In this document: positions 1 through 55,855 of the stretch, one piece after another
How positions within the stretch are numbered: position 1 is the first letter of the stretch
Layout of the letters: every line of letters begins with the position of its first letter
Origin: an uncultured Gammaproteobacteria bacterium
GTDB lineage: Bacteria > Patescibacteriota > Patescibacteriia > UBA2196
Direction: 5' to 3'
Assembly (NCBI GenBank): GCA_964435065.1
Contig: CAYSXS010000004.1
Coordinates: 1 to 55,855, forward strand
DNA: 55,855 nt
Made by a program: the position numbers and the translations under genes
The notes under the pieces: model-generated
Database searches by the model: none
What the model was told of the DNA's origin: nothing
What the model saw: only the letters and a program-made list of their open reading frames with translations

Positions 1-725
1 TTATTAAAACAAGCCCCAATGTTTACCATTGGGGTATACCATGGCGGTTGACAAAAAACAGCGGCTCGGCCCTTAACTAATTGACCATCAGTTGTATTAC
101 AAAGTTCATTGTAATTATAACCTGTTTCCCATGTAATCAAATCATGATTATCGCTTTGAATAACATCACAAACTAAATTTATTCCATCTGCTTGGGTCAA
201 TTTTACTAATTCATTTTGCTCAATAAGAGCACCACACCCACCTTCTGGGTTATCTATTTCAGCACCATCTACGTTATGTCCACAATCAGCACCTCCTTCT
301 TCTTGTGGGGTGACTAACTCATGTCCTGTAGTGTGCATCTTAGTGTTCTCTGGCCAAAAGATTTCAGCATAGACATTTCTTATGTTTTCAATAACACCAT
401 CTGGGCCGTGAATAACAGAACAAACATTGTATTGAAGATCTTTGCCCCATACTCCAGGAGCAGCAAATTGAGCTCCAGGTTGGTTGTTAATACTAGCTGT
501 CCCGTCTCTGAAAACAGGCATAAATTCATCCTCACCTAACATTGCTGGTCTGCTTCCTCCATATTGATAGCCAGGGGTATACATTTCCCATTTAGCTTTA
601 ACAACAATAGGGTCTGTAGCACCACTACCACTTGTAGGTGTTAAGCCAGTAGTTATGGCTGCAGCAGCACCGCTAAAACCAAACACCATAGCAAATGTTA
701 AGCTTAAAATTAATAATTTTTTCAT
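1..725 (-). CDS. Secreted/exported Cys-containing protein, 3'-partial (runs off window edge; not in ORF track)
   Basis: ATG at 725-723; N-terminus MKKLLILSLTFAMVFGFSGAAAA is a typical Sec signal peptide; the segments I translated are open and the frame reaches the window edge. Confidence 0.75.
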   Translation of the reverse strand, partial: MKKLLILSLTFAMVFGFSGAAAAITTGLTPTSGSGATDPIVVKAKWEMYTPGYQYGGSRPAMLGEDEFMPVFRDGTASINNQPGAQFAAPGVWGKDLQYNVCSVIHGPDGVIENIRNVYAEIFWPENTKMHTTGHELVTPQEEGGADCGHNVDGAEIDNPEGGCGALIEQNELVKLTQADGINLVCDVIQSDNHDLITWETGYNYNELCNTTDGQLVKGRAAVFCQPPWYTPMVNIGACFN

Positions 726-1065
726 AATATTTAAGACCTTTGTCAAATTTGTTGCACATAAGTTTCTCTAGAGAGTAAACCTATATACTAACGAATTTAA
801 CATTTTAATTTTAATATTTGTAATTTACTTCCTCGCGAGTTTTTCGCTGTGTGAAATAAATTACATATGTATTTCTACGCTTTTCTTTTATGCGCAGTCG
901 ACCTTTAACTAACATGGGGTATAAATATAAACGCCCCTGCAAAAACAATTAAATTCAAAAAACATTTAATTCCTTTTGTCAGGGGCGCTGATGTCTGTAT
1001 TTATAGACGTTATGTACCCTTTTAGTTTTAGTATATATTATTATTTAAAGCATATCTTAATTTAA

Positions 1066-1293
1066 TTAATAATCGTCATAATATCCTACATCTGAATAAC
1101 CGTTTGTATTTGGGTTAAATAACTTACATTCAATTGATATTTCTTTTGATGTTAATGTTATTACATTTAATGATTTACACTTTGGACATTTCTTTTCTTC
1201 TTTAAGCATACCCTCTACTTTAGAGATGTTGGCAAAATGATATGAACATTTTGCACAGCGCCATATATATGTAGTAGGAGATTGTCCGTTCAT
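1066..1293 (-). CDS. Small zinc-ribbon protein (Mu Com-like CxxC...CxxC)
   Basis: CAKC...CPKC motifs in 75 aa. Confidence 0.6.
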   Translation of the reverse strand: MNGQSPTTYIWRCAKCSYHFANISKVEGMLKEEKKCPKCKSLNVITLTSKEISIECKLFNPNTNGYSDVGYYDDY

Positions 1294-1306
1294 AGATTTT
1301 CAAATT

Positions 1307-1344
1307 AAAAAACCGGAATGGCTCAAATTAGCACAATCCCGGTT
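1307..1344 (-). terminator. Intrinsic-terminator-like hairpin in the 5' leader of the Zn-ribbon gene (possible attenuator)
   Basis: Minus strand AACCGGGAT...ATTCCGGTT 9-bp stem ending in a U6 run, 14 nt upstream of the ATG at 1293. Confidence 0.5.
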
Positions 1345-1421
1345 CGGAAAAGCTTTTTAGGTAAGTATAGGTTCATCCAAAAATTAAACATTGATGAGAA
1401 AACTTAGTTGACGATTAGTTT

Positions 1422-1430
1422 ATTATATCA
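1422..1430 (-). promoter_or_regulatory. Extended -10 promoter (TGnTATAAT)
   Basis: TGATATAAT on minus strand; perfect DnaA box TGTGGATAA at 1450-1458 just upstream. Confidence 0.5.
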
Positions 1431-1564
1431 GACTTTTTCAAAAGTCCAATGTGGATAATTTATTGCATTTTGTCAAGTGGTTTTTTCAATTTAAAAAGCC
1501 CTATCTCGTATCTTTTATAACTATTGAGTAGGGCTTTTTATTTAGATCTGTATAGATTAATCCA

Positions 1565-2143
1565 TTACTCCGCTGGTTGACTAGCTAGATAGTCATTGAT
1601 TGCTTTAATGACTTGTGATTCACCTTCTAAATTTTCATAGAACAAGATGTGGTCGTTATTAATAAACATCTGGTCTTGTGGTCTATGCATTTCTGTACCA
1701 AACTTTACTAAAACCATTTGTTGAGCTGTTTGTTCAGCCGGTTGTACACCTGCTTCATCAATTGCAGGTTCAGCTGGTTGAATTGGTACTTCCTGTACTT
1801 GTAAATAATAAATATTTGTTAATTCAGGGTAAGCTGAACCAACTTCACTTAATTGTCCAAAATACACTTGTCCGTTTGTTAAAAAAACTGCTTGCCAGTC
1901 ACCAGTTACAGAAACAGTCTTTGTTGGTTCGTCATTTTTAGAACCAAATAGGCTGATTGCACCAGTTGTATCTAAAACAAAAAGAACAACAACAACTATG
2001 ATTACAACGATAAGAATCGATACAAACCAGCTGTTGCCTTTATGCTTTCTTGGCATTGGTTTCTTTAAAATGGGTTCAAGTGATTCTGGCGCTAAATCCG
2101 CCATTTCACTAGCAGACACATTGTTTTTATGTGCTTCTTTCAT
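1565..2143 (-). CDS. Single-pass membrane protein, CPR-type conserved hypothetical (WQAVFLTNGQVYFG motif)
   Basis: One TM helix plus AVFLxNGQVYFGxL...YYLQ motif recalled from Patescibacteria proteins. Confidence 0.7.
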   Translation of the reverse strand: MKEAHKNNVSASEMADLAPESLEPILKKPMPRKHKGNSWFVSILIVVIIVVVVLFVLDTTGAISLFGSKNDEPTKTVSVTGDWQAVFLTNGQVYFGQLSEVGSAYPELTNIYYLQVQEVPIQPAEPAIDEAGVQPAEQTAQQMVLVKFGTEMHRPQDQMFINNDHILFYENLEGESQVIKAINDYLASQPAE

Positions 2144-2262
2144 AATACGCTTTCCTAAATAATCCTAGCTTTCTAGGCTGTGGATTACTTTAAATTAGTA
2201 CTTTTATTATATCACAATACTTATCAAGTTGTAAAAGACAGCATATTTGGTATAATGGAGGT

Positions 2263-3282
2263 ATGAAATTTCCTCGTACAAAAAAAGTCTTATTTGCTAA
2301 TAATAAAGGTGGAGTTGGTAAAACAACACTGGCTTTTAATTGTGCAATGTCTTTTGCAAAGCAGGGTTATAAAACAATATTGGTTGATTTAGATCCGCAA
2401 TGCAATCTTTCGCGATTATCTTTAGGTGATAATTATTATGAAAAAACCTTATTTTCTTCAAAGGAAAAGGATATTTTTGATGTTTTAAAAGGAGTAGTTG
2501 AGGGCGGTTCTGACATTGATTTAGATGTGCCTTTTATTCCAATTTCAAATAGTAGCAATAATCTTTCTTTATTAAAAGGCAGTGTTAATCTTTCGCTTTA
2601 TGAAAATTTATTAGTCACTGCTTATGGGCAGGCAGCAGCAGGACAGCAGCTTGGGTATTTCCAAACAAGTGCAATAGATAGGTTTCTTCGAGAAAAAGGA
2701 TTAAGTGATGAGATTGATATTTTTATTATTGATACATCTCCTAGTCTTTCGCTTCTTAATCAAATTATTTTTCTTGGTGCTGACTATTTTATAGTGCCAA
2801 TGATGCCAGATGCTTTTAGTGTGCAAGGAGTTGAAAATTTGGGTGTTGTATTTGAAAAGTGGAAACAGAATTGGAAAGTAACAGCTAAGGCACTTTCTGG
2901 CAACACAGAGAGTAAATTTGTTCTTTCAGGTGATGGCCTTTTTGTTGGGTATGTTATGAATTCATATAATGTGTATGGTAAACAGCCAATTAAAGATCAT
3001 AGGCGATGGATTGAGGAAATTCCAAAAAAAGTGAAACAGTATCTTTCTGAAAAACATGGTCGAAATGGTCTTGTTGAAGAAAGTTGGAAAAAATCACTTG
3101 CTGAAATACAAGATTATGGAAGGATTCCAGCTAAATGTCAAGAAGTAGGTGTTGCAATTTTTGATCTAGACCCGGCACTGATAGAGGATGTTCATATTGG
3201 AACAAAAGAAAACATTGAAAAAGCAAAGGAAGAATTTGGAGCATTAGGAGATAAGATTTTAAAAATATTAGCTGAATATTAA
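2263..3282 (+). CDS. Orphan ParA/MinD-family ATPase
   Basis: Deviant Walker A NNKGGVGKTT, VDLDPQCN, IIDTSPSL; no adjacent ParB. Confidence 0.85.
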   Translation: MKFPRTKKVLFANNKGGVGKTTLAFNCAMSFAKQGYKTILVDLDPQCNLSRLSLGDNYYEKTLFSSKEKDIFDVLKGVVEGGSDIDLDVPFIPISNSSNNLSLLKGSVNLSLYENLLVTAYGQAAAGQQLGYFQTSAIDRFLREKGLSDEIDIFIIDTSPSLSLLNQIIFLGADYFIVPMMPDAFSVQGVENLGVVFEKWKQNWKVTAKALSGNTESKFVLSGDGLFVGYVMNSYNVYGKQPIKDHRRWIEEIPKKVKQYLSEKHGRNGLVEESWKKSLAEIQDYGRIPAKCQEVGVAIFDLDPALIEDVHIGTKENIEKAKEEFGALGDKILKILAEY

Positions 3283-3429
3283 ATTAAAAATCAAACTAGA
3301 ACAAGCCAGAGAAGCATTATTAAACTGTGGATATTTGAAATTTTTTTCAACCAGTGTAGTTATGGTTTTTTTTCAATTGAAGAACAGGTTTTAATTTCAA
3401 TATTAGAAATAGAACCTGTTTTTTAAGTT

Positions 3430-3897
3430 TCATATGAAAGTATAAATTAGCAAAAATATGATTAAAAGAGATAATTGGATAGGTAACCATTGTTTCCAAG
3501 GAAGAAATATTGATTTATACATAATCTCATGTGATTTGTGATTTATTGTTTTAAATATCTTCATAAATCTAAATTTAGGAAAGATAAGATAAGAACCCCA
3601 TAAAAAGTCTAAGATTACAGAGCCAATAATAGCAGATATGATACTAGGGGTTAATTCAAAGCCATATATCCCAAAAAGGGCTATTAATATAATGGCTATT
3701 AATGGAATTTCTATTAAAAAAAGGATTATTAAAATTTTAGTAACTTCTGGTTTTTTCCATTTTTCTAATTCAATAGAATCATGAGGGATTATATCTAAGA
3801 TAATGTGGGAAATAAAACCAACCACAAAAGCAAAAATTGCAGATGGTATATATTTGCCTATTACAAGACCTGAAGCTACATGAACTGTTAAAAACAT
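3430..3897 (-). CDS. Integral membrane protein, putative metal-dependent hydrolase (YdjM-like)
   Basis: N-terminal TxH, SHxxLDxxPH and later D/H residues within hydrophobic helices. Confidence 0.55.
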   Translation of the reverse strand: MFLTVHVASGLVIGKYIPSAIFAFVVGFISHIILDIIPHDSIELEKWKKPEVTKILIILFLIEIPLIAIILIALFGIYGFELTPSIISAIIGSVILDFLWGSYLIFPKFRFMKIFKTINHKSHEIMYKSIFLPWKQWLPIQLSLLIIFLLIYTFI

Positions 3898-3922
3898 ATT
3901 ATGTTAATTGTATCACAAATAT

Positions 3923-3951
3923 TTGACTAAAACACACTTTTAGGCTAGAAT
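3923..3951 (+). promoter_or_regulatory. sigma70 promoter of tRNA cluster
   Basis: TTGACT-17 nt-TAGAAT. Confidence 0.7.
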
Positions 3952-3986
3952 GATAATAACTGTTTTTTGAAATAGTTTTTTAATTT

Positions 3987-4070
3987 GCCGCAGTGGCGGA
4001 ACTGGTAGACGCTCAGGATTCAAAATCCTGCGAAGGCAACTTCATGAGAGTTCGAGTCTCTCCTGCGGCA
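3987..4070 (+). tRNA. tRNA-Leu(CAA)
   Basis: Cloverleaf with long variable arm; anticodon arm CAGGA-TTCAAAA-TCCTG; GTTCGAGT T-loop; no encoded CCA. Confidence 0.95.
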
Positions 4071-4085
4071 GGACAAACCTATTTA

Positions 4086-4159
4086 GGCGGGGTAGCTCAG
4101 TTGGTTAGAGCGTAGCACTCATAACGCTAAGGTCGCGGGTTCAATTCCCGCCCTCGCTA
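4086..4159 (+). tRNA. tRNA-Met(CAT), probably elongator (Ile2 not excluded)
   Basis: GGCGGGG acceptor, TAGCTCAGTTGG D-arm, CTCATAA loop, GGTTCAATT T-loop. Confidence 0.9.
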
Positions 4160-4225
4160 TAGAAAAATCTTGATAAAGATATATTTTTGTGTTATCTTAG
4201 ATATATTGTATAAAAATTAAAATAA

Positions 4226-4299
4226 CGCGGGGTAGAGCAGTCTGGCAGCTCGTTGGGCCCATAACCCAAAGGTCACCGGTTCGAATCCGGTCCCCGCAA
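4226..4299 (+). tRNA. Initiator tRNA-fMet(CAT)
   Basis: C1:A72 mismatch, three G-C pairs in anticodon stem (GGG/CCC); loop CCCATAA (C33). Confidence 0.95.
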
Positions 4300-4332
4300 T
4301 GAACAGATTCCACCCGAGTAGGGTGGTTTTTG
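4293..4332 (+). repeat. Direct repeat copy 1 (tRNA-fMet 3' end plus terminator), att-like
   Basis: CCCGCAATGAacagattCCAcCCGAGTAGGGTGGTTTTTG; 34/40 identical to 5601-5640. Confidence 0.8.
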
Positions 4333-4365
4333 GGTACTCCAATCACACGGGACTGTACGGTTACT

Positions 4366-4394
4366 TTGACAACAGTTTAACAATAGTTTAAAAT
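4366..4394 (+). promoter_or_regulatory. sigma70 promoter of the three-gene module with operator-like direct repeat
   Basis: TTGACA-17-TAAAAT; spacer contains AACAGTTTAA/AATAGTTTAA; second TGgTATAAT at 4396-4404. Confidence 0.65.
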
Positions 4395-4432
4395 TTGGTA
4401 TAATATAAATAATAATTAGTGGATACAATTGA

Positions 4433-4615
4433 ATGAAAGATAAGGAGCAATTTCTAAAAATTTATGCTAATTTGCCCTTAGGTGCTAGGGGTGAGATTAT
4501 TTGTGTACTAGAAAACGAACCCATCACATGGAATGTTGCTTACTTAGAAGTAAAAAATGATACTTCTGAAGGTATAAAAATTTTAAAAATTTTAAAAATT
4601 TTAGATATCATTTAA
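4433..4615 (+). CDS. Small hypothetical protein (60 aa), gene 1 of protease module
   Basis: ORF directly behind the promoter; 1-nt gap to next gene. Confidence 0.8.
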   Translation: MKDKEQFLKIYANLPLGARGEIICVLENEPITWNVAYLEVKNDTSEGIKILKILKILDII

Positions 4616-4616
4616 T

Positions 4617-4835
4617 ATGTCGGAAGAAAACAAAAAAAAGCAGATTAAAAAATTAGTTACTGAAAGACTAGAAGTTTTGCCTAGCAACAAAAGTATTTCA
4701 ATTGGTTCCGAAGGAAGTTTTTCCAAAGAGGATTTAATTGAAAGTGTTGAGAGAGGTGATGAGATTGGCAAAAAGATTACAAATATTCAGTTAAAATATT
4801 TGCGATCATTAAAAGAAGGTATTTTCTATGACTAA
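4617..4835 (+). CDS. Small hypothetical protein (72 aa), gene 2 of protease module
   Basis: Coupled to neighbours (1-nt gap upstream, 8-nt overlap downstream). Confidence 0.8.
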   Translation: MSEENKKKQIKKLVTERLEVLPSNKSISIGSEGSFSKEDLIESVERGDEIGKKITNIQLKYLRSLKEGIFYD

Positions 4836-5472
4836 ATTGTTGCTGATTACCAGACCTTACTATGACATTACAACTAGCTATCTATACCACTGGGCAGGGG
4901 AAATAATAGACAGCATTAAGAAGAAAGACATTCAGATATTAGATTTAAAGAAAGGTAGGGCTAACAAAAAAGAATTTAATAGTATTACAAAAAAGAAGCA
5001 ACCTTCTTTTGTTTTTTTAAATGGTCACGGAAGTTATGATCGTGTAACTGGTCAAGACGGCCAAGTTATTATCAAATCAGGTGAAAATGATGAACTTCTT
5101 CATGATAAAATAGTCTATGCTCTGTCATGTAAGTCAGCCAAGAAACTTGGGAAAACTAGCATTAAAGAAGGAGCTCAAAGTTATATAGGTTATACTGATG
5201 ATTTTGTTTTTTGTCTTGACCAGGACTTTGTGCAAAGGCCGTTAAAAGATGAAACTGCCAAGTTGTTTTTAAAGCCATCTAATCAATTAGTAAATAGTAT
5301 AATTAAGGGTCATCCCGTTAGAAAAGCTTGCGAGCGCGCTAAAGATTTATTTAAAAAGAATGCACAAAAGATTTTTGTTGAAAAATCATCAGGTGAATCT
5401 TACTTGATCCCTTATTTATTATGGGATATGGAACATTTAGTCTGTGAAGGAGATGATGATGCAGTTTTTTAA
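4828..5472 (+). CDS. Caspase/gingipain-fold (clan CD, C25/CHAT-like) cysteine peptidase, cytoplasmic
   Basis: FVFLNGHG (His67) and IVYALSC (Cys101), each after a hydrophobic beta strand, as in the clan CD dyad; no signal peptide. Confidence 0.7.
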   Translation: MTKLLLITRPYYDITTSYLYHWAGEIIDSIKKKDIQILDLKKGRANKKEFNSITKKKQPSFVFLNGHGSYDRVTGQDGQVIIKSGENDELLHDKIVYALSCKSAKKLGKTSIKEGAQSYIGYTDDFVFCLDQDFVQRPLKDETAKLFLKPSNQLVNSIIKGHPVRKACERAKDLFKKNAQKIFVEKSSGESYLIPYLLWDMEHLVCEGDDDAVF

Positions 5473-5600
5473 ACTTTGTGGGAAGTAAATTTTAAGTCAA
5501 AAACAATTAAACATAAGTTACTCTAGCCATCTTCGCATTCTGTTCAAATTTCCAAATCTCTTTAATATTCTCAACCAATTGGTGCAGATTCCGTTCTACT

Positions 5601-5640
5601 CCCGCAATGAGCGAAAACCATCCGAGTAGGGTGGTTTTTG
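5601..5640 (+). repeat. Direct repeat copy 2 (att-like), includes terminator hairpin
   Basis: CCCGCAATGAgcgaaaaCCAtCCGAGTAGGGTGGTTTTTG. Confidence 0.8.
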
Positions 5641-5668
5641 AGTTGAAATAGTGATATAATCAAGATAT

Positions 5669-6226
5669 ATGGGTAAAGCAATTTATGTTTTTATAGATGC
5701 ATCGAATTTATGGCAGGCTCAAAAAGCAAAGGGTAGGTTTTTAGATTACAAAAAAACAATTGATTATATAAAACAAAAATTTAATACTAAATCAATTAAA
5801 ATATTTTATTACACGGCATATCCTGCTGAAGGAACCAGAGATTATAGTCTAGATGGGAAACATAAATTTTTTACTTTTTTAAAGAAAGGACTACATTTTG
5901 AAGTAAGGAAAAAAGAGTTAAAAAGGATTTCGGTTGTTGACAAATATGGGGAATCTATAAAAGAAAAGGGTGATATGGATGTAGAGATAACAATAGACGC
6001 AATACATCATTTGAAGAAGTATGATATAGCAGTTTTCTTTACAGGTGATTCTGATTTTCTCGCGTTAGTGTCATATTTGAAAAATATCAATAAAAAAGTA
6101 TATATTTTTTCTTCACGAAATAATATATCTGAAGAGTTAAGAACTGGTGGAGATGGCTATTCTGATGTTTTAGAAATAAATAATATTTGGGGTAAGGAGT
6201 TACAATATAGGGAAGAAAAGAAATAA
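5669..6226 (+). CDS. NYN domain (PIN-like, LabA/DUF88) ribonuclease
   Basis: VFIDASN, KGDMDVEITID, TGDSDFLALV motifs. Confidence 0.9.
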   Translation: MGKAIYVFIDASNLWQAQKAKGRFLDYKKTIDYIKQKFNTKSIKIFYYTAYPAEGTRDYSLDGKHKFFTFLKKGLHFEVRKKELKRISVVDKYGESIKEKGDMDVEITIDAIHHLKKYDIAVFFTGDSDFLALVSYLKNINKKVYIFSSRNNISEELRTGGDGYSDVLEINNIWGKELQYREEKK

Positions 6227-6297
6227 AATCACCCTCCGCAAGGAGGGTGATTCTGGGATGTAATACCCTAACGGTTCTAGGACAGAACCGAAAGACA
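6225..6297 (-). ncRNA. Candidate ~70-nt structured small RNA convergent with the NYN gene
   Basis: Own promoter TTGACT(6331-6326)-17-TACTCT(6308-6303); 7-bp hairpin 6272-6290; 11-bp terminator stem 6227-6252 with U-rich tail on the minus strand only. Confidence 0.5.
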
Positions 6298-6397
6298 TAG
6301 TAAGAGTACAGTATTTAAATGAAAAAGTCAATATTTTATCCCCAACACTATAAATTAAGCTATTTAGCTATAATTTTTAATTAAAATATATAAACAT

Positions 6398-8206
6398 ATG
6401 CAAGAAGAAAATTTAACACCTGAATTAAACGAATATTCAGTAAAAAGATTTAGTTTTACTAAAAAGCTAGTTATAGGCATAATTATCTTTTTAGTAATCT
6501 TTTTTATTGCTTTAACTGTTTTTGCTTATTGGTTACTCAACTCACAGCAAGGAGAAGAAATAGTTTTAAAACAAGTTAATATTCAGTTACAAGATTTAAA
6601 AGATAATGATTCTAAATATAGTATTAGTGAAGTTAAGGAAACTTCAGAAGATGAATGGTTAGAATACAACCATGATATTTTGGGTATTAAATTTAAATAT
6701 CCAAAAGAATGGGGGAATCCACAAACTAGTCCTTCTACACAGATCACAGATTTAGAAACAATTACATCTAATTTTTATGGGGACAATATATATGTTAACT
6801 CAATATATATTAGTTTTCCTGAATCTGAGACACATGTAAGTATACGTTTGTTTAATGAATATTATGAAGGGGAGACATATACAAGTATTCCATATAGTGT
6901 TATTGATAATGTTAATAAATTAAAAGAAACAAAAAATGTTTGTGACTATAAAATAGATTTAGATAATAAACCAAATCCATTAAATACAGTTAAAGAAATA
7001 TATCAAGATTGTAAAAATGACACCAAAACAATATTAACAGAAGAAATAGAAAATTTTGTTGATTTTCCAGGCCCTAAAAAGAATTTTATTAAATATAGAT
7101 ATAAGTTAAGAACAAGAGCTTTTGGTAAATTACAAAATGGATATTTTGATAATATTCTAACTTCTTTTAATATTCATTCTGGACAGATTGATGATAGATT
7201 AAGTAATCTAGATGAATTTTCTAAAGTCTCTAAAGATTGGGATAAATATTTAGACATTAAAGATGATTTTGTAAAATTTACTAATAGTATAGAATCTTTT
7301 GAACTAGTTACTTTGCCTGAACCTGTTTTTGTAAAGATTCCTGGGGAAAAAGAGGATATTACAACTGTCCGTTGGTACTATTTCTTAATATCCAGTAATA
7401 GATTAGAAGAAGCATATGATATGTATAAAGTTAAGAATGTAGGTCTTGAAGAATACAAAGAATGGTATCAAACCACTTTTTTCATTAACCCATATAGCTT
7501 TGAAAGAATATCAGAGAATAGGTATAGGTTTTTTGTAGATTTACAAGATCATAATCGAAAGATGGAGAAATATAGAGTAACAATGGATGTACAAGACGGA
7601 AAGATAGACACGGTATTATCTGAACAAATTGTTCAAGATTGGGTATATTATGATAACTTATCAGCTTTTATTAAAAAAGTTAATGATATTAATTATGTTG
7701 TCTTAGATTTAGCTGGAGTAGAAGAAAAAATTATTGATCAATCTCCAGAAGTACCTGAAGAACAAAAACCTTGGGCTACACTTAGATTTACTAGTGTAGA
7801 ATTTTCTCCTTCAGGTAAATATTTAACATATAGGACATCTGGATGGGAGTGGGGTGGTTTTAAGGTTTATGATATTCAAAAACAAGATTTTGTGATTGAT
7901 AATTTAGATAGCCCTATTAATTGGTCTTTTATTAATAATGAAGAATATTTATATGCTTGTGCACACAGCATGATGAATGGGACCGTTTATGGGTATGTTT
8001 ATCGTTTGCCAGAATTTGATGTCATATATGATTTATTTGACGACAAAAGCAACGAAGGGTATATGAATTTAAGTTGTGAATATAATAAAGATGAAAATGT
8101 TGTTGGGTACAAGTTATGGGAGAAATATAACTTGGAGACGCAGAAGGTGGATAATGTAGAGAAGACTATAAAATATTCACTTGAATTAGAAAAAGAAATT
8201 GATTAA
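6398..8206 (+). CDS. Membrane-anchored extracellular protein (PsbP-like motif, C-terminal beta-propeller-like region)
   Basis: N-terminal TM; WLEYNHDILGIKFKYPKEW; VEFSPSGKYL beta-propeller-like repeat. Confidence 0.7.
   Translation: MQEENLTPELNEYSVKRFSFTKKLVIGIIIFLVIFFIALTVFAYWLLNSQQGEEIVLKQVNIQLQDLKDNDSKYSISEVKETSEDEWLEYNHDILGIKFKYPKEWGNPQTSPSTQITDLETITSNFYGDNIYVNSIYISFPESETHVSIRLFNEYYEGETYTSIPYSVIDNVNKLKETKNVCDYKIDLDNKPNPLNTVKEIYQDCKNDTKTILTEEIENFVDFPGPKKNFIKYRYKLRTRAFGKLQNGYFDNILTSFNIHSGQIDDRLSNLDEFSKVSKDWDKYLDIKDDFVKFTNSIESFELVTLPEPVFVKIPGEKEDITTVRWYYFLISSNRLEEAYDMYKVKNVGLEEYKEWYQTTFFINPYSFERISENRYRFFVDLQDHNRKMEKYRVTMDVQDGKIDTVLSEQIVQDWVYYDNLSAFIKKVNDINYVVLDLAGVEEKIIDQSPEVPEEQKPWATLRFTSVEFSPSGKYLTYRTSGWEWGGFKVYDIQKQDFVIDNLDSPINWSFINNEEYLYACAHSMMNGTVYGYVYRLPEFDVIYDLFDDKSNEGYMNLSCEYNKDENVVGYKLWEKYNLETQKVDNVEKTIKYSLELEKEID
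8136..8205 (+). repeat. 70-bp direct repeat copy 1 (3' end of the 602-aa gene)
   Basis: 67/70 identical to 9738-9807. Confidence 0.95.
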
Positions 8207-8219
8207 AAGAACATAAGGG

Positions 8220-8249
8220 AACCACTCGTTTTCAAACGAGTGGTTTTTT
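8220..8249 (+). terminator. Intrinsic terminator
   Basis: AACCACTCGTTT-TC-AAACGAGTGGTT followed by a T run. Confidence 0.8.
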
Positions 8250-8403
8250 GATATAATAAAGGTGTAATTAAAGTATATGAAACAAGCTAGCCTTTTAAAA
8301 AAGGGGACTTGATTGATGAACAAGAAATAACCATTATTGAAACATTTTATTAATTTATTTATGTAAATAGTGTCTAAAATTAGCGGATTAATAACTTATC
8401 CAC

Positions 8404-8452
8404 TTGACTTTTTTGTTTAGTTGATATAAACTAAAGGTAAGGTTTAAACTAA
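8404..8452 (+). promoter_or_regulatory. AbiE operon promoter with inverted-repeat operator
   Basis: TTGACT-17-TAAACT overlapped by TTTAGTT-gatata-AACTAAA (8416-8435); second AAACTAA at 8446-8452. Confidence 0.6.
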
Positions 8453-8468
8453 CATGGAGTTCATAACT

Positions 8469-9053
8469 ATGAAAAAAGGTAAATATATTTCTACAATTCT
8501 CAGATCAAAAAAAACTGTTTTTTCATTTAAAGATATAGTGATGTTATGGAGGGATTCTAGTAATGCAGTTAGAGTTAGGATTAATTATTATATTAAAGAT
8601 AACAGTTTGTATCATATACGCAGAGGTCTTTATGCTAAAGATAAAAATTACGATAGATTTGAATTAGCAACTAGAATATTTACACCTGCATATGTGAGTT
8701 TTGAAACAGTTTTAGGACAAGAGGGTATAACATTTCAATATTATGGGCAGATTTTTGTTGCATCATATTTGAGTAGAGAAATAAAATGTGATGGACAAAC
8801 ATATTCTTTTAGAAAAATAAAAGATAAAATTTTAATTAATAAAATAGGGCTAAAAAACAAAGGTGAATATCTAACAGCTTCAAAAGAAAGAGCATTTTTG
8901 GATGTGATGTATATAAACAAGGATTATTATTTTGATAATTTATCACCTCTTGATTGGGATAAAGTTTTTGAAATATTGCCAATATATGATAATAAAAGAA
9001 TGACAAAAAAAGTTAAGGAGATTTTTGAACGTCATAAAGAGGGTAAAAGATAA
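8469..9053 (+). CDS. abiEi: AbiEi-family antitoxin (type IV TA); ORF track start 8454
   Basis: N-terminal wHTH, IRRGLY, PAYVSFETVL, ASKERAFLD motifs; GGAG SD before ATG 8469. Confidence 0.85.
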   Translation: MKKGKYISTILRSKKTVFSFKDIVMLWRDSSNAVRVRINYYIKDNSLYHIRRGLYAKDKNYDRFELATRIFTPAYVSFETVLGQEGITFQYYGQIFVASYLSREIKCDGQTYSFRKIKDKILINKIGLKNKGEYLTASKERAFLDVMYINKDYYFDNLSPLDWDKVFEILPIYDNKRMTKKVKEIFERHKEGKR

Positions 9054-9057
9054 TTTT

Positions 9058-9756
9058 ATGTTATTAAATATTCCAAAACACAAAAATATATTATTTCAAA
9101 TTCTTAAAGATATTTATTCTGATACCAGCATATCTCCGTTTTTAGGCTTTAAAGGTGGAACAGCCGCATATATGTTTCATGATTTATCCCGTTTTTCTGT
9201 TGATCTTGATTTTGATTTATTAAATACTGATGAGGAAGAAAATGTTTTTTCTAGGATAGAAGGTATTGTTAAGAAATATGGACAAATAAAAGAATCAAGA
9301 ATAAAAAGACATAATTTGTTTTTTTTGTTGTCATACGAAGAAAAAGCACAAAATATTAAAGTAGAGATTAATCGTAGGTCATTTGGTTCAGAATATGAGT
9401 TAAAGACATCTTTGGGAGTTTCAATGTTAGTTATGAATAGAGATGACATGTTTGCTCATAAATTGATGGCGATGTATGAAAGAATGGGTAGAAGCAATCG
9501 GGATATTTATGATGTTTGGTTTTTTTTAAAAAATAATTGGCCTATAAATAAAAAAATAGTTATTAATAGATCAGAAGTCTCTTTTGGTAATTTCTTAAAC
9601 AAGTGTATTGGTAAATTAGAGGACATGCCGGAACGTAGTATTTTAAGTGGTATAGGGGAATTATTAGATCAAAAACAAAAGGTGTGGGCAAAAGAACATT
9701 TAAAAGAAGACACAATATTTTTGCTGAGACTTTTGTTAGATGCAGAAGGTGGATAA
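9058..9756 (+). CDS. abiEii: AbiEii-family nucleotidyltransferase toxin (type IV TA); ORF track start 9025
   Basis: FKGGTA...RFSVDLDF, HKLxA, RDIYD motifs. Confidence 0.9.
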   Translation: MLLNIPKHKNILFQILKDIYSDTSISPFLGFKGGTAAYMFHDLSRFSVDLDFDLLNTDEEENVFSRIEGIVKKYGQIKESRIKRHNLFFLLSYEEKAQNIKVEINRRSFGSEYELKTSLGVSMLVMNRDDMFAHKLMAMYERMGRSNRDIYDVWFFLKNNWPINKKIVINRSEVSFGNFLNKCIGKLEDMPERSILSGIGELLDQKQKVWAKEHLKEDTIFLLRLLLDAEGG

Positions 9757-9807
9757 TATAGAGAAGACTATAAAATATTCACTTGAATTAGAAAAAAAAA
9801 TTGATTA
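9738..9807 (+). repeat. 70-bp direct repeat copy 2 (supplies the AbiEii stop codon)
   Basis: Offset 1602 bp from copy 1; 3 mismatches. Confidence 0.95.
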
Positions 9808-9895
9808 GAATTGACAAAACAAATTGATTCTATTAATATACAAATAAATAAAAGTATAGTAAATTGTTTTTCAAATCATTACATGGAGGTGCATT

Positions 9896-10306
9896 TTGTA
9901 TTATAATATCGTAGTACAACGACCTACAAAAGGGAAAAAAGTAGTGGTTCTGGATAAAAGAGGAAATAGACTCTTTTATTTAACCGACACCCATTGGATT
10001 CCTATTGGAGGGAAACCACAGTTGTTGCTTACTTTGGAGGCAGCACCAGTGGTTGTAGAGCGAAAACCAAATATAGAAGATGGATTTTTGTCACAAAGAA
10101 AAACATCAAGGGTTGTTGAGACAGAATCTGGCTCTGAAATAAAATATTATGATTTGCCTAAAGTCAAAGATATCGATGGTGAATGTTCGGAGTGTCATAA
10201 ATATCCAAATTTTGGAACACAAAAAAAATTAACAGATTTGGGTATGAAAGATATTATTGAATGTTCAGAGTGCGGACAATTAATGCGACCATATTATTTG
10301 GATTGA
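9896..10306 (+). CDS. Orphan hypothetical protein with C-terminal CxxC...CxxC zinc finger
   Basis: TTG start, GGAGG SD, upstream TTGACA at 9811, downstream terminator; CSEC twice. Confidence 0.7.
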   Translation: MYYNIVVQRPTKGKKVVVLDKRGNRLFYLTDTHWIPIGGKPQLLLTLEAAPVVVERKPNIEDGFLSQRKTSRVVETESGSEIKYYDLPKVKDIDGECSECHKYPNFGTQKKLTDLGMKDIIECSECGQLMRPYYLD

Positions 10307-10405
10307 AAAAAAGATCTTTTTTAGTAAATGGCAAGAGAGCAAGTAGCTTGCCATTTTTTTTATTCCATTTTTTTGATATAATAAATATGTAATTAATATA
10401 ATAGG

Positions 10406-11161
10406 ATGGCACGAATAATTTCAATAATGAATCAAAAGGGTGGAGTTGGAAAAACTACCACTGCTGTTAACCTTGCTAGCTATTTAGCTAAGTTGGGAAA
10501 GAGAGTTTTGTTGGTGGATTTAGACCCTCAAGCTAATGCTACTTCTGGTGTTGGTATTGATTACAATAATATTCCATTTGGATTGTATGAAGTTTTGATG
10601 GGTCCTAATTCATTACATGATGTAAAACAAGCAACGGCTATACCTAATTTAAATTTAGTACCATCTAGTCAAAATTTAGCTGGTGCAAATATTGAATTAG
10701 CAGGGCATGCTGAAAGAGAGTTTAGATTACATAATGAATTAGAAGATGTAAAATATGATTTTGACTATATCATAATAGATTCCCCACCATCTTTAGGGTT
10801 ATTAACAATAAACGGGTTAGTAGCTGCTAATGAGATTTTAATCCCTGTTCAATGTGAATATTATGCCTTAGAGGGCTTAGGACAGTTATTAAATACAGTC
10901 AATTTAATTAAAGAACATATTAAACAAGATATTCAAGTATTAGGAGCTGTTATGACTATGTATGATGAACGTAGTAAATTATCTAAAGAAATATTTAATG
11001 AGTTATATAGATATTTTCCTCATAAAATATTTAGAACTGTCATACCTAGAAATGCTAAATTAGCAGAAGCTCCATCTTTTGGTAAATCAATCTTACATTT
11101 TGATCCACAAGGTGGTGGAGCTAAAGCGTATGACAGGTTAGCTAGGGAAATAGATTATTAA
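10406..11161 (+). CDS. parA: Chromosome partitioning ATPase ParA/Soj
   Basis: NQKGGVGKTTT, DLDPQANAT, IDSPPSLG, EYYALEG; adjacent parB. Confidence 0.95.
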   Translation: MARIISIMNQKGGVGKTTTAVNLASYLAKLGKRVLLVDLDPQANATSGVGIDYNNIPFGLYEVLMGPNSLHDVKQATAIPNLNLVPSSQNLAGANIELAGHAEREFRLHNELEDVKYDFDYIIIDSPPSLGLLTINGLVAANEILIPVQCEYYALEGLGQLLNTVNLIKEHIKQDIQVLGAVMTMYDERSKLSKEIFNELYRYFPHKIFRTVIPRNAKLAEAPSFGKSILHFDPQGGGAKAYDRLAREIDY

Positions 11162-11170
11162 TCAAACAAT

Positions 11171-12070
11171 ATGGTAGATCAAAATAAATCACTAGGTAAA
11201 GGGCTTTCATCTTTAATATCTGGCCAAGCAACAGGTCAGAATATTAGTTCTAATTTAAAGACCCCATATTTTCCTAAAAAAACTGGCAACCAGGCTGGCC
11301 AAGTTATGTATTTAGATCCGAATAAGATAAAAACAAATCCTCATCAGCCAAGAACAGAGTTTAAAGAAAATGCTTTGAATGAATTAGTTGAATCAGTTAA
11401 AATGCATGGAATTATTCAACCGTTAGTGGTTACAACAGTCTTAGGAGGTGGATATGAGTTAATAGCTGGTGAAAGACGTTTAAGAGCTTCTAAAAGAGCT
11501 GGGTTAACTGTTGTACCTGTTATTGTTAGAACAGTTAAAGAATTAGAGAAATTAGAGCTATCCTTAATTGAAAATATTCAAAGACATGATTTGAATGCAA
11601 TGGAAAAAGCTAATAGTTACAAAAAGTTGACTGATGAGTTTAGTTTAACCCATGAAGATGCTGCTAAACGTTTAGGTATTTCACGTCCTCAATTCAGTAA
11701 TTTTATTAGACTCCTATCTCTACCAGAAGAAGCTCAACTAGGCATTGCTAGTGGAAAGATTAGTTTAGGACAAGCTAAAGTAATGCTTGAGGTTAAAGAT
11801 GAGAAAAAACAAAAGCAGATATATCAGAAAGCTGTTACTACAGATCAAACTGTAGCTGATACGCAAAAAGAAGTCAGAAAGGTAAAAGTAAAGAATTATG
11901 AAAGAAGAATAAAAAAAGACCCCCAAATTACAGAGTGGGAGAATAATATGCAGGGTGAATTAGGCACCAGGGTTAGAATTAGAGAAAGAGGCAAGCAGGG
12001 TGGTTTGATTGAGATTGAATTTTATTCAGAAGAAGAATTAAAAGCTTTAGTAAACAAGATATCTTCTTAA
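11171..12070 (+). CDS. parB: Chromosome partitioning protein ParB/Spo0J
   Basis: LGKGLSSL, NPHQPR, IAGERRLRA, ENIQRHDL. Confidence 0.95.
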   Translation: MVDQNKSLGKGLSSLISGQATGQNISSNLKTPYFPKKTGNQAGQVMYLDPNKIKTNPHQPRTEFKENALNELVESVKMHGIIQPLVVTTVLGGGYELIAGERRLRASKRAGLTVVPVIVRTVKELEKLELSLIENIQRHDLNAMEKANSYKKLTDEFSLTHEDAAKRLGISRPQFSNFIRLLSLPEEAQLGIASGKISLGQAKVMLEVKDEKKQKQIYQKAVTTDQTVADTQKEVRKVKVKNYERRIKKDPQITEWENNMQGELGTRVRIRERGKQGGLIEIEFYSEEELKALVNKISS

Positions 12071-13533
12071 TTATTAAATAACTTAAAGATATTTATTTTC
12101 TTTTGTTTTCTAAAATAACTTTTTATCTTATTCTTTGCTAAATGTGTTTGTGCAAAACGGAGCCATTCTTCAGATGGTCCTTTTCTTTTTTTATCAATTA
12201 ATATTTCTACAATATCACCATTCTTTAAAGCTGTTGTTAAAGTTATTTTTTTATCATTAACTTTAGCTCCCATACATTTATTGCCCACATCTGTATGGAT
12301 ATGGTAAGCAAAATCTACAGGAGTTGCTCCTTCAGGTAAATCAATTACATCACCTTTAGGCGTTGAAACAAATATTCTATTCTTAAAGAAATCTAATTTT
12401 AATGTTTTTAAGTAACTTTTAGGAGATGTTACTTTTTTTTGTTCCTCAAGTAGATCTTTAATCCATTTTAACTTTTGTGTTGGTATTTTAAAATCTTCTT
12501 TGTCATCTTTATATGCCCAGTGAGCAGCAATACCCAATTCTGCTTCTTCGTGCATTTCTTTTGTTCTAATTTGAAATTCAGTTATTCTTCCGTCTGGACC
12601 AAATACGGTAGTATGCAGTGTTTGATAACCATTTGGTTTTGGTTGAGAGATGTAGTCTTTAACCCTTCCTTTAACAGGAACCCACAGTTTATGTATATGC
12701 CCTAAAGTTGTATAACAGTCTTCTAGTGTTTTAACAATAATACGTAAAGCAACAATATCATAGACTTTATCAATATTCATTTCTTTTCTCATTGTTTTTT
12801 GATATAGGGAATAGTATCTTTTAGCTCTACCTTCGGTTTTAATTAACTGAACGTTAGAGTTTTCTTTTAAATCTTTATTAACAATTTTACTAACTTGTTC
12901 TGTAAATCTTTTTTGTTCTTCATATTTCTTTTCTGAAATTTCTTTTATCCATTCATATTCTTCAGGATATACATATGGGAAAGAAAGATCTTCTAATTCT
13001 CCTTTAAATTCTTCCATTCCTAATCTACCAGCAATTGGTGCATAAATTTCTAAACTTTCACGAGCAATTCTTTGTTGTTTGACAGGCGGTAGGGCATAGA
13101 GAGTTTTTAGATTATGGATTCTATCAGCGAACTTAATAAAAATGACTCTAACATCTTCTGCCATAGCAACAAACATTTTTCTTAAATTTTCTGCATATCT
13201 TTCTAATCCACGGTATTTAATTGTTCCTAATTTAGTAATACCTGTAACCAGATTAGCAATTTCTTTACCAAACACTTCTTCAACATCTTCTAAAGTTTTT
13301 TCTGTATCTTCAGGCACATCGTGCAATATACCAGCAGTGATGGTCTCGAGGTCTAAATTAATTTGAGCCAGCTTATATGCAGTTTCTAAAGGATGTTGAA
13401 TATATTCCTCACCAGTCATTCGGGGCTGTCCTGTGTGAGCTTTTTGAGCAAAATTGTAAGCTGCTTTAATAATGCCAACCTCTGCTTCAGGGTGATTCTT
13501 TTTAATAGTTTCAATTATACGGTCTATGGTCAT
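12067..13533 (-). CDS. relA: RelA/SpoT homologue (HD hydrolase, synthetase, TGS), short form
   Basis: AHTGQPRMTGEEYIQHP, HDVPED, KPNGYQTLHT, EFQIRT, TPVDFAYHIH. Confidence 0.92.
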   Translation of the reverse strand: MTIDRIIETIKKNHPEAEVGIIKAAYNFAQKAHTGQPRMTGEEYIQHPLETAYKLAQINLDLETITAGILHDVPEDTEKTLEDVEEVFGKEIANLVTGITKLGTIKYRGLERYAENLRKMFVAMAEDVRVIFIKFADRIHNLKTLYALPPVKQQRIARESLEIYAPIAGRLGMEEFKGELEDLSFPYVYPEEYEWIKEISEKKYEEQKRFTEQVSKIVNKDLKENSNVQLIKTEGRAKRYYSLYQKTMRKEMNIDKVYDIVALRIIVKTLEDCYTTLGHIHKLWVPVKGRVKDYISQPKPNGYQTLHTTVFGPDGRITEFQIRTKEMHEEAELGIAAHWAYKDDKEDFKIPTQKLKWIKDLLEEQKKVTSPKSYLKTLKLDFFKNRIFVSTPKGDVIDLPEGATPVDFAYHIHTDVGNKCMGAKVNDKKITLTTALKNGDIVEILIDKKRKGPSEEWLRFAQTHLAKNKIKSYFRKQKKINIFKLFNN

Positions 13534-13645
13534 GTTTATCTAGTGTTGATGAAATAATATATTATTGTTGACGTTTATTATGTAGAATGTTAGATTTAAT
13601 TCTAAAAATTAATAATAATAAATACAAACTCAAGGGAGGAATATT

Positions 13646-13978
13646 ATGCGTTTAATAGTCTATGATTTTATTGCGGATGCTTTGCTTGAAATGAGAACTG
13701 TTAGTAAGGAGTTTGATGAGTTTTATGAAAAAGCGCCCGATAAAGCTATTAAAGATATGGGTGTTTTATACAACGATGAAGCTAATATCAGGCTCTTTTG
13801 TAGTGTTATAAACTTCAAAAGCGATGGAGACATCGTTATTGAAAAAGCAAATCCGGATAATTTTTCTACAGAGTTTGGACAGAGTAAACATTTCAAACTC
13901 ATGCATAAAGATGGACGAGTGAGATATTTTTCACTTTTACCTGAATTTCCGTTTATTCATTTTGAAAAAAGTGAATAA
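13646..13978 (+). CDS. Orphan hypothetical protein
   Basis: TTGACG-17-TAGATT promoter (13568-13596), GGGAGG SD, terminator ~13990-14025. Confidence 0.7.
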   Translation: MRLIVYDFIADALLEMRTVSKEFDEFYEKAPDKAIKDMGVLYNDEANIRLFCSVINFKSDGDIVIEKANPDNFSTEFGQSKHFKLMHKDGRVRYFSLLPEFPFIHFEKSE

Positions 13979-14027
13979 ACACAGTTTTTAATCCTTGCCT
14001 GAGAAGAAATATTAGGCAAGGATTTTA

Positions 14028-16307
14028 TTATTTCACCTCCTCCGTATATTTACACTCTTTGGCAGAGCATTTAATCTTGTTTTCACCAGCTTCAACTAAC
14101 AGAGCTTTACATTTAGGACATTCTCTTCCTTTTCCTTTGTTCTTTTCATCTTGGACTGGTTTTTGCCATAGAGCAAAATTACAGTTTGGATATTCTGAAC
14201 AACCATAGAAAACTCTTTTTGATCTAGTCTTTCTCATCATTATCTTACCTTTTTCACATTGTGGACAATTTACACCAGTTGAAAAGTTATTCTTAATATA
14301 TTTACAGTCTGGATAACCAGAGCAAGCTAAAAATTTTCCAAAACGACTTTGTTTAACAACTAATTCTTTTTTACATTCTGGACATTTTTCTCCTTCTGGA
14401 TTTAATTCTTCAGCTTCTTCTTTAAGTTCTTTTTCGTCTTTTGGTAGATTTTTAATGTTTCTACATTTTGGAAATCCAGAGCAAGCTAAGAATTTTCCAT
14501 AGCGACCAATTTTAACAGCCATTGGTTCGCCACATTTATCACAGACTTCATCTGTTTTTTCGTCAATTAAGTCTTCTTTGTTGATTTCTTTTTCTTTTGT
14601 TTTTAAGTTTTCTTTAAAAGGCATATAGAATTCTTTAATTAATGGTTGCCACTCAAGTTTACCTTGAGCGATTTCATCAAATTGATCTTCCATTTTAGCA
14701 GTAAATTTGTAATCTGCTATTTCAGGAAAATGTTTGACTAAAAGTTTAGTAACAACAAAAGCAATATCTTGTGGTGCAAATTTTTTACCATCTCTTTTTA
14801 CATAACCACGATTGATAATTGTTGATATTGTAGGGGAATATGTTGAAGGTCTTCCAATACCTAATTCTTCCATAGCTTTAACTAAGGTAGCATCTGTATA
14901 TCTAGCAGGTGGTTCTGTAAAGTGTTGTAATGGTTCTAATTTCTTTAAATTTAATTTCTGTTTTTCTTTTAAGTCTGGAAGTAAAGAATCTTTTGATAGA
15001 CTAGAATAAACCTTTAAGAAACCATCAAAGATTAAAATACTGCCTGTTGCCCTGAAAAGATATTGTTGGTTTTTAATATCTACAGTAGTTGCGTCAAAAG
15101 AAGCAGAGCTCATTTGGCAGGCCATAGCTCTTTGCCAGATTAGTTGATAAAGCTTAAATTGATTAGAATTTAAATCTTTTTTAATATTTTCTGGTGAAAA
15201 ACTTGCATGTGTTGGACGAACAGCTTCATGAGCTTCTTGAGCTAATTTAGATTTTGTCTTATATACATTATCTTTAGCTGGTAAGTATTTATCTCCAAAA
15301 GTTGATTTAATATATTCTTTAGCTTCACCAATAAATTTATCTGATAAGTTAACAGAATCTGTACGCATGTAAGTAATCAAACCAATTTGTTCTTTACCGC
15401 CCAACTCGATACCCTCATAAAGCTGTTGAGCAATCATCATTGTTTGTTTGGCTGAGAAACCTAATTTTTTAACAGCTTCTTGTTGCATGGTTGAAGTGGT
15501 AAAAGGGGCTAAAGGATTTTTTGAACTTTTCTTCTTTTCTACTTTTTCAATAACAAAGTTTCCTTTTTTAACTTCTTTTTCAATTTCTTTAGCTTTCTTT
15601 TCGTTCTTAATATGGAATTTATCCATTACTTTATCATCTATCTTATACAATTTTGAAATAAAAGAATCTTTTGGTTTTTTCTCTGGGTTAAGTTCAGCTT
15701 CTACACTCCAGTATTCTTCTGGTTTGAATTTTTTAATTTCGTTTTCACGTTCAACAATCAAACGTACAGCTGCTGACTGAACACGTCCAGCAGATAAACC
15801 TTTGGCTACTTTTTTCCAAAGAAAAGGGGATAGTTCATAACCAACAAGTCTATCCAATATTCTACGTGCCTGTTGAGCGTCCACTAAGTGTTGGTCTATT
15901 TCTTTCGGGTGTTTTAAAGCTTCTTTGATAGCATGTTCTGTAATTTCGTGGAAAACAATTCTTTTGAACTCAAAAGAATTGTTATGCTTTCCATCATCAT
16001 CTCCATCTAGAATATATTGGAGATGCCAAGCAATAGCTTCTCCTTCACGATCAGCATCAGGTGCAAAATATATTGTTTTGGTTTTTTTAGCTTGTTTCTT
16101 AATTTCTGCTACATTCTTTTTTGCTTTAGGAGGAATAACATATTTTGGTTCAAAATCATTTTCCATATCAATACCCATTTCTTTGGTGGGTAAATCTCTA
16201 ATATGGCCATATGATGATAGAACGATATATTCATCACCTAGGAAGCGAGAAATTGTTTTTGCTTTAGCAGGAGACTCTACTATAACAAGGGATTTTTTTT
16301 TAGGCAT
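14028..16307 (-). CDS. topA: DNA topoisomerase I with C-terminal zinc ribbons
   Basis: IVESPAKAKTI, DADREGEAIAWH, SAGRVQS, ITYMRTDS, C4 repeats. Confidence 0.98.
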   Translation of the reverse strand: MPKKKSLVIVESPAKAKTISRFLGDEYIVLSSYGHIRDLPTKEMGIDMENDFEPKYVIPPKAKKNVAEIKKQAKKTKTIYFAPDADREGEAIAWHLQYILDGDDDGKHNNSFEFKRIVFHEITEHAIKEALKHPKEIDQHLVDAQQARRILDRLVGYELSPFLWKKVAKGLSAGRVQSAAVRLIVERENEIKKFKPEEYWSVEAELNPEKKPKDSFISKLYKIDDKVMDKFHIKNEKKAKEIEKEVKKGNFVIEKVEKKKSSKNPLAPFTTSTMQQEAVKKLGFSAKQTMMIAQQLYEGIELGGKEQIGLITYMRTDSVNLSDKFIGEAKEYIKSTFGDKYLPAKDNVYKTKSKLAQEAHEAVRPTHASFSPENIKKDLNSNQFKLYQLIWQRAMACQMSSASFDATTVDIKNQQYLFRATGSILIFDGFLKVYSSLSKDSLLPDLKEKQKLNLKKLEPLQHFTEPPARYTDATLVKAMEELGIGRPSTYSPTISTIINRGYVKRDGKKFAPQDIAFVVTKLLVKHFPEIADYKFTAKMEDQFDEIAQGKLEWQPLIKEFYMPFKENLKTKEKEINKEDLIDEKTDEVCDKCGEPMAVKIGRYGKFLACSGFPKCRNIKNLPKDEKELKEEAEELNPEGEKCPECKKELVVKQSRFGKFLACSGYPDCKYIKNNFSTGVNCPQCEKGKIMMRKTRSKRVFYGCSEYPNCNFALWQKPVQDEKNKGKGRECPKCKALLVEAGENKIKCSAKECKYTEEVK

Positions 16308-16344
16308 ATATGTAATGTTTAATTAATTTCAGTGTACAATATTT

Positions 16345-17238
16345 TTACATACTGTCAAGTTCTAAAGGTATCTCAGTAATGATATCGTCGACAGTAGTTA
16401 CTAGTTTAGCACCTATTTGTATTAAATTATGTGGACCTTGTGAATTTATTGAATAAATGTTTCCAGGTACTGTAAATACTTCACGATTGTAATCTAAAGC
16501 TAATTTAGCTGTTATAAGTGCTCCGGATCTTTCCGGGGCTTCTGTAACTAATGTTCCTAAGCTTAAACCAGCTACAATTCTGTTTCTTTGAGGAAAAAAG
16601 TATCTTTCTGGTCTTGTATGTGGTGGATATTCAGATAATATTAATCCATCTTTGGATATTATCTCATCTGCTAGTCTTTGGTTTTCTTTTGGGTAGAAAA
16701 CACTTGGATTTAAACCAAAGCCTAAGACTGCTATTGTTCTCCCATTATTATCTAAACATGTTTGATGGGCTACTGCATCAATTCCTGAAGCTAATCCTGA
16801 TATGATAGATAGATTGTATTTAACTAATTCAGTTACAATATTTTGTGTAACTTGTTTTCCATATTCTGAAATTTTTCTTGTACCAACTACTGCTATACTG
16901 TTACTATCTCTGGGATCATTTAGTTTGCCTTTATAGTATAGCAAGAAAGGGGGATTAGGTATTTGTTTTAAAAGTCTTGGATAGTTATTATCACTAAGTG
17001 TGACAATATTGATATCTTGGCTATGTACTTTTTCTAATTCCTCATCTATGTTAATTCTATTCCTTGTTTCCATAATTTCCATAACAACTTTTTCTGATAA
17101 TCCTGATCTAGTTAGTTCAACGTATGGGGCTTGCCATGCGTGTGTTACAGAAGGGAAGTATGAATGGATTTTTTGAAAATTTTTAGGCCCTAAACCATTA
17201 ATTAAAGAAAAAGCAAAATATGATTTATTTTCATTCAT
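16345..17238 (-). CDS. dprA: DNA-processing protein DprA/Smf
   Basis: IAVVGTR, SGLASGIDAVAH, FPQRNRIVAGLS, SGALITA. Confidence 0.97.
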   Translation of the reverse strand: MNENKSYFAFSLINGLGPKNFQKIHSYFPSVTHAWQAPYVELTRSGLSEKVVMEIMETRNRINIDEELEKVHSQDINIVTLSDNNYPRLLKQIPNPPFLLYYKGKLNDPRDSNSIAVVGTRKISEYGKQVTQNIVTELVKYNLSIISGLASGIDAVAHQTCLDNNGRTIAVLGFGLNPSVFYPKENQRLADEIISKDGLILSEYPPHTRPERYFFPQRNRIVAGLSLGTLVTEAPERSGALITAKLALDYNREVFTVPGNIYSINSQGPHNLIQIGAKLVTTVDDIITEIPLELDSM

Positions 17239-17786
17239 AGATTGTATATATATGGTTTACTGTTCTTATAATATTGGATCATGAATTGAGGGATAACTTT
17301 AGCCTCAACCATACGTTTTGTTTTAGACTCAACACTTTGGAAAAAATCAGCCTCAAAAAAATGTTCAGCCTTATCTTTTAGTATCTTTTTTATTGTGAAT
17401 GGGCCAGCAAAACTAAAAATTTCACCAGTTTCCTCCATTTTTTTTAATTTTTTTATATCCTGATCAGTTTTTAACATAATGGCCGGTATTAAATTGTGAG
17501 TCAAAGTTAAAGCAGTTGTCTTATGGCTTCCATCCATAAGGATATATTCTATTTCAGGATTTTCTTTAAAAAACTTTTCAATTGCAGTATTATGTTTTTT
17601 AATCTCTTTATTGGGTCCACTAAGTAAGGGAAGTCCTTGGGATTTATGATAAACAGGTAGAGGGGGAAGAATTTCAGGATGTCCCCTCTGACAAATCTTA
17701 AAGTATATTTTCAATATTTGTTCATTGTGAACCGGAAAATCGTTTGTGGTCATTATTTGGTTTGGGTGTAAATTAGTTAACTGCAT
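17235..17786 (-). CDS. Hypothetical protein, possible ParB/sulfiredoxin-like fold
   Basis: YILMDGSHKTTA resembles the DGxHR motif; 4-nt overlap with dprA start. Confidence 0.5.
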   Translation of the reverse strand: MQLTNLHPNQIMTTNDFPVHNEQILKIYFKICQRGHPEILPPLPVYHKSQGLPLLSGPNKEIKKHNTAIEKFFKENPEIEYILMDGSHKTTALTLTHNLIPAIMLKTDQDIKKLKKMEETGEIFSFAGPFTIKKILKDKAEHFFEADFFQSVESKTKRMVEAKVIPQFMIQYYKNSKPYIYNL

Positions 17787-17890
17787 ATTAATATGTAGGA
17801 TAAATGATTAAATTGTATATATATATGTATATATATCATATATATTATATCATCATTGACATAATCATCAAACTATGCTAATATATACTA

Positions 17891-18089
17891 ATGTCTAGGG
17901 AGGGTTTTTTATTTAAATAAATTAGTCTATATCTTCCCCTGTCTGAGTGGCCAAAGTGAAAGAACCCCTCCTTACTGGATCGAGTAGCCTAAAGTCAAGG
18001 ATGTTGCGAATCTTCGTATACTTTCTTGCACTCAGCAGGGTAAAATGTAGATTAAACGAAAATACCTATCTGTGAGGACAGGTATTTTT
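17891..18089 (+). ncRNA. Candidate 6S-like RNA (long imperfect hairpin with central bubble)
   Basis: Promoter TTGACA(17856)-17-TAATAT; stems 17922-17932/18045-18055 and 17937-17949/18029-18040; internal hairpin TGCGA-ATCT-TCGTA; terminator 18059-18089. Confidence 0.5.
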
Positions 18090-18120
18090 GTTTGAATTTT
18101 TTTTTGAATAATATTTGTCA

Positions 18121-18609
18121 TTATTGAGGTATTGGGGTTGGAACATCAAATAGTTTGAAGAACTGTTTGCTTCCACAATCAACGAATAACCCTAAACAGT
18201 TTTCTGATCCTAAATTGAATCTGTCTCCCTCTGCTTTAAGTACAGCTTTTTCTGCGTTTTCTACACTCATTTTCCTGTACTTTATGGTTTTAGATGAGTT
18301 ATTCTGTTTAGTTGTGTAAGCAACTAAATAAAAATCATCTTTTTCGCCATCAGAATCAATATTAGTAGCCCAACATGTGGTAAAAACTTCTCCTATATCT
18401 GTTCTTTTGTATTTTTTGATATAGTAGCGTGTTGGGGTTCTTAATTTTATATACCATACAACCGCACCAACCATCATTAATATGCCAAAACCATTTATTA
18501 AATTTATGGCCATGCCTAGATGCCCTTTGGTAGAAAGCCAGACTATTATAGAGAAAAAGCTTAGTGCAAATAACAGGCATACACATATGAACATTATTCT
18601 TTTTTTCAT
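18121..18609 (-). CDS. Orphan membrane protein (2 TM)
   Basis: Two N-terminal hydrophobic segments; 4-nt overlap with upstream gene. Confidence 0.7.
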   Translation of the reverse strand: MKKRIMFICVCLLFALSFFSIIVWLSTKGHLGMAINLINGFGILMMVGAVVWYIKLRTPTRYYIKKYKRTDIGEVFTTCWATNIDSDGEKDDFYLVAYTTKQNNSSKTIKYRKMSVENAEKAVLKAEGDRFNLGSENCLGLFVDCGSKQFFKLFDVPTPIPQ

Positions 18610-19082
18610 TCTGCGACCTCCGCTCTTAATCGTTCATATTTTTCACTAATCTCGCTTTCTTTCCATCTGTATTTTCTAAGTAATCTATATGAAATAAATG
18701 AGAAAAATATTAAAACAATACACCCTGCTATCATATAGTAGGCCTCAATAATTGGTATAATTGTTTTAGATATAAAATTACCAATCAACATTATAAAGAT
18801 ACAGCCAAATATTCCTACTAAAAAAGGAAAAATTATTTTAAATGGTATTCCCATCATGTTTTCAATATTTTCCAACAGAATTTCTGCCGGACTTTCCTTT
18901 GGAAATGTTATTACATGTCTATAATAAAACAACAGGTAATAGAAAATGCAAATTATAGTTATTGTTAATAACCATGCAAATCCTTCCCTCATACCAAGAT
19001 CAAATGCAATCAGAATAATATCCAAAATTAAAAACCAAAAGAGCATTTTAGCTTGTTTAACATCTTTTTGTATATTTTCCAC
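18606..19082 (-). CDS. Orphan multi-pass membrane protein
   Basis: GTG start with GGAGG SD; about 4 TM helices. Confidence 0.7.
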   Translation of the reverse strand: MENIQKDVKQAKMLFWFLILDIILIAFDLGMREGFAWLLTITIICIFYYLLFYYRHVITFPKESPAEILLENIENMMGIPFKIIFPFLVGIFGCIFIMLIGNFISKTIIPIIEAYYMIAGCIVLIFFSFISYRLLRKYRWKESEISEKYERLRAEVAE

Positions 19083-19133
19083 GGTACACCTCCAATGTTA
19101 TGGGTTATTAAATATGTTTAATATATATACTTC

Positions 19134-19658
19134 CTAACACATTTCTTGAATTTTTTCAAGTACTTGTGGTAGGATAGTTTCTTTTAATTCTTTTTGTTCT
19201 TTGCGGGAGAATTTTTTTAATACAAATTTATCAGCAGGCATTTTCTCCTTATATTCATTAGATATGCCTATACGTACTCTATTAAACTTATCTGTACCTA
19301 AATGTTGGATGATTGATTTGATTCCATTGTGTCCAGCACTAGATCCTTCTTGTCTTACACGTATTTCTCCAAAAGGTAAGTCTAATTCATCGTAGATTAC
19401 AATAATATTTTCTGGAGATATATTGTGTTTTTTGGCTGCGTAGGCTACTGAAACCCCGGAGTTATTCATAAATGTCTGTGGTTTAATGATTTCAACTTCT
19501 TTATCATTAATTTGTATTCTAATATATTCTGCTTTAGCATTTTTACTTTTACTCCATTTGTCTTTTCCAACTAAAAAATCTACAGCTTGAAAACCTGCAT
19601 TATGTTTTGTTTTTGAATATTTTCTGCCTGGGTTACCCAGGCCTACGATTAAAAACAT
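19134..19658 (-). CDS. pth: Peptidyl-tRNA hydrolase
   Basis: IVGLGNPG, KHNAGF, KPQTFMNNSG, GHNGIKS. Confidence 0.97.
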   Translation of the reverse strand: MFLIVGLGNPGRKYSKTKHNAGFQAVDFLVGKDKWSKSKNAKAEYIRIQINDKEVEIIKPQTFMNNSGVSVAYAAKKHNISPENIIVIYDELDLPFGEIRVRQEGSSAGHNGIKSIIQHLGTDKFNRVRIGISNEYKEKMPADKFVLKKFSRKEQKELKETILPQVLEKIQEMC

Positions 19659-19662
19659 ATTT

Positions 19663-21030
19663 TTATCCCCTGGCCCTTTCTACTACAATTTTAATAGGAG
19701 TGCCGTCAAATTTAAATTTTTTACGTATATTGTTTTCTAAATATCTTAAATATGATTCTGGAATTTTTGCTAGATTAGTTACATTTATTTCAAAGATAGG
19801 TGGGTTTGTGTCTTTTTGAACACTTTTAGAAATGAAAGCCCTTGTCTTATTTAATGAACCAAGTTTTCTTGGTTGTCTTGGGGGTGGCATTTTTTTCATT
19901 AAATAATTAACTAATTCATTTAAATCTTCTTTTGTAACCTTTTTGGTTCGCATCTTATATATATCTAATACTAATTGTAATATTTTATGGGAGTTTTTAC
20001 CAGATTTAGCTGATGTAAAGATAATGGGTGCCCAAGGTAAGAAAGGGAAGTATTGAAGAATAGTTTTTCTCATTTCTTTTGTGGTGTACATATCTATATC
20101 TAATAAATCATATTTATTAGCTACAAATATTACACTTACACCTGACTCAATAATTAAACCAGCTAGTTGAGCATCTTGAGCAGATAAAGGTTCTGATATA
20201 TCTAAAACAAATATTGCAATATCTGATCTTTTTAAAGTTCTAATACTCATAGCAATACCTGCACTTTCTAAAGATTTTGGTTGTACTTTAGATTTTCTAC
20301 GAATACCAGCTGTATCTACCAGTTCAATTGTTTTCTTTTTGTATTCCATTAATATATCCTGTGGTTCACGTGTTGTGTGAGGAATAGAAGATACAATAGC
20401 TTTATCTTCACCTAAGATTTGATTAAGTAAAGAAGACTTGCCTGCATTTGGTTTACCAATTATTGCTACTCGAATTTTATCTTTTTTGTTTAGGTTAGTA
20501 TTTTTTCTCTTTTTTAATTTTAATTTTTTTATAACAACATCTAACATGTCTCCAATGCCGATTCCGCTGGCTGCTGCTATCCCATACACGTCACCTAAAC
20601 CAAGTTTTTCAAATTCTTCTGGTGTAATTGATTTACTTTTATCTATCTTGTTAGCTACTAAGATAAATTCTTTTTTAGATTTTTTTAATAACTGAGCAAT
20701 TAATCTATCATCTCTTAATATCCCATCTCTAGAATCAACTAAGAATAATATTAGGTCTGATTTCTTAATAGTTTCTTTAACTTTGTTTTCAACTTGTTCT
20801 TCGATATATTCTTCATTATCGTTCTTTGGTTTAATTGTTTTTTCAATATCAAAAAGACCACCTGTATCTACAACTTGAAAAAGTCTGCCTTGCCAGTCAC
20901 AAATACCAAAATTCAGGTCACGGGTGGTGCCTGCTATGTTTGAGATTAGGGCCTTGCGTTTCTCAATTAATTTATTAAACAAAGTTGATTTACCAACATT
21001 TGTTCGGCCAATGATTGTGACTGTTTTCAT
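19663..21030 (-). CDS. der: Ribosome biogenesis GTPase Der/EngA
   Basis: Two G domains (GRTNVGKS, GKPNAGKS; DTGG/DTAG; NKID/NKYD) plus KH-like tail. Confidence 0.97.
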   Translation of the reverse strand: MKTVTIIGRTNVGKSTLFNKLIEKRKALISNIAGTTRDLNFGICDWQGRLFQVVDTGGLFDIEKTIKPKNDNEEYIEEQVENKVKETIKKSDLILFLVDSRDGILRDDRLIAQLLKKSKKEFILVANKIDKSKSITPEEFEKLGLGDVYGIAAASGIGIGDMLDVVIKKLKLKKRKNTNLNKKDKIRVAIIGKPNAGKSSLLNQILGEDKAIVSSIPHTTREPQDILMEYKKKTIELVDTAGIRRKSKVQPKSLESAGIAMSIRTLKRSDIAIFVLDISEPLSAQDAQLAGLIIESGVSVIFVANKYDLLDIDMYTTKEMRKTILQYFPFLPWAPIIFTSAKSGKNSHKILQLVLDIYKMRTKKVTKEDLNELVNYLMKKMPPPRQPRKLGSLNKTRAFISKSVQKDTNPPIFEINVTNLAKIPESYLRYLENNIRKKFKFDGTPIKIVVERARG

Positions 21031-21097
21031 GTGATGATTTATAGCAAAAAAACAATCTCAAAGCTAGTTTGAGATTTTTTAATATTAGTACCCAACT

Positions 21098-21385
21098 CTA
21101 ACTATATGATTCAGCTAGTTGTTTGAAAAAGTTTTTAAACCCAAGTGGTTTCAAATCTTTTGCACTTGGAAAACTATGAAATTTTTCTTTTTTTTCTTTA
21201 GGATCAACAAACAAAGCAAAAAAACCAACCACTTCTTTCTTTTTTGGATCCCAATGTAGATAATGGTCAGTGTCTAACATTATATTGTCCACCTTATCTA
21301 AATCTTTAGGATCAACAGTAGTTACCATCAATTCTTGTGTGGCGGCAGAGTAGGAGTAATTAAGTTTTGTTTTTTTTGTTGCCAT
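21098..21385 (-). CDS. Putative antitoxin, DUF2283-like
   Basis: YSY...LMV...LHWD...VVGF pattern; downstream of a toxin-like gene. Confidence 0.5.
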   Translation of the reverse strand: MATKKTKLNYSYSAATQELMVTTVDPKDLDKVDNIMLDTDHYLHWDPKKKEVVGFFALFVDPKEKKEKFHSFPSAKDLKPLGFKNFFKQLAESYS

Positions 21386-21708
21386 AATATTTTATTAATT
21401 TTGTTTAAACCTAGGTTTTGAGTTCCAAATGCAGTTAGAATAATTTGGTCAAGTTTTTTGATATATTTAACTGCAACTATTAAGTATGGGATTTTTTTAT
21501 TATCTTGGAAATTACCTAAATAGATTAATGATTCTCTGTTTTTTGTTCCTTGCCCTATATATAAAGGGTTTTCTATAACTTTCTTTATAGAAGAAATATG
21601 ACCTTTCATTTCAGGGTGTCTGATAATAATATGTTTTTCAAAAGTTTCTTTTAGTAACTTAACCTCATTTTTTAAGGGGTCAGTTGCGATGAATAGAATT
21701 TGCTTCAT
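21328..21708 (-). CDS. Putative RNase toxin (BECR/RelE-like fold)
   Basis: KHIIxRHPEM...I...IENP...YLIVAVK...ILTAF pattern. Confidence 0.55.
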   Translation of the reverse strand: MKQILFIATDPLKNEVKLLKETFEKHIIIRHPEMKGHISSIKKVIENPLYIGQGTKNRESLIYLGNFQDNKKIPYLIVAVKYIKKLDQIILTAFGTQNLGLNKINKILWQQKKQNLITPTLPPHKN

Positions 21709-21724
21709 AAAACAAGATAAATAA

Positions 21725-21958
21725 CTAAGATAACATCAATTTCTTTTTTATGGTTTGGTTGGGTTTTAATTTTAATCTATTAACAAACTCTTTCGGTAAA
21801 AAGTTTATTTTTTCAAAACCAATAACTTTGTTATTTTTGTCCATCATCAAAATATCCTCATTTTTGTTCATTTCAGAATGAGTACTTTTTTTTGGGTCAT
21901 CCATCCACATATTGAATGTGTTACCAATTGTATCTATAAATATATTTATTTTATTCAT
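21725..21958 (-). CDS. DUF2283-family putative antitoxin
   Basis: NTFNMWMDDP...DILMMDKNNKVIGFEKINFL. Confidence 0.7.
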   Translation of the reverse strand: MNKINIFIDTIGNTFNMWMDDPKKSTHSEMNKNEDILMMDKNNKVIGFEKINFLPKEFVNRLKLKPNQTIKKKLMLS

Positions 21959-22280
21959 ATTTTTTACCTTGTAATTTGTAGGTATGGTATGCAGTAATTA
22001 AAAAACCTTTACCATTATAATGTCGACATACTGCACATAAATACTTTTTATCTTTAATTTTATAATAATACAAATATATCTTATCGTCAACCTTACTCCG
22101 TCGTACTATTTTTGATTTAGTTAATGTTTCGGTTAATTCATTAAAAGCTTTCTTAAGCTCGGGGTGTTTGATAATAATATTTTACCAACCGATATTTAGA
22201 ATTTTAATTTTAACACCAAGAGATGATGTGATGTACACTTCTTTTTCTGTAAAAATAGTTGGGATATTGGTACTTATCAT
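21951..22280 (-). pseudogene. BECR-type toxin gene interrupted by one in-frame TAA (codon 33, 22184-22182)
   Basis: Manual translation MISTNIP...GW*NIIIKHPEL...RRSKVD...YLYY...YLCAVCRHYNGKGFLITAY...; stop overlaps the DUF2283 start. Confidence 0.8.
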
Positions 22281-22322
22281 AACTTAATTATATCAAGTTG
22301 ATGACAATTAATCAATTGATTT

Positions 22323-23762
22323 TTAAATATTTTCTTCCTCTATTTCTTCTTCAACAACACACTTAGGCTCACCTTCTTTACAACCCAGAACAACAATGAA
22401 ATCTGCCTCATCAATTTTTTCTATTTCACTTGTTGATATGAATTCAGGAAGCTCTTTGGTTGCATTTGCATCTAAAGCTTCTCTTAATATTTTTAAATAT
22501 TCTTTTTTCTTTCCATCAGATAAATCATATATAACATTCTTCTCATAATTCTGTCTAGGGGAGTTGGCTACATTTAAAACTTCATAACTTAAAGAAGTAA
22601 AGAATCCTGCTGTGTCTCTAGCTAAACCTTCTACTTCTGTACCGTTTAATATTACTATCTTGATTTCCTCACTAGGTTCTTGGGGTTGTTCAGATAAAAC
22701 AAAGATGTTTTGAGCTAGATTTCTTAATTCAGAATAGTTTCCAGACCTAGGTACTAATACATACGCACCTTGTTCAGTAATTTCTGCTTTAAGTAATCCT
22801 GTAGGGGAGTTGTCTAAAACTCTTTTTTTAATTTCATTATCAATAATTTTTTGAGCTAGATCTATAAAATGTACAATTTCACCCTTGGTAACATTTGTTT
22901 GTACATGATCTTTTGACATTTCAAATAGCGAGTAGATTAGGTTTGGTTTAAAAACTGTTTTCCAATCAAAAACTTTGTCTTTTAAAGATAAGATAACCTT
23001 TTGCTGTCTAGCTGCTCTGGCAAAATCTGAACCTTCACCATTAGTACCATGTCTTGAACGAGCAAATTTAAGGGCAGTATCGCCATCCATTGTTTGACAT
23101 CCTTCTGTAAACTCAAGAGTTTGATATTGGAAGTCATCTGTTGGATAAAGGTTATCTGTAAAAGATCTTTCAACACATACCTCTATATGTCCTACACTGT
23201 TGATTATATCATTAAAAGAATCAAAGTCTACACGTATCCAATAATGGACAGGTAAGTCAAAAATATCAGATACAATATCTGCAACTAATTTTGACCCACC
23301 ACCATCATAGTTGCCAGTTTCTCCAAAAGAATTAACTGCATTAATTTTATACCATCCTTTTCCTGGAACTTCTACTAAAAAGTCTCTTGGGATTGAAATC
23401 ATTACTACTTGACCAGTTGAAGGTTTAATTGATCCGAAGATTATTGTATCAGTTAGATATGGACCTTCATGTCCAACTCCACCTTGTCCTAAAATTAAAA
23501 AGTTTGTTCTGTTATCCATTTCACCTTTAATCTTTCCATCAAGTCCAACAATTTTTCTAATCTGTTTAATAACTGGTAATTGACCAATACCTTTAATGAT
23601 AGAATCTTGAGAAAATATCACCTTATATGAAAAGCTTGATGAAACAATGAAGATTACTAGTAAAATAAAAAAAGCGATTTTAGTGAATCGTACAAACTTA
23701 CTTTTTGGCTTGTTTTGGTTTAAATATCCTGCTTCTTTCTTAATATGTTCTAAGTTATTCAT
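22323..23762 (-). CDS. LCP (LytR-CpsA-Psr) family protein with LytR_C domain
   Basis: TDTII, SIPRD, KINA, ARSRH, DFARAARQQ; C-terminal ILNGTEVEGLA. Confidence 0.92.
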   Translation of the reverse strand: MNNLEHIKKEAGYLNQNKPKSKFVRFTKIAFFILLVIFIVSSSFSYKVIFSQDSIIKGIGQLPVIKQIRKIVGLDGKIKGEMDNRTNFLILGQGGVGHEGPYLTDTIIFGSIKPSTGQVVMISIPRDFLVEVPGKGWYKINAVNSFGETGNYDGGGSKLVADIVSDIFDLPVHYWIRVDFDSFNDIINSVGHIEVCVERSFTDNLYPTDDFQYQTLEFTEGCQTMDGDTALKFARSRHGTNGEGSDFARAARQQKVILSLKDKVFDWKTVFKPNLIYSLFEMSKDHVQTNVTKGEIVHFIDLAQKIIDNEIKKRVLDNSPTGLLKAEITEQGAYVLVPRSGNYSELRNLAQNIFVLSEQPQEPSEEIKIVILNGTEVEGLARDTAGFFTSLSYEVLNVANSPRQNYEKNVIYDLSDGKKKEYLKILREALDANATKELPEFISTSEIEKIDEADFIVVLGCKEGEPKCVVEEEIEEENI

Positions 23763-23893
23763 ACTTTAATTCTGTTCTTTAGTTACAAATCTAATTCTAC
23801 CATATTAAATATTTGCGTCAATACAAAAAATATGTTAGAATTAAATAAATTTTGCTAAGGTTAGCTATATAAATATTAAAATATATAATATAT

Positions 23894-24517
23894 ATGGAAG
23901 AAGAAAACAAAAATCAAGAAATATTAACAAGTAATTCAAATCAAAACGTTCCTAAGAGTGAAGGAAAAGAATCTTTTAAAGATTTTTTATGGGAAACAGT
24001 TAAAATAGTTATCATATGTCTAATTATTGTTATCCCTATTAAACAATTTGTAGTTCAACCTTTCTATGTTAAAGGAGCTTCAATGGAACCTAACTTCTAT
24101 GATAATGAATATTTATTAATAGATGAGATATCATACAGGTTTAATGAGCCAGTAAGAGGTGAGATTATTGTTTTCCGTCATCCACCTGGGGAAAAGTCTT
24201 TCTATATTAAACGTTTAATTGGTTTACCAGGAGAAAGAATTACTATTAAAGATAATGTAATTCAGATATATAACCAGGATAATCCAAATGGAATGGTAAT
24301 TAATGAAAGTACATATCTACCTGAATCAGCTAAATCATATGATGATGTAGATACAACCTTAGAAGCAGATCAATATTTTGTTATGGGAGATAATAGGGTG
24401 TCATCTCTAGACTCTCGTAGATTTGGACCAGTTTATGAAGAAGATATTATTGGTCGTACTTGGTTACGAGGATGGCCATTTGATAGATTTAAAGTTTTTC
24501 AAACACCAACATATTAA
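23894..24517 (+). CDS. lepB: Signal peptidase I
   Basis: GASMEP (Ser), YIKRLIGLPGE (Lys), MGDNRxxSxDSR. Confidence 0.96.
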   Translation: MEEENKNQEILTSNSNQNVPKSEGKESFKDFLWETVKIVIICLIIVIPIKQFVVQPFYVKGASMEPNFYDNEYLLIDEISYRFNEPVRGEIIVFRHPPGEKSFYIKRLIGLPGERITIKDNVIQIYNQDNPNGMVINESTYLPESAKSYDDVDTTLEADQYFVMGDNRVSSLDSRRFGPVYEEDIIGRTWLRGWPFDRFKVFQTPTY

Positions 24518-24529
24518 AGATTAAAATAT

Positions 24530-26035
24530 ATGACTAATAAGAAAAAACCACAACAATACCAAACCTTAAAAGGTTTTAAAGATATATTACCAAACGAACA
24601 AAAGTATTGGGATTTTTTGTATGACCGTACAAGACAAACATCTTTAGACTATGGTTTTCGTAAATTAGATTTACCAATTTTAGAAGATGCAAGGATATAT
24701 ATCAAAGGAACTGGAAAGACATCAGACATTGTAGAAAAAGAACTATATATGTTTGAAGATAAATCTGGAAATAAAGTAGCTTTACGTCCAGAATTTACTC
24801 CAGGAGTATTACGTGCATATCTTGAGCACGGTATGATTAATCAACCACACCCAATTAAGTTTTTTTCTTGGGGACCTATCTTTAGACACGACAAACCTCA
24901 ATCAGGTAGATATAGACAATTTAACCAGTTTAACTTTGAAGTAATTGGTTCTGAACTGCCAGAAACAGACTCTCAGTTAATCATTATGGTTTCTAGTTTA
25001 TATAAATCATATGGTTTAGATGTTGTTATTGAAATTAACAGTATTGGTTGTCCAGAATGTAGACCTGAATATATGAAGGTGTTAGCTAAATATTTAAGAA
25101 AGAATGCAGATAAGCTATGTGATCTTTGTAAAGAAAGGCTTAAGAAAAATCCTTTACGTGTATTGGATTGTAAAGATAAGAGATGTCAGGAAGCTACAGA
25201 AGAAGCACCTCAAATTCTAGATAATATATGTATAGAATGTAAAGATCATTTTGTTAAGGTTTTAGAAAATCTTGATGATGTTGATGTTATATATAACCTA
25301 AACCCTAGATTGGTTAGAGGTCTTGATTACTATACTCGTACAACCTTTGAAGTGTTCTTAAATGAAGAAACTTTACCAAAACCTGAAGGAGAAGAAGAAA
25401 GGGATAAAGACAAAGAATATAAAAGAATTGCTTTAGGTGGTGGAGGACGTTATGACAATTTAGCTGAAATATTAGGCGGTAGACCTACACCAGCCATTGG
25501 AATGGCTGGGGGAGTTGAACGGGTTATTAAAGTACTTAAACAATCTAGAATAGAAGTTAGTGATCCAACCCAAGCTGATGTTTTCATAGCTCAATTAGGT
25601 GATGAGGCCAAAAAGAAATCTATTAGACTTTTTGAAGATATGCGTAGAAAAACTATTCGTGTACGTGAGGCGTTTTCAAAAACTGGTTTGAAATCTCAAT
25701 TAGAGATAGCAAACAAATTAAATGTTAAATATGCATTGATTTTGGGACAAAAAGAAATTATCGATAATACAATCATAATTAGAGACATGGAATCAGGAAT
25801 TCAAGAAATTGTACGTTTTGATGGAATAATCAATGAAGTTGAGAAAAGATTAACAGGTAGTAATGATTTGAAGGTATATAAAGATGAAGGGATGATGAAT
25901 AATATTGAAAAAAAACCAGAAGGAACCCAAAAACATATTGTAATTGAAAAAGAAGGTCATGTTAAACTGAATGAGCCAGTTGAACTAGAAAAAAAGGCAG
26001 ATGAGATATTGGCGGAGGTTCAGGATAATACTTAA
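24530..26035 (+). CDS. hisS: Histidine--tRNA ligase with C-terminal extension
   Basis: LRPEFT, GRYRQF, LVRGLDYYTRT, GGGRYD. Confidence 0.97.
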   Translation: MTNKKKPQQYQTLKGFKDILPNEQKYWDFLYDRTRQTSLDYGFRKLDLPILEDARIYIKGTGKTSDIVEKELYMFEDKSGNKVALRPEFTPGVLRAYLEHGMINQPHPIKFFSWGPIFRHDKPQSGRYRQFNQFNFEVIGSELPETDSQLIIMVSSLYKSYGLDVVIEINSIGCPECRPEYMKVLAKYLRKNADKLCDLCKERLKKNPLRVLDCKDKRCQEATEEAPQILDNICIECKDHFVKVLENLDDVDVIYNLNPRLVRGLDYYTRTTFEVFLNEETLPKPEGEEERDKDKEYKRIALGGGGRYDNLAEILGGRPTPAIGMAGGVERVIKVLKQSRIEVSDPTQADVFIAQLGDEAKKKSIRLFEDMRRKTIRVREAFSKTGLKSQLEIANKLNVKYALILGQKEIIDNTIIIRDMESGIQEIVRFDGIINEVEKRLTGSNDLKVYKDEGMMNNIEKKPEGTQKHIVIEKEGHVKLNEPVELEKKADEILAEVQDNT

Positions 26036-26063
26036 AATTGACTTATATCAAAATATTTATGAA

Positions 26064-26089
26064 AAAACCACCTTTTAGGTGGTTTTTTT
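26064..26089 (+). terminator. Intrinsic terminator after hisS
   Basis: AAAAAACCACC-TTTTA-GGTGGTTTTTT. Confidence 0.8.
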
Positions 26090-26179
26090 ATTGTCTTGAC
26101 ATAATTGTTAATTTGTGTTATAAATAATGTATAAAATTTTAGTTCACTGAAAAGCATAATTATTAACAAGGAGGTTGTT

Positions 26180-26710
26180 TTGAAGAAAAGTTATATAACA
26201 GTAGATATTTTTTCTGTTTTATTAGTAGATATTTTTTTTGTTTTATTTATTTGTCTTTTCATTTCTATTGGGATGCTTCTCTTTACAATAGTTGAAGAAA
26301 ACCAAATTGAGGAAGAACAAAGACGTTTGGCAATTAGTGAATTAGAGCGCATTACTCAATTAACGCTCGAGTCGCCAATTAAAAGGTACGATCGGATTGT
26401 GTTGAGAAAGTCGTGGTGGGGCGAAGTGAAGCCTGGATTACCAATCTCTAATTTTGAGAGACAATACAAGGTCAGAGTTAGAGACGTGGTAGTAGAGTCT
26501 CCCAGAAGTTTAACCTTTTCTACTGTTCGGGACACCATTCTCCGGACAGAGGAAAGATCATTTATGTGGTATGAGATAAACGAATACTACATAAATAATA
26601 TACTGTTTTTCATTCAACACCAAACTCACAACAAAATAATATATAAATGTGATCTTGGGATAATAGTTGAGATAAAATACAAAGAAAGGCCTGTTTGGTA
26701 TGGCCTTTAA
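26180..26710 (+). CDS. Orphan single-pass membrane protein
   Basis: TTG start, AAGGAGG SD, TTGACA promoter at 26096, N-terminal TM. Confidence 0.7.
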   Translation: MKKSYITVDIFSVLLVDIFFVLFICLFISIGMLLFTIVEENQIEEEQRRLAISELERITQLTLESPIKRYDRIVLRKSWWGEVKPGLPISNFERQYKVRVRDVVVESPRSLTFSTVRDTILRTEERSFMWYEINEYYINNILFFIQHQTHNKIIYKCDLGIIVEIKYKERPVWYGL

Positions 26711-26870
26711 AATTTTGTGAATTTAATTCACCGTAAGTCCTTTTAGGACAGAGAGTACGTTAACCTCTCATTTTTTATACCCAAAATTCACTTTTTTTGA
26801 CAAATATACCTATTTTCTGTTAGAATCAAGATGAAAATATATGTAAAACTCTTAAGAAAGGAGTAAATTT

Positions 26871-27122
26871 ATGGCAGTTGAAGTAAAAAGAAAAGGAAAT
26901 GAATCAAGTGAATCACTTTTAAGACGGTTTCAAGATAAAATCAAAAGAAGCCGTACTTTGAATGCGGTTAAAAGAAACCTTTTCCACCACAAAAAACTTG
27001 GTAAGACCCAGTCTAAACAGGATGCTTTGGTTAGAAAATATAACAGGGCTAAAAGGGAATACATGATTAAAACAGGAAAACTACCTGAGCCAAGTACTAG
27101 AGGTGGTTTTAAGAGAAGATAA
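26871..27122 (+). CDS. rpsU: 30S ribosomal protein S21 (CPR-type)
   Basis: VEVKRKGNESSESLLRRF, basic; upstream of yqeY as in the rpsU-yqeY arrangement. Confidence 0.8.
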   Translation: MAVEVKRKGNESSESLLRRFQDKIKRSRTLNAVKRNLFHHKKLGKTQSKQDALVRKYNRAKREYMIKTGKLPEPSTRGGFKRR

Positions 27123-27126
27123 AAAT

Positions 27127-27576
27127 ATGTTTAAAGAAAAATTAACTGAAGAAATGAAAGATTTCTTAAAGAATAAAGATACTGAAAAAGTAACTCTTTT
27201 AAGAATGATTTTATCAGCTTTTCAAAATGAATCTATTGCTAAAAAGAAACAAGATGAAGGTTTGAATGAAGAAGAAGAACTTCAAATATTGAAAAGGGAA
27301 GTTAAAAAGAGAAAAGATTCTATTGAGCAATATATAAATGGGGGAAGGCAAGACTTAGCTGATAAAGAAAAAGAAGAATTAGAATTTATTCAAAAATATT
27401 TACCAGAAGAAATGGGAGAAGAAGAAGTTAAGAAAATTGTTGCAGAAGTAATTGCTTCTATGGGTGAAGTAGCGCCTAGTCAGTTTGGTCAAATCATGGG
27501 TCAAGTTATGGCTAAAACAAAAGGACAAGCTGATGGAAATCTTGTTAGCAAAATTGTGAGAGAAATGGTAAAATAA
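27127..27576 (+). CDS. yqeY: GatB/YqeY domain protein (ORF track start 27103)
   Basis: KREVKKRKDSIEQY..GGRQDLADKEKEE..YLP; GKADG-like C-terminus. Confidence 0.93.
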   Translation: MFKEKLTEEMKDFLKNKDTEKVTLLRMILSAFQNESIAKKKQDEGLNEEEELQILKREVKKRKDSIEQYINGGRQDLADKEKEELEFIQKYLPEEMGEEEVKKIVAEVIASMGEVAPSQFGQIMGQVMAKTKGQADGNLVSKIVREMVK

Positions 27577-27591
27577 AGGTTAGGATTTGTT

Positions 27592-28014
27592 ATGGATATA
27601 ACAAAAGGACAAAAGAAGAAAATAGATGAAATTTCTGAAAAACATGATTTAAAAATGATGGTCGTTTTTGGTTCGCAAGTTAAAGGTAAAACACACGCAG
27701 GCAGTGATTTAGATATTGGTATACTACTTAAAAAAGATCCTAAATCTTATCACATCTTATTAGATGTTAAATATGAGTTAAAGCAAGTTTTTCCAAATTT
27801 TAAAGATGTTGATGTAAGCTATCTGAATTATGCAACACCATATTTTCTTTTCGAGGCAACATATAAAGGAAAATTACTTTATGGTTCTAATTATGAGTTT
27901 GCTAAATTATGTGCCAAAGCATTTAAACAATATATTGACACAAAGCCATTAAGGGATTTAAGAGATGAAATGATTGAAAACAGACAAAAAGAACTTTTGA
28001 CCTATGCTAGATAA
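27592..28014 (+). CDS. mntA: MntA-like minimal nucleotidyltransferase antitoxin (type VII TA)
   Basis: FGSQ...SDLDIG; DVSYLN. Confidence 0.85.
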   Translation: MDITKGQKKKIDEISEKHDLKMMVVFGSQVKGKTHAGSDLDIGILLKKDPKSYHILLDVKYELKQVFPNFKDVDVSYLNYATPYFLFEATYKGKLLYGSNYEFAKLCAKAFKQYIDTKPLRDLRDEMIENRQKELLTYAR

Positions 28015-28423
28015 AAATTTAATTTCAGAAGACATTAAAAAAATTCAAGATTTACTTAAAATAGTAGAATCTTTTAAAGAACATACTCTAGAAGAAATTG
28101 TAAATAATTTTCATTTGTATGGTAGTTTACGTTATGCTTTTATTGAATTAATTGGTAGGGCAATTGATATTAATCAACATTTAATAAAAGAAGGGGGAGC
28201 AGATGTCCCTAATGATTATACAGAAACTTTTAAAATTTTGGGCAAAATGGATATTTTGGAGCAGGAATTTGCAGATGAAATTTCCAAGAGTGTGGGTATG
28301 CGTAATATCGTAGTTCACGAATATGGAGAAGTTGATGAGAGGCTGTTATATAATTCAATTGATATAGCTCTAGATCAATACCCAAAATATTGTCAGAAAA
28401 TTTTGGATTTTATTAAACAATAA
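28004..28423 (+). CDS. hepT: HepT-like HEPN RNase toxin (DUF86)
   Basis: RNIVVHEY (R-X4-H) motif; overlaps mntA. Confidence 0.88.
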   Translation: MLDKNLISEDIKKIQDLLKIVESFKEHTLEEIVNNFHLYGSLRYAFIELIGRAIDINQHLIKEGGADVPNDYTETFKILGKMDILEQEFADEISKSVGMRNIVVHEYGEVDERLLYNSIDIALDQYPKYCQKILDFIKQ

Positions 28424-28452
28424 AGATATATAAATTAATTTTTAAATAATTC

Positions 28453-31400
28453 ATGCTCAGGCAAAACAAAAGCTTTTTGTCATATTTAGTTATTGTACTA
28501 TTTTTAGTAAGCGTTTTTGGATTAGCGCTTTTTTGTTTTGCCCCAGAAACAATGGCTCAAGGCGAAGAGTATGAAAATAGTGTTGATGAATTAATGTTGC
28601 CTGGTATGGGAGTAAAAGTTGGGATTGTTCAGACTGTGGTTAATATCATTAATATATTCCTAGGGCTATTAGGCCTAATGGCTATCATTTTAATAATCTA
28701 CGGTGGTTTTGTTTGGATGACATCACAAGGTAATTCAGAAAAAGTTGATAAAGCAAGAAAGATTATCACTAACGCCATTATTGGTGTTGTAATTATTCTT
28801 TTATCATATCTAATTGTTAGAACAGTTATGAGCTTTATTCTTAACTGGGCAGATAATATAGTTAATCCAGAAGTTCCTGAATGTACTTCTTCTTCGTCAG
28901 ATAGGCAGTGGCCAACTTGCCAGAGGTGTAGTAATTCTGGTCATTGGGTTGATGTACACAATGAAAGCATTGAGGGTTGTAGTGATGATAATTCTGGTGT
29001 AGAAACTTTCCAGATTAACCAAATAGATACAAATAACGTGGATGGTGATCCAGGAAATAATGTACGTCTTTGTTCTAATGTTCAATCAATCTTTAGTGGA
29101 TCAATTAATACAGAATCTTTTGATGCTATTAAAGAATCTGATTTAAAGATTGTGAAAGTAGAAGGTGGTATGGAAACACAGATATCTCAAGCAGATAATT
29201 GGAAAAAAAGTGGAAAATATTTAAATTTTAAACAAACCTCTTTGTATGGTGAAGATTCAGAATACAGAATATATTTTCCAAAAACATTAAAGAATAATAG
29301 TGGAAAATTTTTATCAGCATGTTTAGCAAGTCCAAGTTGTGCAAACAGCGGAGACAGTTTTGTTTGGACTTTTAATACTGGTAAAGAAACAGATGATCAA
29401 AAGCCTACTGTAACTAAAACAAACCCTGTTGATGAAGAAGTTTTAGTCCCCTTGTCTCCTTATGTAAAAATTCAATTTGATGAAGGAATAGATGCCACAA
29501 CGATAACTTCAGAGAGTATTCAGGTTTTTGGTAGTAATGGTACTTTGATAGATTCCTTAACAGAATTTAATATTACTTCTAAACAAGTAAGCTTTAGTTT
29601 TGTTCAGGATTTGAATGAGTTTGCAACATACACAATTAAAGTGAAAAGTATTTCAGATTTATGCAATAACACAATGGACGATTATGAGTTTAGCTTTACT
29701 ACAGGCGATCAACACACAGCAGTTAATTCAAATTATCCCAAAGGGGATAATGTATGTCCAGATGAAAAGATATTATTTAATTTTTCAACATCAATGGAAG
29801 GAACAACTGTAACTTTTAGGTTGTATGATGGAGTAGATAGTAAAAAAGTTGTTTTAATACCAGGCGAAACATCTAAGGCAGTATCTGATTTTGGAGAATT
29901 AAAAATGATAGATAGTGATTTTACAGCATATGAGTTTTCCCCAGCTTCGCTATTAAAGGTAGATAACTCTTATCATGTATATGTAGAAACAGATAAACAA
30001 ACAGATATGGAAGGAGGGTTTTTAGAAGATGACTGGATTTTTACAACATCTACTCAAGAAGATTGTTCTTGTTCTCCGTATGTCTCATATCTAAAGCCAA
30101 GTAAAGGGGGACCGGGGCAATGTTTCACAGTTTTTGGTAAATGCTTTGTTGGTAAAGATGATTATCTTTCCGAGCCTCAATATATTAATTTTGATGATCA
30201 GCCAATAGCTATACAAGCTGGGACATGGGATGATCGATCTGTTGTTGCTACTTTACCAAGCAGTTTAAAAATGGATGGAGAAGATCCAAGAAAGGTGCCA
30301 ATTTCAATTACAGTTACACAAAGTTTATCAAATGATGATATAGACAGTAATGAAAAGAATTTCTATGTCACAACCAATGAAGAAGCAGAAGGTCCTTGTC
30401 TATACAATCTAAACCCAAGTTCTGGTAAAGTGAACAGAAAAGTTGTTGCACGTGGTACAAGGTTTGGTACAACACAAGGGCAAGTAGTTTTTTCTGTAGA
30501 ACAAGCAGCTACAATATTGCCTGGAAATTGGAATATTACTGAAATAGAAACAACAGTACCGAGTTCAGCACAAAGTGGGAATGTTGTTGTTAAAGATTCT
30601 TCAGATAGAATCAGTAACCCAATATATTTTGATGTAAGAAGTGATTATGATTCAGGTCAATTTTTAAATATAATAAATGATTCCCGTTGTGAAATGGAAA
30701 ATAGTAGTATTTCCGTATTTCCATCACCAAACCCAAAACGTGGAGCTTCTGATGTATGCAAGAATGCTGTGATATCGGCTAGGTTTAATAAACATATAAA
30801 TTCTAGTTCAGTTAATGGTCAGAATATACAAATAAAAGCATGTTTGATTGGTGCTGATGATGCAGAAGAGTGCACAGCGTCTGTGGCTGGTACTTTTTCT
30901 ACTTTTATTAATGACGTCGACGAAAAAACACAGGGTGGAATAACTTTTGTACCTACAAGCTTAGATAAAGATAGATTTTATGAAATAACATTAAGAAGGG
31001 GAATATTGGCTGAGGATGGATCAACTTTAAGAAGTGACTATAGTTGGTATTTTAAAACAGCAGATTCAGATAATTTATGTGATTTAAAATATGTGGATGT
31101 ATCTCCCCCTTCATATTTCTCTCGAACCAACGGGGAAGCAATTAAATATACAGCTAAAGCTTTTGGTAAGAACTGTATTGAAATTCCAGCTAGTGATATG
31201 AATTGGACTTGGGCTTCTTCTGAACTAAGTATTGCCGAGATAACTTCTTCAAACGGAAACGTTGCTACAACTACTGTTGTGGGAGGAAGTGTTTCGGGAG
31301 AAACAAAAATTTCAGCTAATATATTAAACAAAGAAGACAAGGGTAAGTTGAGATATAACTCAGATTCTTGTGCAAAAGATACAGACTGCCTTGACTATTA

Positions 31401-34227
31401 TGGTGATGGTTCATATATATGTACTGGTAGTACTTGTGACATTCCAACGAAACGTTGTAAGTCAGTCATACATACCTTAAGCCCAGACAAAGGACCTGTT
31501 GGTAGATGGACAACTGTTCATGGTTGCTATTTTGAGTCTACTAAAGGTACAGGAAAAGTTATGTTTGGTGACAAAGAAGCAAACTACCCATGTGATGTTT
31601 CTTGGGATGATACAGAAATAATCGTTGGAGTACCAGTAGACGCTGGTGGTACTGTTAGTGTGGAAACATCACATGAGCTATTAAGTAATACAGCATCCTT
31701 TAATGTAGAGAATACTTGTAATGGAGTAGTTTTTCCTAAGGGGACAGTTCCTGGTTTGTGTAGTATGAGTCCAAATAAACAAATGGAGAATAAAGCGTTT
31801 ACTTTAAAAGGAGAAAATCTTTTAATTAATGCTGAGACAAGAGATTGGGATGATAATGAAAAACAAGATGATTGTGATAAAGATGGTCTAAACTGTGATG
31901 ATAGTAAATCAGCTTGTGAAGTAAATTTTAATTATACAGAAATTGGATATGAAAGTTCTGGTAATCCAACTTGTTGTGGAGATGATTCTCAAGAACAATA
32001 TTTAGATGAAGCTAGTGGTAGACTTTGTAGTGAAGATGAATCTCCAATTTGTTGTTCAACAACATTGGCCAGAGTTAAAGATGGAAGATGTGTAAATAGT
32101 TGTGATTCAGATGCACCATTTGCACATAGGCTGTTTTTGAATCAGACAGAAATTACACAGGTTGATATTTGGGAAGATGGTGGTTGGGGAAAACAAGATA
32201 AAATTAAAGCAAACGTACCTGAAGGAGCTACGTCTGGTGATGTAAAAGTAGCAATTTTAGGTTGTCCAAGTAATAGTATATATCTTTCAATTATTGGTGA
32301 ATCTTGTGATGGAGATGGCGATTTAGACAATAACCAATGTTCAGCCAAACAAAGTATGTGTGGTAGAGGGTTAGTTTGTAATGATACAACTTGTGTTTGT
32401 GAAGAACCTGTTGTCCCAGAACCAGAAGAAGTATTAATTCTAGAGAAAAAACCTACGGGAATTAATGAGTGTACGAATTTTACTTCCAGCATCTTATTTA
32501 ATCAACCTATTAAACCTGGATCTTTTGATAATATTAAATTATGGAAAGTTAATGGAAAAGATACTGGCAGTTGTGTTTTGAAACAAGATGAAGTGGTAAA
32601 AGAAAGTTGGTGGAAGAAAGTGTTTAATAAGATTTTTAAAACAGCTTCTGCTGCTGAATATTGGTGTCCAGTAAGTACCAATCTATCAACAGAAAGAGTT
32701 AAATATGGTGAGGAATTGTGTACTAATACAAATCAAAGTGATTGTACTAGAATTAAAATTGTACCAACAAGTTCATTTAAACGAAATTCAAAATATATGG
32801 TGGAAATTAAGACAGGAGACAGTGGAATCGAAAGTGTTTTTGGAGGAACATTAGGTTATGGTAGTTCTTGGAAATTTTCAACTACAAAAGAAGCTAATGT
32901 TTGTAAAATTACTAAAGTGAAAATATTTCCAGGTACATATACATTTACTGAGCCAGACAAACCAGTTACTTTTATTGCTAGAGCTATGAGTGGTGATACA
33001 GAAATAGAAACAACTAGTAGTTATGAATTTGAATGGGAGTGGTCTAAAAAAGATCTAGATAGTGTAGTTACAATGGAAGATGGAACTAAAAGTAATGAGA
33101 AAGAAATTTTTGCTACTGATAAGAAAAATGGCAGAGCTAATATATATGCTGCAGCATTAATTGTAGATAAAGAAATGGATCGAGAAAAATGGAAAAGAAA
33201 AGTTGGTTCAGCTGCAATTACAGTATTTTTATGTGAAAATCCTGTAAAAATTGAGGATGATAGGACTACCAGTAAATATGAGACAATGTATTGTACAGAT
33301 GAAACTCTATTACCAGGTTTAACTTCTGATAATGGAATTGATACACCAACAACACAAGATCCCCTTTTAGCAGAAAAGTTTTTAGTTTTTAATGATGAAT
33401 CTGGTGATGCAATTGGGATTAGGGTGTATAAGAATAAAGAAAAGTTAAGTTCAGCTGAATGGTATAATACAAAAGTACCAAATCCATCAACTTCATTACA
33501 GAAGATAGAGATTGATGGGTATGATGCTGTTAAATCGGGCAGAACAGTTTATGTAACAGCAGCTAACCATATTGGAGATAATGTACATTACAATATGTAT
33601 ATCATGTCATATAACGATGGTGCTTCTAGTAATGTAACAAATATTCTTAGTCAGTTAATTGATAATTGGCAATTTAATAGTAATATAACAAATTTTGATG
33701 AAAGGGATGCTTTACATAATGATGTTAAACGATTGTATCATTTGGGAGACATAGCTAGTTATTTAGAGAAATTTAAAACAGATAATGGTTTTTATCCAAA
33801 ACTTGGAGCTGGTTCATATATTCAACATGAATCAACTTCTGTTTGGCCTTCTTGGGATGATGTTTTAGGCAAGGGATTAAAAGAATCATTACCAATTGAT
33901 CCAATTAACTCTTTTGCACATCATTGTGTAAGTGATACTGGTTTAATGTGTTGGGAAGATTCGGAGTGTCCTGTTAACAACGATAGGTGTGTTACGTCTT
34001 GTCCTTCCGGATATGATCAGGTTAGTTGTTGGCACAGTGTTACTCGAGATTTTGACTGTCCTGTTGGATCACATATATATAAATATGAATCAGATGTAGA
34101 CGGAAGCTATTTCAAACTTTATGCAAATATGGAATACGAGGAAGCAAATTGGTCTGATGGTGATTTTAATGTTGTAGATAGACCTAATAATAATACTTGT
34201 GAAGACTTAATAATAACTTCAATATAA
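28453..34227 (+). CDS. Giant (1924 aa) surface protein: VirB2/TrbC-like pilin region, Ig-like and IPT/TIG repeats, Cys-rich segments, C-terminal pilin-head-like domain
   Basis: IIYGGFVWMTSQGNSEKVDKARKIITNAIIG; Ig-like P.N.V..F repeats; TIG-like LNPSSG...G.RFG; DVKRLYHLGDIASYLEKFKTDNGFYP. Confidence 0.8.
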   Translation: MLRQNKSFLSYLVIVLFLVSVFGLALFCFAPETMAQGEEYENSVDELMLPGMGVKVGIVQTVVNIINIFLGLLGLMAIILIIYGGFVWMTSQGNSEKVDKARKIITNAIIGVVIILLSYLIVRTVMSFILNWADNIVNPEVPECTSSSSDRQWPTCQRCSNSGHWVDVHNESIEGCSDDNSGVETFQINQIDTNNVDGDPGNNVRLCSNVQSIFSGSINTESFDAIKESDLKIVKVEGGMETQISQADNWKKSGKYLNFKQTSLYGEDSEYRIYFPKTLKNNSGKFLSACLASPSCANSGDSFVWTFNTGKETDDQKPTVTKTNPVDEEVLVPLSPYVKIQFDEGIDATTITSESIQVFGSNGTLIDSLTEFNITSKQVSFSFVQDLNEFATYTIKVKSISDLCNNTMDDYEFSFTTGDQHTAVNSNYPKGDNVCPDEKILFNFSTSMEGTTVTFRLYDGVDSKKVVLIPGETSKAVSDFGELKMIDSDFTAYEFSPASLLKVDNSYHVYVETDKQTDMEGGFLEDDWIFTTSTQEDCSCSPYVSYLKPSKGGPGQCFTVFGKCFVGKDDYLSEPQYINFDDQPIAIQAGTWDDRSVVATLPSSLKMDGEDPRKVPISITVTQSLSNDDIDSNEKNFYVTTNEEAEGPCLYNLNPSSGKVNRKVVARGTRFGTTQGQVVFSVEQAATILPGNWNITEIETTVPSSAQSGNVVVKDSSDRISNPIYFDVRSDYDSGQFLNIINDSRCEMENSSISVFPSPNPKRGASDVCKNAVISARFNKHINSSSVNGQNIQIKACLIGADDAEECTASVAGTFSTFINDVDEKTQGGITFVPTSLDKDRFYEITLRRGILAEDGSTLRSDYSWYFKTADSDNLCDLKYVDVSPPSYFSRTNGEAIKYTAKAFGKNCIEIPASDMNWTWASSELSIAEITSSNGNVATTTVVGGSVSGETKISANILNKEDKGKLRYNSDSCAKDTDCLDYYGDGSYICTGSTCDIPTKRCKSVIHTLSPDKGPVGRWTTVHGCYFESTKGTGKVMFGDKEANYPCDVSWDDTEIIVGVPVDAGGTVSVETSHELLSNTASFNVENTCNGVVFPKGTVPGLCSMSPNKQMENKAFTLKGENLLINAETRDWDDNEKQDDCDKDGLNCDDSKSACEVNFNYTEIGYESSGNPTCCGDDSQEQYLDEASGRLCSEDESPICCSTTLARVKDGRCVNSCDSDAPFAHRLFLNQTEITQVDIWEDGGWGKQDKIKANVPEGATSGDVKVAILGCPSNSIYLSIIGESCDGDGDLDNNQCSAKQSMCGRGLVCNDTTCVCEEPVVPEPEEVLILEKKPTGINECTNFTSSILFNQPIKPGSFDNIKLWKVNGKDTGSCVLKQDEVVKESWWKKVFNKIFKTASAAEYWCPVSTNLSTERVKYGEELCTNTNQSDCTRIKIVPTSSFKRNSKYMVEIKTGDSGIESVFGGTLGYGSSWKFSTTKEANVCKITKVKIFPGTYTFTEPDKPVTFIARAMSGDTEIETTSSYEFEWEWSKKDLDSVVTMEDGTKSNEKEIFATDKKNGRANIYAAALIVDKEMDREKWKRKVGSAAITVFLCENPVKIEDDRTTSKYETMYCTDETLLPGLTSDNGIDTPTTQDPLLAEKFLVFNDESGDAIGIRVYKNKEKLSSAEWYNTKVPNPSTSLQKIEIDGYDAVKSGRTVYVTAANHIGDNVHYNMYIMSYNDGASSNVTNILSQLIDNWQFNSNITNFDERDALHNDVKRLYHLGDIASYLEKFKTDNGFYPKLGAGSYIQHESTSVWPSWDDVLGKGLKESLPIDPINSFAHHCVSDTGLMCWEDSECPVNNDRCVTSCPSGYDQVSCWHSVTRDFDCPVGSHIYKYESDVDGSYFKLYANMEYEEANWSDGDFNVVDRPNNNTCEDLIITSI

Positions 34228-34240
34228 TAAAAATAAAAAT

Positions 34241-35515
34241 ATGTTTGACAATAAACAGACAAATCAAAATCCACCCAATAATCAAACACAAGGTAGTTCT
34301 ATCGATGAAGACTTGCAGAATACAGGACCAACCGTGGATCTAGAAAATCTTAATAAAGATAAGGAATTTCCATTTAAAAAAGCTGGTTCAGCTCCTGCTT
34401 CTTTACAAGAGCCTACAACAGAAGATATTTTTTCTAATACAGAGAAAAAAGAAAATAGTGAAGTTGTTAAGCCGATGACTTCAAACAACCAACAACAAGC
34501 TCCTGTGGGGAATACTCCTTTACAAGGGAAAAAATCAGAAGTAGAAAATGATAATTTACCACCAGAAGTTAATCTTGTTCAAAAAACAGGAAAGAAATCT
34601 AATGTAATTTTAACAGTTATTATTATCTGTCTAGCAGTTGTTTTACTTTCTCTGGCTGGTTTTTGGGTTTATTCAAAATATATTAACAATGAAGATGAAA
34701 CCTTTGAAGAATTTGGTCTTGAGGAGGAAGAAGAGAATTTTAACGATATGTTAAAAGGTTTTAGTGATACTTTAAATGAGCAACCTGCTCCAGAACCTGA
34801 ACCAGAAGAACCTGATGATTTTTTTGAAGACGAAGAAGATGACATTGTTGAGCCGCTTTCAGATTTAGATAAAGATGGGTTAACAGACGAAGAAGAAATA
34901 TTATTAGGAATTAACCCAAATCGTGTTGATACAGATTTTGATGGACTTTCAGATTACGATGAAGTTAAAATATATTTTACAGACCCTATTGATGTAGATT
35001 CAGATAAAGATGGATATTTGGATGGGGTAGAAGTAGATAAAGGATATAACCCAATAGGTCCTGGTAGATTAAATCCAGATGAAGAAAATTTAGGCGTTGA
35101 CTGGGGTACATTTAAAAATAGTGATTATGATTATGAAATAAAATACCCTAACGACCTATTAGTTGATGAAGCAAATTTAGAAAAACTAAATATTGGAAGT
35201 TTAACAATGGCACATATAGCTGTTAGAATTTATCCAGCCGAAGAGAATGTTAATTTTAGGAATTTCGTTAAAGCAAAATTAATGGAAAGTTTTGGTAATA
35301 TTTTAGATATGGACACAGTAAAATGGACAGAAGAAAACAATATAATATCTGTTGAATTTGAAAATATGATTGGTGGGTATACGGGTGATGTGGTTTGGAC
35401 ATATATTTTAAAAGACAATAAAGTGTACAGAATATCAGCTTATCACGGCCACGGTAATATGACACAGCCAGAGTTTCAAGAACAAATAATTTCTAACTTT
35501 AAATTTTTAGATTAG
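34241..35515 (+). CDS. Membrane protein with Ca-binding thrombospondin-type-3-like repeats and PsbP-like domain
   Basis: Single TM; DLDKDGLTDEEE, DTDFDGLSD, DSDKDGYLD; YEIKYP. Confidence 0.75.
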   Translation: MFDNKQTNQNPPNNQTQGSSIDEDLQNTGPTVDLENLNKDKEFPFKKAGSAPASLQEPTTEDIFSNTEKKENSEVVKPMTSNNQQQAPVGNTPLQGKKSEVENDNLPPEVNLVQKTGKKSNVILTVIIICLAVVLLSLAGFWVYSKYINNEDETFEEFGLEEEEENFNDMLKGFSDTLNEQPAPEPEPEEPDDFFEDEEDDIVEPLSDLDKDGLTDEEEILLGINPNRVDTDFDGLSDYDEVKIYFTDPIDVDSDKDGYLDGVEVDKGYNPIGPGRLNPDEENLGVDWGTFKNSDYDYEIKYPNDLLVDEANLEKLNIGSLTMAHIAVRIYPAEENVNFRNFVKAKLMESFGNILDMDTVKWTEENNIISVEFENMIGGYTGDVVWTYILKDNKVYRISAYHGHGNMTQPEFQEQIISNFKFLD

Positions 35516-35527
35516 AATATATAATAT

Positions 35528-36742
35528 ATGCAAAACGAAAAAGAAAAATTGGATGATAAAACAAAACAAGAGGCACTTGATTCTGTTTCAGGTTTAGAAA
35601 ATGGATCAAGTTCTTTAAAGGATGCCAAGATTCATACAATGCCAGATAAATTTTTAAAGAATTTACCTAAAATTAAAGTTAAAAAAAGTGGTAAAGGTAT
35701 TTTGCCTGGGAAAAAAGCGAAGATAATTAACAAAAACTTAATTGTTGGGGTAAGTGTTGGTTTGATTTTTATTATAGTTTTAGCTTTGGCTGCATGGTTT
35801 TTTGTTAGAAGTATAAACCAAGCACCAGAAGAAGATTTAAGTTTACAAACACTAGAAGATAGCTATACAGGACAAGAATCTCAAGAAGATAATTCACAAG
35901 ATTTTATTAACACCTGTTCTGCAGATAAATGCGAAGACTGTGGCGAAGAACAATGTTTGATGTTGCAAGAAACCTGTCATTTAGAAGTAGTTTATGAAGT
36001 ATGTGAATATAATGCAAACGAGGAATGTGTTGTTCAAAAATGTACTACTGGTCAATCACAAATAGATAGATATGATGAGAATGATTTTAATGAATATGAT
36101 GAATATGATGATGAAGAAGAGATATATGATTATGAAGAAGAAGAAATCAACGATGAATTTGTGTTAACAAAAGATTCCGATTATGATGGTTTAACAGATG
36201 TTGAAGAAGTTGTTTGGGGAACAGATCCAGATAATCTAGATACAGATAATGATTCATACCTAGACGGAAAAGAACTAGTTAGCTTATACAGTCCTTTAGG
36301 TGTAGATAAAACTTTAAAAGACGAAGATGCTGCAGATACTTTTATTGATGAAACCTATGGGTATAGCTTTATTTATCCAAATGAATTTAATTTAATTAGA
36401 GTAGATGAACAAGAAGGAAATTTAATTATTCAATCAGAAGCAACTGAAGAGTTTTTTAATATTTTAATTCTAGATAACGAGACCGAATTCGACGATGTTA
36501 TGGAATGGTATCTATTTGATAAACCTAATGTAACCGAAAGCGATATTGAGGCAAACAAACAAAAAACAGAACTGGGTGGGGAAGATGCAATTAGAACAGA
36601 GGATGGATTAAATATTTATTCTTTGGTTGATGGGAAAATATTCTTGATCAGCTATAGCCCAAGCATGTCCAATGAATTAAACTTTGTAGCAACTTTTAAT
36701 ATGATGTTAAATAGCTTTGAATTTTTTGAAAACCCTTTTTAA
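35528..36742 (+). CDS. Membrane protein with Cys-rich segment, TSP3-like repeats and PsbP-like domain
   Basis: TM; 7-Cys cluster; DSDYDGLTD, DTDNDSYLD; YGYSFIYP. Confidence 0.75.
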   Translation: MQNEKEKLDDKTKQEALDSVSGLENGSSSLKDAKIHTMPDKFLKNLPKIKVKKSGKGILPGKKAKIINKNLIVGVSVGLIFIIVLALAAWFFVRSINQAPEEDLSLQTLEDSYTGQESQEDNSQDFINTCSADKCEDCGEEQCLMLQETCHLEVVYEVCEYNANEECVVQKCTTGQSQIDRYDENDFNEYDEYDDEEEIYDYEEEEINDEFVLTKDSDYDGLTDVEEVVWGTDPDNLDTDNDSYLDGKELVSLYSPLGVDKTLKDEDAADTFIDETYGYSFIYPNEFNLIRVDEQEGNLIIQSEATEEFFNILILDNETEFDDVMEWYLFDKPNVTESDIEANKQKTELGGEDAIRTEDGLNIYSLVDGKIFLISYSPSMSNELNFVATFNMMLNSFEFFENPF

Positions 36743-36751
36743 ATTAATTAT

Positions 36752-37882
36752 ATGAATTATATAAAAAAAACAAAACTTCAAGAGACAACTCATGGTTTAG
36801 AAGCTCAACCAGACCTTAAATTAAAAAAATCCAGAACATTATTGCTGGTTTTGGTGGGTATTTTGGTAACAGTTATTTTGGTTAGTTGGGTAGTTTGGAT
36901 TTATTCAAAAACAATCCTTGAAGCCGAGCGATTAGCTTTCGAACAGAAGATATTAAACCCGGAAAAGCAGACTCAAAAGCATAGTGAAATATATATTTCG
37001 GATTGGAAAATTTATTATGACGAAGAATATGGGTTTGAATTTAAATATCCAGAAACTTGGTTTTTATATAAATTTCCAGACATAGTTAGAGTACAACGAG
37101 AGAAGGATGTGGAAGGATTAGTTCCTGGTAATATATCTGATTCTTTAAGTGTTTCAACAAAGGAAATAGAAGGTGTCATATTGGATGAATATATTGAAAA
37201 CGAATTTAAAAATTCAGTTATACACAAAAAGAATGTTGAGATTGGAGGACAAGGAGCGTATGAGATAAGAATTTCGTGTGTTGGTGACCAGGAGGGGATT
37301 GGGTGTGGTGTCCCTGTTTGGTATGTGGCACATGATAATAAAATATTTATTTTAAATTCTAATTTAGGTTATTCATCTAATCAGGATTTGTTTAATAGAA
37401 TCCTCTCTACTTTTAAATTTCTGGATAAAAGGATGGGTGCTACTAATATATTTGATATTAATGAAAATAAAGTTGGGGATAATCTAGGAGAAATGATGGT
37501 TACAAGTATAAGTTTTGTATCTGCAAATTTAGCTGATTCTCATCCTTTAGAAGAAAATCATAAGGTTGTATTTGGTGGAGATTTAGTTTTAGAAGGTAAA
37601 TTCAATTATTATGATCAGAATAGTTACTATGCAAATAAAGTTTGTTTTACAGTTAATCAGAAAGATTCTTTAAGGGTTCCAATTTTATCTCAATACAGAA
37701 AGGATAGAGACACATACTTTTGTTTTTCTAACGATGAACTTGCTCAACAAGAATTTGATCCAAAAGGCTCTAGTGGTGTTGCAAAAATTGTAATTGATGA
37801 ACTTGTTTTATATTGGTATCCTGGTGGAAATTATCCACTAGCCATATTGAAGACAGTTTTGGAGAAAGAATTTGATAATTAA
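36752..37882 (+). CDS. Membrane-anchored PsbP-like domain protein
   Basis: TM; WKIYYDEEYGFEFKYPETW...FNRILSTFKF. Confidence 0.7.
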   Translation: MNYIKKTKLQETTHGLEAQPDLKLKKSRTLLLVLVGILVTVILVSWVVWIYSKTILEAERLAFEQKILNPEKQTQKHSEIYISDWKIYYDEEYGFEFKYPETWFLYKFPDIVRVQREKDVEGLVPGNISDSLSVSTKEIEGVILDEYIENEFKNSVIHKKNVEIGGQGAYEIRISCVGDQEGIGCGVPVWYVAHDNKIFILNSNLGYSSNQDLFNRILSTFKFLDKRMGATNIFDINENKVGDNLGEMMVTSISFVSANLADSHPLEENHKVVFGGDLVLEGKFNYYDQNSYYANKVCFTVNQKDSLRVPILSQYRKDRDTYFCFSNDELAQQEFDPKGSSGVAKIVIDELVLYWYPGGNYPLAILKTVLEKEFDN

Positions 37883-37982
37883 TTTAATTCACTTGAACAA
37901 CTTTTGTGTTCATCTACGGTTTGCTATAATTCGATTTTTTTCATATAATTAATTTAAATAAGTGGATAAGTAAAACAAAAAA

Positions 37983-39227
37983 ATGTCAAAAGATAAAATC
38001 ATTACAGGTTTAGATATTGGTACCTCTTACGTACGTGTAGTTAGTGGCCAACTTAATCATGAAGATAATAGCTTCTATGTTGTTGGTGCTGTTGAAGTTC
38101 CTTCAGAGGGTATTTCTAAAGGATCAATTGTTTCAATTGAAGATACGGTTTCAGCTGTTTCAGAAGCTCTGGAACAAATGGAACGTGTTGTTGGACAAAA
38201 AGTTAGCTCACTTTATGCAGGTGTCTCTGGTTTAGGCATTGCTAACATGCCATCAAAAGGTGTTGTTGCTGTATCACGTCCTGGAGGTGAAATTAAGAAT
38301 GATGATGTAGAAAGGGTGATAATGGCTGCTCAGGCTGTTGCTACGCCTCCTAATTATGAAATCCTTCATGTTATACCAAAACTGTTCTCAGTTGACTCTC
38401 AATCAGGTATAAAAGACCCTGTTGGCATGACAGGTGTTAGGTTAGAAGTAGAAACACAAATTATTCAAGGTTTATCATCAAATGTAAAGAATTTAACTAA
38501 AGCTATTTATCGTACAGGAGTTGAAATTGATGATTTGGTTTTATCCATTTTAGCTAATGCAGAAAGTGTATTAAATAAACGTCAAAAAGAATTAGGTGTT
38601 GTATTGGTAAATATTGGACATTCAACAACATCATTAGCTGTTTTTGAAGAAGGAGATATTCTTTTATCAGAGATATTGCCAATTGGATCTGCACATATTA
38701 CAAATGATATCGCAATTGGGTTAAGAACATCCCTTGAAATTGCTGAAGATATCAAATTGGAATATGGAAGTGCCAATCCAAGAGATTATTCAAAGAAAGA
38801 AGAGATTGATTTAAGTGAATTTGATCCAAAAGAAGAGACAAAAGTTTCATTAAAACATATTTCAGAAATAATCCAAGCTAGATTAGAAGAAATATTTGAA
38901 ATGGTTGATAAAAAATTAATTGAGATTGATAGGTCAGGACTATTACCAGCTGGAATAGTTTTAACTGGTGGTGGATCAGAATTGCCTGGAATTATTGAAA
39001 CAGCTAAAAAAGAATTTAGATTACCCGCAGCTTTAGGAAAACCTATTGATTTGAAAACTGCTATTGATAAAGTTAATAGTTTGCCTTTCACAACAGCACT
39101 TGGATTAGCAATGTGGGGGTTTGAAATTGAAAAACAAACAGGATTATCTGGAGGTGAACCAATTTGGAAATCTCCAAAAGAAATTTTAGAAAAAATTAAA
39201 AATCTATTTAAACGATTTTTATCTTAG
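37983..39227 (+). CDS. ftsA: Cell division protein FtsA
   Basis: GLDIGTS, DPVGMTG, NIGHSTT, VLTGGGS. Confidence 0.97.
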   Translation: MSKDKIITGLDIGTSYVRVVSGQLNHEDNSFYVVGAVEVPSEGISKGSIVSIEDTVSAVSEALEQMERVVGQKVSSLYAGVSGLGIANMPSKGVVAVSRPGGEIKNDDVERVIMAAQAVATPPNYEILHVIPKLFSVDSQSGIKDPVGMTGVRLEVETQIIQGLSSNVKNLTKAIYRTGVEIDDLVLSILANAESVLNKRQKELGVVLVNIGHSTTSLAVFEEGDILLSEILPIGSAHITNDIAIGLRTSLEIAEDIKLEYGSANPRDYSKKEEIDLSEFDPKEETKVSLKHISEIIQARLEEIFEMVDKKLIEIDRSGLLPAGIVLTGGGSELPGIIETAKKEFRLPAALGKPIDLKTAIDKVNSLPFTTALGLAMWGFEIEKQTGLSGGEPIWKSPKEILEKIKNLFKRFLS

Positions 39228-39239
39228 AAATAAAAACAT

Positions 39240-39338
39240 ATGAAAAAACATACAAAAGGATTATCACAATTTATTGGACTAACAGTTCTTATCGCAGTTG
39301 CTTTTGTAGCTGCTAACGCAATAGCTGCAGCATATTAG
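39240..39338 (+). CDS. Small 32-aa membrane peptide (not in ORF track)
   Basis: MKKHTKGLSQFIGLTVLIAVAFVAANAIAAAY*; same AAACATATG start context as other genes here; 12 nt after ftsA stop. Confidence 0.6.
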   Translation: MKKHTKGLSQFIGLTVLIAVAFVAANAIAAAY

Positions 39339-39430
39339 GTAGCAAATTACAGCTACTTGCCAAAAAAAATCAATGTGTTAAGATATATTAATATTTAAAA
39401 AGTATATAATTTTTGAATCTGTATACATAT

Positions 39431-40624
39431 ATGACAGTTAAACCGATTAAACCTAAAACTAAAGAAGTTAAACCAGAAGTAGAATCCTTTGCTAAGCTGA
39501 AGGTTGTTGGTGTTGGTGGTGCAGGTAATGCAGCTATTAACCGCATGCAAGAGGATCGTATTAAAGGTGTTGATTTTATAGCCATAAATACTGATGCTCA
39601 AGCTTTGCATCATAATTTAGCTAAAACAAAGATTCATGTTGGAAAGAGTGCAACAAGGGGACTTGGTGCTGGTATGAATCCAGATTTAGGCCGTGAAGCA
39701 GCTGAAGAATCTGTTGATGAAATTAGAGAAGCTTTAAAAGGTACAGATATGGTATTCATTACTTGTGGTTTAGGTGGTGGAACAGGTACAGGTTGTGCCC
39801 CTATAGTAGCAGAAGTTGCTAGAGATTTAGGAGCATTAACCGTAGCTGTTATTACAAAACCTTTTTCTTTTGAAGGAGCACAAAGAAAAGTTATTGCTGA
39901 AAAAGGTTTAGATGCTTTAATGGAGCATGTTGATACAATTATTACAATCCCTAATGATAGAATTTTACAAATTATTGATAAAAAGACATCTTTACTAGAC
40001 GCTTTTGCTATTGTAGATGATGTATTAAAGCAAGGTGTTAAAGGGATTGCTGAATTGATTACAGTTCCTGGATTAATTAATGTAGATTTCGCTGATGTAA
40101 AAGCTGTTATGGCTGATGCTGGATCAGCATTAATGGGTATTGGTACTGGAACTGGTGAGAATAGAGCTATTGATGCAGCTAAAGCTGCAATTGATTCCCC
40201 ATTACTTGAACTTTCAATTGATGGTGCTAAAGGAATATTATTCACTATTGCTGGTGCTAAAGGAATGGGAATGAATGAAGTTAATGAAGCTGCTCGAATA
40301 ATTACTTCTTCTGCAGATCCAAATGCTAAGATTATCTTTGGTACTGTAATTGATGAAGATTTGAAAGAAGAATTAAAAGTAACAGTTATTGCTACAGGTT
40401 TTGGTTCAAGCGGTAAGGCTCCTGAAATTAAACAACAAATATCTCAACCATTAGATTTTATTCCTCCAGTAGCTCCTCCTCCACACAAGAAAGAACCTAT
40501 CCCTCAAAGACTAACAGGGCAGGAAGATAAGGAAGAGGATAAGGTGACTAAAAAGAAAGTTAGAGACGATGATTCAGATGATGAATTAGATATCCCAGCT
40601 TTTATTAGAAGAAAAATGATGTAA
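39431..40624 (+). CDS. ftsZ: Cell division protein FtsZ (ORF track start 39413)
   Basis: GVGGAGNAA, GGGTGTG, INVDFADV, C-terminal DIPAFIRRK. Confidence 0.98.
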   Translation: MTVKPIKPKTKEVKPEVESFAKLKVVGVGGAGNAAINRMQEDRIKGVDFIAINTDAQALHHNLAKTKIHVGKSATRGLGAGMNPDLGREAAEESVDEIREALKGTDMVFITCGLGGGTGTGCAPIVAEVARDLGALTVAVITKPFSFEGAQRKVIAEKGLDALMEHVDTIITIPNDRILQIIDKKTSLLDAFAIVDDVLKQGVKGIAELITVPGLINVDFADVKAVMADAGSALMGIGTGTGENRAIDAAKAAIDSPLLELSIDGAKGILFTIAGAKGMGMNEVNEAARIITSSADPNAKIIFGTVIDEDLKEELKVTVIATGFGSSGKAPEIKQQISQPLDFIPPVAPPPHKKEPIPQRLTGQEDKEEDKVTKKKVRDDDSDDELDIPAFIRRKMM

Positions 40625-40773
40625 CAATAAATTTATATATATTTAGCTTAAAAATTCTCTAATGTTAGGGAATTTTTTGATTTTAGGATTGACAAGATTA
40701 AATATTTATGTAAAAGTATTAGTAATATAAAAAATAATTATTCATTTCAAAATAACCGGAGTTAGGAGTAAAA

Positions 40774-41532
40774 ATGCAAAAAAGACATTTTGTAACATTA
40801 TTTTTTGTTTTCTTTTTTATTATTGGTTGTATAAACAAAGCCGATATTGAAGAGTTTAATGAAAAAATTAGTCAGAGACCCTTTATCCCAGCTATTGAAC
40901 ATGCTGAAATAGATTACTTCCGTATTGTTGGGATTGATTCGTTTAAGTGCAATGATTTAATACGATTGCATCTTATAAGAATCAGTGATGAATTAGAGTT
41001 TTCTGGCTTGGCCTCCATTACAGATGGCTTGGCGGTTGGTATGGATGTTCTGGCAAGTTTTTTTCAATATTATCAGGCCATAACAGAAAGGAAGCTTGTT
41101 TTATTTGTTCACCGAAGCTCCTTTTACCGCCCTGTTCCTGTAAAGGTATCACCAGGTGAATTTGTTATACCTTATACGCAATTTCATGGCAGGGAAGTTG
41201 CTGTTATTTATGATAGCAGTGATTGTAAGTTAGAATTTCGTATATCTATTCCATCAATTGGTGACACTAGCGACGAACTCGAATTCTTAAAGGGTGAAGT
41301 TATGGGTCTAACTTCGTCAAAAGAACCCATTAAAATAGGTGAATATACTTTTCGTTTTATGGGTGGTTATCCAGTTTGGGGACCTTATTCAACAGGAACC
41401 TCTGGCTGGGATTATAAAAATCTTATATTTTCAAAACAAGCAGAAATTAAAGGTAAAAATATTTATTTTTGGGGCACAGAAGAGAAGGCCCACTATTATC
41501 CATATCCAGACAGAGTTGGAAAGGAGTTTTAA
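40774..41532 (+). CDS. Orphan putative lipoprotein
   Basis: Signal peptide with IIGC lipobox; own TTGACA, AGGAG SD and terminator. Confidence 0.65.
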   Translation: MQKRHFVTLFFVFFFIIGCINKADIEEFNEKISQRPFIPAIEHAEIDYFRIVGIDSFKCNDLIRLHLIRISDELEFSGLASITDGLAVGMDVLASFFQYYQAITERKLVLFVHRSSFYRPVPVKVSPGEFVIPYTQFHGREVAVIYDSSDCKLEFRISIPSIGDTSDELEFLKGEVMGLTSSKEPIKIGEYTFRFMGGYPVWGPYSTGTSGWDYKNLIFSKQAEIKGKNIYFWGTEEKAHYYPYPDRVGKEF

Positions 41533-41697
41533 ATCATAAATTAGTTTATGCAGGCAATCAGTTCAATCCAAAGCTGGTTGCTTTTTCATTTTTTGTTAAA
41601 TTAGTTTTAGCATTCTTTATGATTACATATATTTCCAAATATTTTTAAATTTCTCTAAAATTTGATATACTTAGGGTGTTATTAAAAACAAAAACAT

Positions 41698-42069
41698 ATG
41701 CCAAATTTAGATTTCGGAAAAGCTAAAAAAAGACCAAATTTAACTACACCACCTCCTAGAAAAGACGAAGTTGCTGAGATTAAAAAAATGATTAAGGTTC
41801 AGAATGATTATTTAAAAGAGATTTACGATAATACGAAGAAAACTAAAAGATATATCTTTTTAGGTAGACTTATTAGTCTTATCTATTTATTAATAATAGT
41901 TATCCCTATTATCATAGCTATCATATATATCCCACCGTTTTTTCAAAAAAATGTAGAGCCATTAGTAAAAACTTTTCAAAATGGTGAAAGTGGTAATATT
42001 TTAGAGTATGTTAATAGTTTAAAGGATCAAGGAGTAGATTTAGAGGACTTAATTAAGATGTATAAATAA
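41698..42069 (+). CDS. Hypothetical single-pass membrane protein
   Basis: One long TM segment ending YIPPFF. Confidence 0.7.
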   Translation: MPNLDFGKAKKRPNLTTPPPRKDEVAEIKKMIKVQNDYLKEIYDNTKKTKRYIFLGRLISLIYLLIIVIPIIIAIIYIPPFFQKNVEPLVKTFQNGESGNILEYVNSLKDQGVDLEDLIKMYK

Positions 42070-42235
42070 TATATAGATTTATAATAAAGTCTAGAGGTAG
42101 GCTTTATTAGTTTTGGCTAAAATTAGATAAAACTGATTATTATGTTTGACATATAATAATAAATATGATATTCTGTCGGTACAAATAATTCATTTAAATT
42201 TAATAATCTTTTAACAAAGGTTAAGGAGAAGTTCG

Positions 42236-43006
42236 ATGGAAAAAAGATATTTTTTAATGATTTTGGGTCTTGTTTTATTTTTTTCGTGTAATTCTAAATC
42301 TAAGGTCGAAGTTGAAAAGGATCCGGAAACGGATGTAGAGGAAAATGTTATTGTCGACCTTAGAGACATCAACCGTGATAGTTTGCTCGTTGTAGAAAAA
42401 ACAGCTCAAACGACAAAACTCTTTTGTAGTTTGGTAAAAAGTTACCAAAGAATTAACGGCGAAGGAAACCAATACGCCAAGATAAAAGTTGAACAGTTGG
42501 TGGAGAAAGCAATTCCAGTGGCCGAGACAAAAGAAGATTTTTATCTGTTGAAGTTTATTTTGGAGTTTATTGGCGAATTTCCCGATTATTATTATAGAGA
42601 AGTCGCTGAGCGAGAGGGTGTTGTGATTAATGATCTATTCCAAAAGAAACAGTATCAATTAATTGTGAGCACCTTTGGAGGTACTCGCCGTGCTTATTGG
42701 AGTAATCAGACAAGTACAGTCGTCGATTCCGTCTGTACAATGATGGTTAAAAAGTTTTTCAATAATTTTGATGTATTATTGAAAATATACAAAACCACTG
42801 GAGGAACGTTTGGGGCCGACAACATAAGGCGTATAATAAACCAAAAAAGGCGTCAATGTATAGCAAATCCTGATTCTCTTAATTTATGGAAAGGTTATAT
42901 TGGAATGTTAAAAATAACACAGAAAGTTGTATCAGGAGGAACATATTTTGGTTCTGATCTAGTTAAATATCTGGAGGAAGCGGAAGTTGTTATACAAGTT
43001 CTGTAA
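42236..43006 (+). CDS. Orphan putative lipoprotein
   Basis: LFFSC lipobox; TTGACA-17-TATTCT promoter (42146-42174); AAGGAG SD; terminator ~43030-43070. Confidence 0.65.
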   Translation: MEKRYFLMILGLVLFFSCNSKSKVEVEKDPETDVEENVIVDLRDINRDSLLVVEKTAQTTKLFCSLVKSYQRINGEGNQYAKIKVEQLVEKAIPVAETKEDFYLLKFILEFIGEFPDYYYREVAEREGVVINDLFQKKQYQLIVSTFGGTRRAYWSNQTSTVVDSVCTMMVKKFFNNFDVLLKIYKTTGGTFGADNIRRIINQKRRQCIANPDSLNLWKGYIGMLKITQKVVSGGTYFGSDLVKYLEEAEVVIQVL

Positions 43007-43107
43007 TAAGTTTAAAAGTTTTTTCTTGACTGGGGGTGAAATATTTCATCATTATTCCCAGTCTTTTTTTTCTTTCTTTTTTCATATATTACTGTTAAAC
43101 TTAAATT

Positions 43108-44199
43108 ATGCAAGAAATGCTAGATAGAATTAAGGAATTAGAGAATAAGCTTCAAGAGATTGAGGGTTTGCTTAATATTTCTCAAAAAAAGCAAAAGATT
43201 TTAGAACTTGAAGATAAGATGCAAGATAAAGAATTTTGGAACGATCAAGACAATGCTAAAGTTGTTAGTCAAGAAGCAGCTGATTTAAAAGAAGAAGTAG
43301 ATGAGCTAGGGGATTTGAATAAAGAGGTGATTGAGTTATTGGACATAACTAATCAGTCCATAGAATCAGATGACGAATCCTTGAAAAAGGATATAGATAT
43401 TAAATTAGGGAAGTTGAATCAAAGATTTGAAAAATTAGAATTTAAAACTTTGTTATCAGGACAATATGATAGAAATAGTGCAATTTTAGCTATTCATGCT
43501 GGTACAGGAGGCACAGATGCACAGGATTGGACAGAGATGTTAGAGAGAATGTATTTAAGGTTTTGTGAAAACAAAAAGTTTAAAGTAAATATTTTAGATC
43601 GCCAAACAGGAAATGAAGCTGGAATTAAATCAGTTATCTTTGAGATTCAAGGTAGTCATGCTTATGGATATCTAAAATCAGAGGCTGGAGTTCACAGATT
43701 AGTACGCATCTCCCCTTTTGATGCAGAAAAAATGAGACACACAAGTTTTGCTTTAGCAGAAGTCTTACCTATTTTAGAAGAAGTTGAAGATTTAGAATTA
43801 AAAGAAGAGGATTTAGATATCGATACATTTAAATCATCTGGGCACGGTGGGCAGAGTGTTAATACAACAGATTCAGCTGTTAGGATACGTCATAAACCAA
43901 CTGGTATTTCTGTTTCTTGTCAGAATGAAAGATCTCAATTAAGAAACAAAGAAACAGCTTTTAAAATATTAAAATCCAGATTAAAACAATATCAAGAAAC
44001 AGAACAGGAAGAAGAAAGAAAGAAATTAAGAGGGGAGTTTTCAGAAGCTGTTTGGGGTAATCAGGCTCGCTCATATGTTTTACATCCATATAAACTGGTT
44101 AAAGATCATAGGACAGAATATGAAACACAGGATGTAGAAGATATTTTAGATGGTAAATTGGATAAATTTGTAGAAGCATATTTAAAACATATCTTATGA
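43108..44199 (+). CDS. prfB: Peptide chain release factor 2, single continuous frame
   Basis: SPF anticodon-recognition motif (RISPFD), GHGGQ, DAQDW; no internal frameshift needed. Confidence 0.96.
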   Translation: MQEMLDRIKELENKLQEIEGLLNISQKKQKILELEDKMQDKEFWNDQDNAKVVSQEAADLKEEVDELGDLNKEVIELLDITNQSIESDDESLKKDIDIKLGKLNQRFEKLEFKTLLSGQYDRNSAILAIHAGTGGTDAQDWTEMLERMYLRFCENKKFKVNILDRQTGNEAGIKSVIFEIQGSHAYGYLKSEAGVHRLVRISPFDAEKMRHTSFALAEVLPILEEVEDLELKEEDLDIDTFKSSGHGGQSVNTTDSAVRIRHKPTGISVSCQNERSQLRNKETAFKILKSRLKQYQETEQEEERKKLRGEFSEAVWGNQARSYVLHPYKLVKDHRTEYETQDVEDILDGKLDKFVEAYLKHIL

Positions 44200-44573
44200 A
44201 AGTATTAGGAATTGATTATGGAACTAAAAATATTGGATTAGCTTTGTCTGATGATACACAAAAGCTAGCTTTTGCATATAGAACTTTAAACAGATCAAAT
44301 TTAATACCTGAATTAAAAGATATTTGCGATAAAGAAGAAGTTGAAAAGATTGTTGTCGGATTGCCAACCAATTTGTCAGGAGAAGAAACTAAGTCTGCAG
44401 AAATGGTTTTTGAATTTATTAAACAATTAGAAGAAGAATTAAAAATTAAAGTGGAAGTTGAAGACGAGAGATTAAGTACAGTCCAAGCTTCTCGTTTAGA
44501 AAACAAAACTGCACAGAATATTGATGAGTTGTCCGCGCAGATTTTTTTACAAGCTCATCTAGATCGTGAGTAA
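44196..44573 (+). CDS. yqgF: YqgF/RuvX nuclease
   Basis: LGIDYGTKNIGLALSD, VVGLP, DERLST. Confidence 0.93.
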   Translation: MKVLGIDYGTKNIGLALSDDTQKLAFAYRTLNRSNLIPELKDICDKEEVEKIVVGLPTNLSGEETKSAEMVFEFIKQLEEELKIKVEVEDERLSTVQASRLENKTAQNIDELSAQIFLQAHLDRE

Positions 44574-44576
44574 TAT

Positions 44577-45665
44577 ATGTTTCAACAATATATTATCCCC
44601 TTTTTGTTAAGTTTTTTCTTAGCTATAATTTTAACTAAAGTTATTAAAAAAATAGCTTGGAAGTTTGATGTAGTTGATAGACCAGGGGAAAGTCGCAGGA
44701 TTCATCCTAAGCCAACACCTTTATTGGGTGGTGTGGCTGTTTTTGTTTCTTTTGTTGTTGTTTTGTTAATTTCTTGGGTTTTGGGTTGGTTAGATGATGG
44801 GGTTTTGTTATCTGGACAGATTTTAGGAATTATCTTTGGTGGTTTGGTTTTATTAATTGGAGGAGTTTTGGATGATAAATATGATTTAAAGCCTTGGCAA
44901 TCTTTCTTGTTTCCAGTTATTGCTGCATTAGTTGCTGTTGGTTTTGGTATTGCAGTTAAATATATTACAAATCCTTTAATTTCTGGTTCAGGGCCTTATG
45001 GTAGAGCTCTTTTCTATTTTAATTGGGTAAACCTTGGGTTTATGTCTTTTGGAGCTTTGTTTAGCTTTTTGTGGATTGTTGGGATGATATATACAACAAA
45101 GTTTTTAGATGGATTAGATGGTTTAGTTACTGGGATAGGAACCATTGGTGCTTTAATTCTTTTTTCTGTTTCGCTATTTTGGAATGAACCAATGAGTGCT
45201 ATGTCTGTACTTTGTCTAATTTTTGCAGGTTCATTATTAGGGTTTTTAATTTTTAACTTTCATCCAGCTAAGATATTTCTAGGAGAAGGTGGTTCTACTT
45301 TTGTTGGTTTTATGCTTGGTAGTTTGTCCATAATATCTGGTGGGAAATTAGCTACAGCTTTATTAATTATGGGTATTCCAATCCTTGATATTATTTGGGT
45401 TGTTTTTAGACGTATTTTTTCAGGAAAACATTTTTATCAAGCCGATAGGAAACATTTACATCATCGTCTTTTAGATGTTGGTTTGTCCTCTCGTCAAACT
45501 GTTCTTTTGTTATATCTCTTAACTTTAATTTTTGGTGTTTCATCGATCTTTTTACAGAGCCAACACAAGGTATTTGCTTTAGGAGCTGTTGTTTTCGTAA
45601 TGGTAATTATGGCTGTGGTTTTGGTTGGGATGTATAGGAAGAGGATGAGGAAAGTGGATATATGA
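44577..45665 (+). CDS. MraY-family (WecA/TagO-like) undecaprenyl-phosphate GlcNAc-1-P transferase
   Basis: HPKPTPLLGG, LDD, DGLDGL, FNFHPAKIFLGE, DRKHLHHRL. Confidence 0.9.
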   Translation: MFQQYIIPFLLSFFLAIILTKVIKKIAWKFDVVDRPGESRRIHPKPTPLLGGVAVFVSFVVVLLISWVLGWLDDGVLLSGQILGIIFGGLVLLIGGVLDDKYDLKPWQSFLFPVIAALVAVGFGIAVKYITNPLISGSGPYGRALFYFNWVNLGFMSFGALFSFLWIVGMIYTTKFLDGLDGLVTGIGTIGALILFSVSLFWNEPMSAMSVLCLIFAGSLLGFLIFNFHPAKIFLGEGGSTFVGFMLGSLSIISGGKLATALLIMGIPILDIIWVVFRRIFSGKHFYQADRKHLHHRLLDVGLSSRQTVLLLYLLTLIFGVSSIFLQSQHKVFALGAVVFVMVIMAVVLVGMYRKRMRKVDI

Positions 45666-46084
45666 AAAAATATATTCTGATATGTATATTTTTAATTTTA
45701 ACAGGTTGTTCTGTTAGTTATATTCCAACTGTTAAAATTAATGATCAAACATTTGAAGTTAAGATTGCTCAAACAACAGAAGAACATTTTAAAGGACTTT
45801 CTAATTATGAGAATTTAGATAAAAATACAGGAATGTTGTTTGTATTTGATGATTACAAAATTAGAAATTTTGTAATGCGTGATATGAATTTTCTTCTTGA
45901 TATTGTATGGATAAAGGATGATATGGTAATTGGTTGTGAACAGAATGTGCAAATATATGATAAAAACGATGATATTTCTAGTGTTAATTCATCTGAATCA
46001 GTTAATTATGTATTAGAGGTTAATGCGGGTATATGTGAAGAATATATGATAAAAGCAGGTGATAGAGTTGACATGGAGATATAG
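45662..46084 (+). CDS. DUF192 family protein
   Basis: GLSN...GMLFVF...FVMRDMNFLLDIVWI...YVLEVNAG. Confidence 0.85.
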   Translation: MKKYILICIFLILTGCSVSYIPTVKINDQTFEVKIAQTTEEHFKGLSNYENLDKNTGMLFVFDDYKIRNFVMRDMNFLLDIVWIKDDMVIGCEQNVQIYDKNDDISSVNSSESVNYVLEVNAGICEEYMIKAGDRVDMEI

Positions 46085-46130
46085 ATAGGTTAGAATAAAA
46101 ATATTGTAAATAACTAAGATTAGTAAAAAT

Positions 46131-46451
46131 ATGAGTAAAATAGCAACAATCAAGACTGGTGGTAAACAATATGTTGTTAAAACTGGTGATGAACTTAAAA
46201 TTGAAAAACTATTACAAGAACAAGGTGATAAGTTGGTTTTTGATAAAGTTTTAATGGTTTCTGATGAAAAGGGAACTGATTTAAAAGTTGGTGAACCATA
46301 TATTGAAGGTGCTAAAGTTGAAGCTGAAGTATTAGAACAAGGTAGAAGTAAAAAAATTACAGCAGCTAAGTACAAGAATAAGACAAGGTACCACAAAGCC
46401 TATGGTCATAGACAAGCTTTTACTAAAGTAAAAATTATAAAAATATCTTAA
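46131..46451 (+). CDS. rplU: 50S ribosomal protein L21
   Basis: TGGKQYVV, GHRQAFTKVKI. Confidence 0.97.
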   Translation: MSKIATIKTGGKQYVVKTGDELKIEKLLQEQGDKLVFDKVLMVSDEKGTDLKVGEPYIEGAKVEAEVLEQGRSKKITAAKYKNKTRYHKAYGHRQAFTKVKIIKIS

Positions 46452-46493
46452 TTTAAAGTCCCCAAGTTTTGGGGATTTTAAAATGGAGAAAAT

Positions 46494-47216
46494 ATGGATT
46501 TTGAATCACAAGAAAAAAACGAAAATTTTGTTTTGAGATTAGGAGATAAGGCTAAGAAAATTAGTAGTGGAGAGGAAGGAGAGATAATTGCACTTGATAG
46601 AAGAAGTAATACTGTTAAATTTAAAAATACTCATGGAAATAAAATTCAACTTTGTAAATTAGAAGATTTTGAGCCAGTCTCCTATGGATTGGAGGGTTTA
46701 AATAAAGAAAAAGAAAATAATGTTGATTTGGATAGTTTTTTTAATTTATTACTTAAGAATTCAAGTACAGAAAAAAGAATAGAAAAGAATAAAAAATTAA
46801 TAGATGTTTTAAGTGAGATGGATGTTGGTACGTCTGATCTGGATGAATTGCAAAGATATTTAAGGTTACAAAGATCTGTTGAAGATAAATTTAAAAAAAT
46901 GGTTGCTCACAAAAAAGGAGAGAATTTTGATAATGAGAATTATGTGGAGTCAAAAAAAGAATGGGAAGATGCTAAGGGGTCACTTAAAGAATTTATGCCA
47001 TCGTCAGATTTATTAGAATTGAATCCCCAAGAAATTACAGCAGATACTCCAGGCAAAAGTGTTAATAAAATTATTCGTAAAGCTAATTTAGGTGCCTTAA
47101 GTGAAAATGAACGTGAAGGGTTATTAGATACTTTGGAAAGTTATTTTTATGTTATAAAGAAATCTGAGTTGAATGAACCAGAAAATGAAAATGAAGAAGC
47201 GAAAAAAGCAGCTTAA
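46494..47216 (+). CDS. Hypothetical protein
   Basis: 240-aa charged ORF; no recognised motif. Confidence 0.65.
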   Translation: MDFESQEKNENFVLRLGDKAKKISSGEEGEIIALDRRSNTVKFKNTHGNKIQLCKLEDFEPVSYGLEGLNKEKENNVDLDSFFNLLLKNSSTEKRIEKNKKLIDVLSEMDVGTSDLDELQRYLRLQRSVEDKFKKMVAHKKGENFDNENYVESKKEWEDAKGSLKEFMPSSDLLELNPQEITADTPGKSVNKIIRKANLGALSENEREGLLDTLESYFYVIKKSELNEPENENEEAKKAA

Positions 47217-47282
47217 TATTTATATTTAAAAACACTAAAAACCCTGATTACTCAGGGTTTTTTGGTTGATATATATAAAATA

Positions 47283-47879
47283 TTAAATTTTTATTCTTCC
47301 TTTAAAAGCATTAGCCAAAGTAACTTCATCTGCATACTCTAGATCTCCTCCTTGTGGTAATCCCCTAGCTAATTGAGTTATTTGTATATCATATTTCTTT
47401 AATAGTTTTGTTAGGTATAGGTTAGTTGTTTCACCTTCAATGGTTGGGTTAAGGGCTAAGATAATTTCTTTTATGCCGTTATTTTTAATTCTTTCTTCTA
47501 GCTTTGAAATATTTAACCTATCTGGAGTTATACCTTCTGTCGGATTTAAAATTCCATGTAACACATGGTATGTTCCATTAAATTGCTGGGCTTTTTCTAA
47601 AGGACCAATATCTGAACTTTCAGCAATAACACATATTATTGTTTTTTCCCTTTTGTTGTCAGAACAAATAGAACACAAGTCGCTTTCTGTTATTTGGCCA
47701 CATTGATTGCAGTTTTTAATATTATCCTTAATATGTGACAATGTATTAGCAAAATCTGCTAACGTATTTTTATCTTTTTTAAGTAAATAAAAAACTAACC
47801 GTTCAGCAGTTTTTTGTCCAATGCCTGGTAGGTTATTAAAATGTTGTATTAGGTTATTTATTGAAGTAGGGAAAGGCAT
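47283..47879 (-). CDS. recR: Recombination protein RecR
   Basis: LPGIGQKTAERL, C4 zinc finger, YHVLHG, ALNPTIEGETT. Confidence 0.97.
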   Translation of the reverse strand: MPFPTSINNLIQHFNNLPGIGQKTAERLVFYLLKKDKNTLADFANTLSHIKDNIKNCNQCGQITESDLCSICSDNKREKTIICVIAESSDIGPLEKAQQFNGTYHVLHGILNPTEGITPDRLNISKLEERIKNNGIKEIILALNPTIEGETTNLYLTKLLKKYDIQITQLARGLPQGGDLEYADEVTLANAFKGRIKI

Positions 47880-47882
47880 AAT

Positions 47883-48134
47883 TTACATCATCATTTGTTT
47901 TGCCATTAATTGTTGTACTTGTTGTACAGCACCATTAAAAACTTCTTTTAGAAGTTTTTCTTTATCTTCTTTGGAAAGAGAATCATCAATTTCAACAGAT
48001 AGAACTTCTTGTTTTCCATTCATTGTAATTTTGATTCCATCTTTTTCTAATTCGATTGTTTCTTCAGCAAGTTGTTTTTGCATTTCTTTTGCCTTTGCTT
48101 GAAGTTGATATAGATCTTTTAAGTTTCCTAACAT
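47883..48134 (-). CDS. ybaB: YbaB/EbfC nucleoid-associated protein
   Basis: QAKAKEMQKQL, ITMNGKQEV; adjacent to recR. Confidence 0.9.
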   Translation of the reverse strand: MLGNLKDLYQLQAKAKEMQKQLAEETIELEKDGIKITMNGKQEVLSVEIDDSLSKEDKEKLLKEVFNGAVQQVQQLMAKQMMM

Positions 48135-48160
48135 ATTTTTGTTTTTAATTATATATATAT

Positions 48161-50005
48161 TTATGAGATTATTTCAGGTGGTATATTACTTGTTGGCATT
48201 TTTGTTCTGTCATTAAAACATACTCTTTGTTCATCGAAAACAAGAGATGCTACGCCTGTTGGTCCATTTCTATGTTTTGATATGAAAATATCTGATTCAT
48301 TTTCTCTAGGAGTATCTTTCTTATAATATTTTTCACGATAGATAAACATTACAACATCTGCGTCTTGCTCAATAGAGTTATGGACAATAATATCATTTGC
48401 TATAAAATTATGTGTTCCAGGTACTTCTAAATCATAAACTGGTTGTTCGTTTAGTTCTGTAATACTTTTAATTTCGTCCCATTCAACCTTTTCCCCTACT
48501 TTATATATTTCATCTCCTTTTTCTTTTTTAGGTACCGCTATTTTTTCTCCAATTTTAAGTTTATCTAAACGCTTCCAGTCAAATAGAGTTTTAAAAGGGT
48601 GATTGGCAGAGGCTTTAATTAATCTTCCAGATGCAGTTATTAATTTATAAACAGTTTTCTTTCCGGAATAGAAAGCTTTTTTAACTTTTATCTTCTTAAT
48701 ATTAAAATTGTCATCCATAGAAAAAGTATAGAAAGCTTTTTTGTTTTTAGCTAAATCTTCCATTGTCCTGAATGTATTGTTTTGTATATCCCAAATTTTG
48801 GTATCTGCTGCTAAACAACCACTATCGCGAAGATCAGATAATTTAGGAATTGGGGGAGTTCTTGATTCAACTTGACGTGAAAGTTGAGATAATGCCAAGA
48901 CTGGTATATTTAATTCTCTAGCAATAGATTTTAATCCTCTAGATACTTCTGAAATAGCTTGGACACGGTTATCTTGATATGAACTGGTACTTTCCATAAG
49001 TTGAAGATAATCAAGCATTATCATTCCTAAACCTTTTTCTGCTTGTAATCTTCTTGCTTTTGTTCGTATTTCCATTATTGATCCAGTAACAGAATCATCA
49101 ATATATATTGGAGCTTCTGACATTTCTCCCATAGCATGTCCTAAACGAGAGAAGTCTGATTCACCCATTTCTTCTTTATCTGATAATTTGCCTGTACGTA
49201 ACTTCCATAGATTTACTCCAGATTCTGCACAAAGCATTCTTTCTACTAATTGTTCCTTTGACATCTCTAATGAAAATATTCCAACAGGGATTTTTTCTCT
49301 AACAGCCATATGTCTACAAATATCTAGAGCTAAAGTGGTCTTACCCATAGAAGGTCTTGAAGCTAAGATAACTAAATCAGATTTTTGTAATCCAGCTAAC
49401 ATATTATCCAAATCAGTAAAACCTGTTGGTATACCACGCATCTTTCCAGATTCTCGATGCATTTCATCAATTCTTTCAAAAGTGTCTGCTAATAGATCTT
49501 TTAATGGAGTAAACTTTTGTTTTAGGAATTTTTGTGAAACACCAAATAGTTTACTTTCGGCTTTGTCTAAAATTGTATCAACATCTTCTGCTTCTCCTTG
49601 GTGTCCAAGATGAACAATTTCTGTAGCTGTATTTATTAACCTTCTTAAGGTAGATTTTTTTTGAACTATGTGTGCATAGCTTACTACATGTGATGCTGTG
49701 GCTACACTGTTAGCTAGAGTGGTAATATATGATCTTCCACCAACATCATCTAAATCTTTTTTTTCTTGAAGTCTTGAAGTAACACCTAAAATATCTAAAG
49801 GTTGTCTTTTTTCATATAGGTCTAATATTGATTCAAATATTTTTCTGTGATCGTTTTTATAGAAATCCTCAGGTTTTAAAATATCAGCAATTTTTGTAAT
49901 TGCTTCTTGGTCAATTAAAATACATCCCAAAACTGATTGTTCAGCTTCTAGGTTCTGTGGTGGTAGTTTATCTGTATTACTTAATTTTGTTTTTTTCTCA
50001 GCCAT
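48161..50005 (-). CDS. dnaB: Replicative helicase DnaB with intein (ORF track start 50044)
   Basis: PPQNLEAEQSVLG, ASRPSMGKT, DYLQL, LSQLSR, LRDSG|intein|SIEQDAD. Confidence 0.97.
   Translation of the reverse strand: MAEKKTKLSNTDKLPPQNLEAEQSVLGCILIDQEAITKIADILKPEDFYKNDHRKIFESILDLYEKRQPLDILGVTSRLQEKKDLDDVGGRSYITTLANSVATASHVVSYAHIVQKKSTLRRLINTATEIVHLGHQGEAEDVDTILDKAESKLFGVSQKFLKQKFTPLKDLLADTFERIDEMHRESGKMRGIPTGFTDLDNMLAGLQKSDLVILASRPSMGKTTLALDICRHMAVREKIPVGIFSLEMSKEQLVERMLCAESGVNLWKLRTGKLSDKEEMGESDFSRLGHAMGEMSEAPIYIDDSVTGSIMEIRTKARRLQAEKGLGMIMLDYLQLMESTSSYQDNRVQAISEVSRGLKSIARELNIPVLALSQLSRQVESRTPPIPKLSDLRDSGCLAADTKIWDIQNNTFRTMEDLAKNKKAFYTFSMDDNFNIKKIKVKKAFYSGKKTVYKLITASGRLIKASANHPFKTLFDWKRLDKLKIGEKIAVPKKEKGDEIYKVGEKVEWDEIKSITELNEQPVYDLEVPGTHNFIANDIIVHNSIEQDADVVMFIYREKYYKKDTPRENESDIFISKHRNGPTGVASLVFDEQRVCFNDRTKMPTSNIPPEIIS
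48377..48817 (-). mobile_element. DnaB mini-intein (147 aa, no homing endonuclease)
   Basis: Cys1 CLAADT, block B ASANHPF, VYDLEV...HNF...VHN/S splice junction between LRDSG and SIEQD. Confidence 0.95.
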
Positions 50006-50154
50006 ATTCTTCTTTATCTTATCTTTTTTTATATTTAAAATCAATCGTTTCTTTACACAGTTTAGTGCACATTTTATGCACTTATTTGCATAAAATGTAA
50101 AAAGATGTTAGATTAATATTATTGATTTAGAGGGGTTATTTATTTTATTAAAAT

Positions 50155-50228
50155 GCGCCTATAGCTCAGCCTGGTAGAGCAACAGCCTTTTAAGCTGATG
50201 GCCGGGGGTTCAAATCCCTCTGGGCGCA
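50155..50228 (+). tRNA. tRNA-Lys(TTT)
   Basis: GCGCCTA/TGGGCGC acceptor, CTTTTAA loop, GGTTCAAAT T-loop. Confidence 0.95.
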
Positions 50229-50318
50229 AAGTTAAGAACCCTGAAAGGGGTTTTTAATTTTTATTTTTTTGTTTAATATGGTATAATTCGAATTAAAGAA
50301 CATCTTAAATGGTTTATT

Positions 50319-50702
50319 ATGAATTTTAAGAAATTAATTGACTATTGTTATTTAAGCTCTGAAAGAAAATGGAAGAGTGCTTCTTCTCTTTTGAAAAGTA
50401 AAAATTATTCAGATTGTTTGTTTTTCTGCCACTTAACTTTGGAATTTATATTAAAAGGGATGGTTGTAGAAAAGACAAAAAAGATGTTTCCAATAACTCA
50501 TGATTTGGAAGATTTGATTAGAAAAGCAGGTTTAAAAATTCCTCAAGAATTTAAAAAAGAATTAACAGTTATTAATACTTTTAATATTGCTGGACGCTAT
50601 GATGATTACAAGTTTGTTTTTTATAAAAAAGCAACACCAGATTATACAAAGAAGTATTATGAAATAACAAAAGAAATACTATTATGGCTAAAAAAACAAT
50701 AA
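50319..50702 (+). CDS. HEPN domain protein (HEPN-MNT pair)
   Basis: FFCHLTLEFILKG, THDLEDL, GRY motifs. Confidence 0.85.
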   Translation: MNFKKLIDYCYLSSERKWKSASSLLKSKNYSDCLFFCHLTLEFILKGMVVEKTKKMFPITHDLEDLIRKAGLKIPQEFKKELTVINTFNIAGRYDDYKFVFYKKATPDYTKKYYEITKEILLWLKKQ

Positions 50703-51016
50703 AATTAAAAGAAGCAAAGAAGTTTGCTAAAGAGTATTTATGCCATATTAAGGATGAATATGGTTTACCAATTAAATCAGCATATTTATTTGGTTCTTTT
50801 GTTAGTGGTAAGAAACGTGATTGGAGCGATATAGATGTATGTATAGTTTCTGAAAAATTTAAAAGAGTTGATCCATTAGTGTATTTATGGAGCAAACGTA
50901 GAGATATTGATATTGAGCGCGGTGTTGAGCCTGTTGGAATTCATCCGGATGACTTTGTAGAAGAAAATCCAATTGCTTATGAAGTGAAACATAAAGGGCT
51001 AGCTTTAAGGGTTTAG
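50684..51016 (+). CDS. Minimal nucleotidyltransferase (MNT)
   Basis: YLFGSFVSG...WSDIDV. Confidence 0.88.
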   Translation: MAKKTIKLKEAKKFAKEYLCHIKDEYGLPIKSAYLFGSFVSGKKRDWSDIDVCIVSEKFKRVDPLVYLWSKRRDIDIERGVEPVGIHPDDFVEENPIAYEVKHKGLALRV

Positions 51017-51057
51017 ATAGTAAGGTTATTAAATAAAAATGTTTTTAGATTTATAGA

Positions 51058-51405
51058 ATGAATAAAAACTTTTTTAAAATTTTTGTGGTTTTAATATGGC
51101 TTTTAGTCATATTTTCATTATCTTCAATTCCAGGTAATAGTTATCCATCTGGATCTTTTGATTATGGCTTTATTGCTCATCTAGTAGAATATTTTGTTTT
51201 AGGATTTTTAATTGTTAGAGCAATGGGTAAATATACCTTCAAGAAGTTGCTTTTCACTATTATCTTCTGTTCGCTTTTTGCTATCTTTGATGAGATATAT
51301 CAATCATTTATTCCTTTTAGAAACGTTAGTGTTTTAGATTGGATGTTTGATATGATTGGTATTCTTTTAGGTATTGCTGGTTTTTGGTTTAAGAAAAAGA
51401 TATGA
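51058..51405 (+). CDS. VanZ-family membrane protein
   Basis: AHLVEYFVLG, DEIYQSFIPFR, DWMFD. Confidence 0.85.
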   Translation: MNKNFFKIFVVLIWLLVIFSLSSIPGNSYPSGSFDYGFIAHLVEYFVLGFLIVRAMGKYTFKKLLFTIIFCSLFAIFDEIYQSFIPFRNVSVLDWMFDMIGILLGIAGFWFKKKI

Positions 51406-51935
51406 AGAAGTTTTTGTTACATATTTGTTGTGCTACTTGTGCTGGGCATGTGATACAAAAATTACAAGAAAGTGGTTTTAATATAACTGCTTTTTTTTAT
51501 AACCCAAATATACATCCTAAAGAGGAATACATTAGAAGAATGGAAGATGTTAAACAATATTGTTTAAACAATTCAGTAGAATTTATTGAAGGGGATTATG
51601 ATACAGATAAATGGTTTGAATTAACTAAAGGACTGGAAAAAGAGCCTGAAGGAGGCAAAAGGTGTGAAGTATGTTACAGAATAAGGTTAAAAGAAACAGC
51701 TGAATATACTAGAAAGTATGATTTTAATGCTTTTGGTACAACTTTAACAATATCTCCACATAAAAAAGCAGATATTATCAATCCTATTGGTAAAGATCTG
51801 GGCAATGAGTTTAATATTACTTTTTATGAAGCTGATTGGAAAAAACAAGATGGTTTTAAATGTGCTTGTGAAATAGCTAAAAATGAAGGATTTTACAAGC
51901 AAAATTACTGTGGATGTGTGTACTCTAAGAATTAG
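51402..51935 (+). CDS. queH: Epoxyqueuosine reductase QueH (DUF208)
   Basis: LHICCATC, YNPNIHP, EGGKRCxxC, TTLTISPHK, QNYCGC. Confidence 0.9.
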   Translation: MKKFLLHICCATCAGHVIQKLQESGFNITAFFYNPNIHPKEEYIRRMEDVKQYCLNNSVEFIEGDYDTDKWFELTKGLEKEPEGGKRCEVCYRIRLKETAEYTRKYDFNAFGTTLTISPHKKADIINPIGKDLGNEFNITFYEADWKKQDGFKCACEIAKNEGFYKQNYCGCVYSKN

Positions 51936-51982
51936 AGTATTTTTTGTTTGTTTTAATGGAATATGATATACTTTAGGTAATT

Positions 51983-52318
51983 ATGACTAAGGATAAATGG
52001 CTAGATTTATTACAAATAATGGAGGGAAAGTTTAGTATTGATGAACATTTTAAAGAGGGTTTAGGTAATGACGAATCAGGAGAAAAAGATGTGGTAATTT
52101 TTAATTCTCCTGTATTAGGTAAGGTCAGACTAGAATGGGTTGAAAGGCCAAGGTTTTTAAGGGAAAATACAAAATATTCTCGTAGGATAGGTTCTGATGT
52201 GAAAGTTGAGAAGGTATATGATGAAAATGATAAAGTGTCATATATTCAAGCATTTAAATGGGATGAACCAGGACAGGACTGGGAAGAGATTGAAGTAGAA
52301 AAAACTTTTAGTTTTTAA
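51983..52318 (+). CDS. Conserved hypothetical protein (CPR-type)
   Basis: Clean ORF with promoter-like TGaTATACT upstream. Confidence 0.65.
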   Translation: MTKDKWLDLLQIMEGKFSIDEHFKEGLGNDESGEKDVVIFNSPVLGKVRLEWVERPRFLRENTKYSRRIGSDVKVEKVYDENDKVSYIQAFKWDEPGQDWEEIEVEKTFSF

Positions 52319-52352
52319 TCTAATTTTAATATAATCTTTTAATATTTTATTT

Positions 52353-52661
52353 ATGTCAAAAAAGTTTAAATCAATTATTCAGAAATTAAAATCGTATAAA
52401 CCGGATAAGGTAATTTTATTTGGCTCGCATGCTTGGGGTAGACCAAATAAAGATTCAGACATTGACCTGTTGATTATTAAAGACACAAAACAAAGTCATT
52501 ACAAAAGAGTACCAGAAGTTAGAAAAAAATTAAATAGTTTTAATTTTGCTTTTGATGTTTTAGTTTTAACGCCTAATGAATTAAATAGAAATTTAAAAGC
52601 AAATAACTTTTTTTTTCAGGACATTGTGAAAAAAGGCAAGGTTTTATATGAAAAAAGATGA
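52353..52661 (+). CDS. Minimal nucleotidyltransferase (MNT)
   Basis: ILFGSHAWG...DSDIDLLII, DVLVLTP. Confidence 0.88.
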   Translation: MSKKFKSIIQKLKSYKPDKVILFGSHAWGRPNKDSDIDLLIIKDTKQSHYKRVPEVRKKLNSFNFAFDVLVLTPNELNRNLKANNFFFQDIVKKGKVLYEKR

Positions 52662-53043
52662 CCATAATTCATATGAAAGGTGGTTAAAAATTGGTGAGAA
52701 TGAATTTAAATTCGCTAGAACTGCCTTAAAAGAATTTGGTGCTTTTTATCCACAGATTTGTTTTTAGTTTCAACAAGCAGTTGAAAAATATTTGAAAGGT
52801 TTTCTGGTTTACCATAATAAACGTTTCCCAAAAATTCATGATCTAAGCCAGCTTTTAAAGTTATGTGCTAAAATTGACAAAAACTTTTTAGATTATTTAG
52901 ATGAAACAGCTTTTTTAAGCCAATTTTATTTAATAGCTAGATATCCTGTTTTAGATTATCCAGAAGCTGGCAAGACAGAAGCACTTGAATCTTTGAAATG
53001 CACTGAGACAATCATTAAATTTGTTAAAAATATAATTAAATAA
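52648..53043 (+). pseudogene. HEPN domain gene with one in-frame TAG (codon 40, 52765-52767)
   Basis: MKKDDH...WLKIGENE...ICF*FQQAVEKYLKGFL...KIHDL...ARYP; the ORF track shows only the 3' part. Confidence 0.85.
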
Positions 53044-53046
53044 TTT

Positions 53047-53397
53047 GTGAATCATATGTTTAAAAAAAGTAAATTATCTATTGGACAAAGAAATTTACGA
53101 TGGGGAATAGTAGCTGGTATAGCTCAAAGTGCTTTTATTGGTCTTGTGGCTCTTTTAATGAATTCAATTCAGAGCTTAGGGCAAGAACCTTTGGGTGGTT
53201 TTGTAACTAGCTTTTTGTTTTTCTTGTTATTCTTTGTCTTATCTGCAGTAATCTCAGCTACCTTTGTGTTTGGTAGACCAATTTATTTAATAATGGAGAA
53301 GAATTTTAAGGAAGCTGTTTTGACTTTGTTATCAACCATTTTAACTTTGTTGGTTATGACCTTCATCGTATTGTTTTTAGTTTTTAGTTTAATTTAA
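53047..53397 (+). CDS. Hypothetical membrane protein (3 TM)
   Basis: Hydrophobic segments; VFGRPIYL motif. Confidence 0.7.
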   Translation: MNHMFKKSKLSIGQRNLRWGIVAGIAQSAFIGLVALLMNSIQSLGQEPLGGFVTSFLFFLLFFVLSAVISATFVFGRPIYLIMEKNFKEAVLTLLSTILTLLVMTFIVLFLVFSLI

Positions 53398-53407
53398 ATA
53401 GAAAAGT

Positions 53408-53563
53408 ATGTTTATAGGTTTCATATTAATAGCCCTAGGCGTCTTATTCCTATTACAAAACATTGGAGTTTTGAATGAGGCTACTTGGGGTATTGTTTGG
53501 CCAATTTTAATCATTGCCTTAGGTTTGAGTATGGTTTTCAAAAGAGGTAAAAGATTAATGTAG
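53408..53563 (+). CDS. Small 51-aa membrane protein (LiaF/LiaI-TM, DUF5668-like; not in ORF track)
   Basis: MFIGFILIALGVLFLLQNIG...WPILIIALGL. Confidence 0.75.
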   Translation: MFIGFILIALGVLFLLQNIGVLNEATWGIVWPILIIALGLSMVFKRGKRLM

Positions 53564-53666
53564 GACAGATAGATATATCAATGAAAATATGTTTAAATGT
53601 TATTCATATATATAATTAACACTTAAGTGTTAAGTTTTAATATTTTTTAAAAATTAAAATAAAATT

Positions 53667-55811
53667 ATGATGGAAGAAAATACTCATATTCCTAAGCAGG
53701 AATTTACTAACCCGCCCAGTTCTCTTGAACCAAATGCATTAAAGCAAGACGTCGAAGAAAGTCTTCTTTATTCAAAATATGCAGAAGATGGTCCTAAAAA
53801 GAGTAAATGGTGGAAAACCTTAATTTTTATCATTGTTGGTGTGTTAATTTTAGGTGGTATAGGATATGCAGGTTATTGGGGATATTCTACATATATAACT
53901 ACTTCACCAGAAAAAGTATTGTTTAAATCTTTTGAAAAGATGAAAGATGTAAATGCTTATGCTTATGAAGCTGTTGCTAGAGTTAAAGTGCCAGTTGATT
54001 TAAGTGATTTAGAAGATGATCCAATTGGAATTCTAAGTGGTATGCTTTCTGGAGATTCAATGGAAATACGTTTGACAATGGTTGGCGCTGCAGATGGCAC
54101 TGACGAAGAGAATGTAAAAAACAAGATGAGTTTAGAGCTGAGTGCTGGAGATATGTTTTCTTTGGGTGCAAAAACCATGAGTGTGAATAACACTTTGTAT
54201 TTTAATATTGATAGGATCCCTATTATCTTCAGTATGTTTATGGATCTTTCAGACATTAAAGATAAATGGGTAAAATATGATGTAGATAAACCTTTAGAAA
54301 CAACTCTTGATTTACCAGAGTTTGATAAGAATAAGAGGGAAGAAATTACAGAGAAAATAACAGAGATATTGGAAGAGGATATATATAAGATATTTGAAGT
54401 TAGAGAAGATTTTGGAGTTGAATCTTTAGATGATGTAGATGGTAAAGTCTTCCATTATGAAATTGGTTTTGACAGAGTTAACACAGAACTTTTATTAAAT
54501 CGTATTAAAAATGAAGTTGACAGTGAATGGAAAGATGGTTTTGACGATATGTTGGAGGAAATGGATGGTAAATTTTGGAATGAAGTAGAAAAAAGAAGTT
54601 TTGATGTTTGGATTGGGAAAAAAGACTATTATCTTAAAAAAGTAGAATTTAAAACTAGTTTTGAAAACCCTTTAGATCAAGCTAGTGGATCGTCTCAAGA
54701 TGCTAGGAGAATTTCAGATATTAAACAAATTCAAACAGGTTTAGAAATGTATTTTAATGATGCAAATAGTTATCCTATATCGCCAGATCCAGTAGTGCTT
54801 GGTGTAGGTAATTTAAAATCAATATGTTTTTCTGCAACTAGCGCAACAGGTTTTCTTGCTAATCCTAATGATTGTTCAAGTAATATATATATGAGATCAA
54901 TGCCTTCAGATCCTGGAGGTGGACAATATCTTTACCAAAGTTTTGATGGAAAAAGTTATACCATTGATTTTGTAATAAACTCCAATGTGGCCGGATTTGA
55001 AGCAGGTATGTTATCTGCTAGTCCAAGCGGTTTAACCCAAGAAACAGCTATAGAAGAAAAAGAAGAAGAAGATAGAGATACATCTAATGATATAGAATTT
55101 ATGTTTAGTTTATTAATGAAGGATTTTAACAAGCCAGTTGAAATCCAAGAGCCAGAAGACTTTACTACAGCAGAAGAATTTTTAGAAAATATGATGGGTG
55201 GTTTAATGGGTGGCGCAGCTAGCGCACTTGGTAATGCTAGAGAAAAATCTAGAGATGCCAGAAGAACTTCAGATATTAAACAGATTCAAACAGCTCTTGA
55301 GATGTATTACAATGATCAAGTTAAATATCCAGCTGTGAGTAATCCAGTAGTTTTGGGTAAAGGAAATTTTCAAGTTCTTTGTGGTAGTGGTTTTCAAACT
55401 ACTAGCAAATCCTGTGACATAACATATATGGCTGTGATTCCAAGTAATCCAGAACCAGGAGGACAAGATTATTTATATAATTTTATAGATAACAGTCATT
55501 ACATAATAACTTTTGCTCTAGAAGAACCAATGGCTGGTTTTAAAGAAGGTAAATTAGAGGCCAATCCTTCAGGATTTCATCAACCTACACCTGCAGGAGA
55601 AGAACCAAATATTCATGATTTTTTTGAAGAGGAAGATTTGTTTGATGATGAAATAGGGTCCGGAGATAGTGATGGTGACGGATTATCTAATGAAGAAGAA
55701 ATAATTATTTGGGGAACAGATCCAAATAATCCAGACACAGATGGAGACGGATATTTTGATGGTGATGAAGTAGAGAAAGGATATAACCCAAATGGAGAAG
55801 GTCGCATTTAG
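53667..55811 (+). CDS. Membrane-anchored protein with two type IV pseudopilin-head-like domains and a C-terminal TSP3-like repeat
   Basis: TM; (Q/R)DARRxSDIKQIQT(G/A)LEMY(F/Y)ND...YP twice; DSDGDGLSNEEE, DTDGDGYFD. Confidence 0.75.
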   Translation: MMEENTHIPKQEFTNPPSSLEPNALKQDVEESLLYSKYAEDGPKKSKWWKTLIFIIVGVLILGGIGYAGYWGYSTYITTSPEKVLFKSFEKMKDVNAYAYEAVARVKVPVDLSDLEDDPIGILSGMLSGDSMEIRLTMVGAADGTDEENVKNKMSLELSAGDMFSLGAKTMSVNNTLYFNIDRIPIIFSMFMDLSDIKDKWVKYDVDKPLETTLDLPEFDKNKREEITEKITEILEEDIYKIFEVREDFGVESLDDVDGKVFHYEIGFDRVNTELLLNRIKNEVDSEWKDGFDDMLEEMDGKFWNEVEKRSFDVWIGKKDYYLKKVEFKTSFENPLDQASGSSQDARRISDIKQIQTGLEMYFNDANSYPISPDPVVLGVGNLKSICFSATSATGFLANPNDCSSNIYMRSMPSDPGGGQYLYQSFDGKSYTIDFVINSNVAGFEAGMLSASPSGLTQETAIEEKEEEDRDTSNDIEFMFSLLMKDFNKPVEIQEPEDFTTAEEFLENMMGGLMGGAASALGNAREKSRDARRTSDIKQIQTALEMYYNDQVKYPAVSNPVVLGKGNFQVLCGSGFQTTSKSCDITYMAVIPSNPEPGGQDYLYNFIDNSHYIITFALEEPMAGFKEGKLEANPSGFHQPTPAGEEPNIHDFFEEEDLFDDEIGSGDSDGDGLSNEEEIIIWGTDPNNPDTDGDGYFDGDEVEKGYNPNGEGRI

Positions 55812-55855
55812 TCATCTAAAAATCTAACTTTACTGCCACTGGTTGGGACATATAT

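Follow-up and report, generated by a model that had tools for sequence, protein, structure and literature searches.

The locus analysed here raises the question of what is encoded opposite the end of a gene for a NYN-domain RNase, and what it does to the enzyme. The gene is located at 5669-6226 on the plus strand of the window, i.e. the whole 55,855-nucleotide stretch of DNA under study, and encodes a protein of 185 aa with its stop codon TAA at 6224-6226. The initial annotation had placed a convergent, structured RNA with a promoter of its own directly beyond this stop and had proposed it as an antitoxin, guide or substrate RNA for the RNase. Patescibacteria (CPR) account for much of the diversity of bacteria, and to our knowledge their small RNAs and toxin-antitoxin biology are almost uncharted.

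The putative small RNA (sRNA) gene is matched on the minus strand, at 6219-6298, by the covariance model R1 with 98.3 bits. Its promoter consists of a −35 hexamer TTGACT (6326-6331, minus strand) and, after a 17-nt spacer, a −10 hexamer TACTCT (6303-6308, minus strand), exactly where they had been read originally. A promoter scoring at least 8/12 is kept in the same register in 76 of 81 loci, the last base of the −10 lying exactly 4 nt ahead of model position 1. This places the start of the RNA near G3 (about 6296 in the window), so that the likely transcript runs from there to about 6221 and has a length of ~76 nt. TTGACA or TTGACT serves as the −35 in 45 of the 81 loci and TTG is near-universal, while the −10 of relatives is TATACT, TATATT or TATAAT; the −10 of the window is weak, matching TATAAT at only three of six positions, which is why a promoter scanner missed it. 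Directly upstream of the −35 lies a DnaA-box-like 9-mer, TTATCCCCA (6336-6344), with one mismatch to TTATCCACA. In 16 of 80 loci, the 90 nt that precede the 5' end of the RNA contain a perfect DnaA box, in either orientation; 15 of these boxes lie at 43-52 nt and one at 80 nt, and the background rate in the same loci is 0.018 per kb.

The overall layout of the RNA is a 5' GU overhang, a first helix P1, a 13-nt linker and a terminator helix P3. P1 (6268-6294, minus strand) consists of 11 pairs, interrupted by a 2x2 U.U internal loop and capped by the loop GUCCU, and varies from 11 to 13 bp across the family; the perfect 7-bp hairpin CGGTTCT/AGAACCG first described at this place exists, but is really a part of this longer helix. 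The linker GGGUAUUACAUCC (6256-6268, minus strand) is invariant and may form a mini-hairpin; the segment between the first hairpin and the terminator stem reads GGGTATTACATCC on the minus strand. P3 (6225-6254, minus strand) is the stem of an intrinsic terminator, with 13 pairs, six of them G-C, an invariant CCUCC/GGAGG top and a lower part that covaries. Its U-rich tail (6219-6228, minus strand) is complementary to the final codons of NYN together with the stop. As had been noted at the outset, this tail follows the stem on one side only: the minus strand continues with TTTTATTTCTTTTC, whereas the plus strand has CTGGGATG there, and a terminator scan reports the stem on the minus strand alone. 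The hairpin is therefore a predicted one-way terminator that ends the minus-strand unit rather than the NYN mRNA, in agreement with the initial annotation. An 86-nt minus-strand RNA folds with −34.4 kcal/mol compared to −16.9 ± 2.7 in shuffles (z = −6.45).

The RNA matches no known family. At the gathering score, Rfam release 15 returns four tRNAs for the window and nothing for the sRNA, and at E <= 10 the minus strand of 5480-6420 is empty, with nothing near the threshold; a known RNA family is thereby ruled out for the sRNA. A repeat element is ruled out as well, as the unit is single-copy in the 944-kb genome and there are no tandem repeats at 5300-6700. The linker motif is unique within the window (chance expectation 0).

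Evidence for selection comes from the comparison of relatives. In 77 distinct sRNA sequences, 96% of the helix cells are paired and 14 pairs show double changes, seven of them among the 11 pairs of P1; the observed pairing values were reached by none of 500 shuffles, and no slid register comes close. A conserved, covarying structure thus exists downstream of NYN homologues, as the proposal of a structured RNA demands. Within the helices, 255 G.U cells stand against 6 A.C cells, which means that selection acts on the helices as part of the minus-strand transcript rather than of the NYN 3' UTR. The GG and ACAUC of the linker and the preceding G are invariant in 80 of 80 loci. Mean pairwise identity amounts to 0.87 for the linker and 0.74 for the whole sRNA, and to 0.69 for NYN amino acids, 0.80 for codon positions 1+2 of NYN, 0.45 for codon position 3 and 0.29 for four-fold sites. 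On these comparative grounds, purifying selection maintains the sRNA in structure as well as in sequence, and the minus-strand segment is a real, dedicated and conserved small-RNA gene.

These data leave hardly any probability for the view that there is no gene at all, be it that a terminator of NYN happens to lie beside a chance promoter-like site, or that a small ORF begins at the 5' end. This view could draw on the weak −10 of the window and on the AUG with which the RNA begins, NUG being common at this position in relatives. Chance is, however, contradicted by the conservation, the covariation, the strand asymmetry and the in-register promoter, and a terminator of NYN would need its U tract on the other side. 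A small protein gene fails because the 5'-end NUG opens no conserved frame: in 33 of 57 NUG-starting sequences in-frame stops occur at differing positions, length changes are not multiples of three, and no reading frame or small ORF is conserved within the sRNA. The comparative data have already refuted the no-gene view in both of its forms.

The protein on the other strand is a NYN-domain protein by its match to Pfam PF01936 (residues 5-163, 76.8 bits with a curated cut-off of 24.2, E 3.1e-21). The AlphaFold model (pLDDT 84.8) is closest in fold to 2QIP (VPA0982; TM 0.71/0.81), to which this subfamily is 25% identical, and to the NYN domain of MARF1 (TM about 0.58/0.70). D10, D104, D127 and D129 occupy invariant alignment columns in 26 orthologues. 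The model thus has a PIN-like NYN fold with conserved acidic active-site residues, and catalysis is predicted from it; with its acidic residues unchanged throughout and a NYN-type fold, the enzyme looks active. The subfamily also carries a conserved, basic β-hairpin insertion at residues ~78-100 with the motif VRKKELKRI. PADLOC returns a match to a generic “LabA-like NYN nuclease” model (E 9.7e-12), which covers the C-terminal half of the 310-position profile, and a weak HEC-09 match (8e-5), matches from which an assignment to a system does not follow. On the nucleotide level, an extended −10 promoter, TGaTATAAT (5652-5660, plus strand), is read only 8 nt ahead of the ATG, which implies a leaderless or near-leaderless NYN mRNA without a Shine-Dalgarno sequence. 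The layout TGnTAnnnT-N6-10-ATG recurs in many orthologous loci, and the sequence upstream of NYN is otherwise unconserved. An action of the sRNA on the 5' UTR of NYN was therefore rejected, the upstream regions being unconserved and often leaderless.

In the comparison, no close NYN orthologue is without the RNA. In 40 relatives, close NYN orthologues (64-79% on the amino acid level) are patchy, being found in seven genomes of different families and orders, and every relative with such an orthologue also has the downstream segment with 71-85% nucleotide identity. When the model R1, built from eight copies, was run on 401 genomes of the class, 25 of them (about 6%) gave a strong match, one per genome. 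NYN orthologues at E <= 1e-30 are present in 19 of the 401 genomes, and the RNA is adjacent and convergent in 19 of 19. As the next-best NYN paralogues in genomes of the class score only at E-values of at least 1e-24, the link to the RNA is specific to this NYN subfamily. A species-level scan with one genome per species returned 149 NYN relatives; in each of the best 80 loci, the covariance model finds the RNA on the opposite strand directly past the NYN stop, its 3' end overlapping the stop by 2-8 nt in most of them. The pairing of NYN with an independently promoted, structured RNA, as suggested in the initial annotation, is thus borne out. By record titles, the loci belong to Kuenen-, Falkow-, Magasanik-, Jorgensen-, Giovannoni-, Staskawicz-, Moran- and Doudnabacteria and other Patescibacteria lineages, and one is found in the cultured Bacteroidota Niastella vici DJ57, next to a large serine recombinase. 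By this survey, the cassette is widespread in Patescibacteria, and the link of the RNA to NYN is an obligate one. The convergent sRNAs opposite other NYN subfamilies are quite unlike this one, which is what cognate pairs would lead one to expect.

The pair also appears to travel without any further partner. An all-against-all comparison of the ORFs in 81 loci found NYN to be the only gene common to all flanks, the neighbours varying between rsmA, queA, a kinase, restriction subunits, a LexA-like gene and a serine recombinase. As nothing else is shared in the flanks, NYN and sRNA are, judged by their surroundings, a self-contained and horizontally mobile two-gene cassette of about 700 bp. The copy in the window lies amid a cluster of small accessory units, among them a 1.3-kb islet between 43-nt repeats of the tRNA-Met 3' end (4293-4335 and 5601-5643) and an AbiEi gene (8454-9053); the 602-aa gene between the cassette and AbiEi is unconserved in relatives. 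Carriage of the subfamily by viruses, phages or plasmids was considered and, as far as the searches reached, ruled out: a viral 14-mer scan gave no covariance-model match in the 80 scored of 100 returned loci (L149-L168 unscored), protein and protein-alignment searches found no viral relatives, a phage search found nothing, and a plasmid search found nothing beyond Sinorhizobium proteins of about 30% identity. Given these negative results, a role in defence is without direct support.

The dependence between the two genes can be read from the way in which the cassette decays. Full-scoring RNAs were found beside C-terminal NYN remnants of 47, 35 and 72 aa (genomes G310, G043 and G170, respectively), beside a frameshifted NYN (G145) and beside a NYN with an in-frame TAA (G171). 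In genome G315, what stands opposite the RNA is a small, unrelated toxin-like gene together with a Panacea-like gene, both named by eye. An RNA-first sample was obtained by searching metagenome contigs with the 17-mer AGGGTATTACATCCAAG. It gave 120 matches, of which the 40 without an intact or contig-cut NYN were scored with the model, and with 35 of these confirmed and five rejected, 115 were counted as real. In 99 judgeable loci, NYN is intact in 66, disrupted in 16 (five frameshifts, two stops and nine remnants) and absent from 17, i.e. the RNA is kept with NYN damaged or lost in 33 of 99. An intact NYN without the RNA was found in none of about 90 NYN-first loci. Such one-sided decay would be expected of a NYN that does harm in the absence of its RNA, even if it is partly a product of sampling, as the RNA is a seven-fold smaller mutational target than NYN, RNA-first sampling is blind to lost RNAs and some of the frameshifts may stem from misassembly. 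Among the three roles proposed in the initial annotation, the comparative data favour that of an antitoxin, in that the RNA outlives NYN and the reverse was never seen.

The same loci bear on an unlikely alternative, in which the sRNA has a cellular function of its own and NYN is its dedicated processing or turnover enzyme or a mere passenger. The persistence of the RNA, with promoter and full model score, in the 17 of 99 judgeable loci that are without NYN and in G315 speaks for this alternative, and the orphan RNAs in genomes without a cognate NYN (G310, G315) could mean just that. The anti-Shine-Dalgarno (CCUCC) and anti-AUG (CAU) elements resemble those of sRNAs that target translation-initiation regions, and a DnaA box at the promoter in 20% of loci would also suit an independent function. 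However, many orphans retain 3' remnants of NYN and hence derive from full cassettes. An RNA that is found in only about 6% of the genomes of the class, patchily across families, is not a housekeeping RNA. Moreover, every intact NYN orthologue has the RNA in a fixed tail-to-tail spacing, and a passenger relation would not keep an overlap of 2-8 nt over about 100 loci.

The constancy of the linker calls for an explanation of its own. A purely cis-antisense RNA is complementary to its target by construction and needs no constraint on its sequence; the linker is therefore probably read by a protein or another fixed partner. One conceivable partner is a conserved RNA of the host or of an invader: the sRNA would then stay bound to NYN as a guide or cofactor, with the linker pairing to this RNA and directing its cleavage. 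Near-invariance of the linker in about 100 loci would fit a conserved target, the linker is single-stranded between two helices, and the invariant basic β-hairpin insertion of NYN could hold RNA. We nevertheless regard such a guide ribonucleoprotein as distinctly unlikely, as the RNA persists in loci whose NYN is broken or missing, where a guide would be useless. There is also no privileged complement of the linker in its own genome, with only two 14-mers at two mismatches, and this absence weakens the guide function raised in the initial annotation. The best duplexes of the linker with 23S rRNA and tRNAs lie within the background distribution; the candidate in 23S rRNA, a 12-bp match near the 3' end with −17.2 kcal/mol, falls in the 0.1% background tail after about 850 windows, and the tRNAs score no better, so that both were rejected as targets in trans. 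Pairing of the linker with the GDMDVE codons of NYN (GGAUGUA) was rejected too: the Asp codon GAT is used in 84% here and in 73% elsewhere, and Val codons are evenly spread. These figures give no sign of selection for such pairing, i.e. complementarity to the catalytic-motif codons is not kept at synonymous sites, which again speaks against a guide.

Opposite the linker, the plus strand offers another possible target. Within the 3' UTR of NYN, and exactly opposite the sRNA linker, a GGAGG (6242-6246, plus strand), which belongs to the invariant top of the hairpin, is followed after 11 nt by ATG-TAA (6258-6263, plus strand). The ATG is immediately followed by a stop in 80 of 94 distinct family members (TAA in 60, TGA in 15 and TAG in 5), and the distance from the last GGAGG-like pentamer to the ATG is 10-11 nt in the 69 sequences in which the script found a pentamer. 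A second NYN subfamily has AGGAGG-N8-ATG at the same place. The sRNA is thus antisense to a putative Shine-Dalgarno sequence and start-stop in the NYN 3' UTR, an arrangement which we take as a lead only. Selection on the plus-strand AUG-stop itself is not demonstrable, as UGA and UAG each differ from UAA by a simple transition, and the lack of UGG has no statistical significance.

Antisense control is suggested by the fixed tail-to-tail overlap, the missing U tract on the plus strand and the presence of RNase III, which is encoded on contig C9 of the source genome. As the overlap with the annotated NYN ORF is only 2-8 nt, action as an antisense RNA depends on read-through of the shared hairpin by the NYN mRNA, which is plausible because the plus strand has no U tract past the hairpin. 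In its plainest form, this would be mere regulation, the convergent sRNA tuning NYN by antisense pairing or transcriptional interference and NYN being a benign enzyme of RNA metabolism rather than a toxin. The convergent arrangement without a plus-strand terminator and the RNase III are consistent with this, and we know of no LabA-type NYN proteins that are toxins. Such tuning alone is nevertheless quite improbable: cis-antisense needs no conserved primary sequence, yet the linker exceeds even the non-synonymous positions of NYN in conservation. The cassette is also mobile, patchy and found in variable regions, and its loss is one-sided.

We prefer the reading in which the RNA serves as antidote to the NYN RNase, whether it binds the protein, pairs with the NYN 3' UTR or does both, and assign to this reading a probability of somewhat above one half (about 0.55). 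NYN would be a toxic or defensive RNase, neutralised by two routes that do not exclude each other. In the first, similar to type III systems, the RNA would bind NYN and its single-stranded linker would occupy the active site as a pseudo-substrate held between the two helices. Direct binding is suggested by the sequence-invariant, single-stranded linker between two helices, and also by the different convergent sRNAs that face other NYN subfamilies; the conservation of the linker as such is compatible with an RNA that binds and inhibits NYN. In the second, similar to type I systems, the NYN mRNA, having no terminator of its own, would read through the RNA gene, so that the sRNA could pair with the 3' UTR carrying GGAGG-N11-AUG-UAA and the duplex would be cut by RNase III. 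Convergent transcription may add interference. The RNA would be short-lived and would fall, for example, upon phage shut-off of host transcription or upon loss of the cassette; NYN, freed or over-made as a result, would then degrade cellular or invader RNA.

A broader model can be drawn, which is tentative and, taken as a whole, rather doubtful. Here, the cassette would be a distinct RNA-controlled nuclease module, neither type I nor type III, in which a single convergent RNA neutralises NYN through the linker and at the same time masks the Shine-Dalgarno sequence and AUG-stop of the 3' UTR. The promoter would be wired to DnaA in a fifth of the cassettes, coupling the release of the nuclease to the replication or infection status, and the subfamilies with their own cognate RNAs would form a major accessory or defence system of the CPR.

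The observations hold independently of such models: roughly 5% of the genomes of the class, and members of several other classes, pair a covarying RNA gene one-to-one with a PIN-like RNase. No description of a NYN-sRNA pair was found in the literature on NYN with RNA antitoxins, small RNAs or Patescibacteria, and we infer that the pair may deserve the label of a new toxin-antitoxin class. If the RNA is an antidote, this would mean a new toxin fold and a new genetic layout for RNA-antitoxin systems, and a first handle on RNA-based regulation in Patescibacteria. As the cassette has only ~700 bp and is present in Niastella vici DJ57, the hypothesis is directly testable with laboratory strains.

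Known systems share parts of this arrangement. The RNA I/RNA II pair of par on pAD1 shares a terminator. Among type I loci, bsrG/SR4 and txpA/RatA of B. subtilis have convergent antitoxin RNAs that overlap at the 3' end, with the bsrG/SR4 duplex being cut by RNase III (PMC3834814, PMC6562991). Like these, the NYN cassette has a small RNA gene with its own promoter, convergent with the partner gene and, given read-through, complementary to the 3' end of its mRNA; it is compact, mobile and patchy, and RNase III is encoded in the genome. In contrast to these, the partner is a soluble RNase of 185 aa, whereas the type I toxin is a small, usually hydrophobic membrane peptide, a definition that does not cover the NYN cassette. 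Furthermore, the overlap with the ORF is just 2-8 nt, the primary sequence of the sRNA shows a strong conservation for which a cis-antisense RNA has no need, and the toxicity of NYN is a prediction.

Type I systems with enzymatic toxins, i.e. RalR/RalA, where RalR is a DNase, and SymE/SymR (PMC4041452, PMC4147584), resemble the NYN cassette in pairing a nuclease-type protein with a small RNA, control by the RNA being predicted here. Both toxins have folds unrelated to NYN. The RNAs are also placed differently: RalA, encoded in trans, has a complementarity of 16 nt, and the region that SymR overlaps is the 5' end and ribosome-binding site of its target, while the NYN sRNA faces the 3' end of an mRNA that is often leaderless and has no conserved 5' region.

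On the side of the protein, the fold and the acidic active-site residues are shared with VPA0982 (2QIP), the NYN domain of MARF1 (6FDL, 5YAA) and a CRISPR-associated NYN ribonuclease (bioRxiv 10.1101/2024.04.08.588522). The titles and abstracts found for these three proteins make no mention of a partner RNA gene, and the basic β-hairpin insertion at residues ~78-100 sets the present subfamily apart from them.

Type III systems, such as ToxIN, AbiQ/antiQ, CptIN and TenpIN (PMC3401426, PMC8860590), differ in layout. Their antitoxins are tandem repeats located upstream of the toxin on the same strand and processed by it, whereas the NYN sRNA is a single, non-repeated, convergent unit with its own promoter; the upstream, co-transcribed repeat array that defines type III is absent from the NYN cassette, and the NYN/PIN-like fold takes the place of the ToxN-like fold. 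What the two have in common is an endoribonuclease accompanied by a structured, sequence-conserved non-coding RNA that diversifies together with the protein, a likeness that fits direct neutralisation of the NYN protein by its RNA.

Among the 80 species-genome NYN loci that carry the sRNA (L169-L248), 16 have a perfect DnaA box (TTATCCACA or TGTGGATAA) in the 90 nt that precede the sRNA 5' end. Fifteen of these boxes are found at a distance of 43-52 nt, immediately 5' of the -35 element, with the remaining one at 80 nt, and both orientations occur. Perfect boxes have a background density of 0.018 per kb across these loci, which predicts about 0.13 upstream of the sRNAs, compared with the 16 observed. 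The source genome contains 51 perfect boxes in total, and in the window a DnaA-box-like sequence with one mismatch (TTATCCCCA, 6336-6344) is located upstream of the sRNA promoter. The position and frequency of the boxes suggest that the sRNA promoter may be under the control of DnaA in a subset of cassettes.

Near-consensus convergent promoters also face other NYN subfamilies, at six paralogue loci in relatives (L010, L011, L013, L020, L026 and L031) whose NYN proteins share about 30-35% identity with that of the window. These promoters are predicted to drive short hairpin-plus-terminator RNAs which are unrelated in sequence, with one RNA type common to L013 and L020 and another to L026 and L031. 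DnaA boxes are close by in three of the six loci.

The 3' UTR of the window NYN contains a Shine-Dalgarno sequence followed by a start-stop (GGAGG-N11-ATG-TAA, 6242-6263, plus strand), which faces the invariant sRNA linker exactly. An ATG with a stop codon directly after it is present in 80 of 94 family members, with all three stop codons in use. The linker also has a 12-bp complement (GAUGUAAUGCCU) near the 3' end of the 23S rRNA (source genome contig C8, around 40055, minus strand); this candidate partner was judged coincidental, as the energy of -17.2 kcal/mol falls within the tail of the chance distribution and this stretch of the rRNA is not conserved universally.

A 43-nt sequence comprising the 3' end of tRNA-Met and its terminator is directly repeated (4293-4335 and 5601-5643, 84% identical) on either side of an islet of three small ORFs (4433-5472). 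The second copy stops 25 nt short of the NYN start, so that the NYN promoter TGaTATAAT (5652-5660) directly adjoins the terminator of the islet. On the other side of the cassette, a 602-aa gene (6398-8206) has a counterpart in none of eight close relatives, and a 199-aa ORF (8454-9053) encodes an AbiEi-type antitoxin (PADLOC PDLC02255, E 2.5e-61). The part of the window between the tRNA cluster and about 10 kb is a series of small accessory cassettes.

In about 8 of 81 loci (L178, L187, L203, L213, L215, L219 and L246 among them), the cassette is part of an operon that also contains genes for a LexA-like protein (S24 peptidase), a protein of about 666 aa and a restriction specificity-like subunit; here NYN starts immediately after the stop of the upstream gene. 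Orphan sRNA copies are located opposite other toxin-type genes, assigned by eye: a 73-aa RelE/HigB-like ORF with a 165-aa DUF4065/Panacea-like partner at L060 (G315:C14, 1501-2388, in a genome without the cognate NYN), and a 127-aa MazF/PemK-like ORF at L320.

The same NYN (67% aa identity) and sRNA (72.9 bits) are also present in a cultured member of the Bacteroidota, Niastella vici DJ57 (L227, NZ_LVYD01000041.1, 2501-3160), where the sRNA promoter is TTGACC / TGtTATACT and a 547-aa large serine recombinase adjoins the cassette. This looks like a cross-phylum transfer, and the strain offers a tractable organism for experimental work on NYN and the sRNA.
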